Assembly: GCA_001818365.1 (NCBI GenBank)
Contig: MHKK01000022.1
Span: forward strand, 5,636 to 46,204
DNA length: 40,569 nt
Origin: Candidatus Komeilibacteria bacterium RIFCSPHIGHO2_01_FULL_52_14
Lineage (GTDB): Bacteria; Patescibacteriota; Patescibacteriia; UBA1558; 2-01-FULL-52-15
Direction of reading: 5' to 3'
A program made the translations under genes and the position numbers. The notes under the pieces are model-generated. The model was not told where the DNA came from, searched no databases, and worked only from the letters and a program-made list of their open reading frames with translations. Position 1 is the stretch's first letter. The number at the start of each line of letters is the position of its first letter. Below, piece after piece: positions 1 to 40,569 of the stretch.

Positions 1-2
1 TG

Positions 3-368
3 TATGTCTTCGGGAGCTGGTACGATACCGTGTATCGTCAATACGTCGAGAAAAGATTCCGTTCAAGCGGCGCTTTGGATAAACGGAACGGCGTGCGCTT
101 GCTGTGTTTTCAGAACTACCCGAATCTCGATAAAGGCGCGAGTTGCAACGTGGATCCGCCGAGCAGTCGCATGAGCAGACAAGACCTGACCGATCCATTG
201 CATCTGTTCGTCGGGCCAACCGATCTGACTTTCGCAACGACGACCGTCGGCTCGGGATCGGCCGTGGAGTCCCTCCTGAACATCCGGTACCGCGGAGGAT
301 CGTCGCTTAATTTCGGTATTGCGACCGTCACGGCGAGTACAACGGCTCTATTCCAGGTAACCCCATGA
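3..368 (+). CDS. Partial CDS (5' end outside window), probable minor pilin/pseudopilin-like protein
   Basis: Frame open from position 3; its TGA overlaps the ATG of the next gene (ATGA at 365-368); lies upstream of PilX-like and PilM-like genes. Product inferred from context only. Confidence 0.55.
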   Translation, partial: YVFGSWYDTVYRQYVEKRFRSSGALDKRNGVRLLCFQNYPNLDKGASCNVDPPSSRMSRQDLTDPLHLFVGPTDLTFATTTVGSGSAVESLLNIRYRGGSSLNFGIATVTASTTALFQVTP

Positions 369-781
369 ACACGCAACATCAATCGGAGAAGGGAATCATC
401 GCGATTACGCTGGTTTTGATCGTGGCGTCGATCATAACGGTGTTCGGTTTGTCGGTAGCGCTCATGGCAATCGACGAGACACGAACGGCGACGACGCAGC
501 TCTCCGCGTCCCAGTCGGCGGCGTACGATGACGCATGCGTTACCAATGCGCTGAGCGTGCTTATCAATAATAATTCCTATACCGGGAATGCGAATATTTC
601 CGTCGGAAACGTCAACTGTATCGCCGTCATCGCGAACCCCGGCGGTAACGTGCGCTCGATTAAGACCAGCGCGACCGCAACCGATGCTTTTGCGCGCAGC
701 ATCGTTGATCGTTCGTTCGTGAACGTGAATATCGCAACGAATCCATTTACCGTTCTGTATTATAAGGATATACTGGATTAA
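365..781 (+). CDS. PilX-like minor pilin
   Basis: Short leader ending EKG|IIAITLVLIV, then a hydrophobic helix lacking Glu+5 (typical of PilX/GspK-type); two Cys; adjacent to PilM-like gene. Confidence 0.7.
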   Translation: MNTQHQSEKGIIAITLVLIVASIITVFGLSVALMAIDETRTATTQLSASQSAAYDDACVTNALSVLINNNSYTGNANISVGNVNCIAVIANPGGNVRSIKTSATATDAFARSIVDRSFVNVNIATNPFTVLYYKDILD

Positions 782-789
782 CCTCCGCT

Positions 790-2655
790 ATGAAACGAAC
801 CGTTGCCATCAATTTTTCCGACTACTCGATCGAAGCGCTGGAGCTTGACCAGGAAAAGCGCCAGCTCATCGTCAAGGCGCAGAGCCGCATTACGTTAGCA
901 CCAGGTATCATTGAGAACGGCAAGATCATTCAGTATGACATTTGTGCGGCCGCGGTGCAGCAGCTCCTCGCGAACGCGCAGCCGTCGCCGGTCGAAGGCC
1001 ATGACATCGCCATAACGATCCCCGAGTCGCGTATGTTCGCGCAAACATTCTCGCTTCCGAGGTCGATACCGCAACAGCAGGTGCCGTCGGCGTTGTTCTC
1101 GGAGGCGCGCGAATCGATGCCGCTCGACGTCAAGGCCGTCGCGGCGGATTTCCGTCTGACGGGAAGAACCGATACAGCCGATCAATACTTGTTCGCAGCA
1201 ACCTACGATGAGCTCGTCAAGGAGTATGTCTTGTTTTTTCAGAAACTGCGGCTGAAAGTCACACTCATAACGATGGAATCGCTCGCGCTGGGCGCGGCGG
1301 TGCTTGACGAAACGGTTGACGAGACCGTCTTACTGCTCGATATCGGTGCCCGGACCACGATCGCGTCCATTTTTCAGAAAGGGGAGTTGCGGGAATCGAT
1401 CAACATAAATATCGCCGGGAATGCCATTACGGCCGCACTGGCCGAAAAGTTGCGCCTTGCCCTGGAGGAAGCGGAACAGCGAAAAATTACTATGGGACTT
1501 ACGCCCGGCACGGACGGCGGCGCCGAGATGCTCGTGATCCAGGGTCAGTTGCAACCGCTCAAAGACGAGCTTGCGACATTCATCCGTTATTATGAGCAGC
1601 GGAGCGGGGACCTGGTTGACAGGATCATGCTTTCCGGCGGCACGGCGTCGATGGTCGGGCTTTCCGATTATTTTGCGGCAAATCTGAACCGGCCGACTGT
1701 TGCGGCGGAAGCGCTTCCGCTGTTCGCCGTTGATCGCGACCGTACGATGCTGCCAAAATTCTTGGTCGTATTGGGGCTCGCTCGAATCGCCATGGGCGGC
1801 CGTCAGGAGCGCATTAATTTTTTGGAACATAAAGAGAAGGATTGGCAACCGACAAAAAAAGCCATCCGCGGAACCGTTGCGACCGGATCTGTCGGCTCCG
1901 CGGTATCGAAGCGGGCCATGCCGTCCAGGAAGCGTCTGCTTTTACTTGCGGCGGTATTGGTTCTCGCCGGAGGGCTCGTGGGATTTTTATGGTGGCTGCG
2001 CTCAAGTTCGTCGGTGAAATTCCCGGTAGCGAACCTCCCGGAATCAGAATCGGCGCCGCAGGTCGTTATTGTTGCCCGGCCGTTTGCAGAGGTGACCAAC
2101 GGACGCCAGGTATCGTTCACGTTCTGGGCATCGTTGCAACCCGATCCGGCGCACCCCGGCGACATCCCGGGGAGAATCGAGAACCTTTCGCCGCGAGCGA
2201 CCGTCGCGTATGACGACGCAATACTTGATTACGTTCGCCGGACGCTGACTGCCGCGGGAACGACAGTGACCGACGATGCTCTGCAACAAGGCCTCCGGGA
2301 ATATCTTTCCGATCAGGTGTGGCAGGAAAAACAGGCGTTACTCCAGCAGACCGCACGGAACGAGGGGCTGCGGGTTTTGGATGATTATGCCTCAAAGGAA
2401 ATTGTAACCGCCGAAGCCCTCACGGAGACAAAGGCGGACGGCAGCACGGTGCGCCAGCTTAACTTTTCTCTCGTTTTTCGCGCGTTGCTTGTGAAGGAAT
2501 CGGCATTTGCTCCGCTCGAGCAGCAGCAGGTCGCCGATTTTCAGGAACTGAATCCGGGGTGGGTGCCCACGAGGAGACAATACCGCATGAAACTGGAGGA
2601 AGGATCGACGCGCGTGCTTGTTTCTGCACTGTATACGTTTTTGCAGCAACCATAA
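790..2655 (+). CDS. pilM: Type IV pilus assembly PilM-like actin-fold protein fused to a TM helix and a C-terminal extracytoplasmic domain
   Basis: Actin/FtsA-like motifs LLDIGARTT and IMLSGGTASMVGL; INFL at the end of the PilM domain; then KRLLLLAAVLVLAGGLVGFLWWL TM segment and about 220 further aa. Confidence 0.8.
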   Translation: MKRTVAINFSDYSIEALELDQEKRQLIVKAQSRITLAPGIIENGKIIQYDICAAAVQQLLANAQPSPVEGHDIAITIPESRMFAQTFSLPRSIPQQQVPSALFSEARESMPLDVKAVAADFRLTGRTDTADQYLFAATYDELVKEYVLFFQKLRLKVTLITMESLALGAAVLDETVDETVLLLDIGARTTIASIFQKGELRESININIAGNAITAALAEKLRLALEEAEQRKITMGLTPGTDGGAEMLVIQGQLQPLKDELATFIRYYEQRSGDLVDRIMLSGGTASMVGLSDYFAANLNRPTVAAEALPLFAVDRDRTMLPKFLVVLGLARIAMGGRQERINFLEHKEKDWQPTKKAIRGTVATGSVGSAVSKRAMPSRKRLLLLAAVLVLAGGLVGFLWWLRSSSSVKFPVANLPESESAPQVVIVARPFAEVTNGRQVSFTFWASLQPDPAHPGDIPGRIENLSPRATVAYDDAILDYVRRTLTAAGTTVTDDALQQGLREYLSDQVWQEKQALLQQTARNEGLRVLDDYASKEIVTAEALTETKADGSTVRQLNFSLVFRALLVKESAFAPLEQQQVADFQELNPGWVPTRRQYRMKLEEGSTRVLVSALYTFLQQP

Positions 2656-2659
2656 GATC

Positions 2660-4153
2660 ATGTCCTATTTCTTAAAAGCTTTAAAGCTCGACGTCGAAAC
2701 CGGTTCGCCGAAAATTGCGCTTTTGAATGAGAAAGAAGCGTGGCATTACGGTATCCACGCGGGAGACCATCTCAAACTGACGCTGAACGGCAAACCGCTG
2801 TACGTATCGGCGAATACGAGCAAGCAGCGCGTAAAGCCAGGCAGGATAGGGCTCTATAAGGACATCTGGGAAAAGACCAGGATAACGAACGGCGACATCG
2901 TGCAAGTCGCTTTTCAGGAAAGCGCCCATTCGATACAGGCGATAAAGCGGCGTCTTTTGGGGAAGCGTCTGAAGTATGAGGAGATCTATTCCATTATTTC
3001 TGATATTGCGACTGATCAATTGAGCAAAGTTCAGATAACCTATTTTGTCGCATCCGGCTTCATGCACGATTATACGAACGAAGAATTGTATTTCCTGACG
3101 AAAGCGATGGCCGAGACGGGGGACATGTTGCATTTCCCGGGGCTCGTGGCCGACAAGCATTCTGTCGGCGGCCTTGCAGGTAACCGAACAACGATGATCG
3201 TCGTCCCGATTCTTGCCGCGCTCGGCATCAAAATCCCCAAGACGTCGTCCCGGGCGATAACGTCGCCTGCCGGCACCGCGGACACGATGGAAGTTCTGGC
3301 ACCGGTGACCTTTACCGTCGATGAGATAAAAAAAATCGTCGGAAAGACGAACGGATGCCTGGTGTGGGGCGGCGGGCTTTCGCTGGCGCCGGCCGATGAC
3401 AAGATTTTACAGGTAAGCTATCCGATGTCACTTGAGCCGTACAGCAAGATGATCGTGTCCATTATGGCCAAGAAAGTGGCGACCGGCGTCAATCATTTAA
3501 TCATTGATATGCCCGTGGGTCCCACCACAAAGATACCGGACATGGAAACGGCCCGCATGCTTGAAAAAAAGTTTCAGTACGTTGCCGCGAAATTCAGCAT
3601 CAAGCTCAAGGTCAGTATGATTAAAACAAGCGATCCGGTCGGCTTCGGCGTGGGGCCTGCTCTTGAAGCACGGGACGTGTTGCGCGTGTTGCAGCAAAAA
3701 AAAGAACGCCCGGGGGATTTAAGCAGAAAAGCCGTCCATCTTGCAGGCCAGCTTTTGGAGCTTGTTGACTATTGTAAGCCGGGAGCGGGCGCTACGATAG
3801 CGTGGAAAGTTCTTGATTCCGGCCGTGCGTGGCGGAAGATGCGCGAGATCATCAAGGCGCAGGGCGGCGACCCGAACATTGATTCCGAGCAGATTACGCT
3901 GGGTGCCTACAAAAAGTATTACACGGCGGCAAAGACCGGGCAGATCGTATTTACCGACAATAAGTCGCTGAACCTCGTGTGCCGGACGCTTGGAGCACCG
4001 TCGGTGAAACTTGCCGGCGTCTACCTGAATAAGGAATACGGCGTGAGCGTACGAAAAGGAGAGCGCTTGTTTACGATCTATGCGGAGAACAAGGAGCGTC
4101 TTAATTTGGCCTCAAAAGCCCTGGAGAAACTGCGTATATTTCATATCAAGTGA
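2660..4153 (+). CDS. AMP phosphorylase / thymidine phosphorylase family protein (archaeal-type, with N-terminal extension)
   Basis: Motifs DKHSVGGLAGNRTT, PKTSSRAITSPAGTAD and GPALEARDVL; ATG at 2660 just after the pilM stop. Confidence 0.9.
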   Translation: MSYFLKALKLDVETGSPKIALLNEKEAWHYGIHAGDHLKLTLNGKPLYVSANTSKQRVKPGRIGLYKDIWEKTRITNGDIVQVAFQESAHSIQAIKRRLLGKRLKYEEIYSIISDIATDQLSKVQITYFVASGFMHDYTNEELYFLTKAMAETGDMLHFPGLVADKHSVGGLAGNRTTMIVVPILAALGIKIPKTSSRAITSPAGTADTMEVLAPVTFTVDEIKKIVGKTNGCLVWGGGLSLAPADDKILQVSYPMSLEPYSKMIVSIMAKKVATGVNHLIIDMPVGPTTKIPDMETARMLEKKFQYVAAKFSIKLKVSMIKTSDPVGFGVGPALEARDVLRVLQQKKERPGDLSRKAVHLAGQLLELVDYCKPGAGATIAWKVLDSGRAWRKMREIIKAQGGDPNIDSEQITLGAYKKYYTAAKTGQIVFTDNKSLNLVCRTLGAPSVKLAGVYLNKEYGVSVRKGERLFTIYAENKERLNLASKALEKLRIFHIK

Positions 4154-4273
4154 GTTTTGTGTTGATGCTGGAGCTTTCTTTAAAAAAGTGGTATCCTTAT
4201 TACAAGCTAAATTCACAATTAAGATATGATTTCAATATCATAATAATAAAAATAACTAAGATTAGGCAAAAAT

Positions 4274-4822
4274 ATGCATGCTGACATACAAAAAGGGATA
4301 CGTTTTGGGAAGCAGGTCTTTATTACTATCGTCTCAGGTTTTCTGGTGGGCATGTTATCAGTGTACGCGGCAACAACCATCAGTAATAATATTGTGACCG
4401 GGGGCACGCTTGATGTCACCGGTGTCACAACACTTACAACGATGACGAGCACGCAGGCAACCTCGTCAACATCTTTTTGGATAGGCAGCGGCGGAACCGC
4501 AACATGGCTGAATCTTGCCGGAGGCGATTTGTTTGTGCAGGATGATCTGCAGCTCGGTGACCGGTTAACAGTCGGTGGCACTGCATCCTCAACGGCGCTG
4601 ATTGTTGGCGGAACAGCGACATCAACCAATTTAACGATTGGCGAACGGGCGGCTGCCAATGCGACCACAACGCTTACCCTTGGCGATCTTGTGGCAGAAG
4701 CGGCAACGTGCATTAAGATGCGAACCACAGCGGGTGAATGGGTCTATGCGTATGCAACTTCTTCGAGCGCAATGACTGCTCCCGGCTGGGGTCTGCGGTG
4801 GACCGCCACAAGCTGTGAGTAA
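4274..4822 (+). CDS. Secreted Thr-rich hypothetical protein with ATST-type repeats
   Basis: Hydrophobic N-terminus ending VYA; repeated ATSS/ASST/ATST/ATTT motifs; AT-rich upstream region with TGGTATCCT extended -10-like site. Confidence 0.75.
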   Translation: MHADIQKGIRFGKQVFITIVSGFLVGMLSVYAATTISNNIVTGGTLDVTGVTTLTTMTSTQATSSTSFWIGSGGTATWLNLAGGDLFVQDDLQLGDRLTVGGTASSTALIVGGTATSTNLTIGERAAANATTTLTLGDLVAEAATCIKMRTTAGEWVYAYATSSSAMTAPGWGLRWTATSCE

Positions 4823-4843
4823 TCGCACAGCTATTCATAGCGT

Positions 4844-5998
4844 ATGATCATGAAACGTTTAATCGGCATAGTAGCGGTTGCTCTTTCTCTAGTCGCTGTC
4901 CCGGACCTGCTTAAGGCGCAGGATGTGCAGCTAACGGCAGGGGCGACAATTGAAATCACCCTGACGAGCCCATCGGTCACCTATACCTTGAGTTCGACAA
5001 CAGGCATCAACGCTCTTGCGGTGAGCGACAGCACTCTGACCTTGACGCTTGATGCTGGCGATACCATCACGGTAACGCAGAACAATGGTTACGTGATTGA
5101 TAATAACTTAGGTGTTGGCACCAGTTGTATTGGCGCAATTACCCGTGCAACTTTTACCGCCAGCGTCATTATAACGTCAGGAGCAACGGCACAAGGCTGC
5201 CAGACCGGTGGGTCGGGGAGCCCTATTAGTGACGCGAGTATACGGATTAACAATGGGGCTTCGCAAACATCATCGAGAAATGTGACACTGAGCCTTCAGG
5301 CCGGCAATGCGAAGCAGATGATACTCTCGCACCTGGTTAATTTTGCTGATGCACAGTGGGAGCCGTACGCTGAAGCAAAAGCATGGACGCTGACGGACGG
5401 TTTAGGAGAAAAAAGAGTATACGTAAATTACTTGAGCACTGGAGGAGAGCAGTCGCAGCCAATGAGTGCGGTGATAACACTTACAGAGGGAGTAACTGCC
5501 GCTCCGGCACCAGACGGGTCGGTACCGTCATCACAACCCCAAGCAACTCAGACACCTGTGCTGCAACAGACGGGTGTTCCGTCGGAAGGTGCGCTGGTTA
5601 AATTACTCAATGATCCAAGAGTCTATCTCATCTCTCAGGGGTTGAAACGATGGATTCAAGATGAACAAGCATTTACACAGCAAGGGTATAGCTGGAGTAA
5701 TATCGTCGTGGTTTCTGATACAGCCTTGCAGCAGTATTGGGATGGACCGAGGATAGAGAGCGCGGTAGCAGCCGCTGCTTACAAATTTACGAGATATCTG
5801 GCGTCTGGCTCAGTGGGTACGGAAGTTAGTGCATTACAGAAGATCCTGAAGGCGTTGGGGTTCTTTCCGCAGCAGGTTAAGGAAACGGGATACTACGGAA
5901 CGACGACTCGGAGTGCTGTCATCGCTTTCCAAAAGGCACGAGGGATTACGCCTCTCGGCGTTGTCGGACCTCAGACCCGAGCAGCTTTAAATCGATAG
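4844..5998 (+). CDS. Secreted multidomain surface protein with C-terminal peptidoglycan-binding domain
   Basis: Signal peptide (..LLKA|QD); C-terminal LASGSVGTEVSALQKIL...GYYGTTTRSAVIAFQ...GVVGPQTRAALN matches the PG_binding_1 pattern. Start may be 4850. Confidence 0.85.
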   Translation: MIMKRLIGIVAVALSLVAVPDLLKAQDVQLTAGATIEITLTSPSVTYTLSSTTGINALAVSDSTLTLTLDAGDTITVTQNNGYVIDNNLGVGTSCIGAITRATFTASVIITSGATAQGCQTGGSGSPISDASIRINNGASQTSSRNVTLSLQAGNAKQMILSHLVNFADAQWEPYAEAKAWTLTDGLGEKRVYVNYLSTGGEQSQPMSAVITLTEGVTAAPAPDGSVPSSQPQATQTPVLQQTGVPSEGALVKLLNDPRVYLISQGLKRWIQDEQAFTQQGYSWSNIVVVSDTALQQYWDGPRIESAVAAAAYKFTRYLASGSVGTEVSALQKILKALGFFPQQVKETGYYGTTTRSAVIAFQKARGITPLGVVGPQTRAALNR

Positions 5999-6153
5999 TG
6001 CTGAAGTGAGCAAATAACGCATCGCGCAGCCATTTTTTATATTAGAATAGTTGCATTGAAGTAATTGAAAGTATTGGAGAGAATCGGAATTTTTGCATCT
6101 CGTGAGCTTGTGGAGCGGCGAAAGCTCTGGTATAACAAAGCTCCTTTTTGTAT

Positions 6154-7221
6154 ATGAAAAAAAGGAAAAAAATTGTCGTTGGCCTGTCCGGAGGCGTCGA
6201 CAGCGCCGTGGCCGCCTATCTGCTTCAGAAGCAGGGGTACGCGGTTCGTGCGGTCTTCATGAAAAATTTTTCGGAGAGAGTCGCACGCGCGTACGAATGT
6301 CCCTGGCGCGAGGATCGTTTGTCCGCATACCGTGTAGCGGCTTTTTTGGGTATTCCCATCGTCACGTGGAATTTTGAACGCGAGTACCGCGATCGGGTAC
6401 TCAAGTACCTGTTTCGCGAATACGGTGCGGGGCGAACCCCGAATCCGGATGTGATGTGCAATAAGGAGATAAAATTTTCCGTTTTTTTGCGGCGTGCGAA
6501 AGCGATGGGTATACCGAGAATTGCTACTGGACATTACGCCCGTATTCGACGGAGTGCCGACGGAGTGTCTCACCTGCTGAAAGCGAACGACGCTACCAAG
6601 GATCAGTCGTATTTTCTCGCTGCGCTGAATCAACGGCAGCTCGCGGCTGTCTCGTTTCCGGTCGGAGGAATGACGAAGAAACAGGTACGTGCGCTGGCGC
6701 GGAGGATCGGGCTCCCGAATGCGGAGCGGCCCGATAGCCAAGGTATCTGTTTCGTCGGTCCCGTCACGATGAAGGCTTTTTTGAAGACGCGCATCAAGCC
6801 GAAGCCCGGCGACATCGTTACGACGAAGGGGGTTCTCATCGGCCGCCATGACGGCGTGCACTACTACACGATCGGGCAGCGCCGGGGTATCAATCTGGGC
6901 GGCGGTCCCGCATTATACGTTATCGGCAAAGACATGAGACGCAATCGGCTTATCGTCGGGACAAAGAATCAGCTGGAGCTTTTTACGAACACCGTGAAAC
7001 TGGGATCGTGGCATTGGGTTGCGTCTCCGCACAAATTTCCTTTGCGGTGCACCGCAAAGATACGGTACCGGCAGCGCGACGAGCGAGTCATCATCAGACG
7101 AACGGACAAAAACGGAATTGTTGCGCACTTCAGCCGCCGGCAACGTGCCGTGGCGCCGGGACAGACCTTTGCCGCCTATCAAGGCAGTGAGCTTATCGGG
7201 AGCGCTACCATTGTCGAATAG
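6154..7221 (+). CDS. mnmA: tRNA-specific 2-thiouridylase MnmA
   Basis: SGGVDS PP-loop, TPNPDVMCNKEIKF, ATGHYA, KDQSYFL, DSQGICF, TIGQRRG, KIRYRQ, AVAPGQ. Confidence 0.97.
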   Translation: MKKRKKIVVGLSGGVDSAVAAYLLQKQGYAVRAVFMKNFSERVARAYECPWREDRLSAYRVAAFLGIPIVTWNFEREYRDRVLKYLFREYGAGRTPNPDVMCNKEIKFSVFLRRAKAMGIPRIATGHYARIRRSADGVSHLLKANDATKDQSYFLAALNQRQLAAVSFPVGGMTKKQVRALARRIGLPNAERPDSQGICFVGPVTMKAFLKTRIKPKPGDIVTTKGVLIGRHDGVHYYTIGQRRGINLGGGPALYVIGKDMRRNRLIVGTKNQLELFTNTVKLGSWHWVASPHKFPLRCTAKIRYRQRDERVIIRRTDKNGIVAHFSRRQRAVAPGQTFAAYQGSELIGSATIVE

Positions 7222-7249
7222 GACGATTTTCAGTATAGTTGATACTGCT

Positions 7250-7333
7250 CGGTTAATCCCCGAGCGTGTCGAGGGGTTAACCGGTTTATGTCAATTAAAA
7301 TTTATCCTTCGACAAGCTCAGGAAATAAATTTT
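7250..7333. repeat. Pair of oppositely oriented REP-like imperfect palindromes
   Basis: CGGTTAATCCCCGAGCGTGTCGAGGGGTTAACCG (7250-7283) and AAAATTTATCCTTCGACAAGCTCAGGAAATAAATTTT (7297-7333); the cores resemble each other in reverse complement and resemble elements at 13517 and 35238. Confidence 0.7.
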
Positions 7334-7349
7334 CATTGTTCTGCTTTCT

Positions 7350-9155
7350 ATGACTTCAAAACAGCTTAAGCATTTATACTTCAAATTCTTTCAGGATCGC
7401 GGCCACAAGCTGATCCCGTCGGCATCCCTGGTGCCGGAAAACGATCCGACGGTTTTGTTTACTCCTGCGGGTATGCACCCGTTGACGCCTTTTCTGATGG
7501 GTGAGAAGCATCCGCAGGGCACGCGGCTTGTTGATGCGCAGAAATGCATCCGTACCAGCGATATCGATGACGTGGGAGATGCGTCGCACCTGACTTTTTT
7601 TGAAATGCTGGGCAACTGGTCTTTAGGCGATTATTTCAAGAAAGAATCGATCGCGTGGAGCTACGAGTTTTTGACCGACAAAAAATATCTGGGATTTGAT
7701 CCGTCAAAGCTCTGGGTAACGGTATTTGCCGGCGAAGACGCCGTGTCTGGCCAGCCTGGCCGGCAGGCAGGCGGCAGGCAGGGGATTCCTCGCGACGAGG
7801 AATCGGCCGGCATATGGAAGTCGCTCGGTATTCCTGTCGAACGTGTCTTGTATTTTCCCCGTAAGGATAATTTTTGGGGGCCGGTCGGAGAAACCGGGCC
7901 GTGTGGTCCGGATACGGAGATTTTCGTCGATACCGGGAAAGATCCCTGCGGTCCGAACTGCGGGCCCGGATGCGGGTGCGGCAAATACTTTGAGGTGTGG
8001 AACAATGTATTTATGGAGTTCGAGCGGACGAAGGATGGGAGATACATACCGCTGAAGCAGAAGAACGTCGATACCGGCATGGGTGTCGAGCGTACCGTTG
8101 CCATGCTGGACGGTGCAAAGACGGTGTATGAAATAGATACGTTTCAGCCGCTCGTCAAAATGGTTCGCGAGCGCTCTGCGCAGTTTAACGAAAAATCGAT
8201 GCACATCATCGTGGATCATGTCCGCGCAGCCGTTTTTCTGCTCGCCGATGAACGCGGTGTCAAGCCCTCCAACGTCGATCAGGGATATGTTCTGCGACGC
8301 CTGATCCGCCGCATGATACGTCATGCGAAAATGATCGGCTTCGATCTGGACAATCTTCCCGAGCTCGCAAAAATCGTCATTCGCGAGTATCACGTGGACT
8401 ACCCTGAACTGGTCCGTAACGTTCGGGTTGTCGAAGAGGAGCTGATTAAGGAGAAAGACAAATTCCTGAAAACGCTTGAGCAGGGTATCAAGGCATTCGA
8501 AAAATCGACACGAAGCGGATCCATTTCCGGCAAGGACGCTTTCGTGTTGTTCTCGAGTTATGGATTCCCGCTTGAAATGGTTCAGGAGCTCGCCGCGGAG
8601 AAAAAGATCTCAGTCGATGTTGGCGGTTTCCAGCGGTTATTCGAGGAGCATCAGGAAAAATCACGTACTGCCGCAGCCGGAAAATTCAAAGGCGGTTTGG
8701 CCGATCACGGCGAGATGACGACGAAGTATCATACGGCGAACCATATGATGCTCGAAGCTCTGAAGCGCGTTCTCGGGCGGGACGTCGTCAATCAGAAGGG
8801 GAGCAATATTACCGCCGAGCGGCTTAGGTTCGATTTCACCTACCCGGGAAAAATGACAGCGGAGCAGATCAGGCAGGTCGAGGACATTGTGAACGGCGAG
8901 ATTAAAAAAAATCATCCCGTGCATTTTGAAGAGATGAGTGTTGCAGCAGCAAAACAGATTGGCGCAACTGGCGTCTTTGAACATAAATACAGCGATACGG
9001 TAAAGGTGTATTTTGTCGGCGACTACAGCACTGAGATTTGCGGCGGACCGCACGTTCAGAACACGAAAGGAATGGGGCTTCTTAAGATTGTAAAAGAAGA
9101 GGCAAGCTCCGCGGGCGTCAGGAGGATTAAGGCGGTCCTTACGCCGGACAAGTAA
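7350..9155 (+). CDS. alaS: Alanine--tRNA ligase, short form (catalytic and editing domains, no C-Ala)
   Basis: LFTPAGM, QKCIR, HLTFFEMLGNWS, GPCGPDTEIF, DTGMGVER, DHVRA, GYVLRRLIRR; editing motifs HTANH and EICGGPH; 601 aa. Confidence 0.97.
   Translation: MTSKQLKHLYFKFFQDRGHKLIPSASLVPENDPTVLFTPAGMHPLTPFLMGEKHPQGTRLVDAQKCIRTSDIDDVGDASHLTFFEMLGNWSLGDYFKKESIAWSYEFLTDKKYLGFDPSKLWVTVFAGEDAVSGQPGRQAGGRQGIPRDEESAGIWKSLGIPVERVLYFPRKDNFWGPVGETGPCGPDTEIFVDTGKDPCGPNCGPGCGCGKYFEVWNNVFMEFERTKDGRYIPLKQKNVDTGMGVERTVAMLDGAKTVYEIDTFQPLVKMVRERSAQFNEKSMHIIVDHVRAAVFLLADERGVKPSNVDQGYVLRRLIRRMIRHAKMIGFDLDNLPELAKIVIREYHVDYPELVRNVRVVEEELIKEKDKFLKTLEQGIKAFEKSTRSGSISGKDAFVLFSSYGFPLEMVQELAAEKKISVDVGGFQRLFEEHQEKSRTAAAGKFKGGLADHGEMTTKYHTANHMMLEALKRVLGRDVVNQKGSNITAERLRFDFTYPGKMTAEQIRQVEDIVNGEIKKNHPVHFEEMSVAAAKQIGATGVFEHKYSDTVKVYFVGDYSTEICGGPHVQNTKGMGLLKIVKEEASSAGVRRIKAVLTPDK
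7740..7782. repeat. Nested degenerate double copy of the CCTGCCTGCCGGCAGGCAGG palindrome, in-frame inside alaS
   Basis: CCGTGTCTGG[CCAGCCTGGCCGGCAGGCAGG]CGGCAGGCAGG; an intact copy of the palindrome sits at 38734-38753; removing 42 nt gives ...VFAGED-GIPRDEES. Confidence 0.8.
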
Positions 9156-9164
9156 CGTATCGGA

Positions 9165-9199
9165 AATGAAAGAGGGCGATGCGCACCGGCGCATCGCCC
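9165..9199 (-). terminator. Intrinsic terminator hairpin (minus strand; may also serve alaS)
   Basis: Perfect 11-bp stem GGGCGATGCGC/GCGCATCGCCC (9174-9199) with a 4-nt loop, followed on the minus strand by TCTTTCATTT. Confidence 0.75.
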
Positions 9200-9406
9200 G
9201 AAAGTTGTCGTGAGTACGGTGTTACACGAGCGATCTCCTTTTCATTGGTTGTTGGTGCACGACGAAGTTCTTCGTTGAATCGATAGCGAGCCCTGAGGCA
9301 TCGCGCTGTAGCTTCGAGGAGTGCATCCGCTTAACCGCCCCGCATAGGAGGAGGTTGGTACCATTTCGCTGCAAGTTCCAGAAAACACTGTCATTTGTAG
9401 CGAATG
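9165..9406 (-). ncRNA. Candidate ~240-nt structured ncRNA of unknown family
   Basis: Bounded by a strong promoter (9411-9439) and a terminator (9174-9199); 5' hairpin CATTCGCTACAA/TTGCAGCGAAATG; TGCAC..CGAAG/CTTCG..GTGCA stem; only weak Ser-rich ORFs. Confidence 0.45.
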
Positions 9407-9410
9407 TGCA

Positions 9411-9439
9411 ATAATAGCATATTGCTTTTTATTTGTCAA
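9411..9439 (-). promoter_or_regulatory. Sigma70-type promoter, minus strand
   Basis: TTGACA (9439-9434), 17-nt spacer ending TGC, TATTAT (9416-9411). Confidence 0.7.
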
Positions 9440-9533
9440 TATTCATATTTTGCTAATATTAAGGGAAAAATTGTGCCTTTTTTATATATTCAGCCAAATG
9501 CGATGAAAGTGCATCCTTTTCAACCGTTGTTTC

Positions 9534-9561
9534 TTGACACGGAAAGATAAAACTGTATAAT
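9534..9561 (+). promoter_or_regulatory. Sigma70 promoter of the infA-rpoA-rpsI operon
   Basis: Consensus TTGACA (9534-9539), 16-nt spacer, TATAAT (9556-9561). Confidence 0.8.
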
Positions 9562-9623
9562 TATGGCCAGTTTATTATGCCGAAAGCTCATAGCTTTGCG
9601 GCTTTCATGTCTAAAAGCACTGA

Positions 9624-9857
9624 ATGGCAGTACAGCCAGAAGATCAGTCAAAGGGGTTTATTGAGATGGAAGGTGTTGTCGCGGAGCTTTTGCCGAGCGC
9701 AACATTCCGTGTCACCCTCGACAACGGTCACGAGATACTCGCACATCTGTCCGGGAAGATGCGATTGAACCGCATCCGTTTGTTACCCGGCGATCATGTG
9801 CGTCTTGAGATCAGTCCGTACGATTTAACGAAAGGCAGAATAGTGTATCGCAGATAA
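9624..9857 (+). CDS. infA: Translation initiation factor IF-1
   Basis: [35 protein letters not shown]...[12 protein letters not shown]. Confidence 0.97.
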
Positions 9858-9859
9858 CC

Positions 9860-9973
9860 ATGAAGGTTCGTGCATCGGTCAAAAAGATATGCGCAAAATG
9901 TCAGATCGTCCGGAGAAAGGGACGAGTTGTTAATATCTGCGAGAATCCCAAACACAAACAGCGTCAAGGATAG
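9860..9973 (+). CDS. rpmJ: 50S ribosomal protein L36, Zn-ribbon (C+) form; missing from the supplied ORF track
   Basis: Manual translation: [37 protein letters not shown] (37 aa). Confidence 0.97.
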
Positions 9974-9974
9974 A

Positions 9975-10046
9975 TAACTGTTAACCATTTGCCGTTAACA
10001 GTTACAAAAATCGTTACATGTTAAAAGTTAATAGCTAAGAGTTAAG
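9975..10046. repeat. Heptamer-periodic repeat with inverted arm
   Basis: TAACTGTTAAC/GTTAACAGTTA hairpin (9975-10004), then GTTACAT GTTAAAA GTTAATA GCTAAGA GTTAAG. Confidence 0.65.
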
Positions 10047-10436
10047 ATGGCACGCATTGCAGGAGTAAATATTCCGTCAGAAAAGCGCGTTGAGATCGCG
10101 CTCACATATATTTTTGGCATCGGCCTACCGACGTCGAAGAAAATTCTTGTCCAGCTTTCCATCAATCCGGATACGCGCGTCAAGGATCTCACCGATGACG
10201 ACGTCAACCGTCTGCGACGAATCATCGAAGATACGTTTAAGGTTGAGGGAGATCTGCGACGCGAGGTCCTGACCAATATCAAACGGCTGAAGGAGATTAA
10301 CTGTTATCGTGGTACCCGACATGCCAAGCATCTGCCGGCGCGAGGCCAGCGAACAAAGACGAATACACGAACGGTTCGTGGCAACGTCCGTAAGACCATG
10401 GGCAGCGGTCGTAAATCGGCGGCACAAAAGACATAA
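10047..10436 (+). CDS. rpsM: 30S ribosomal protein S13
   Basis: [36 protein letters not shown]. Confidence 0.98.
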
Positions 10437-10437
10437 T

Positions 10438-10869
10438 ATGGCATCCGAAGAACAGGCAAAAAAGCCGACTACCGAAGGCGCGGCTGAACCCAAGGCAAAG
10501 GTCCGCAAAAAAAAGAAGCGGATCGTACCCCGTGGCTGCGCATACGTTCAGGCGACGTATAATAATACGATCGTCACGCTCACCGATCTTGAGGGCAATG
10601 TTTTGTCATGGTCGTCAGCCGGAAGAAATGGATTCCGCGGACCGAAAAAAGCGACTCCCTACGCAGCGGGCATTATCTCCCGCACGGCCGTTGAACGGGC
10701 GCGAGAATACGGGCTCCGGGAAGTCGACGTATTCGTCAAAGGCGTCGGATCCGGTCGCGAGGCGGCGGTGCGAGGGCTGCACGGTAACGGCCTCGAAGTC
10801 CTTTCAATAAAGGATGTTACGCCGATCCCGCACAACGGACCGCGTTCTAAGAAACCACGTCGCGTATAA
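10438..10869 (+). CDS. rpsK: 30S ribosomal protein S11
   Basis: ATYNNTIVTLTD..KKATPYAA..KGVGSGRE..DVTPIPHNG; ATG at 10438. Confidence 0.97.
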   Translation: MASEEQAKKPTTEGAAEPKAKVRKKKKRIVPRGCAYVQATYNNTIVTLTDLEGNVLSWSSAGRNGFRGPKKATPYAAGIISRTAVERAREYGLREVDVFVKGVGSGREAAVRGLHGNGLEVLSIKDVTPIPHNGPRSKKPRRV

Positions 10870-10876
10870 ATTAAAA

Positions 10877-10941
10877 TAATGAATGATGAATAAGGAAAGA
10901 GGAAGGAAACTCTTAATTCATAATTCCTAATTCTTCATTCA
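10877..10941. repeat. Inverted heptamer arrays
   Basis: TAATGAA TGATGAA TAAGGAA AGAGGAA ... TAATTCA TAATTCC TAATTCT TCATTCA. Confidence 0.7.
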
Positions 10942-10948
10942 CTACACT

Positions 10949-11563
10949 ATGGCACGCAAGATCGGACCAAAGCATAAACTCTGCAGAACGCTCGGCGTCA
11001 AGCTGTGCGACAGTTTTAAATGTCCCGTGACAAAGCGGAACTATCCGCCGGGGCAGCATGGTCCGCGCAAAATGCGAACAAAACTTTCGAACTACGGAAA
11101 ACAGCAGCGCGAAAAGCAGAAGGCAAAATTTATCTACGGTTTGCTGGAGCGGCAGTTTCACACCACGTTCGAACGCGCCCGAAGATTGCCCGGAAGCACC
11201 GGCACGAACCTTTTGGTCTTGCTCGAAAAGCGTCTCGATAACGTCGTGTATCGATCGGGTTTGGCGACGACCAAGCAGGCCGCGCGTCAGCTCGTCAATC
11301 ACGGACACTTTGCCGTCAACGGAAAGAACCTGGACATCCCGTCCTATACGGTTCGCGTTGGCGATACGATTGCGGTTAAGGAGACAAAGCGGAACTCCGG
11401 TTACTGGAAGAGCGTACTCGAGAATACGAAGAAGACGGAGATCCCGGGCTGGCTGACCGTTGACCCGAAGGCGCTGTCGATCAGAATCGTTTCCGAGCCG
11501 AAACCGGAAGAGCTGCCTCAGAATATCGAATTGAGTTTGATCGTTGAATTTTACTCGCGTTAA
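10949..11563 (+). CDS. rpsD: 30S ribosomal protein S4
   Basis: PPGQHG, EKQKAKFIYG, LEKRLDNVVYR, ARQLVNHGHF, LIVEFYSR. Confidence 0.98.
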   Translation: MARKIGPKHKLCRTLGVKLCDSFKCPVTKRNYPPGQHGPRKMRTKLSNYGKQQREKQKAKFIYGLLERQFHTTFERARRLPGSTGTNLLVLLEKRLDNVVYRSGLATTKQAARQLVNHGHFAVNGKNLDIPSYTVRVGDTIAVKETKRNSGYWKSVLENTKKTEIPGWLTVDPKALSIRIVSEPKPEELPQNIELSLIVEFYSR

Positions 11564-11589
11564 TTTTAATTTTTTAAAACAAATCTCGT

Positions 11590-12375
11590 ATGGCCAGTAT
11601 CTCTGTACCGTCGAACATTACGTATCGTGAAATCAAGGCGAATCTGACCGAGGTCACGATAGAGCCGTGCTATCCGGGGTACGGGACGACAATCGGCAAC
11701 GGGCTACGCCGCGTTCTTCTCTCGTCACTTGCGGGGAGCGCCGTGTCCGCGGTAAAGATCGAGGGTATCCAGCACGAGTACGACACGATCGAGAACATGA
11801 AGGAAGATATCGTGGAGATAATGATGAACCTCAAGAAGCTTCGTGTTGTATCGCACTCAGACGAACCGGTTGTTTTGGAACTTCACGCGAAAGGCGAAAA
11901 GGAAGTGACCGCGGGCGATATCAAGAAGAATTCCGACGTTGACGTCGTCAACAAAGATCTCGTCATCGCAACGCTCACCGACAAGAAAGCTGAACTGAAT
12001 ATGGAGATCACGGTCAAAAAGGGTATCGGGTATGAGCCGATCGAGGAGCGTACGGTGGATAAAAAAGAGATCGGTCTGATGCAGATCGATTCCATTTTCA
12101 GCCCCATCCAGAATGTCGGGTTTAACATCGAGAGTGTCCGCGTCGGACAGCGTACCGATTATGAGAAGATCGTCCTGACGATCACGACCGACGGGTCCAT
12201 GACCGCCGAGGCAGCGGTTGCAGCCGCCGTCGTGATTTTGCAGGATCAATTTGCAGCCATCACCACGGCAGAGGTGAATAAAGAGAGTGCCAAAGAGAGC
12301 AAGAAAAAGGCAAAAGCGGCAGCGGCTGAAGCCGCGGAGAAGGCGGAAGAAGCATCCGAAGCCGCACAGGCATAA
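11590..12375 (+). CDS. rpoA: RNA polymerase alpha subunit lacking the C-terminal domain
   Basis: IEPCYPGYGTTIGNGLRRVLLSSL, IDSIFSPI, RVGQRTDYEK; ends in an A/E/K-rich tail; 261 aa. Confidence 0.95.
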   Translation: MASISVPSNITYREIKANLTEVTIEPCYPGYGTTIGNGLRRVLLSSLAGSAVSAVKIEGIQHEYDTIENMKEDIVEIMMNLKKLRVVSHSDEPVVLELHAKGEKEVTAGDIKKNSDVDVVNKDLVIATLTDKKAELNMEITVKKGIGYEPIEERTVDKKEIGLMQIDSIFSPIQNVGFNIESVRVGQRTDYEKIVLTITTDGSMTAEAAVAAAVVILQDQFAAITTAEVNKESAKESKKKAKAAAAEAAEKAEEASEAAQA

Positions 12376-12387
12376 TCGATTCATCGC

Positions 12388-12738
12388 ATGCGTCATCGAA
12401 AAAAAAGAGTAAAGCTGGGACGGGAATCGGGACCGCGGAGAGCGCTGCTCAAGAATCTGGCGACGCAGGTTATTTTGTATGAAAAAGTACGGACGACGCA
12501 GGCAAAGGCAAAAGCAATACGACCGATCGTCGAAAAAATTATTACCCGGGGCAAGGTGAAAAGCGTGCACACCAAACGCATGATCGGCCGGTATATCCGT
12601 CAGCCAAAAGCAGTCATGAAGGTTTTGGATGTCTTGGGCCCGCGCTATAAGGATCGAAAAGGCGGATACACGCGCATCATCAAAATGGGGCAGCGGGCGG
12701 GCGACGGAGCACCGATGGTTTCCATAGAATTTGTATAA
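12388..12738 (+). CDS. rplQ: 50S ribosomal protein L17
   Basis: MRHRK..KLGR..TTQAKAK..GGYTRIIK..RAGDGA. Confidence 0.98.
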   Translation: MRHRKKRVKLGRESGPRRALLKNLATQVILYEKVRTTQAKAKAIRPIVEKIITRGKVKSVHTKRMIGRYIRQPKAVMKVLDVLGPRYKDRKGGYTRIIKMGQRAGDGAPMVSIEFV

Positions 12739-12739
12739 T

Positions 12740-13099
12740 ATGCAGAGAAACACACATACCCTTGATGCAAGCGGTAAGATCGCAGGGCGGTTTGCCAGCA
12801 GCATTGCCGTGCTTTTGCAGGGTAAGCATAAACCCAGCTATCAGGCGCACACCGATTGCGGCGATCTCGTGGAAGTTTCCAACGTCGGAAAGATGGCCTT
12901 TTCGGGCCGCAAGCTGACGCGGAAATTTTATCACCGTTTTACCGGATACCCGGGCGGTATCAGGAGCGTTCGGCTCGACGAGCTGTTCCAGAAGAAACCG
13001 GATCTGCTTCTCAAAAAAATGGTTTTCAATATGCTGCCCAAGAATAAGCTTCGGGCAAAGATGCTGAAGCGTTTACGCTTTGTACAGGATAAAAAGTAA
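12740..13099 (+). CDS. rplM: 50S ribosomal protein L13 (short, 119 aa)
   Basis: LDASGKIAGR, GKHKP, DCGD, TGYPGG, MLPKNKLR; ATG at 12740. Confidence 0.95.
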   Translation: MQRNTHTLDASGKIAGRFASSIAVLLQGKHKPSYQAHTDCGDLVEVSNVGKMAFSGRKLTRKFYHRFTGYPGGIRSVRLDELFQKKPDLLLKKMVFNMLPKNKLRAKMLKRLRFVQDKK

Positions 13100-13102
13100 G
13101 TT

Positions 13103-13507
13103 ATGGTCAAAAAACACGATTATATATCGGCAGTCGGTCGCCGCAAATCGGCGATAGCGCGTGTGCGGCTTTCAGCGAAGGAAGCGGACGGGCTTAAAAT
13201 TACTGTCAACGGGCGCGACATGAAGGATTTTTTCATGTATCAGGAATGGCAGAACGTGGTGACAAGCCCCTTGACGCTGACCGGAAATCTGAAGCGGGAG
13301 GTATCGGTGCTGGTGCGGGGCGGAGGAACCAACGGACAAGCGGAAGCGATCCGTCACGGTATTTCACGCGCACTCGTTTCGCTCGACGAGACGTTAAAGG
13401 CAACTCTTCGTAAGGCGGGTTATTTGACTCGCGATCCTCGCGCAAAGGAACGGAAGAAGCCTGGGCTCAAGCGCGCGCGCAGAGCCCCGCAGTGGAGCAA
13501 GCGGTAA
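13103..13507 (+). CDS. rpsI: 30S ribosomal protein S9
   Basis: [49 protein letters not shown]. Confidence 0.98.
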
Positions 13508-13516
13508 CGCTTGCGA

Positions 13517-13594
13517 CACCCTGAGCGAGCGAAGCGAGCCGAAGGGTGGTCGAAGCGCTAGCGTAGACCCGCCGAAGCTTTACGCGAAGGCGGG
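13517..13594. repeat. Three abutting REP-like hairpins after rpsI
   Basis: CACCCTGAGCGAGCGAAGCGAGCCGAAGGGTG, GGTCGAAGCGCTAGCGTAGACC, CCCGCCGAAGCTTTACGCGAAGGCGGG. Confidence 0.75.
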
Positions 13595-13664
13595 AGTAGC
13601 GTTAGTTTTAGAGTGAGGTCTTGCGGCGAACACCAAACCGTTCTTTACATTAGGGAGCGTGCTT

Positions 13665-13952
13665 ATGCGTTTTCAGGTGATCGACTACGACGCGGAGGCC
13701 AGTGCATTCTTCGGTCCGATCACGTTCAGCATTATGTTGCTCGTGGGAAAGATATTGCTCGGCTGCATCGATGTTTGGAAGTTCGACTACACAGTGCGAC
13801 AGGCTGTCGTCGAGTTCATCTGGTTCGCGGGGATTCTATTTTCGCTCATCGCACTTACGGCGATACTGCGCTTTCTATACCTCGTCGCTGTCAAGGCGCC
13901 TCGTCTCCGGAAGGAAATTATGAGGGCTGAGTCCTCACGCGCGGACATGTAA
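13665..13952 (+). CDS. Small two-TM hypothetical protein (SD-led ORFan)
   Basis: AGGGAG 7 nt before ATG 13665; two hydrophobic segments; terminator downstream. Confidence 0.65.
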   Translation: MRFQVIDYDAEASAFFGPITFSIMLLVGKILLGCIDVWKFDYTVRQAVVEFIWFAGILFSLIALTAILRFLYLVAVKAPRLRKEIMRAESSRADM

Positions 13953-13982
13953 ACAGCTTGGGGTTTCACGCCCCGATCCTTA

Positions 13983-14019
13983 AGACGCCATCGGGCATCG
14001 ACCGACGGCGTTTTACTTT
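13983..14019 (+). terminator. Intrinsic terminator
   Basis: AGACGCC-A-TCGG/CCGA-C-GGCGTTT stem followed by TACTTT. Confidence 0.6.
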
Positions 14020-14022
14020 ATG

Positions 14023-14080
14023 TAGAATTTAGAAGTTTGAATTTAGAATGGCATTCCAGATTCTAAATTCCAGATTCTGT
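14023..14080. repeat. Inverted heptamer arrays
   Basis: TAGAATT TAGAAGT TTGAATT TAGAATG ... ATTCCAG ATTCTAA ATTCCAG ATTCTGT. Confidence 0.7.
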
Positions 14081-14120
14081 CTTCTTTTTTGTATCCAGCG
14101 CGCATGTTATACTTATATAA

Positions 14121-15560
14121 ATGACGCTTACGGGGAGCACTATTGCGAGAAACACCTTGTTTTACAGCGCAGCGCTGACGGTGCAAAAGCTGCTCTCTTT
14201 TTTTTATTTTTCGTTCCTGGCTCGCTCTCTGGGTAGTGTTACTACCGGTAAATACTTTTTCGCGCTTTCCGTTGGCGGTATCGTTGCGGGCATCATAGAC
14301 GTCGGCTTGACGCCGGTCCTTGTCAGGGAAACCGCAAAGGACACGCAGCAGGCATCACGGCTCGTAAGCACGATCATCACTTTCAAACTCATACTCGTTT
14401 CGATGCTGACAGTCCTTGCCGTACTTTTTGTCCATCGCTTGTTTCCCGATCCGGTGACGCGTCAGCTTGTTGTCGCGGCGCTTATCATAGCGGTGTTTGA
14501 CAGCTTTGCCATGACTTTTTTTGCGACGATCCGCGCGCATCAAAATCTTTTGTACGAGAGCATCTCGGCCATTCTTTTCTATTGCATCGTGATCGCGCTG
14601 GGAACGTACGCGATTATCCAGCGATATGACGTCCGGGTTATCATTCTTGCCCTGCTTGCCGCGAGCTTCTGGAACATGCTTTTCGGTTATCTGATGCTGA
14701 CGAAAAAGATAGGAACCCGTGTTCGTGTCTTTTGGGAAAGTGTTTCGGCCAAGAGCATCGCCTACGCCGCAATCCCGTTTGCGATCGCTGCCGCGTTCAT
14801 TAAGGTGTATGCGTACCTCGATACGGTCATGCTCAAATATTTTGTCGGAGATGCGGCGGTCGGTATCTACAGCGTACCGTACAAGATTACGTTCGCGTTT
14901 CAATTTATTCCGATGGCGCTTGTCGCGGCGCTGTATCCCGCATTTTCGTATTACTGGAAGCATAACGCGGAGGAGCTGGGCAGAAGTTTCGCCAAATCGT
15001 TCCGGTATTTGCTTATCGTGTCGTTACCGATAGCGGGCGGGTTGTTCGCGGTTGCACCGGCTCTCATTCCCTTCGTGTACTCCGATGCCTATACGTATTC
15101 CATCGCGCCGCTTATGATTCTTCTCGTTTCGTTGCCGTTCCTGTTTATAAATTTTCCCATCGGGTCGCTTCTGAATGCATGCAATCGCCAAACGCGGCAA
15201 ACGATACATTTGGGAGTGACCATGCTTTGTAACGCGGCGCTTAATTACGTGCTTATTCCGCGCTACGGGGTCATCGGTGCCGCGGTTGCATCGACGGTAA
15301 GCACCATTTTCATATTTTTTCTCGGAATGTTCGTTGTCGCAAAACTCGTGCGCGTCGAATGGTCATCCGTTCTGCGTTTTTCCGCGGGCGCGATCGCCGT
15401 AACGCTCGCCATGGTTGCGAGCGTATTCTTTTTTTCCACTATCATGCCGTGGTTTTTGGCGGTCGTACCGGCGGCGATTGTGTATTGCGTAGGATTGTAT
15501 ATACTGCGGGTAGTTACGAAGAATGATGTTGTGGAATTCATGCAACTATTTAAACGATGA
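14121..15560 (+). CDS. Wzx/RfbX-type polysaccharide flippase (MOP superfamily)
   Basis: Highly hydrophobic multi-pass protein; IARNT N-terminus, DVGL..LVRE, LDTVML..VGIYS, LIPRYGVIGAAVA; first gene of the GT cluster. Confidence 0.9.
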   Translation: MTLTGSTIARNTLFYSAALTVQKLLSFFYFSFLARSLGSVTTGKYFFALSVGGIVAGIIDVGLTPVLVRETAKDTQQASRLVSTIITFKLILVSMLTVLAVLFVHRLFPDPVTRQLVVAALIIAVFDSFAMTFFATIRAHQNLLYESISAILFYCIVIALGTYAIIQRYDVRVIILALLAASFWNMLFGYLMLTKKIGTRVRVFWESVSAKSIAYAAIPFAIAAAFIKVYAYLDTVMLKYFVGDAAVGIYSVPYKITFAFQFIPMALVAALYPAFSYYWKHNAEELGRSFAKSFRYLLIVSLPIAGGLFAVAPALIPFVYSDAYTYSIAPLMILLVSLPFLFINFPIGSLLNACNRQTRQTIHLGVTMLCNAALNYVLIPRYGVIGAAVASTVSTIFIFFLGMFVVAKLVRVEWSSVLRFSAGAIAVTLAMVASVFFFSTIMPWFLAVVPAAIVYCVGLYILRVVTKNDVVEFMQLFKR

Positions 15561-15626
15561 ATCTCTCTCGACAAATTCAACTCATATTCAATTGCTTACG
15601 TACAACCTACTATTTTGTCTAACGGG

Positions 15627-16721
15627 ATGAAAAAAACACTTCTCTTAACACATGAGTATTATCCCTACCGCGGCGGTATCGCGCAGTACTGCTATCAGAT
15701 ATTCAGGCGCCTGCCGGCGGACCGGTATGTGGTGCTCACCGATCAGCGCGACGTCGCCCGAAAGCAGCCGGTCATCGTAAAGTCGCTGATCTCGTCGTTC
15801 GTGCGCCCGAGCTGGCTGAAGGGAATTCGCGTTGTCCAGCGGATCGTAAAAAAAGAGGGCATCGAAGTCATCGTGACGCCGCACCTGTTGCCGCTGGGGA
15901 ATATCGCACTGGCAATGCGCCGGCTGCACAAGATCCCGTATATCGTTTCCTTGCATGGGCTTGACGTCAATCTCGCACTCGAGAAAAAAAGGCACCAGGC
16001 CGTCGGTATCCTCACGGCGGCGCAACACGTGATCGCGAATAGCCAGGCCACGCTGTCGGCGGTCCGCGCCGCGTGCGGCGAGATCCCGGCGACCGTCATA
16101 ACGCCCTCCTATGATGCGGAGAAGCTGATAGTTCATGAGCCGTCACGGCAGATGCTCTTGCGTCGCTATGAGGGCCGGCCGGTCATTTTGACCGTGGGAC
16201 GTTTGGTGCGTCGTAAGGGGCAGGATACGGTGATCCGGGCCATGCCGCAGATAGTTCGCAACGTCCCTGATGCGCAGTACGTGATCGTCGGAAATGGTCC
16301 CGATTACGCTTATTTTTCCCAGTTGATTACCGAGCTGCGGTTACGCAGGTTCGTGGACATCGTTACCGACGTTTCCGATACCTCGCTTGGTGCTTATTAT
16401 TCGATAGCATCGATTTTTGCGATGCCCACGCGAGCCATCGGCCCCGACGTGGAAGGATTCGGTATCGTGTATCTTGAAGCGGCGCATTTCAAGCTCCCCA
16501 TTGTTGCAGGCAAGGGCGGAGGAGCGGAGGAAGCGCTGGGCGGTGACAAGAACGGCATCCTGCTTTCGGGAGAAAGCGCCGACGAGGTTGCCGACGCTAT
16601 CGTGAATTTATTGCATGATCGTGAGCTTTCGGCATATCTCGGCTCGCAAGCCCAGAGTCGCCTTGCATCGCTTCCGACATGGGATGACCAGGCACAGCGG
16701 TTCTCCGCTTTGTTAAAATGA
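15627..16721 (+). CDS. Glycosyltransferase family 4 (PimB-like)
   Basis: GGIAQY, LHGLD, LTVGRLVRRKG, EGFGIVYLEA (EX7E motif). Confidence 0.92.
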   Translation: MKKTLLLTHEYYPYRGGIAQYCYQIFRRLPADRYVVLTDQRDVARKQPVIVKSLISSFVRPSWLKGIRVVQRIVKKEGIEVIVTPHLLPLGNIALAMRRLHKIPYIVSLHGLDVNLALEKKRHQAVGILTAAQHVIANSQATLSAVRAACGEIPATVITPSYDAEKLIVHEPSRQMLLRRYEGRPVILTVGRLVRRKGQDTVIRAMPQIVRNVPDAQYVIVGNGPDYAYFSQLITELRLRRFVDIVTDVSDTSLGAYYSIASIFAMPTRAIGPDVEGFGIVYLEAAHFKLPIVAGKGGGAEEALGGDKNGILLSGESADEVADAIVNLLHDRELSAYLGSQAQSRLASLPTWDDQAQRFSALLK

Positions 16722-16739
16722 TTCGACGCAGAAGCACGT

Positions 16740-17906
16740 ATGAAGACATTTGATGTCATTATGGTTAACATGTCCTCGTATGCCGAATGGCAGCGCGGGA
16801 CCAGCAATCGGAACTATCATGTGCTTCGCGAGCTTGCCCATGACAGTCGCGTTGGAAAAATTCTGGCCGTCGATTACCCTCCCCTCACGATAAAGCGCGG
16901 GATACGGAATTATATGGAAAATATTTTTCCCACTCTTTCGGGCGGATCGGTTCTCACGTTCGGCGCCGCCGACAAACTGACGAAACTGGGCGACAAGTTG
17001 TTCGTGTATACGAACAGCGCCTTTTTTCTTTCTCCGGATCGCTTTATCAAACGACTGAAAGCCATGGCGCATATCTGCGGACTCTCGGATTACCTTCTCT
17101 GGTCTTTTTTCCCGCCGGTCATGGAGTACACGCAGACCCTCGGTCAGAAGCTGACGGTCTTCGACGCCGTGGACAACTGGATCGAGCACCCCTCGTACGT
17201 CAAGTTTAAGGAGCGTTTGAAGCGCAATTATCAGTACGTTAAGCAGCACAGCGACGTTATTTTTACCGTCGCGCAGGATTTGATGCGTTTGTTCGACAAT
17301 CAGCCCAACGTGTACTGGATACCGAACGGCGTCGAGCTTTCGCACTATCAGAGCAAGCACATTCTGATCAATCGTGACATCGCGAATATTCCCAAACCGA
17401 TTGTCGGGTACATCGGCGTCATACAGGAACGCGTCGACACGGAGCTCATCGTACAGCTTGCCTCAAAGAACCCCACGAAGTCATTCGTGCTCGTCGGCCC
17501 GGTCTGGCGGGAGGAAGACAAAAAGACGCTGGCGCGCGCTTCGAACATTTTCTTGCTCGGCTACAAGAGCTACGATGAAGCCCCCGCGTACATACAGCAG
17601 TTCGATGTCGCAATGATTCCGCACCGGCGCTCGACGTTCATCGAATCGACGAATCCCATGAAGATGTACGAATACCTGGCATGCGGCAAACCCGTCGTGG
17701 CAACACGCGAATCCGGAGCCGCGCTGTTCAACGAGTTCGTGTATCTCGCGGACGATGCCGAGGATTTTAACCGTAAACTCTACCACGCGTTACAGGAGGA
17801 TTCGCCTGAAAAACAAAAAGCACGCAGGGCCGCGGTTGAAGAGCACTCGTGGCAGAATGTCGTGAAACAGATGCTCGACATTATCGAGAAAAAAATGGGG
17901 TATTAA
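16740..17906 (+). CDS. Glycosyltransferase, GT-B fold (TuaH-like)
   Basis: FDAVD, IPNGV, PIVGYIG, NPMKMYEYLACGKPVV. Confidence 0.9.
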   Translation: MKTFDVIMVNMSSYAEWQRGTSNRNYHVLRELAHDSRVGKILAVDYPPLTIKRGIRNYMENIFPTLSGGSVLTFGAADKLTKLGDKLFVYTNSAFFLSPDRFIKRLKAMAHICGLSDYLLWSFFPPVMEYTQTLGQKLTVFDAVDNWIEHPSYVKFKERLKRNYQYVKQHSDVIFTVAQDLMRLFDNQPNVYWIPNGVELSHYQSKHILINRDIANIPKPIVGYIGVIQERVDTELIVQLASKNPTKSFVLVGPVWREEDKKTLARASNIFLLGYKSYDEAPAYIQQFDVAMIPHRRSTFIESTNPMKMYEYLACGKPVVATRESGAALFNEFVYLADDAEDFNRKLYHALQEDSPEKQKARRAAVEEHSWQNVVKQMLDIIEKKMGY

Positions 17907-17907
17907 C

Positions 17908-18768
17908 ATGGATTGTTCGATCATCATCGTGACCTGGAACGTGCGCGAGCTTGTCGATGCCTGTATCCGTTCACTGCGGGATGGCGCAGGCGCTCTTTCG
18001 TATGAGATTATCGTGGTCGATAACGCTTCGTCGGATGGGACCGCGGAGCATGTCCGCAAAACATTTCCGAACGTAATGGTACTGGCGCAGAAACATAATC
18101 TGGGTTTTGCGGCAGCGAATAATCGCGGTTGCGAGCATGCACGCGGCAGGTTTTTTGTTTTTTTGAACCCAGATACGGAAGTCAGGAAGGGTGCGCTTGA
18201 ACGTCTCGTTCGCTTTATGGACGCAGATCAAAAGGTTGCCATTGCCGCTCCGAAGATCGAGAATCCCGACGGTTCTTTTCAGCAGGGATCGATCCGCAGG
18301 GATCCGTCGCTGCCGGCGCTGCTGCTGATTCTCCTGAAGGTTCAGCGCCTGTTTCAGGGGGGCCGTGCGCTTTCCTCGTATTACTACCGGGATTTCGATC
18401 CGGGAAAGACGCAAGACGTTCCGCAGGCGATGGGGGCGTGTCTCTGTGTCCGCGCGGACGTTATGCGGTCGCTGCGGTATTTCGATGAGCGGTTTTTTCT
18501 GTGGTTCGAGGAGGTCGATCTGTGCCGGCGTGTCCGCGCGGCGCAGTACCGCGTCGTCTTCGTTTCGGATGCCGTTGTAATGCATCACGGAGCACAGAGC
18601 TTTCGACAGCAACTCCCGCTCCGCAAACAGCTCGAATATAACCGGAGCGCTTTCCGCTATTTTTATAAGTACCACGGTGCGGGAGCCGCGTTGCTCCTCG
18701 CCTGCACGATGCCGTTTAATCTGCTGATCTCCGTTTGTTATCAGGCGGTAAAAAAATATGCGCATTGA
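17908..18768 (+). CDS. Glycosyltransferase family 2 (WbbL-like)
   Basis: SIIIVTWN, VVDNASSDGT, NLGFAAANN, FLNPD, FDERFFLWFEEVDLC. Confidence 0.92.
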   Translation: MDCSIIIVTWNVRELVDACIRSLRDGAGALSYEIIVVDNASSDGTAEHVRKTFPNVMVLAQKHNLGFAAANNRGCEHARGRFFVFLNPDTEVRKGALERLVRFMDADQKVAIAAPKIENPDGSFQQGSIRRDPSLPALLLILLKVQRLFQGGRALSSYYYRDFDPGKTQDVPQAMGACLCVRADVMRSLRYFDERFFLWFEEVDLCRRVRAAQYRVVFVSDAVVMHHGAQSFRQQLPLRKQLEYNRSAFRYFYKYHGAGAALLLACTMPFNLLISVCYQAVKKYAH

Positions 18769-20224
18769 AGAGCTGGTTCGAACCGATTGGGCCGTCGTAA
18801 CCGGACTCAGTTTAATCCTGCTGGACGTCGTCTCGCTTGCGGCGTATGTTTTTCCTTTCGTCAACTGGGTAGTGCTTCCGGTCATTGTCGTGGCTTACGC
18901 GTGCGCTCTGTATCTGAAACCGAAGGCCGCTCTGGCGGTGCCTTTGGCCGAATTGGCCTGGGGATCTTTTGGCGCATCCCTGGCATGGGACCTGGGCATG
19001 TTTCACGTAACGCTGCGCACCCTGCTTTTTGTATTGACGCTCGGCATGTTCCTGTTCCGTATCCGCTCGTTGTCGTTTCCGCGTTTTTTCCGGTCACAAT
19101 CCGGCGCGATTGCCCTTTCGATAGCGGCTGCGGTCGCCTGGGGGCTCGCGGTAGCTCTTGTTCGCCAGCAACCGTTCAACCAATTGTATCTTGATGTGAA
19201 CGCATACCTCTTTGGGCTGTATGTCCTGCCCTGGGCGGCGGTGCTGAGACGCGAAGATCTGCCGATGCTCGCATCGGTAGTAGTCGGAGCTGCGATGGCG
19301 CTTGCCGGCAAAACTCTTTTTTTGTTTCATGTTTTTGCAAGCGGTTACGAGTTTCTGAACCCCCACTACCTGTACCTGTGGATCCGTGATACGCGGATCG
19401 GAGAAATAACGCTTGCAGGAAGCGTATGGAGGATTTTTATCCAATCGCAGCTCTATATCGGCATCGTGCTTCTTGGAGCGATTCTCGCCGCGGGTTTTTC
19501 ACGGCGGATGTCCTTCAAATATCTTACCGCGGTAAGCATACTTGCGGCGGCGCTCCTTGCGAGCTCGTCCCGTAGTTATTGGCTCGGATTTGCGGTTGCC
19601 CTTGTTTCCATCGCTGCCGTGTCGGCTGTCCTGAAATTGCGAATGTCATATGCGCGGACCGCAGTGGCGCTCGGGTCCTCCTTGGTGTGTGCGATTCTGC
19701 TGCTTGTTGTTCTGGTCCTTCCCTCGGGCGGCAGGGGAGCGGCGATGTTCTTGGCAGGTCGCATTTCACTGAACGATGCAGCCGGCAGTTCCCGGATGCA
19801 GCAGCTTCCGCCGCTTCTGCGTGCGATAGGCAAGCACGTGATAGCCGGAAGCGGTTTCGGGCAGACCGTTACCTTCTCGTCAAGCGATCCGAGGATCCGG
19901 ACTCCACAGAACCCTTCGGGTACCGTGAACACGTACGCGTTCGAGTGGGGGTATCTTGATCAGCTTTTGAAAATGGGGTTCATTGGTTTCGCGGTCTTTG
20001 CGGGCGCGCTCCTGTATCTCGCCTACTGCCTTGCTTCGGCCCTGAAGCGCGCCGGTGATCGTGCGGCACCCATGACCGTTCTTTTCTCCGGTCTCATTTT
20101 TATCGCCGCGGTCCATATGACCAGTCCCTATCTGAATCACCCCCTGGGAATCGGCTACCTGGCGCTTCTGCTGGCGATTCTGTATGCTCGTACTGAAAAC
20201 GCATATGCCCCGAGTCTCCATTAG
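18758..20224 (+). CDS. O-antigen ligase/polymerase-like membrane protein (Wzy_C-type)
   Basis: Multi-TM; SSSRSYWLG, loop with SR..GSGFG and YLDQLLKMG; sits in the glycan locus. Confidence 0.75.
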   Translation: MRIEELVRTDWAVVTGLSLILLDVVSLAAYVFPFVNWVVLPVIVVAYACALYLKPKAALAVPLAELAWGSFGASLAWDLGMFHVTLRTLLFVLTLGMFLFRIRSLSFPRFFRSQSGAIALSIAAAVAWGLAVALVRQQPFNQLYLDVNAYLFGLYVLPWAAVLRREDLPMLASVVVGAAMALAGKTLFLFHVFASGYEFLNPHYLYLWIRDTRIGEITLAGSVWRIFIQSQLYIGIVLLGAILAAGFSRRMSFKYLTAVSILAAALLASSSRSYWLGFAVALVSIAAVSAVLKLRMSYARTAVALGSSLVCAILLLVVLVLPSGGRGAAMFLAGRISLNDAAGSSRMQQLPPLLRAIGKHVIAGSGFGQTVTFSSSDPRIRTPQNPSGTVNTYAFEWGYLDQLLKMGFIGFAVFAGALLYLAYCLASALKRAGDRAAPMTVLFSGLIFIAAVHMTSPYLNHPLGIGYLALLLAILYARTENAYAPSLH

Positions 20225-21203
20225 TTTGGCCACGTACAACAGTGAGCGGTATGCACGGACCTTTTGCCGCAGTTTACTCTCACAAACGTTTACCGATTGG
20301 GAGCTTTTGATCGTTGATAACAATTCATTCGATCATTCCGTTGAGATCATTCAGGAGCTGATTCCCAACGCGCGCATTTTTCGCCAGAAAAAAAATTTGG
20401 GGTTCGCTCGCGCGCATAATCTGGTAATCGGTTGGACCAGCAGCCCGTACGTGTTCGTCGTCAATCACGACATGATATTCGAGCCGGATTGTCTGGAAAA
20501 AATGGTGGCCGCAATGGATCGCGTGGATGACGTCGCGGCGGTGGGCGGCGCGCTTCTGTATTGGGATTTTGAAGAGCACAAGACAACGCGGCAGATCGAC
20601 AGCATGGGGCTTTCAATTATGAAGAGCTACCGGATCGTGGACCGGCTTCAAGGGGAGCAGATGACGCAACGCGAGGCGGAGCAGGTGTTTGGAGTGAGCG
20701 GTGCCATGGTGCTCTTGCGCCGCGCGGCGCTTGATGCGGTCAAGATCCCAGTGCGGAATACGGGCAGTGCACACGGTTTTGAATTTTTTGATGAGGATTT
20801 TTTTTGCTACAAAGAGGACGCGGATCTCGCATGGCGTCTTGCCATTGCCGGCTGGAAAAGTTACGTGGACCCTGTTGCGGTTGCCTATCATCACCGGAAC
20901 GTAACCGGGCAATCAGCCGGATGGCACGACCGGAAGCAGCGCCGCGAGATTAACCGTTACTCGTACCGGAACCACTTACTGATGATCTATAAAAATCATT
21001 TTTGGCCCGTTACGCTCCGTCACCTGCTGGCGATCAAATGGTTCGAGTTCCAAAAATTTTGGTATCTGCTGTTTCTGGACCGGTCAAGTTTGACGGGTTT
21101 GGGCGAAGCGCTGCGTTTCTATCCGAAGATGCGGAGAAAGCGTCGGCAGATACAGGCGAAACGGCGCCTCACGACACGGGAATTTAACGAGTGGTTGCAA
21201 TGA
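20205..21203 (+). CDS. Glycosyltransferase family 2
   Basis: IVDNNSFD, NLGFARAHN, VNHD, FDEDFFCYKEDADLAWR. Confidence 0.92.
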   Translation: MPRVSISLATYNSERYARTFCRSLLSQTFTDWELLIVDNNSFDHSVEIIQELIPNARIFRQKKNLGFARAHNLVIGWTSSPYVFVVNHDMIFEPDCLEKMVAAMDRVDDVAAVGGALLYWDFEEHKTTRQIDSMGLSIMKSYRIVDRLQGEQMTQREAEQVFGVSGAMVLLRRAALDAVKIPVRNTGSAHGFEFFDEDFFCYKEDADLAWRLAIAGWKSYVDPVAVAYHHRNVTGQSAGWHDRKQRREINRYSYRNHLLMIYKNHFWPVTLRHLLAIKWFEFQKFWYLLFLDRSSLTGLGEALRFYPKMRRKRRQIQAKRRLTTREFNEWLQ

Positions 21204-22015
21204 ACATCGACGTCTCAATTATCGTTTTGAATTATCGGGCTCGCAATCTGATTAAGGAGCAGCTGCGACATTTTTTGTCACAGCAAACGAAGTGCCTATA
21301 CGAAGTGATCGTCGTCGATAACGATTCGGGAGACGGGATACAGGACGTTCTGGCAAAAGATTTCCCGGGCGTAACTTTTATTCAGACCGGGAAGAACCGT
21401 GGCTATGCTGCCGGCAACAACGCCGCTCTTCGGGTCGCAGGGGGGCGGTACTGTCTCATCGTCAATCCCGATATCGTGCTCACTGCCGAAGCCGTTGATC
21501 GTCTTTTTACGTTCATGGAAGCTCATCCGCGCGTGGGGCTTGCGGGACCCATGCTCACCAACGCGGACGGCTCATTGCAATACTCCTGTTTGCGCTTTCC
21601 GACGGTAGTACTTCCGTTCATGCGAAGAACGCCGTTTGCCCGGACCGCGTGGGGGAAGCGATGGCTTGCCTCGTATTTTATGGAGGACTGGGATCATGCG
21701 GCAGCACGGGACGTTGACTGGCTGTTCGGCGCATTCCTGATGGCGCGGCGAAAGGCCGTTGACGAGGTAGGAATGCTCGACGAGCAGTTTTTTCTGTACA
21801 TGGAGGACACGGACTGGTGTCGCCGTTTCTGGCAGCACGGCTGGGCGGTCTACTATGTTCCGGAAGCAAAACTAATACATTTGCTGCGCCGGTCCTCGGA
21901 AGGATCGTTGTGGTCGATCGCCAGTAATCCGCTTGCGCGCGTGCACCTCGGCAGCTTTTTCCGTTACACGAGAAAATATTTTCGGGCGAAAAATCCGCAC
22001 AGCGGAAGCGTTTGA
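21200..22015 (+). CDS. Glycosyltransferase family 2 (WbbL-like)
   Basis: VVDNDSGD, NRGYAAGNN, VNPD, LDEQFFLYMEDTDWCRR; ATGA overlap with the previous gene. Confidence 0.92.
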   Translation: MNIDVSIIVLNYRARNLIKEQLRHFLSQQTKCLYEVIVVDNDSGDGIQDVLAKDFPGVTFIQTGKNRGYAAGNNAALRVAGGRYCLIVNPDIVLTAEAVDRLFTFMEAHPRVGLAGPMLTNADGSLQYSCLRFPTVVLPFMRRTPFARTAWGKRWLASYFMEDWDHAAARDVDWLFGAFLMARRKAVDEVGMLDEQFFLYMEDTDWCRRFWQHGWAVYYVPEAKLIHLLRRSSEGSLWSIASNPLARVHLGSFFRYTRKYFRAKNPHSGSV

Positions 22016-22033
22016 TTGTGGTATACTTACTCG

Positions 22034-22759
22034 ATGGAACAGCATAAGCGAGCCGGATTCATTCATCACGAAAATTCGCGCATCATGTCGGTTTTGCGCG
22101 AAGTGGTTTTTGGCTCCGAGGACGGCATGGTGTCAACTCTGGGAGCTCTGACGGGGATTGCTGTCGGTACCAGCAATCATTTTACCGTTGTGCTGGCCGG
22201 GTTCGTCATCATTCTGGTCGAATCCATTTCCATGGCCGTCGGCGCGTACTTATCGGAGAAATCGGAAAAAGAGGTTGAACAGCGTAAACTGGACGAGGAA
22301 CGCATCGAGCTCCGCGAAATGCCGGATCACGAACGTGAGGAATTGGTCGAGATGTATGAGCGTGACGGATGGCCGAAGGATCTGTCGAGCAAGATGGCGG
22401 AGGTCGCATCCAAGAACGAGGAGCTTTTTTTGAAGGAAATGGCGTACCGCGAATTGTCGATCGCGCACGGAAAAGAAGAGGCGACGGCGCTTCGCGGCGG
22501 TGTATACATGTTTTTCGCGTACATGATCGGTGGTGCAATCCCGCTGGTACCCTACATTTTTTTGCCGATAGCGACCGCCATGCTTGTCTCCATCGTCGTA
22601 ACGTTCACCGGGTTGTTTCTGCTTGGAGTTGCAACAACGCGTTTCACGCGCCGGGTCTGGTGGCGGGCAGGTTTTGAGATGCTGGTCCTTGCCAGCGCAG
22701 CCGCCATAGCCGGCACGATCATCGGCACGCTCGCTAACAAATATATTGCCGGCGCATGA
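22034..22759 (+). CDS. VIT1/CCC1 family Fe/Mn transporter
   Basis: REVVFGSEDG, ESISMAVGAYLS, Glu-rich cytoplasmic domain, IPLVPY; TGGTATACT ends 6 nt before the ATG. Confidence 0.92.
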   Translation: MEQHKRAGFIHHENSRIMSVLREVVFGSEDGMVSTLGALTGIAVGTSNHFTVVLAGFVIILVESISMAVGAYLSEKSEKEVEQRKLDEERIELREMPDHEREELVEMYERDGWPKDLSSKMAEVASKNEELFLKEMAYRELSIAHGKEEATALRGGVYMFFAYMIGGAIPLVPYIFLPIATAMLVSIVVTFTGLFLLGVATTRFTRRVWWRAGFEMLVLASAAAIAGTIIGTLANKYIAGA

Positions 22760-23118
22760 ATACGTTTAACGTTCCGAAGAAACGCTCGGTACTCTTTCAG
22801 GCCTGGCTCGCGCTCGGAATTCTTTCATGCTTCGCTTTTTTTATATTTCTCGCGAGCGAATCGGTTTTCTTGCGTTCGAGCTGCTGTTCCTGCCCTCAGA
22901 ACCAGTGGAAACTCGGCTCGGCTGTTTTTGAGGTCGCGTCGCTCGTTTCGTACCCTCCGAATTCATGTTCGGAAGCGCGGTGCAGCCGTTACGGCTGTAC
23001 GTTCGCCCGGAACATTTTTCCCGTCGATCTGTTCGTGACCGCGCTCGTGGCACTGAACGCGGCAACCATACTGCATGCCAGACGAAAGAGGACCGTTGTG
23101 CTGCCGATGAACGGTTGA
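22756..23118 (+). CDS. Small Cys-rich two-TM hypothetical protein
   Basis: ATGA overlap with VIT1; two TM segments flank CCSC..C..C..C. Confidence 0.6.
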   Translation: MNTFNVPKKRSVLFQAWLALGILSCFAFFIFLASESVFLRSSCCSCPQNQWKLGSAVFEVASLVSYPPNSCSEARCSRYGCTFARNIFPVDLFVTALVALNAATILHARRKRTVVLPMNG

Positions 23119-23166
23119 TTTTTAGGTTCGGTACGGGTATAGTGAACGCTGCAGCGGCCTTTTTTT

Positions 23167-24756
23167 ATGTTTTGGGCATATCGCATGCGCGACGAAATCA
23201 TCGCGCGCTATCAACCGGTTATCAAGAGGGGAGAGCCCCTTATTATTCGTGATGAGAAAACAATGTCCGGCAGGGTCCATATCGGTTCGCTGCGCGGTGT
23301 TGTTATTCACGGGGTCATCTCCGAGGTTTTAAAAGAGAAAAAAATAAAGAATCAGTATCTGTTCGAGATCAATGATTTCGATCCGATGGACGGACTGCCG
23401 GTCTACGTGGATCAGGAGCGCTTTCGCCCTTACATGGGGAAACTGCTCTGTGATGTGCCGTCTCCAGACGGGAAGGCAAAAAACTTTGCGGATTACTGGG
23501 CCAGGGAGTTCCTGGGCATTATTGCAACGCTCGGATTTTCACCAAAGCCGTATTATTCCAGCGACGAATACCGGGCTGGTGCCTATAACGAGACGATTCG
23601 CCTGGCGCTCGATAACGCCGCAGCCATTCGGGCGATCTACAAGGAAGTTTCGGGCTCGGTCAAAGACGCCGATTGGTATCCGCTCCAAGTCGTGTGCGAG
23701 TCGTGCGGCACGGTCGGAACGACAAAGGTTAACGGATGGGACGGGAACAAGGTCACCTATCGGTGTGAAGAAGCCCTTGTGAAGTGGGCGGCTGGTTGCG
23801 GCCATTCCGGCACCGTAAACCCGTTTGACGGTCGCGGAAAACTGCCGTGGAAGGTGGAATGGGCTGCAAAATTCAAGGTGCACGGCGTGCATATCGAAGG
23901 CGGAGGGAAAGACCATTACACGAAGGGCGGCGCCCGACAGATCGCAGCCAGAATTTGCAAAGAAATCTTCAAGTATGAGCCGCCGTACGATATTCCGTAT
24001 AATTTTTTCGTCGTGGGCGGGAAAAAGATGTCATCGTCCAAAGGAATGGGATCAAGTTCCAAAGAGATCGCCGATCTTTTGCCGCCGCGGCTGCTTCGAT
24101 TTTTGATGCTCCGCGAGCCAAGCAAGGAAATCGATTTTGATCCGTACGGCGACACCATACCGATTTTGTACGATACATTCGACACGTATGCACGGGCATT
24201 TTTTGAAAAGAAAGATGATGATTTTGCGGCGTTATTTCCTTATGCGTTTCCCGCCGGTGAACGGGCAAAGCTGAAGAAGATTTTTTTACCGAGGTTTTCC
24301 CAAATCGCCTACTTAAGCCAGATGCCGCACATTACGTTAGACCAGGCCGTTGCGGAAATGAAAGGATCGAAGCTGACGGCGGCCGAGCGAACGGAGATGA
24401 ATGCACGCTTTACCCGGGCGCTTGGTTGGCTCGAGAAATACGGCCCGGAGAAATACAAGCTTACGATACAGACAGAACTGCCGGAACAAACCAAATCGTT
24501 TAGCCCGCTCCAAAAAAAAGCGTTGGCGAGTATCCTGCAGTACATGCGGGAGAACAAGAAGTTTTCTGGAGCGGAGCTTCACGAGAAGATTCACGCGATC
24601 AAATCGGAACTCGGCATCCCTCCGGTGGAACTTTTCTCGGCGCTGTATCTGACATTTTTGGCAAAGACATCGGGCCCGCAGGCAGGATGGTTCTTGACGG
24701 CGCTTCCGCGGGAGTTCGTTCTCAACCGACTTGAGGAAGTATCAAAGCTCAAGTAG
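23167..24756 (+). CDS. lysS: Lysine--tRNA ligase, class I
   Basis: MFWA start, SGRVHIGSLRG (HIGH), KLPWKVEW, EGGGKDH, KMSSSKG (KMSKS). Confidence 0.95.
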   Translation: MFWAYRMRDEIIARYQPVIKRGEPLIIRDEKTMSGRVHIGSLRGVVIHGVISEVLKEKKIKNQYLFEINDFDPMDGLPVYVDQERFRPYMGKLLCDVPSPDGKAKNFADYWAREFLGIIATLGFSPKPYYSSDEYRAGAYNETIRLALDNAAAIRAIYKEVSGSVKDADWYPLQVVCESCGTVGTTKVNGWDGNKVTYRCEEALVKWAAGCGHSGTVNPFDGRGKLPWKVEWAAKFKVHGVHIEGGGKDHYTKGGARQIAARICKEIFKYEPPYDIPYNFFVVGGKKMSSSKGMGSSSKEIADLLPPRLLRFLMLREPSKEIDFDPYGDTIPILYDTFDTYARAFFEKKDDDFAALFPYAFPAGERAKLKKIFLPRFSQIAYLSQMPHITLDQAVAEMKGSKLTAAERTEMNARFTRALGWLEKYGPEKYKLTIQTELPEQTKSFSPLQKKALASILQYMRENKKFSGAELHEKIHAIKSELGIPPVELFSALYLTFLAKTSGPQAGWFLTALPREFVLNRLEEVSKLK

Positions 24757-24768
24757 TATTAAATAACT

Positions 24769-26031
24769 ATGTTAGACATCAATTTCATCATTGAAAACAA
24801 AAAGAAGGTTGAGGAGGCGATCAGGAACAAGGGCATTAAATGCGATTTGAAGGCCTTGCTTTCCGCCGATAAGGAGCGCCGGTCGCTGCTCCAGAAAGTG
24901 GAGGAGTTGAATCGGAAGCGCAACGAAAACGCGGCATCAATGAAGCCGAAAGGCGCCAAACCCGATCCCCGGCAGATCGAGGAAGGCAAACGAATCAAGG
25001 AGGAACTTGCAAAGCTCGATCCGGCGCTGCGCGAGGTTGAAGCACGGTTTAACGACGTCATGCTCCGCGTGCCGAACGTGTATTCCGATGACACGCCGGT
25101 CGGCAAAGACGATTCCGAAAATAAAGAACTCCGGACCTGGGGAAAAATTCCAAAGTTCGATTTTCCTGCCAAGGATCACCTGCAACTCGGCACCGAGCTT
25201 GATTTGATTGATACCGAACGCGGCACTAAAGTTGTCGGTTTCCGCGGGTACTTCCTTAAAAACGATCTTGCGCGGCTGCACTGGGCAGTCATGACCTATG
25301 CGTTCAACAAAATGATTGCAAAGGGCTATTCGCCTTTCATCACACCGTCACTGGTCAATGAGATCGGGCTCACGGCAACCGGCTGGTTTCCTCTCGTTAA
25401 GGACCAGGTGTATCCGGTAGAGGATAAGTTTTTATCCGGAACTGCGGAAGTTGCGCTCATGGGGTATCGTGCGAATGAGATTATTGAAACCAAGGAGCTT
25501 CCGCTGAAGTATTGCGGATTCTCGCCGTGCTTCCGGCGCGAAGCCGGCAGCTACGGCAAAGACACAAAGGGCCTGTATCGCGTTCACGAATTTTGGAAAG
25601 TTGAGCAGGTTGTTATATGCGAAAACGATCTTTCGGTGTCCCTCGCGTTATTCGAGGAGCTGCTGCACATTGCCGAGGAGATATTGCAGGATTTGGGGCT
25701 TGCATACCGCGTACTCGCCATCTGTACCGGTGATATGGGAGCGGGGAAGTATAAGATGTACGATATCGAGACGTGGATGCCTTCACGGAAGAGCTACGGT
25801 GAAACCCATTCATGTTCTTTGCTGACCGACTGGCAAGCGCGCCGCGCGAATATCCGCTACCGCGCTTCCGACGGTTCCGTCCGTTACCCGCATACCATGA
25901 ATAATACAGTGATCGCATCGCCGCGGATTTTGATTGCGCTTTTGGAAAATTATCAGCAGGCTGACGGCACGATTGCCGTTCCAAAGGTTTTGCAGCCCTT
26001 GATGGGTGGGCAGAAAAGTATCGGAGCTTAA
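24769..26031 (+). CDS. serS: Serine--tRNA ligase
   Basis: MLDI start, coiled-coil arm, GTAEV, CFRREAGSYGKDTKGLYRVHEF, YDIETW, HTMNNT. Confidence 0.97.
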   Translation: MLDINFIIENKKKVEEAIRNKGIKCDLKALLSADKERRSLLQKVEELNRKRNENAASMKPKGAKPDPRQIEEGKRIKEELAKLDPALREVEARFNDVMLRVPNVYSDDTPVGKDDSENKELRTWGKIPKFDFPAKDHLQLGTELDLIDTERGTKVVGFRGYFLKNDLARLHWAVMTYAFNKMIAKGYSPFITPSLVNEIGLTATGWFPLVKDQVYPVEDKFLSGTAEVALMGYRANEIIETKELPLKYCGFSPCFRREAGSYGKDTKGLYRVHEFWKVEQVVICENDLSVSLALFEELLHIAEEILQDLGLAYRVLAICTGDMGAGKYKMYDIETWMPSRKSYGETHSCSLLTDWQARRANIRYRASDGSVRYPHTMNNTVIASPRILIALLENYQQADGTIAVPKVLQPLMGGQKSIGA

Positions 26032-26104
26032 GAGACGGCCTATGGCGGCGGGCACGCAGCTCATGTCGGTGCTTATGTCCGGCAGTGTTGCCTAGTTTTC
26101 ACGT

Positions 26105-26944
26105 ATGCGATTTTCAGGATCACAAAAATTGTTTCGTCCAAAAAAAGCACCGTCCTCGCCGGTGTTTACGGCTTCCCGCCGGTCGCTTGTATACCGGGAT
26201 CATTATGCAAACGCGGACAAGAAGCAATTCAGGCGGGCCAAGATCATCATCGGGTGTATTGCGGCGATTTTGCTTATCCAGAGTATTTTTCATATTCCTG
26301 CTTTTCGGCTCAGCGCGATAGACGTGCGCGGGCTGCAGTATCTTTCTGCCGATGAACTTCGTCCGTTTATCGACTCACAACTGATGCGCCGCCGATTCGT
26401 GCTGTTCAGGAACGACAATTATTTTCTCTTTAACGCGAGGTCGCTGGTACAGGAGCTCGAGCAGTCGTATTTCATGAGCATACGCGGCATTCATAAAATA
26501 TTTCCCAACAAGCTCGTTCTTGACGTTCATGAGCAGGTCGGCGGCTTCGTAGTTCAGGAATCCGACGGCTATTTTACGGTTGATCGCAGGGGAGCGAGGA
26601 TAGAGGATACGCCCGCGCCGCCGCAGGGCATGACCGTACTTGCCGATGAACGTGTGGACCGCTCAAAGCCGGTTGCGGTGGCTTATTTGGAGCAGGCCGC
26701 GGCGCTTCATGAGCTATGGAATGAGCGGGTCCCCCGGGGGTTTATCATTGCCGCTTTCAATATGAATGACGAAAACGACCGCATGACACTGACGACGGAC
26801 AAGGGATTCAAGGTGTATTTCAACACGCAGCTTCCGATCGATGTGCAGGTGGACCGGTTCGCTTCGTTCGTCTCGGATGCCAGCTATGAGCAACCGCGGG
26901 AATACGTCGATCTGCGTTTCGGAGAGAGCCTGTATATCCGATAA
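26105..26944 (+). CDS. FtsQ/DivIB-like cell division protein (TM plus POTRA)
   Basis: Basic N-terminal tail, single TM, FRLSAIDVRG POTRA start, KIFPNKL, C-terminal YVDLRF. Confidence 0.75.
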   Translation: MRFSGSQKLFRPKKAPSSPVFTASRRSLVYRDHYANADKKQFRRAKIIIGCIAAILLIQSIFHIPAFRLSAIDVRGLQYLSADELRPFIDSQLMRRRFVLFRNDNYFLFNARSLVQELEQSYFMSIRGIHKIFPNKLVLDVHEQVGGFVVQESDGYFTVDRRGARIEDTPAPPQGMTVLADERVDRSKPVAVAYLEQAAALHELWNERVPRGFIIAAFNMNDENDRMTLTTDKGFKVYFNTQLPIDVQVDRFASFVSDASYEQPREYVDLRFGESLYIR

Positions 26945-27032
26945 ACGCTTACGGTATATCCGGCCCCCGGATAAACGGCATCGGGTTCTTTTTTTTCCGT
27001 ACCTGTGATACGCTACGTCCACAATTTTATCT

Positions 27033-28625
27033 ATGATGAATCGACGCTTTTTTTTCTTCATCATCGGCGCATTTGCAGCCATCCTCTTTTTTGCAGGACG
27101 GCCGGCACTCGCCGATGAGCTTACCCGCGTCCGTTATGCGGGTTCGTTTCTGAGACAGGATTACCAGGGCCGGCTTTTCTACTGGTATGTGGATCCGGTT
27201 ACGCAAAAGCGATTCGCGCTGAGCGATACGAACGCGTTCGCCCGCCTGTTGCGTATTCACTCGGTCGGCATAACCACGCGGAATTTGAACAAGATCCCCG
27301 ATGCGACCGGGTCAACAGCGAAATCGGATGCTGCGCTTATTCAGCGGATGCGCGGATATCTTCTGCTGCAGGTTGACGGTCACGGTAAGACATGGTACGT
27401 CAATCCGCTCAATGACCGACGGTACGCGCTGGAACCGACCGACGCCGGTTTTGACGTCATGAAAACCCTTGCGCTCGATATGCGCGATGATCGTCTCGGT
27501 GACATCCCCGTGACGCTGGAGAACGGATTCAATCTGATGAGTTTCGGCCAGACCTCTGCGGAAGACGCCGATCTGGTTAATGATCAGACCTATGACACCA
27601 TGCTGAACCTCCTGTCGCAATTTCATTTGCACAACGATACATTCTCCCGTCAGGATCTGTTCTACGCATCGTTAACTGGCATGGCTGCGGGTACTCATGA
27701 TCCGTACACGGAGTTCTATACCCCGAAACAGAACCAAAGGCAGAAAGCCGTATTTCAGGGTGATTCGAGTACCATCGAAGGCATTGGCGCGTACATCCAA
27801 TCAAAGGACAAGAGCATTTACGTCGTTTCCGTTATCAGCGGAAGTCCAGCTGAGCAGGCCGGGCTGTTGCCGAAAGATCAGATACTTGCCATCGACGGCC
27901 AGTCGACCGACGGCGTCTCGGTGGACTTCGCGGTTTCTCTGATCAGAGGAGCCGCCAATACGACGGTGCGCCTGTCGATATACCGGCCTTCAAGCGGCGT
28001 TACCCAGGAGTATGTCGTAACGCGGAGGCGCATCGACATCCCGACGGTGGACGCAAGTGTGCTCGATAACTCGATCGCATATCTTAAATTTTCGCTCTTC
28101 AGTGCCGATCTACCAGGTAAATTCAGTGACGCACTGGCGAAGGTTGTGAGTTCCAATACGCAAGGTGTCATCGTCGATCTGCGGAACAATCCGGGCGGCT
28201 TGACGCAATCGGCGGCCCTGGTGGCCGATCTGTGGCTGACGAGCGATCAGGTCATTTATACGGCGCGCGAACGGGGAACGAACACCAGGTACGTCGCATC
28301 CGACGGAAGACAGGTCCCTTTGGTACCGACCGTACTTTTGGTGAACGAAGAAACGGCGTCGGCCGGAGAAATTTTAGCATCGGCACTGCACGAGTATCAC
28401 GCCGCGACGATCATCGGAGCGAGGACCTACGGCAAGGGCACCGGCCAGACGCTTGAAACGTTCGAAGACGGCTCCGGCCTTAAGTTTACGACGTTCGAAT
28501 GGCTGCCGCCGGACGGACAGAGCATTGACGGAAAAGGAATAACGCCGGATATCGCGGTCCAGGACACCGGATCCGGCGACTCGCAGCTTGATCGTGCAAA
28601 GCAGTTTATCCGTTTTGGTTTCTGA
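27033..28625 (+). CDS. S41A carboxyl-terminal processing protease with N-terminal tandem repeat domain
   Basis: DPYTEF, GIGA, PDZ (SPAEQAGL), IVDLRNNPGG, TASAGE, YGKG, GITPD; signal peptide. Confidence 0.92.
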   Translation: MMNRRFFFFIIGAFAAILFFAGRPALADELTRVRYAGSFLRQDYQGRLFYWYVDPVTQKRFALSDTNAFARLLRIHSVGITTRNLNKIPDATGSTAKSDAALIQRMRGYLLLQVDGHGKTWYVNPLNDRRYALEPTDAGFDVMKTLALDMRDDRLGDIPVTLENGFNLMSFGQTSAEDADLVNDQTYDTMLNLLSQFHLHNDTFSRQDLFYASLTGMAAGTHDPYTEFYTPKQNQRQKAVFQGDSSTIEGIGAYIQSKDKSIYVVSVISGSPAEQAGLLPKDQILAIDGQSTDGVSVDFAVSLIRGAANTTVRLSIYRPSSGVTQEYVVTRRRIDIPTVDASVLDNSIAYLKFSLFSADLPGKFSDALAKVVSSNTQGVIVDLRNNPGGLTQSAALVADLWLTSDQVIYTARERGTNTRYVASDGRQVPLVPTVLLVNEETASAGEILASALHEYHAATIIGARTYGKGTGQTLETFEDGSGLKFTTFEWLPPDGQSIDGKGITPDIAVQDTGSGDSQLDRAKQFIRFGF

Positions 28626-28627
28626 CC

Positions 28628-29941
28628 ATGAAAGTAGCGGTTATCGGTACCGGATACGTCGGTTTAACGGTCGGAGCATGTTTTGCCGAAACCGGGCACG
28701 AGGTCATCTGCGTCGATATTGACGATCGGAAGATCAAGGGTCTGAAAAGAGGAAAGTTGCCGATCTATGAGCCGGGGCTTGGCGACCTTGTCGAGCGTAA
28801 TACACGGGAAAAGCGCCTTTCATTCGGCACGGATACCGGGGACGCGATCGAATGGGCCGATGTCGTATTTTCCGCCGTCGGTACCCCACCCGACAAGGAT
28901 CATCGCGCGGATGTTACGGCGATCAAGGACGTTGCCCGGCAGTTCGGGGCGCACTTGAACGGCTATAAAATATTTGTGAATAAATCGACGGTACCGGTCG
29001 GCACCGGAGCCGTCTGTCGGGAGTTGATTGCGACTGAAGTGCGCAAGCGTAACGCTCAGCATGAATTTGACGTGATCTCAAATCCGGAATTCCTGCGCGA
29101 GGGTGTTGCGGTGGCGGACAGTTTGAAGCCGGATCGTATCGTCATCGGTGCCACGTCGGATCGGGCCGTGCAGGTCATGAAAAAATTATATCTTCCGATC
29201 ATTGAGAAAGGATCGTTGTTCTTTGTGACCGATAGTGCAAGCGCCGAGATCATCAAGTACGCGTCAAATGCGCTTCTTGCAACAAAAATATCCTTCATGA
29301 ACGAGATCGCCCAGCTCTGCGAACGCGTCGGAGCTGACATCACCGCGGTCGAAAGGGGAGTGGGACTCGATAATCGCATCGGGCGCAGGTTTTTGCATGC
29401 GGGCATCGGTTTTGGCGGCAGCTGCTTTCCGAAGGACGTCGATGCATTGGCGCAGACGGGAAGGGATAACGGGTACGAGTTTCGCATTGTGCGGGCCGTG
29501 CAGGAGGTGAATGAGCGTCAGAAAGTGCATCTCTACGAAAAACTGGTGCAACATATCCCCGCCATTGACGGCAGCGTCGTTGCTGTTTGGGGCCTTGCAT
29601 TCAAGCCGAAGACCGACGACATGCGGGAAGCGCCTTCGATCGGCATCATACAAAAATTGCTCAAAGCAGGGGCGCGGGTGCAGGTTTTTGATCCGGCCGC
29701 CATGGACGTTGCAAAAAAACACTATTTCCCCAAAATTCGATACGCAAAAAATCCCATGGAAGCTGTTGTGGGTGCCGACGCGCTGCTGCTTTTGACGGAT
29801 TGGGACGAGTTCCGGGGCGTCGATTTCGTCGAAGTGAAGAAGCGCATGCGGGGAACCCTCATCGGCGACGGTCGCAATATCTGGCAACCTGAAGAGGTAC
29901 GTGCAGCCGGATTGGTATATTTTTCGATTGGGAGGCCCTAG
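28628..29941 (+). CDS. ugd: UDP-glucose 6-dehydrogenase
   Basis: GTGYVG, VGTP, KSTVPVGT, NPEFLREG, GFGGSCFPKD, GLAFKPKTDDMREAP. Confidence 0.95.
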   Translation: MKVAVIGTGYVGLTVGACFAETGHEVICVDIDDRKIKGLKRGKLPIYEPGLGDLVERNTREKRLSFGTDTGDAIEWADVVFSAVGTPPDKDHRADVTAIKDVARQFGAHLNGYKIFVNKSTVPVGTGAVCRELIATEVRKRNAQHEFDVISNPEFLREGVAVADSLKPDRIVIGATSDRAVQVMKKLYLPIIEKGSLFFVTDSASAEIIKYASNALLATKISFMNEIAQLCERVGADITAVERGVGLDNRIGRRFLHAGIGFGGSCFPKDVDALAQTGRDNGYEFRIVRAVQEVNERQKVHLYEKLVQHIPAIDGSVVAVWGLAFKPKTDDMREAPSIGIIQKLLKAGARVQVFDPAAMDVAKKHYFPKIRYAKNPMEAVVGADALLLLTDWDEFRGVDFVEVKKRMRGTLIGDGRNIWQPEEVRAAGLVYFSIGRP

Positions 29942-30014
29942 CACGGTTCGTCTGTAGCGACGAGCAAATTCATGTTATACTTAGCGGGTATTTTTATAAT
30001 GGTAACAAATTCTT

Positions 30015-32909
30015 ATGGATCAACAACCCATGCCAGTGCCCGGTCGTGAGCCGGTACCGATTATGCCGACGCCGGCGCAACAGCCGGTGCAGTCGTCAAA
30101 GATTACGGCCATGCCCGAACAAACATGGACGGGGGAGCAGGGGAGAGGGGGCATAGGCAAGAAACTTCTTATCATCGGTGCGGTGATTATCCTCGCAGGA
30201 GCCGGGTATGCGGCTGCAGCGTATTTTACGAAACTCTGGCCGTTTCAAACTTCCGGATTCATCGACAAACAGCTTGTATTTGCAGGGCTCTTTGGAAAAA
30301 TACAGGAGATCAATTCCGCAACGTACGCTTCGACGCTCAGCGTGAAGGCCGATGCACGGGAAGCGGGAGCAACACCTTTGACGCTATCCAGCTTTCCGGA
30401 ATTTCAGGCCGAGGAGCAGATGTACGAGCGTGATGCAAACAGATTTCGCGATGTCAACCGCATCCAGGGGGAATTACGTACCTACCGCGACCGCTATAGT
30501 TCGTATCCGGCCCGGTTGGCGGATATCGCCGCACTCGGCATGCTGAGCGTCGCCGAGTATACGTATGTGCCTGATACGCCACGGCAGCAGTATGCGCTCA
30601 CGGTAACGTTTGAAACCGACGAGGCGCTCAAAGCAGCGCAACTTACCGGAAATAAGAACGCAACAAGCACGACGGGAAAAACGGTCACGTTTACCGCCGG
30701 CAGCGGCACTTATTTTTATTTTTCGGCAAAACCGCCGCGCCCGAACTGGGTGAGTTTTTTCGAACAGGGAGAAGCGACCAATTACTTCGACTTTCTTCCT
30801 GCCGATTTTGCCGTTCAGGTGAACGTCGGGGGAACGTCCCAGCGCAATGCCGATGCCAAAGCCGATGCGAGCTTCACCCTGGGAGGGGGTGTTGCTTTCG
30901 GAGATTTTACTGCCGCTGCCAACGTTGAGGTCCGCAAGAAAGGAGATGTGTGGTATGGGATCATTACCAAATTCCCGTCCCTCTTTTTTATGGATCTGGC
31001 CAGTATCAAGAATACATGGGTGCAGATAACGCGTGAGGATCTGCTGTCGTATGGGCAACTGCCGGAGATCGCTTCGTTCGTGGGCGACAAACAGGAGAAG
31101 AACAGGAACGCGCTTGAGCAGATCCAGACCATATTCAAGAGCATGGGTGATGAGAAGGTTTTGGTTCCTGATTTTTCATTACCCGACGAAGTGGTCGCCG
31201 AAGTTCCGATGTATGCATATGCGGTGTCCTACGATGAGAATAGGGTCGTGGGGTGGTATGAGAAACTCTCGGGAGAGCTGAAGAATAAGTACGGAGACGA
31301 TGCGCTCATCAAGCTCGACGAGACATCGTTGAAATACATGAAGACCGCGTCGTTCCAGCAGTTCCTGTCGTACATTAAGAATAATACGGTTTTTAAGATC
31401 CTCGTCGATAAAAAAACGGGATATCCGTCGCAATTCTCGTACCGGTTCCGTCTTGTACCGGCCGCAAACGTCGCCAAATTCAAGGATAAGCAAGTTACCG
31501 TGGAGGTAGTGACAAACCTCACGGATGTGAATCAGCCGGTCGTTGTCGAAGCGCCGAAGGATTTTATGACGTTCGAGGAGGCGCAGGTTGCACTGACCGG
31601 CGTAACACCGGAGCTCTATCGCTTCAATACGCAAGTCAGCCGCATCGCCGCGATCCGGCAGGCGCTTTCTTACTATTACAATTATACGGGTATCTATCCT
31701 GCGACGCTTGATGATCTGACGAAAAAGAGGGGCGAGGTAACCAAGAAAACAACATTCATGCGGTCTCTTTGGAACGGATACATCGCATTCGGTGATTCCG
31801 TTCAGAAACTCTTCGGACTGAGGAAAGCCCAAGCACAGGTATCCCTTGATTTCCCGAACAGCTTCGATAATTATTGGGATTTGCACCCGGAGATCCCGTT
31901 CATTGTCTCGGTACCAAAGGATATCTATTCCGGAAACCCATATGAGTATGCGCAGTCCGGCACGGGCGATTATACGCTTCGCTACACGATGCATCTTCCA
32001 AAACGCATCACGAATGATGACCCTGAATCCGCGCGAGCGAGGAGTGGGCCTGACATGGACAACGTATTGCTTTATGTTGAGGGTCAAAATACGGCGAATG
32101 CAAAAACACTTTCGGTTGAAGGTTCCGCGTCGCTCAAAGTTGATACGGATAGTGACGGTTTGCCCGATACGGCAGAGGCGTACTATGGTTCGGATGCGCG
32201 TGCCGCGGATACCGATCATGACGGTTATTCCGATCTCGAGGAGGCAAAGAACGGGTATGACCCGGCAGGACCCGGACAGCTGCCCTATAACGACAGGTGG
32301 TCTTCGCAGCTTCAGCCGCCGACGGTTCAGCAGCCGAATGCGAGCACATACACGCCGCCGATTCCCACTGAGAGCAATGCTTTGAAGATTCGCGCAGTAA
32401 CTACGAGCGATCACATCCGGGGCACCCAGTCGGCACAGGTTACGCTTATCCAATACAGCGATTTTCAGTGCCCTTTCTGTACCCGTTTCAAGACGACGCT
32501 CGATCAGGTTTTGAAGGACTATGCAGGCAAAGTCCGGCTTGTATATCGGCATTTTCCTTTACGCTCAATTCATCCGCTGGCGCAAAAGGCAGCCGAGGCA
32601 TCCGAATGCGCGGCAGACCAAGGAAAATTTTGGGATATGCACGACGAGCTTTTTGCCCTTAATGATGGCGGTAGTTTGACTCTCGATGCCATCAAAAAAA
32701 CAGCAGGCGATCTTAAGCTCGATACCACGAAGTTCAATGCCTGCCTTGACGGAGGGACGAAAGCGGCAATCGTCGAAGTGGATTATCAGGACGGACTTGC
32801 AGGGGGCGTAAACGGAACACCGGCGACATTCATTAACGGTCAGTATGTTGCCGGCGCGTTGCCATACGAGCAGATAAAGATGGTTATCGATCAACAACTG
32901 GAGCTATGA
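30015..32909 (+). CDS. Membrane-anchored multidomain protein: two pilin/GspG-like segments, DxDxDG Ca-binding repeats and a C-terminal DsbA domain
   Basis: N-terminal TM; DTDSDGLPD and DTDHDGYSD; YSDFQCPFC active site, YRHFPL, VNGTPATFING. Confidence 0.88.
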   Translation: MDQQPMPVPGREPVPIMPTPAQQPVQSSKITAMPEQTWTGEQGRGGIGKKLLIIGAVIILAGAGYAAAAYFTKLWPFQTSGFIDKQLVFAGLFGKIQEINSATYASTLSVKADAREAGATPLTLSSFPEFQAEEQMYERDANRFRDVNRIQGELRTYRDRYSSYPARLADIAALGMLSVAEYTYVPDTPRQQYALTVTFETDEALKAAQLTGNKNATSTTGKTVTFTAGSGTYFYFSAKPPRPNWVSFFEQGEATNYFDFLPADFAVQVNVGGTSQRNADAKADASFTLGGGVAFGDFTAAANVEVRKKGDVWYGIITKFPSLFFMDLASIKNTWVQITREDLLSYGQLPEIASFVGDKQEKNRNALEQIQTIFKSMGDEKVLVPDFSLPDEVVAEVPMYAYAVSYDENRVVGWYEKLSGELKNKYGDDALIKLDETSLKYMKTASFQQFLSYIKNNTVFKILVDKKTGYPSQFSYRFRLVPAANVAKFKDKQVTVEVVTNLTDVNQPVVVEAPKDFMTFEEAQVALTGVTPELYRFNTQVSRIAAIRQALSYYYNYTGIYPATLDDLTKKRGEVTKKTTFMRSLWNGYIAFGDSVQKLFGLRKAQAQVSLDFPNSFDNYWDLHPEIPFIVSVPKDIYSGNPYEYAQSGTGDYTLRYTMHLPKRITNDDPESARARSGPDMDNVLLYVEGQNTANAKTLSVEGSASLKVDTDSDGLPDTAEAYYGSDARAADTDHDGYSDLEEAKNGYDPAGPGQLPYNDRWSSQLQPPTVQQPNASTYTPPIPTESNALKIRAVTTSDHIRGTQSAQVTLIQYSDFQCPFCTRFKTTLDQVLKDYAGKVRLVYRHFPLRSIHPLAQKAAEASECAADQGKFWDMHDELFALNDGGSLTLDAIKKTAGDLKLDTTKFNACLDGGTKAAIVEVDYQDGLAGGVNGTPATFINGQYVAGALPYEQIKMVIDQQLEL

Positions 32910-33025
32910 TGATGCGGCGGCGTAAGCTGCCCGAAGAAGTAGGGGAGTCCGAGCGTTTGCATTTATCCTGTTTTTTGCTTATCATATAACTGAGTATAAT
33001 ATCCCAAACACTCGGTTTAAGACCT

Positions 33026-34000
33026 ATGAAAAAGCAGGTTAGCGAAAAAGCCCGGGCAGACACCCCTCTCCCCAAAAAGGAGACATTTCTGCGTTTTCTG
33101 CAGAGCAACAACTATTCCGACGAAACGCTGCAGAATTACGAGCGCGACCTCACATCGTTCGAAAACTTTCTGCTGTATCAAAAAACGAGGTTCGAAGGCA
33201 TCATGAAGTCCACTATCGAGGATTACAAGGCCTACCTCTTCTCTATCAACCGCAAGACCGCGAAAGGGGCCAGAGCCATGCAGCGCCTTTCCAGCTTTTC
33301 GGTGAACCGGATGCTTTCTTCGCTGCGTAATTATCTGAAATTCATGATAGACATGGATGAGTTCGTTCCAATCCCGCCGGAGGCCATTAAACTCGTCAGA
33401 ACCGAAAAAAAGCATCCTCGCGTTGCCGAATTCGTGGATCTGGTCAGATTGATAGAATCGCCCGAAAAGCTCGAAAAAAATAAATTCACCGGATGGCGGA
33501 ACCGCGCGATGCTCGAGATGTTGTTTGCAACGGGCATGCGTATCTCGGAGCTCGTCAATTTGCGAAAGGATCAGATCGATTATTCGCACGGCAAGATATT
33601 TATCAGAGGCAAGGGTAAAAAAGAACGGTTCGTGTATCTGACCGAACGGGCTTTACAGCAGCTCGACCGGTATATGAAGGAACGCGGTGAGGACCGACTC
33701 CCCCACTTGTTTATTCCGGCGCGGGGCAGAAATACCGGTAGCATGTTTAAAGGTATTTCGCCGAACTATTTGCAGTCAAAGATAAAAGAATATCGCGAGC
33801 TTTTGAATATCAACGTGCCGACAAGCGCGCATTCGTTGCGGCACGGTTTTGCGACCTATCTTGCCGAATCAGGGGCAAACCCGGCCGCCATTCAGGTTCT
33901 CCTTGGCCATGAGTCGCTCGATACGACGACTCGGTATGTGCATGCGTCCGACCGGTATGCGGCTAAAGAACATCGCAAGTTTCATCCGCTGAAGAAGTGA
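33026..34000 (+). CDS. Tyrosine recombinase, XerC/XerD family
   Basis: N-terminal SAM-like domain; TGMRISEL, GKGKKER, HSLRHGFAT, LLGH, TTTRY catalytic set. Confidence 0.93.
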   Translation: MKKQVSEKARADTPLPKKETFLRFLQSNNYSDETLQNYERDLTSFENFLLYQKTRFEGIMKSTIEDYKAYLFSINRKTAKGARAMQRLSSFSVNRMLSSLRNYLKFMIDMDEFVPIPPEAIKLVRTEKKHPRVAEFVDLVRLIESPEKLEKNKFTGWRNRAMLEMLFATGMRISELVNLRKDQIDYSHGKIFIRGKGKKERFVYLTERALQQLDRYMKERGEDRLPHLFIPARGRNTGSMFKGISPNYLQSKIKEYRELLNINVPTSAHSLRHGFATYLAESGANPAAIQVLLGHESLDTTTRYVHASDRYAAKEHRKFHPLKK

Positions 34001-34041
34001 GCGGCCTCTGTTTTACCGGGTGAGCGCTCATCAGTGTATTG

Positions 34042-34590
34042 TTAGTCGGCAATACCTGGAGGGCAATCAGCCGGAAGCCCCGGTTCGTCCGGTGGTAAAT
34101 TGTACGGGTTACTCGGGCACGGAAGCGGCTCAGGATAAAACATATGGCAGTGCTGTGTCCCAACTGCACGCGCGAAAGGTTCAGGCGGACATACTATTGG
34201 TGCACCCTCGCTGTAAATACCGAAATACGCAATCTGCCCGCATGCTCCTCCGGTCGTTTTTTTGAATGTTCTGAATTCGTAGGTGGTCGCCCAGCTCGCG
34301 TTTATAGGATCCTTAGGATTCGTTTTTAAGTATCCTCTGTCCACTAGAAACTGCATAAAGGTACCCGGTGTCTGGAACGAAGCCTGCAGCGACGTGCACG
34401 GAAAGCTTCCATCAGTAGTATGAATATCAATAAGAGCAGATAGAATGTTGCGTGCTGCGGCGGTGCGTTGTATGTCCCGAGCTTTCACCCGCGCGGCTCT
34501 AAGATTGACCAGTATAATTGTTGAGAGAAAACCAATAATAGCAATAATGACAAGCAACTCAACTAACGTAAAACCACCTGCTCGTTTCAT
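34042..34590 (-). CDS. Type IV pilin (prepilin N-terminal cleavage/methylation motif)
   Basis: MKRAGG|FTLVELLVIIAIIG, ARVKARD, PKDP; six Cys. Confidence 0.92.
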   Translation of the reverse strand: MKRAGGFTLVELLVIIAIIGFLSTIILVNLRAARVKARDIQRTAAARNILSALIDIHTTDGSFPCTSLQASFQTPGTFMQFLVDRGYLKTNPKDPINASWATTYEFRTFKKTTGGACGQIAYFGIYSEGAPIVCPPEPFARAVGTQHCHMFYPEPLPCPSNPYNLPPDEPGLPADCPPGIAD

Positions 34591-34663
34591 TAATTCAGTA
34601 TACTACTAAATTAACTATTGAGCTGTCTCCCCTCGGTCACCGCTGGCCTGGTCCTTAGTGATT

Positions 34664-34694
34664 AAAAAAGAAAAGAGACCCGTTTCCGGGTCTC
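34664..34694 (-). terminator. Intrinsic terminator
   Basis: GAGACCCG-GAAA-CGGGTCTC followed by TTTTCTTTTTT. Confidence 0.85.
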
Positions 34695-34717
34695 CTGTAT
34701 CTCTCCTTTGCCGATCA

Positions 34718-35080
34718 CTACTCCTCTATCGGCCAGGCGTTGGCCTTGCGCATGATGCGTTCGATCTGGGACGTCGTGTGCACCGACTCCGGCACCGATT
34801 CATCACTCCGACTGTACAGAGCGAGAAAGACCCAGGTGCCTCCATCGTTCGTGCCCCGCACGCAACACTGTGCTCGTTCGACGAGCGTCGTGCTGTACGG
34901 CATCCGATATTCCTGGACCGGCAGCTCACTCTCCGGGTTCAGCAGCAGATGCAAGTCGTTCCGCCTACTCGGTGTCGCGTCGCGGATGTGCTGGAGCGCC
35001 CAACTGTTGAGGCCCACGATTGTGATCTGCGGGCCTGGCCTCGAGCCGAGATGCATGGGAGCATCCGTCATTGTCTGCAT
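34718..35080 (-). CDS. Hypothetical protein (SD-led ORFan)
   Basis: Has its own promoter, an AAGGAGAGAGAG SD-like stretch and a terminator; no family recognised. Confidence 0.65.
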   Translation of the reverse strand: MQTMTDAPMHLGSRPGPQITIVGLNSWALQHIRDATPSRRNDLHLLLNPESELPVQEYRMPYSTTLVERAQCCVRGTNDGGTWVFLALYSRSDESVPESVHTTSQIERIMRKANAWPIEE

Positions 35081-35152
35081 GGGTAGCTCTCTCTCCTTGA
35101 AAGGGGAATAGCGTTCAATGCATGTAGAGGGCCTGTAATGAACAATCGGAGC

Positions 35153-35181
35153 AGTTTAGACCCTGCATGGCAAAGTGTCAA
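35153..35181 (-). promoter_or_regulatory. Sigma70 promoter
   Basis: TTGACA, 17 nt, TAAACT. Confidence 0.7.
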
Positions 35182-35195
35182 TATGGTGTCGAGGA

Positions 35196-35223
35196 AACAA
35201 AAAACTCTCCCTTGCCGGAGAGT
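35196..35223 (-). terminator. Intrinsic terminator
   Basis: ACTCTCC-GGCAAG-GGAGAGT followed by TTTTGTTT. Confidence 0.7.
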
Positions 35224-35237
35224 GATTGCAGTCTCAT

Positions 35238-35355
35238 GCCCTTCGACTTCGCTCAAGGCACTCGATTCGCTGATCACGGTCGAAGGTCGAGGTGTAACAC
35301 CGAGACCGTAGACCACGAGTGAGCCCTAGGCGAGAGCCGAGGGCGAATCGAGTGG
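35238..35355. repeat. Composite REP-like element
   Basis: GCCCTTCGACTTCGCTCAAGGC, then CACTCGATTCGC (35259-35270) / GCGAATCGAGTG (35343-35354) enclosing further hairpins. Confidence 0.7.
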
Positions 35356-35502
35356 TGGGAACAGGCGAGCTGTCAGCTCGAATGCTCGCCTGTTCCCTGT
35401 ATGAAGTCGGACGTTTCTCCAAAGGTCCCTCCGTGGTTTCTCTGGTTTGTGCTGCTCGTGCAGTCGCCCCGGCTGAATTGCCAGGGCCGCATCCGACCTC
35501 AC
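35353..35502 (-). ncRNA. Candidate structured ncRNA: multibranch domain plus a 14-bp hairpin ending ACCA
   Basis: 13-bp closing helix GTGAGGTCGGATG/CGTCCGACTTCAT with G-U pairs; internal hairpins; promoter directly upstream. Confidence 0.5.
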
Positions 35503-35506
35503 TTTG

Positions 35507-35534
35507 AACTTAGCACCGGCGAAATAGTTGTCAA
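35507..35534 (-). promoter_or_regulatory. Sigma70 promoter with extended -10
   Basis: TTGACA, 16-nt spacer ending TGC, TAAGTT. Confidence 0.65.
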
Positions 35535-35541
35535 GCAGTAT

Positions 35542-35672
35542 GTCATCGCGAGGTCCAATTCCGCTAGCAGGCGGATATTGGACCGTGGCGATCCCGCCGA
35601 GTAGTCGACTAACCAGCGAGATTGCCGCGTCGTCGCCCTGACTGAAGCGTCGTGGCTTCTCCTCGCAATGAC
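35542..35672. repeat. GTCAT(C/T)GCGAG...CTCGCAATGAC palindromic element with nested inserts
   Basis: Same ends and internal G(C)AATC/GAGATTGC-type arms as the 38721-38826 element; different inner hairpins. Confidence 0.8.
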
Positions 35673-35679
35673 GGTATAG

Positions 35680-35711
35680 AAAAAACCAGCGGTAGAGCGA
35701 GTCCGCTGGTT
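35680..35711 (-). terminator. Intrinsic terminator
   Basis: AACCAGCGG..CCGCTGGTT followed by TTTT. Confidence 0.8.
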
Positions 35712-35742
35712 GTCGAGCGCTGCCCTCCTGCTGCGGTTGCAG

Positions 35743-35958
35743 CTAGTCGGTGACGGTTCTGATGGTCCGCTTGCCCTTATCGGTGTCGATGGACACCGTT
35801 CCCTCCTCCGCATGGGCGACCTTGATGTGGTTCGCCACGATCTGTCCGATGGTGTCGCCGTCAAGGATCGGCATCTCTTTGACAGAGGCATCCTGGATCT
35901 CGGAGTCGAGAGCCCTTTCCCGTCCCCGTTGACGCTCGTCGGTGAACCGTTTCTTCAC
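35743..35958 (-). CDS. Small hypothetical protein (SD-led ORFan)
   Basis: AAAGGAGG 4 nt before GTG; own promoter and terminator. Confidence 0.7.
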   Translation of the reverse strand: MKKRFTDERQRGRERALDSEIQDASVKEMPILDGDTIGQIVANHIKVAHAEEGTVSIDTDKGKRTIRTVTD

Positions 35959-36006
35959 TGCCCCTCCTTTCGTGGTGGGCGTGCGGTTTGGTGTACGTTG
36001 ATTAAT

Positions 36007-36035
36007 AATCTAACAGTTATTTTTGAAATAGGCAA
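36007..36035 (-). promoter_or_regulatory. Sigma70 promoter with extended -10
   Basis: TTGCCT, 17-nt spacer ending TGT, TAGATT. Confidence 0.6.
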
Positions 36036-36061
36036 TGTGTATTGAAAGCCCACCCGGCACT

Positions 36062-36113
36062 ATTTGACCTCTCGACTTCGTCCCGCTCAGCGGGACTTCG
36101 CTCAAGGTCAAAT
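36062..36113. repeat. REP-like hairpin with nested hairpin
   Basis: ATTTGACCT..AGGTCAAAT outer stem; GTCCCGC-TCA-GCGGGAC lies between two ACTTCG copies. Confidence 0.7.
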
Positions 36114-36189
36114 CCCGCTTCAAGGTGTTTGACCCCCTTCGCTTAGCCATTTGGCGGCAGCTTCGGGGATCTGCGGTCGCTGCGCGATC

Positions 36190-36219
36190 TTGACAGGTGA
36201 ACGAACGTTCACCTATACT
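36190..36219 (+). promoter_or_regulatory. lexA promoter overlapped by a palindromic operator (putative SOS box)
   Basis: TTGACA, 18 nt, TATACT; AGGTGAACG-AA-CGTTCACCT (36195-36214) contains GAAC-N4-GTTC. Confidence 0.85.
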
Positions 36220-36225
36220 ATATAT

Positions 36226-36792
36226 ATGAGCACAAAACAGTATGGCAAAATAATGGCTTTTTACGAGCAGCATAGGCGGATGCCCACCTATAGCGAGATC
36301 ATGCGTCTAATGGGCTTTAAATCGAAAAATTCGGCCTATAAGCTGGTGAATACCATGGTTGAAAAAGGCCTTATTCAGAAGGATACAAGCGGCAAGATCG
36401 TCCCCCGCCAGCTGACCTTGCCGGTACGGGTTTTGGGAACGGTCGAGGCCGGGTTCCCCTCCCCTGCCGAAGAAGAACTTTCGGACACCATGACCCTGGA
36501 TGAGTACCTTATCGAAAAGCGCGAGGCAACGTTTCTCTTAAAAGTTTCCGGCGATTCGATGTTTGATGCAGGCATTATGCCGGGTGATCTGGTCTTGGTC
36601 GAGCGAGGCAAAGATCCCAAAGCGGGCGACATCGTGATCGCCGAAGTCGATCATGAGTGGACCATGAAGTATTTCCAGAAAGTGAACGGACAGGTTACCC
36701 TCGTTGCGGCCAACAAAAAGTATCCACCGATCGTGCCGAAAGATGAGCTCAAAATTGCGGCTGTGGTGAAAGCCGTAGTGCGTAAATATTAA
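36226..36792 (+). CDS. lexA: LexA-family repressor
   Basis: wHTH PTYSEI..GFKS; cleavage site A-G (VEAGFP); catalytic Ser (GDSM) and Lys (TMK); ATG 6 nt after the -10. Confidence 0.9.
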   Translation: MSTKQYGKIMAFYEQHRRMPTYSEIMRLMGFKSKNSAYKLVNTMVEKGLIQKDTSGKIVPRQLTLPVRVLGTVEAGFPSPAEEELSDTMTLDEYLIEKREATFLLKVSGDSMFDAGIMPGDLVLVERGKDPKAGDIVIAEVDHEWTMKYFQKVNGQVTLVAANKKYPPIVPKDELKIAAVVKAVVRKY

Positions 36793-36802
36793 TAGTAAGT
36801 GT

Positions 36803-37330
36803 ATGTTGTACGATCAAATTTCCAAGACGCTGAATAGTTCCTTGTGTGATAGTGAAAGTACCTACAAGCGATTTTTAAAAAGAGCGGAAGAAGGAGCTCT
36901 GACAAGAGACGAAAATCCCCAAACGCATTTTTGCGTTTATTTTTTGCCGTATAATCCTAAAAATAAAACGTTTTTTATTGTTCACCATAAAAAGTCCGGC
37001 TTATGGCTCTCCCCTGGCGGGCATATCGACAAGGGCGAGGGGATTTTGGAAACGCTGAACAGAGAAATAGAGGAAGAACTCGGTGTAAAAAAATACTTCC
37101 AAGACACTCCCCTGCCTTTCCTGTTTACCATTGTCCCTGTCGACAAAAAAGTTCGGCCTTGCACAATGCATTATGATATGTGGTATCTGATGCGCACCGA
37201 CGGAGCGAACTTTAACGTTGATCCTCGGGAGTTCCACGACACGAAATGGATGACATTGGAAGAGGCACGGAAAATTATTGTTGATCCTGCAAATCTGCGG
37301 GCGTTAGAAATAGTGGCGAGGAAGTATTAA
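36803..37330 (+). CDS. Nudix hydrolase
   Basis: Nudix box GGHIDKGEGILETLNREIEEELG. Confidence 0.9.
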   Translation: MLYDQISKTLNSSLCDSESTYKRFLKRAEEGALTRDENPQTHFCVYFLPYNPKNKTFFIVHHKKSGLWLSPGGHIDKGEGILETLNREIEEELGVKKYFQDTPLPFLFTIVPVDKKVRPCTMHYDMWYLMRTDGANFNVDPREFHDTKWMTLEEARKIIVDPANLRALEIVARKY

Positions 37331-37335
37331 TTTTT

Positions 37336-37668
37336 ATGAAGAAACACCTTCTGTTTGTTTGCAGCGGTAATCTTGATCGCAGTCCTACCGCCGAGGCGCT
37401 TTTTAGCGATTCAAAACAATACATGGCAAGATCAGCCGGTACGCATGAAGAAGCCGTTCGGAGAATAAATCAGGAATTGATTGACTGGGCCGATAGTATT
37501 TTTGTGATGTCGGAAAAAGAAGACGGCCATCTGACATTTCTCAAGACGCACCTTGACCTGAAAGGCAGATCGGTCTATGACCTGGATGTTCCTGATCGAT
37601 GGGATCGCGACGATCCGGAGCTGATTCAGCTGCTTATAAAAAAACTGAGGGCGTATCTGACACTATGA
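37336..37668 (+). CDS. Low-molecular-weight protein-tyrosine-phosphatase-like protein
   Basis: N-terminal CX5R loop LFVCSGNLDRS; SAGT; DVPD. Confidence 0.88.
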   Translation: MKKHLLFVCSGNLDRSPTAEALFSDSKQYMARSAGTHEEAVRRINQELIDWADSIFVMSEKEDGHLTFLKTHLDLKGRSVYDLDVPDRWDRDDPELIQLLIKKLRAYLTL

Positions 37669-37718
37669 ATTATTATCGGGGCTTTGTTATTGAGGAAGCT
37701 GTTGATTTTCACTCCTGA
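37665..37718 (+). pseudogene. Possible internally deleted gene remnant (17 aa)
   Basis: ATGA-coupled to the phosphatase gene; translates MNYYRGFVIEEAVDFHS. Confidence 0.25.
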
Positions 37719-37766
37719 GGTTACGCAACGGGAGCGGTAGTACCTTAAAATATTTTACGCGAGCTA

Positions 37767-38036
37767 CTACGCGGCTGAGAGGCCTCGCGCCTCGTCCATA
37801 GTAAGTATGCGTTTTCCAGCAAGAGTGGTTACCAGGCGATTTTGCGTTATGTTGAGATTGCGGAAACCGGAGCGAAGATCAGCGAGATGTGCTTCGACAT
37901 GATCCAGACGACGCCCGTGTTCATCAAGGCGTTGTTCAAGGCGTGCGATATCATCTTTCGTGGCCATGTGGGCAACGACATCATTCTGTATGATGAGAGC
38001 AAGATCTTCGACGGTCATTCGCTTTTTCTTTGGCAT
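37767..38036 (-). CDS. Small coiled-coil hypothetical protein
   Basis: MPKKKRMTVEDLA..MATKDDIARLEQRL heptad pattern; TTGACC..TATGCT promoter just upstream. Confidence 0.75.
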   Translation of the reverse strand: MPKKKRMTVEDLALIIQNDVVAHMATKDDIARLEQRLDEHGRRLDHVEAHLADLRSGFRNLNITQNRLVTTLAGKRILTMDEARGLSAA

Positions 38037-38090
38037 AGTGAGATATAAGCATAACGAACTGGTCAGCATGGTCAAGAGGATTTATGCTCA

Positions 38091-38120
38091 GGAAAGAGAG
38101 CCGTCTTGTGATGCGACGGC
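38091..38120 (-). terminator. Probable terminator
   Basis: GCCGTC/GACGGC stem followed by TCTCTTTCC on the minus strand. Confidence 0.5.
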
Positions 38121-38152
38121 CTTAACCGTTTGTAAGTGACTTCTGCTCTGCT

Positions 38153-38668
38153 CTACGCTGATGCTTTAGTTAACGTAAGCGCTTTGTGTATGATCGCAAC
38201 ACTATCAACCGGATTGAGGAATTTAAGAGCCTCAATCTTATCGAGATCGATCCACTCGGCAATTTTGGCATATGCTTTCTCGGTTTCGTCAAATCCGTCT
38301 GTCGAGAGCCGTCCTTTTACAAGAGTAACGGTATAGTAAATCAGTACGGTGTTTGCGGGTTGCGTGCTCAGTTTTGAGTATTTAGGATAAAAAAATGACG
38401 ATTCGCAGGCGATCAATTGTTGCGGTTGGACAGTGAACCCGGTTTCCTCAAGGAATTCTCGTACAAGACCTTCGTGTACCGTTTCATGCAGTTCCATGCC
38501 GCCACCGGGAAAATCGTACCCGTCCCACTGCGGCGAGAGAAGAATTTTATTATCTTTGATGAGTATGCCGTATACCGAAGGACGGAAGCGCAGTTCGCTG
38601 CTGTCGAATTCGTATGTCTTGCCGTCGATGTCATGGCAAATAACTTTTTTTGAATTTTTTGATGGCAT
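38153..38668 (-). CDS. Nudix hydrolase
   Basis: Nudix box GGGMELHETVHEGLVREFLEETG; ATG at 38668 (MPSKNSKK). Confidence 0.9.
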   Translation of the reverse strand: MPSKNSKKVICHDIDGKTYEFDSSELRFRPSVYGILIKDNKILLSPQWDGYDFPGGGMELHETVHEGLVREFLEETGFTVQPQQLIACESSFFYPKYSKLSTQPANTVLIYYTVTLVKGRLSTDGFDETEKAYAKIAEWIDLDKIEALKFLNPVDSVAIIHKALTLTKASA

Positions 38669-38720
38669 GAAGGTATTTTGGCAGATACTGGTTCTTTGGT
38701 CTAGTTCATTGAAATGGTCT

Positions 38721-38826
38721 GTCATTGCGAGCGCCTGCCTGCCGGCAGGCAGGAAGCGAAGCAATCCCGTTGAGATTGCCACGCCCCGCACTACTCGAAC
38801 TCGAGTAGTGCGGGGCTCGCAATGAC
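38721..38826. repeat. GTCATTGCGAG...CTCGCAATGAC element carrying two nested palindromes
   Basis: Perfect 11-bp terminal inverted repeats; inner CCTGCCTGCCGGCAGGCAGG (38734-38753) and GCCCCGCACTACTCGA-AC-TCGAGTAGTGCGGGGC. Confidence 0.88.
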
Positions 38827-38830
38827 GGAA

Positions 38831-38889
38831 TAAAAAACTCCCCGGCTCTCCTCCACTCACGTTGTTCGTGAATGGGATTGAGCCGGGGT
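38831..38889 (-). terminator. Extended intrinsic terminator
   Basis: CCCCGGCTC...GAGCCGGGG stem with inner TCACG/CGTGA, followed by AGTTTTTTA. Confidence 0.7.
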
Positions 38890-38904
38890 GGATACCCCGC
38901 GTCC

Positions 38905-39117
38905 TTAACGGACGTTGGGTCGAGCCGGGACGGTCCGCAAGCGGTGGTCGCCCCAGAGCAGGATGTTTGCCGCGATGAGAAACGCGAGGCTGATGCTGCT
39001 CACGGAGTACACCTCGACGGTTGACGTCGCGGAGAATAGGAACAGCAGACTTGCCGAGCCGCACGCTGACATGAGGAACTGCAGAGCGGTCAGATGGCGA
39101 GCGACGAAGCGTCTCAT
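38905..39117 (-). CDS. Small two-TM hypothetical protein
   Basis: AGAAAGGAG SD before the ATG; two hydrophobic segments; flanked by 14-bp direct repeats. Confidence 0.7.
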   Translation of the reverse strand: MRRFVARHLTALQFLMSACGSASLLFLFSATSTVEVYSVSSISLAFLIAANILLWGDHRLRTVPARPNVR

Positions 39118-39165
39118 GGTCTCCTTTCTATTGATTGAGCCGGGGTACAGGAGCCCTTGCGAGCG

Positions 39166-39603
39166 TTAATGAACGGTGAGCTTGCCTCTGCCGCCGGCCT
39201 TGCCATCATCTGTGATCGTGACCCAGTAAGGGTCGCGAGCATAGAGTTCATATTCGAGGCGCTTGAAAGGAAGCATCTTGTCGGCTTCGAGATACAATAC
39301 AACTCGAAGCCCTCCTCCTTCCAGCTTGAGGTCCTCGTATACTGCAACCTTGATGGCCGCGCAGGAGAGCACAGATCCGTGCAAGCCCTGGTCCGTGGGC
39401 GGGGTCAGCTGTTCTTTGAAGCAGGCGGTCTTGCCGACGATCTCGCCGAGGTTTTTTGGCAGGCCTGCCTTCCCCAGAATGCGGGCCTGTAGAGCGTCCT
39501 CGAACTCGGTGCCGGTGGGTGGTGGTGCGGGATTGTCCGCCCAGACGATCGCGAATATCGCGGGAACGAGCAGAATGACGGAAAACGTTGCTAACCTCTT
39601 CAT
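39166..39603 (-). CDS. Secreted hypothetical protein (145 aa)
   Basis: AGAGGAG SD; signal peptide MKRLATFSVILLVPAIFAIVWA; start at 39603, not 40518. Confidence 0.75.
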   Translation of the reverse strand: MKRLATFSVILLVPAIFAIVWADNPAPPPTGTEFEDALQARILGKAGLPKNLGEIVGKTACFKEQLTPPTDQGLHGSVLSCAAIKVAVYEDLKLEGGGLRVVLYLEADKMLPFKRLEYELYARDPYWVTITDDGKAGGRGKLTVH

Positions 39604-39650
39604 CGGTTTCTCCTCTGTTGAGGGTTGAGTGCGAGTTGGAGTTGATGGCG

Positions 39651-40124
39651 TCAGCTTGTCGCTTGCGCTGACCATTCCTCGGTCACGTCCTTGATGGCCG
39701 ACCAGCGTCGGTGTCCGATCGGCTGGTCGATCGGCATGAAGACCAGGTAGAACTTGTTGTCCCATGTCTTCACGACGCGCCAGTCGAGCGCCAAACTGCA
39801 CCGTACGATCTTCCCTTTGGCCTTGGCGCCGCCGGGGAGTTCGAAATCCATCGTGCAGCCGATCATGCTCTGGCCCATGTAGGTGCCGCTCGCCGCTATC
39901 CCGCAGAACAACTGGTGGAGCGCCCAGCGGTAGCTGGGCAGCTGGCGGTACAGGATGATCAGCAGACCGATGGCCGCAATGAACAGGACGGGATTGTCGT
40001 GCTTGATGCTCAGGCCTGATCCTGCGGCGAAGGTCATGATGGTCACGATGCTCCACCACAGGAACAGCAGGAGTTCCTTGCCGGTCGCGGTGATGGTCTG
40101 CTTCTCGGTGTCGAGTTTTGGCAT
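39651..40124 (-). CDS. Hypothetical membrane protein
   Basis: GAAAGGAGG SD; two TM segments, then a beta-rich C-terminus. Confidence 0.75.
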   Translation of the reverse strand: MPKLDTEKQTITATGKELLLFLWWSIVTIMTFAAGSGLSIKHDNPVLFIAAIGLLIILYRQLPSYRWALHQLFCGIAASGTYMGQSMIGCTMDFELPGGAKAKGKIVRCSLALDWRVVKTWDNKFYLVFMPIDQPIGHRRWSAIKDVTEEWSAQATS

Positions 40125-40136
40125 GGTGCCCTCCTT

Positions 40137-40568
40137 TCAGAGTTTCGTTGCGATCTTGTCGCGGTTGATCCACAGCGCCGAAATGCCGTAGAAAATGGTG
40201 AGTGCGACTGCGGCCGGATGCGTGTGCCAGGCCATCCAGAGGCCGACTGCTGCGACCGGTATGACGCCGAACCAAAAGTTGCCTTTGGCGATGTACCAGG
40301 CGACGAAGTGTTTTCCGGTCTGCGTACATACCCACCAGAAGATGAACAGCGTTGCGGCGAGCATAAGGATCCACACAAGGTCCCCGGGCGGCAGATGTGC
40401 CTGCCACCAGAGGTTGTACTTCTGGGAGTACCAGTACGCCGACGGGACAAAGACCCAGTAGATGGCAATGTCCGAGTACAGATCGGCTGCAACGCCGAAC
40501 TGAGTCACGACATTCCATCTGCGTGCGAGCTGTCCGTCAACAACGTCGGTTGCAACGCTCACCATGAA
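40137..40568 (-). CDS. CDP-alcohol phosphatidyltransferase family protein (5' end outside window)
   Basis: Signature DxxDGxxAR..G..DxxxD: DVVDGQLARRWNVVTQFGVAADLYSD. Confidence 0.85.
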   Translation of the reverse strand, partial: FMVSVATDVVDGQLARRWNVVTQFGVAADLYSDIAIYWVFVPSAYWYSQKYNLWWQAHLPPGDLVWILMLAATLFIFWWVCTQTGKHFVAWYIAKGNFWFGVIPVAAVGLWMAWHTHPAAVALTIFYGISALWINRDKIATKL

Positions 40569-40569
40569 C

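Follow-up and report, generated by a model that had tools for sequence, protein, structure and literature searches.

A 42-nt in-frame insert in alaS of a Komeilibacteria genome consists of two degenerate copies of a dispersed 20-nt palindrome

Results

alaS contains 14 codons that its homologues lack

The window analysed here is a stretch of 40,569 nucleotides from Candidatus Komeilibacteria bacterium RIFCSPHIGHO2_01_FULL_52_14 (contig MHKK01000022.1), an uncultured bacterium of ultra-small type. Rfam and tRNA scans of the window gave no matches. The gene of interest and its insert are:

7350..9155, plus strand: alaS, a 601-aa short-form alanyl-tRNA synthetase (ORF, translation, Pfam)
7741..7782, plus strand: in-frame insert of 42 nt encoding AVSGQPGRQAGGRQ (missing from homologues, present across the cluster)

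The ORF is identified as AlaRS by Pfam matches to PF01411 (tRNA-synt_2c, E=1.9e-130) and PF07973 (tRNA_SAD, E=5e-14), and AlaRS structures in the PDB match it at E=1e-95. It is the single alaS match in the assembly of the genome under study (G000; 0.86 Mb, 80% complete). Because of a flanking G the insert can equally be placed at 7740-7781, where it forms codons 131-144, encoding 14 residues.

The original prediction expected a 14-aa gap here in an alignment of homologues, and we found that exactly these 14 residues are missing in 23 of 23 aligned AlaRS homologues. The closest of these, 80-82% identical, read VFAGED|GIPRDEES across the insert site, which is the normal loop that excising the insert restores. 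Codon-level comparison with four relatives places the junction between GAC and GGG. A motif search located the site at 15 loci of relatives, with 14 further loci not located by motif, and the insert site was empty at all 15. The length of the AlaRS loop at this site differs among relatives.

The insert persists in its own lineage. All four members of the 90% AlaRS cluster carry it, one of them a 97% variant, and contigs of runs X1, X3 and X5, which come from three studies, match it throughout with 0 differences and without indel rows; this evidence comes from contigs rather than raw reads, and one run may be the source sample. Thus the insert is not an assembly artefact, an outcome that the original prediction had allowed for and that is not borne out. 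No presence/absence polymorphism was seen among close strains (cluster members and run contigs), so no recent movement is documented.

The insert is one copy of a palindrome inside another

The insert and the sequence next to it are made up as follows:

7741..7750, plus strand: left arm of the outer copy, CCGTGTCTGG, decayed, with 7/9 arm bases kept and one extra G (sequence, alignment)
7751..7771, plus strand: inner copy, CCAGCCTGGCCGGCAGGCAGG, 21 nt, differing from the 20-mer by T3>A and an added G (edit distance 2)
7772..7782, plus strand: right arm of the outer copy, CGGCAGGCAGG, an intact 11 nt, which gives a 9|11 split (sequence)
7784..7804, plus strand: perfect 9-bp hairpin (loop of 3 nt) within the codons of the conserved IPRDEES residues, 1 nt past the insert (sequence)

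We found that the insert is a 21-nt near-copy of CCTGCCTGCCGGCAGGCAGG within a second, more decayed 21-nt copy. The inner copy differs from the 20-mer by 2 edits, 1 substitution and 1 extra G. A search with the 20-mer that permitted 3 mismatches and no indels did not recover the insert, and the alaS copies are therefore clearly degenerate. The T3>A variant, CCAGCCTG..., is also present in 3 copies of the nearest relative genome (G007), and the insert is identical at 35 of 40 aligned bases to an intact nested pair there (C61). The 11-mer CGGCAGGCAGG occurs 6 times in the G000 genome, against ~0.27 expected. On its own the outer left arm, with 7/9 bases and an indel, is weak evidence for an outer copy, and the intact right arm could alternatively be an 11-nt tandem duplication of the end of the inner copy. 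Taken with the edit distance of 2, the anatomy upholds the proposal that two degenerate copies of a dispersed palindrome lie one within the other, and their presence in frame in alaS is confirmed.

Stems of at least 9 bp within 30 nt occur at 0.3% of control positions in this genome, and the G007 codons for the IPRDEES residues do not form the 9-bp hairpin. That the hairpin at 7784..7804 played a part as an insertion target is speculation.

In an AlphaFold model the insert maps to a loop with pLDDT < 50 (residues 133-142), between flanking blocks at 91 and 95. The segment AVSGQPGRQAGGRQ is probably a disordered loop without function in the catalytic domain, where strand 121-126 precedes it and helix 150-158 follows it. 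The insert is most likely read through as a floppy 14-residue surface loop. The predicted peptide across the insert contains ...FAGEDAVSGQPGR..., and the RNA runs listed hold only 0.04 of the words.

The palindrome is repeated in this genome, mostly outside genes

With up to 2 edits allowed, the 0.86-Mb genome holds 11 copies of the 20-mer, and each of 10 second-order Markov genomes holds 0. Ten of the 11 lie outside any gene with family-level support, the alaS copy being the only exception. An intact copy lies elsewhere in the window, nested in another repeat as the original prediction had noted:

38721..38826, plus strand: modular three-hairpin repeat, GTCATTGCGAG...CTCGCAATGAC, with its first variable hairpin slot filled by the 20-mer (five copies in this genome, fold)
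38734..38753, no strand assigned: CCTGCCTGCCGGCAGGCAGG, the 20-nt palindrome in intact form, in an intergenic position upstream of a NUDIX gene (sequence)

Since the NUDIX domain covers only residues 161-282 of the minus-strand ORF 38153-39064, the intact copy lies upstream of the likely start. The enclosing repeat folds as DNA at -47.7 kcal/mol (z = -9.5). Five complete copies of it, with different hairpins in the same slot, and 29 half-sites are present in the genome. The 38-nt palindromes in long ORFs of this genome were considered as further in-frame insertions and were not counted, as they overlap the starts of pilin-like genes.

These counts alter the first reading of the insert as a frame-preserving mobile unit of ~21 nt, which is partly supported. 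The family unit is a perfect palindrome of 20 nt, and with 10/11 copies outside supported genes the element has no built-in preservation of frame. Rather, frame preservation at alaS points to selection, because only this copy sits in a gene with family-level support; the two alaS copies are 21 nt each because an essential gene present once can keep only insertions whose length is a multiple of three.

The palindrome is found in relatives, in other phyla and in predicted viral contigs

The 20-mer was found in 38 of 61 genomes of the order, at 0-51 copies each (19 in G007, 10 in G039 and 51 in G056). The reversed-sequence control gave 0 copies in 60 of the 61 genomes and 1 in G044. Beyond the order, at least 120 reference-genome stretches with about ten different phylum labels, 4 cultured isolates included, contain the exact 20-mer, and so do 35 stretches of predicted viral contigs; it spans CPR bacteria, Bacteroidota, Planctomycetota, Proteobacteria and predicted phages. 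Different genomes' loci have nothing in common beyond the repeat itself, and orthology of copies between genomes was rejected, as similarity ends with the repeat. Subfamilies are common to several genera, (CCTG)3 forms are present in G057, and 7-nt tandem repeats adjoin copies in other phyla and in viral contigs. The spread of copy number, the unshared loci and the cross-genus subfamilies support dispersal of the 20-mer rather than inheritance.

The nested architecture of the insert recurs. Copies inside other copies are split 9|11 or 11|9, and the 9|11 form is also seen at another locus of this genome (C27), at C21 and C61 of G007 and at L083; nested pairs are also present at L080 and L104. 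At L083 the pair lies in frame in a dTDP-glucose 4,6-dehydratase of a Gammaproteobacteria-labelled MAG, and a copy at L075 lies inside FtsK. The recurrence of 9|11 pairs in other genomes makes it plausible that the palindrome re-targets its own hairpin, as had been proposed, a suggestion that comes from anatomy.

Copies also cluster with other hairpins. An enclosing stem of at least 6 bp was found for 5 of 82 copies, against 0.9% of controls, and in G007 11 of 19 copies have a stem of at least 6 bp within 30 nt, against 8% of control positions. At 5/82, hairpin-loop targeting was rejected as a general rule. So was target-site duplication, no regular form of which was found: only 2 of the 82 copies have direct flanks of at least 5 nt. 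The flanks of the copies examined have no constant tetranucleotide. The family is normally intergenic, clusters with other hairpins and is spread over many phyla and predicted phage contigs.

Candidate mobilising genes do not track the palindrome

The original prediction reported no mobilising enzyme in the window, which agrees with our analysis, and suggested RAYT/TnpA-Y1 or GIY-YIG genes flanked by the repeat. No mobilising gene was found; Y1/RAYT, GIY-YIG and DUF559 genes do not track the repeat. PF01797 has 0 matches in the 80% complete assembly of this genome and also 0 in G007, G039 and G056, which are 3 of the 9 genomes with at least 10 copies, and RAYT/Y1 was rejected as a required mobiliser. 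Small GIY-YIG ORFs that stand alone are frequent (this genome has 8, besides UvrC), and none lies within 2 kb of the 11 copies. An HMM built from the 8 ORFs had matches within 2.5 kb at 3 of 80 cross-phylum loci. GIY-YIG and palindrome copy numbers are correlated over the 61 related genomes at a Spearman rho of 0.39, a value that ignores kinship, and genomes with zero palindrome copies carry up to 14 GIY-YIG matches. By proximity, by the 3/80 loci and by the matches in zero-copy genomes, GIY-YIG is not convincing as the mobiliser. DUF559 was rejected as well, with no match in 4 of the 9 high-copy genomes and a rho of 0.22.

We noted one G007 copy that lies 80 nt from a DUF559 gene and count it as an anecdote.

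All-against-all blastp of the 1443 ORFs within 2.5 kb of the 20-mer in the 80 cross-phylum loci gave no family in more than 3 loci. An autonomous version in this genome was also rejected: what the half-sites enclose is either a tRNA gene or a structured segment 75-115 nt long, and no genes. Two viral contigs have in common a pair of copies 658 nt apart around an ORF that, judged by its N-terminus, looks lipoprotein-like and not like a nuclease. One viral contig has six copies in loci, four of them in the stretch examined; of 10 ORFs on it, 9 have no Pfam family and the remaining one has a phage adaptor match below cutoff. The exact 20-mer recurs in viral contigs and across about ten phylum labels, and none of the usual transposases tracks it, which points to a copying activity with a defined DNA substrate.

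Discussion

Our data suggest that the 42 nt in alaS are a fossil double insertion of a 20-nt, non-coding, perfect palindrome into a tolerant surface loop of AlaRS, a reading to which we give a probability of about 0.75. One copy would have entered between codons D130 and G145 of an ancestral alaS, and a second would then have landed inside the first, one base away from its centre, giving the 9|11 split. Since the cell depends on its one alaS gene, an insertion could have survived only if its length was a multiple of three (20 + 1). Both copies would later have decayed, which would also have weakened the hairpin. The 20-mer encodes nothing and would have been copied in trans by some enzyme or by a replication or repair process. 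The empty orthologous sites, the shared subfamilies and the cross-phylum identity suggest that the palindrome is mobile; no movement itself was observed.

A slippage origin would make the loop a local product, a GC-rich segment grown in place by CAGG/CCTG-like slippage whose likeness to the palindrome reflects mutational bias. The exact 11-nt tandem repeat at the right end (7761-7771 and 7772-7782) would fit this, as would the distance of more than 3 mismatches from the 20-mer when indels are disallowed. However, the inner copy is only 2 edits away from a 20-mer found 10 more times in the genome and 0 times in the 10 simulated genomes, the nested pair of G007 matches it at 35/40 bases, the T3>A variant recurs in that genome, and homologues have no low-complexity seed at the insert site. 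Local slippage is already disfavoured and seems barely credible. It is very unlikely that the loop is instead a selected functional addition, such as a contact with tRNA or a partner: it is present in one species-level cluster only, is missing in 23/23 other homologues and is predicted to be disordered, and the DNA of the repeat dictates its peptide sequence. That peptide is rich in Arg, Gly and Gln and is identical in 4/4 cluster members despite differences elsewhere, but the members are too close (97-100% identical) for this conservation to mean much. To an assembly or binning artefact, or to removal of the segment by splicing or ribosomal bypass, we give a negligible probability. A short X5 contig does start exactly at 7741, as happens at repeats, but contigs of 8.4 kb and 5.9 kb from two other runs span the insert without differences and four protein variants from different sources carry it. 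Against bypass, the insert is in frame, has no stop and is not bounded by matching take-off and landing codons. Archaeal bulge-helix-bulge splicing is not expected, since the SSU scores mark the organism as a bacterium (1456 bits with the bacterial model and 1010 with the archaeal).

The alternative that we take more seriously, while still thinking it unlikely, is that the copies are written by host replication or repair and need no dedicated enzyme. They would arise by template switching to an ectopic hairpin copy or by patch repair of breaks, and nested forms would be arm duplications followed by palindrome correction. No transposase tracks the repeat, a regular target-site duplication is absent (2/82), the arms are internally repetitive (CCTG twice, with (CCTG)3 forms in G057) and copies cluster beside other hairpins (11/19 in G007 against 8%), all of which a repair origin would accommodate. 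The asymmetric 9|11 pairs, in contrast, are better explained if a complete 20-mer was inserted than if arms were duplicated symmetrically. For an identical 20-mer to turn up in viral contigs and across about ten phylum labels, either a template must have been transferred or a sequence-specific agent must be at work. That subfamilies share diagnostic changes resembles copying from master copies, although templated repair would look alike.

Beyond the double insertion in alaS, we tentatively propose, at somewhat less than even odds, that CCTGCCTGCCGGCAGGCAGG is one of the smallest mobile DNAs. It would have no genes, and a widespread activity of hosts or phages, with a preference for the centres of hairpins and palindromes including those of the element itself, would copy it in trans. 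Phages would carry it between phyla, and it would occasionally leave peptide loops in essential enzymes. If so, 20 bases are enough for a selfish DNA, which can settle even in very reduced genomes and in an essential gene that they hold only once, and new protein loops would arise in this way far beyond Rickettsia. For annotation, LPAGRQ- or GRQAG-type peptides in metagenome proteins would mark such insertions and not domains.

Comparison with known small repeats

A full-text literature search gave no match to the exact 20-mer CCTGCCTGCCGGCAGGCAGG, and a search for palindromic insertions in CPR/Patescibacteria gave only unrelated titles and abstracts, on CRISPR-virus ecology, CPR genomics, gene essentiality in Sulfolobus and CRISPR editing. 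A broader search led to papers on mitochondria and introns. The GC clusters of fungal mitochondria are short GC-rich hairpin elements that spread in AT-rich genomes, sometimes within coding regions; they are organellar, longer and unrelated in sequence and serve as an analogy only. The palindrome differs from a MITE in that a fixed-length target-site duplication is not seen (2/82 copies with direct flanks of at least 5 nt), no cargo-bearing version lies between the half-sites in this genome and no gene recurs nearby.

REP/REPIN elements, as described in PMC3116915 and PMC3733652, are short extragenic palindromes with RAYT (Y1 HUH) transposases. Like them the 20-mer is short, GC-rich, mostly extragenic (10/11 in this genome), clustered, uneven in copy number (0-51) and occasionally in genes. 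Unlike them, it has no unpaired GTAG/CGTC tag, since it begins with CCTG, ends with CAGG and is paired throughout without a loop, and no Y1_Tnp match is found in G000, G007, G039 or G056. REP families are moreover described as lineage-specific, whereas the 20-mer is identical across phyla.

In PMC10969869, Rickettsia palindromic elements (RPE) are ~100-150 bp, have their own conserved ORF or peptide module and are known from Rickettsia; Di Nocera et al. (PMC3733652) give them a CGTC tag at one end. The original prediction's comparison with RPE is fair as a way of behaving: the 20-mer is palindromic and selfish-looking, lies in frame in unrelated genes (alaS, the L083 dehydratase and the L075 FtsK) and is predicted to be read through at sites compatible with the fold. 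It differs in its unit of 20-21 nt (42 nt when nested), well short of RPE length, in being mostly intergenic and cross-phylum, and in flanks that vary and carry no CGTC tag.

Cyanobacterial small dispersed repeats (SDR; Elhai 2008), which are cited in PMC3116915, PMC2884548 and PMC4390886, are dispersed, ~21-27 nt long and without coding capacity. In the HIP1 palindrome SDR5 has a precise insertion point, between nucleotides 3 and 4 (PMC4390886). The 20-mer is likewise ~20 nt, dispersed, non-coding and putatively mobile though too small to encode anything, and it is inserted in otherwise conserved sequence (the alaS site, empty in 23/23 homologues). As SDR5 does in HIP1, its copies sit in palindromes (9|11 or 11|9; 5/82 against 0.9%). 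Our copies have 7-nt tandem repeats beside them, and SDRs are reportedly associated with such repeats too. Whereas SDRs belong to cyanobacteria, the 20-mer is hosted by CPR-type bacteria and by genomes with about ten further phylum labels. It also differs in being a perfect 20-nt palindrome without a loop and in lying in frame in an essential gene; it is set beside SDR1-8 by description and not by sequence. SDR and RPE are the closest known kinds.

The alaS gene carries a 42-nt in-frame insert

The open reading frame at 7350–9155 (forward strand) encodes a 601-residue alanyl-tRNA synthetase (AlaRS; PF01411, E=1.9e-130, with tRNA_SAD also matched in Pfam) and is the single alaS match in the whole assembly (860 kb, 62 contigs, completeness 80%). 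The SSU of this assembly scores 1456 bits with the bacterial model and 1010 with the archaeal model, and the host is a bacterium of the ultra-small type.

Codons 131–144 (7740–7781) encode AVSGQPGRQAGGRQ; because of a flanking G the insert can equally be placed at 7741–7782. The original prediction expected a gap of 14 residues in close homologues, and we found exactly these residues missing in 23 of 23 aligned AlaRS sequences, the nearest of which (80–82% identity) read VFAGED/GIPRDEES, the slash marking the site. A motif search of relatives' alaS loci located the site in 15, all lacking the 14 residues, and did not locate it in 14 more. Codon-by-codon comparison with four relatives places the extra DNA between GAC and GGG.

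A single faulty assembly does not account for the insert. All four members of the 90% protein cluster, which come from several sources, contain the same 14 residues while differing elsewhere in the protein, one being just 97% identical. In addition, contigs of 8.4 kb, 5.9 kb and 189 nt from three runs, representing three studies of which one may be the source sample, cover the insert with no differences and no indels.

An AlphaFold2 model of AlaRS built on a 24-sequence alignment (mean pLDDT 79.6) puts the insert in coil between strand 121–126 and helix 150–158. The pLDDT falls below 50 at residues 133–142, with adjoining blocks at 91 and 95. PDB AlaRS sequences align over the site with a gap, and relatives vary there by a few residues in length. 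Most likely, the insert is read through by the ribosome as a disordered surface loop.

The insert resembles one palindrome split by another

We compared the insert with the perfect palindromic 20-mer CCTGCCTGCCGGCAGGCAGG, an intact copy of which lies at 38734–38753.

Pieces of the alaS insert and the adjoining hairpin
7741–7750: left piece, CCGTGTCTGG, a poor left part of the 20-mer, in which 7 of 9 bases survive and one G is added
7751–7771: middle piece, CCAGCCTGGCCGGCAGGCAGG, 21 nt, at edit distance 2 from the 20-mer through one substitution (T3>A) and an added G
7772–7782: right piece, CGGCAGGCAGG, 11 nt, the intact right part of the 20-mer
7784–7804: perfect 9-bp hairpin starting 1 nt past the insert, formed by codons of the conserved IPRDEES; these codons lack it in the nearest relative

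On our preferred reading of this arrangement, one 20-mer unit appears to be split 9/11 by a second. The same 9/11 architecture, better preserved, occurs elsewhere in the host assembly (contig C27), twice in the nearest relative genome, G007 (C21 and C61), and in the reference-genome locus L083, and the mirror 11/9 nesting occurs in L080 and L104. When the insert is aligned with the nested pair on G007 C61, 35 of the 40 positions aligned are the same and two bases are extra; the T3>A change of the insert's inner copy recurs in three G007 copies. Two degenerate copies, one within the other, were recognised correctly at the outset; the unit, taken then to be 21 nt, is 20 nt. An 11-nt tandem duplication could also produce the right arm. 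This accounts for that arm alone and leaves the first 10 nt unexplained, and for this reason we prefer nesting, of which the outer left arm is the weakest part.

The 20-mer is dispersed in the host, its order and beyond

In the host assembly 3 copies are exact and 11 lie within two edits, whereas 10 second-order Markov genomes had none. These counts are lower bounds, since 87 short N runs scattered over the assembly, including those at both window ends (C22:5529–5635 and 46205–46303), may hide some repeats. Family-level support exists for the gene around just one of these copies, that in alaS; four copies overlap no ORF of at least 60 residues, and the remainder overlap just ORFs without a Pfam family or lie upstream of a NUDIX domain, as does the 38734 copy. 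This contradicts the proposal that the unit intrinsically preserves frame. The earlier interpretation is otherwise correct in substance, unit length being its other error.

The 38734 copy, as noted at the outset, is itself nested: it fills one variable slot of a modular three-hairpin repeat, and the same slot holds different hairpins in the other four complete copies.

Complete copies of the modular repeat
38721–38826: window copy
C5:3226–3320
C22:47168–47260
C58:957–1054
C58:3015–3140

GTCATTGCGAG/CTCGCAATGAC forms the outer stem of the repeat; the central hairpin, GCAATC...GATTGC, is conserved, and each copy has a different hairpin in the two slots. The assembly has 29 half-sites. Translated, the repeat gives strings of the '...LAMT / ...ARNDK' type, which are frequent in hypothetical metagenome proteins.

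Other palindromes were also seen in the assembly. Members of a 38–41-nt family (stems 16–19 bp) lie across the start of pilin-like genes (C22:3130–3167, a short way upstream of the window; C27:2639; C44:7294; C47:6518; C55:1371; C56:974; C37:10854; C24:25266). In the encoded peptide, KSGAGF comes from the right arm and is followed at once by FTL(I/L)E..., which we recognise as a type IV prepilin leader. Many pilin genes thus seem to have a conserved hairpin at their 5' end, with a possible regulatory or recombinational role. At C46:12385–12520 a long inverted repeat (CCCGCCTGCCTTCG ... CGAAGGCA..GGCGGGCAGG) resembling the half-palindrome stands on both sides of a tRNA gene, and similar brackets surround structured 75–115-nt segments at C8:961–1047, C8:3410–3494 and C29:1862–1986.

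Across the order, 38 of 61 genomes contain the 20-mer within 2 mismatches, and copy number over the 61 runs from 0 to 51; a reversed control sequence was absent from 60 and found once in the other, G044. Between loci of different genomes, the repeat itself is the sole common sequence. Diagnostic variants recur across genera (CCTGTCTGCCGACAGGCAGG in the host, G012 and G056; CCTGCCTACC... in ~20 copies in G056). Genome G056, AT-rich in the loci examined, has as its commonest form the asymmetric CCTGCCTACCGGCAGGCAGG (~20 copies), with a sub-variant CTTGCCTACC... (5–6 copies). By analogy, this subfamily structure looks like that of replicating elements. Copies in G056 usually have A...T at their flanks, which lengthens the palindrome to 22 nt.

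A scan of reference genomes, one per species, gave at least 120 stretches with the exact 20-mer. Predicted viral contigs gave 35 more, some of which hold several copies. Among the matches listed are Patescibacteria groups, Bacteroidota, Omnitrophota, Planctomycetota, Gamma- and 'delta'-proteobacteria, Bdellovibrionales, Thermodesulfovibrionales, Thermodesulfobacteriota and Chloroflexi, including 4 cultured isolates. In-frame copies occur in real genes of other phyla; for example, a dTDP-glucose 4,6-dehydratase has a nested pair (L083), and FtsK has a copy within a variable linker (L075). Their typical reading is x-LPAGRQ-x, equivalent to 21 nt. In other CPR genomes (L077:4041; L099:2127, also L092) the 20-mer interrupts an apparent tRNA D-arm region (...GTAGCTCAGTGGTAGA, the 20-mer, then GC...).

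Target sites and a possible copying agent

The 20-mer copies favour structured DNA. Another hairpin encloses five of 82, compared with 0.9% of control positions, and those inside other 20-mer copies sit one base off centre. In G007, 11 of 19 copies are within 30 nt of another stem of at least 6 bp, against 8% of controls, which intergenic location may partly explain. In AT-rich genomes and in viral contigs, many of the copies are embedded in, or adjoin, 7-nt tandem-repeat runs (reference genomes: L107, L112, L120, L131, L142, L064; G056: L209–L218; viral contigs: L221, L250), a context reminiscent of that of cyanobacterial SDRs. Some copies are flanked by direct repeats of 7–14 nt, as in L213, where TAAAATT stands on either side, and in L142, with CCTCACC.

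Since the unit encodes nothing, it must be copied in trans. A check for RAYT/Y1 or GIY-YIG genes flanked by the repeat had been suggested. We found no Y1/RAYT match in the host or the high-copy genomes G007, G039 and G056, and no DUF559 match in four of nine high-copy genomes. Small GIY-YIG genes are frequent throughout the order (0–19 per genome); the host has eight stand-alone matches plus UvrC, most in open frames of ~80–150 residues (e.g. C22:2861–3073, C54:4915–5136, C4:2329–2541), none adjoining its 20-mer copies. GIY-YIG genes lie near 3 of 80 cross-phylum copies, and their number correlates weakly with 20-mer copy number (rho 0.39, kinship uncontrolled). The L099 copy of the 20-mer overlaps an open frame that matches GIY-YIG. 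No gene family recurred within 2.5 kb across 80 loci, and no regular target-site duplication was seen (2 of 82 copies).

The mobile unit originally proposed stands as a dispersed family; we infer its mobility, and the searches returned no copying enzyme. In alaS, two successive insertions probably occurred at a hairpin-prone spot, where selection in a single-copy essential gene would pass just events adding 21, not 20, nt. The inserted copies would then have decayed, as the fold energies suggest: −24 kcal/mol for the insert, and −32 for the G007 pair, which is intact. Copying by repair or template switch instead of a transposase is a serious rival for how the units spread.

Comparison with known elements

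The exact 20-mer is absent from the searchable full-text literature, and the titles and abstracts searched held no such elements in CPR bacteria, dealing instead with CRISPR-virus ecology, CPR genomics (a review), gene essentiality in Sulfolobus and CRISPR editing. Its interest comes mainly from its identity across phyla and the missing enzyme. Like REP sequences, the 20-mer is a palindrome rich in GC that occurs in clusters and mostly outside genes, but it has neither a GTAG/CGTC tag nor a RAYT. The Rickettsia palindromic elements are alike in behaviour, inserting in frame in housekeeping genes; the 20-mer lacks, however, the features that define them, a size of about 150 bp, an ORF module and a CGTC tag (PMC10969869, PMC3733652). 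Closest in kind, by description, are the SDRs of Nostoc, 'very small mobile repeated elements' of ~20 nt that are gene-less and insert precisely into a palindrome (PMC4390886).
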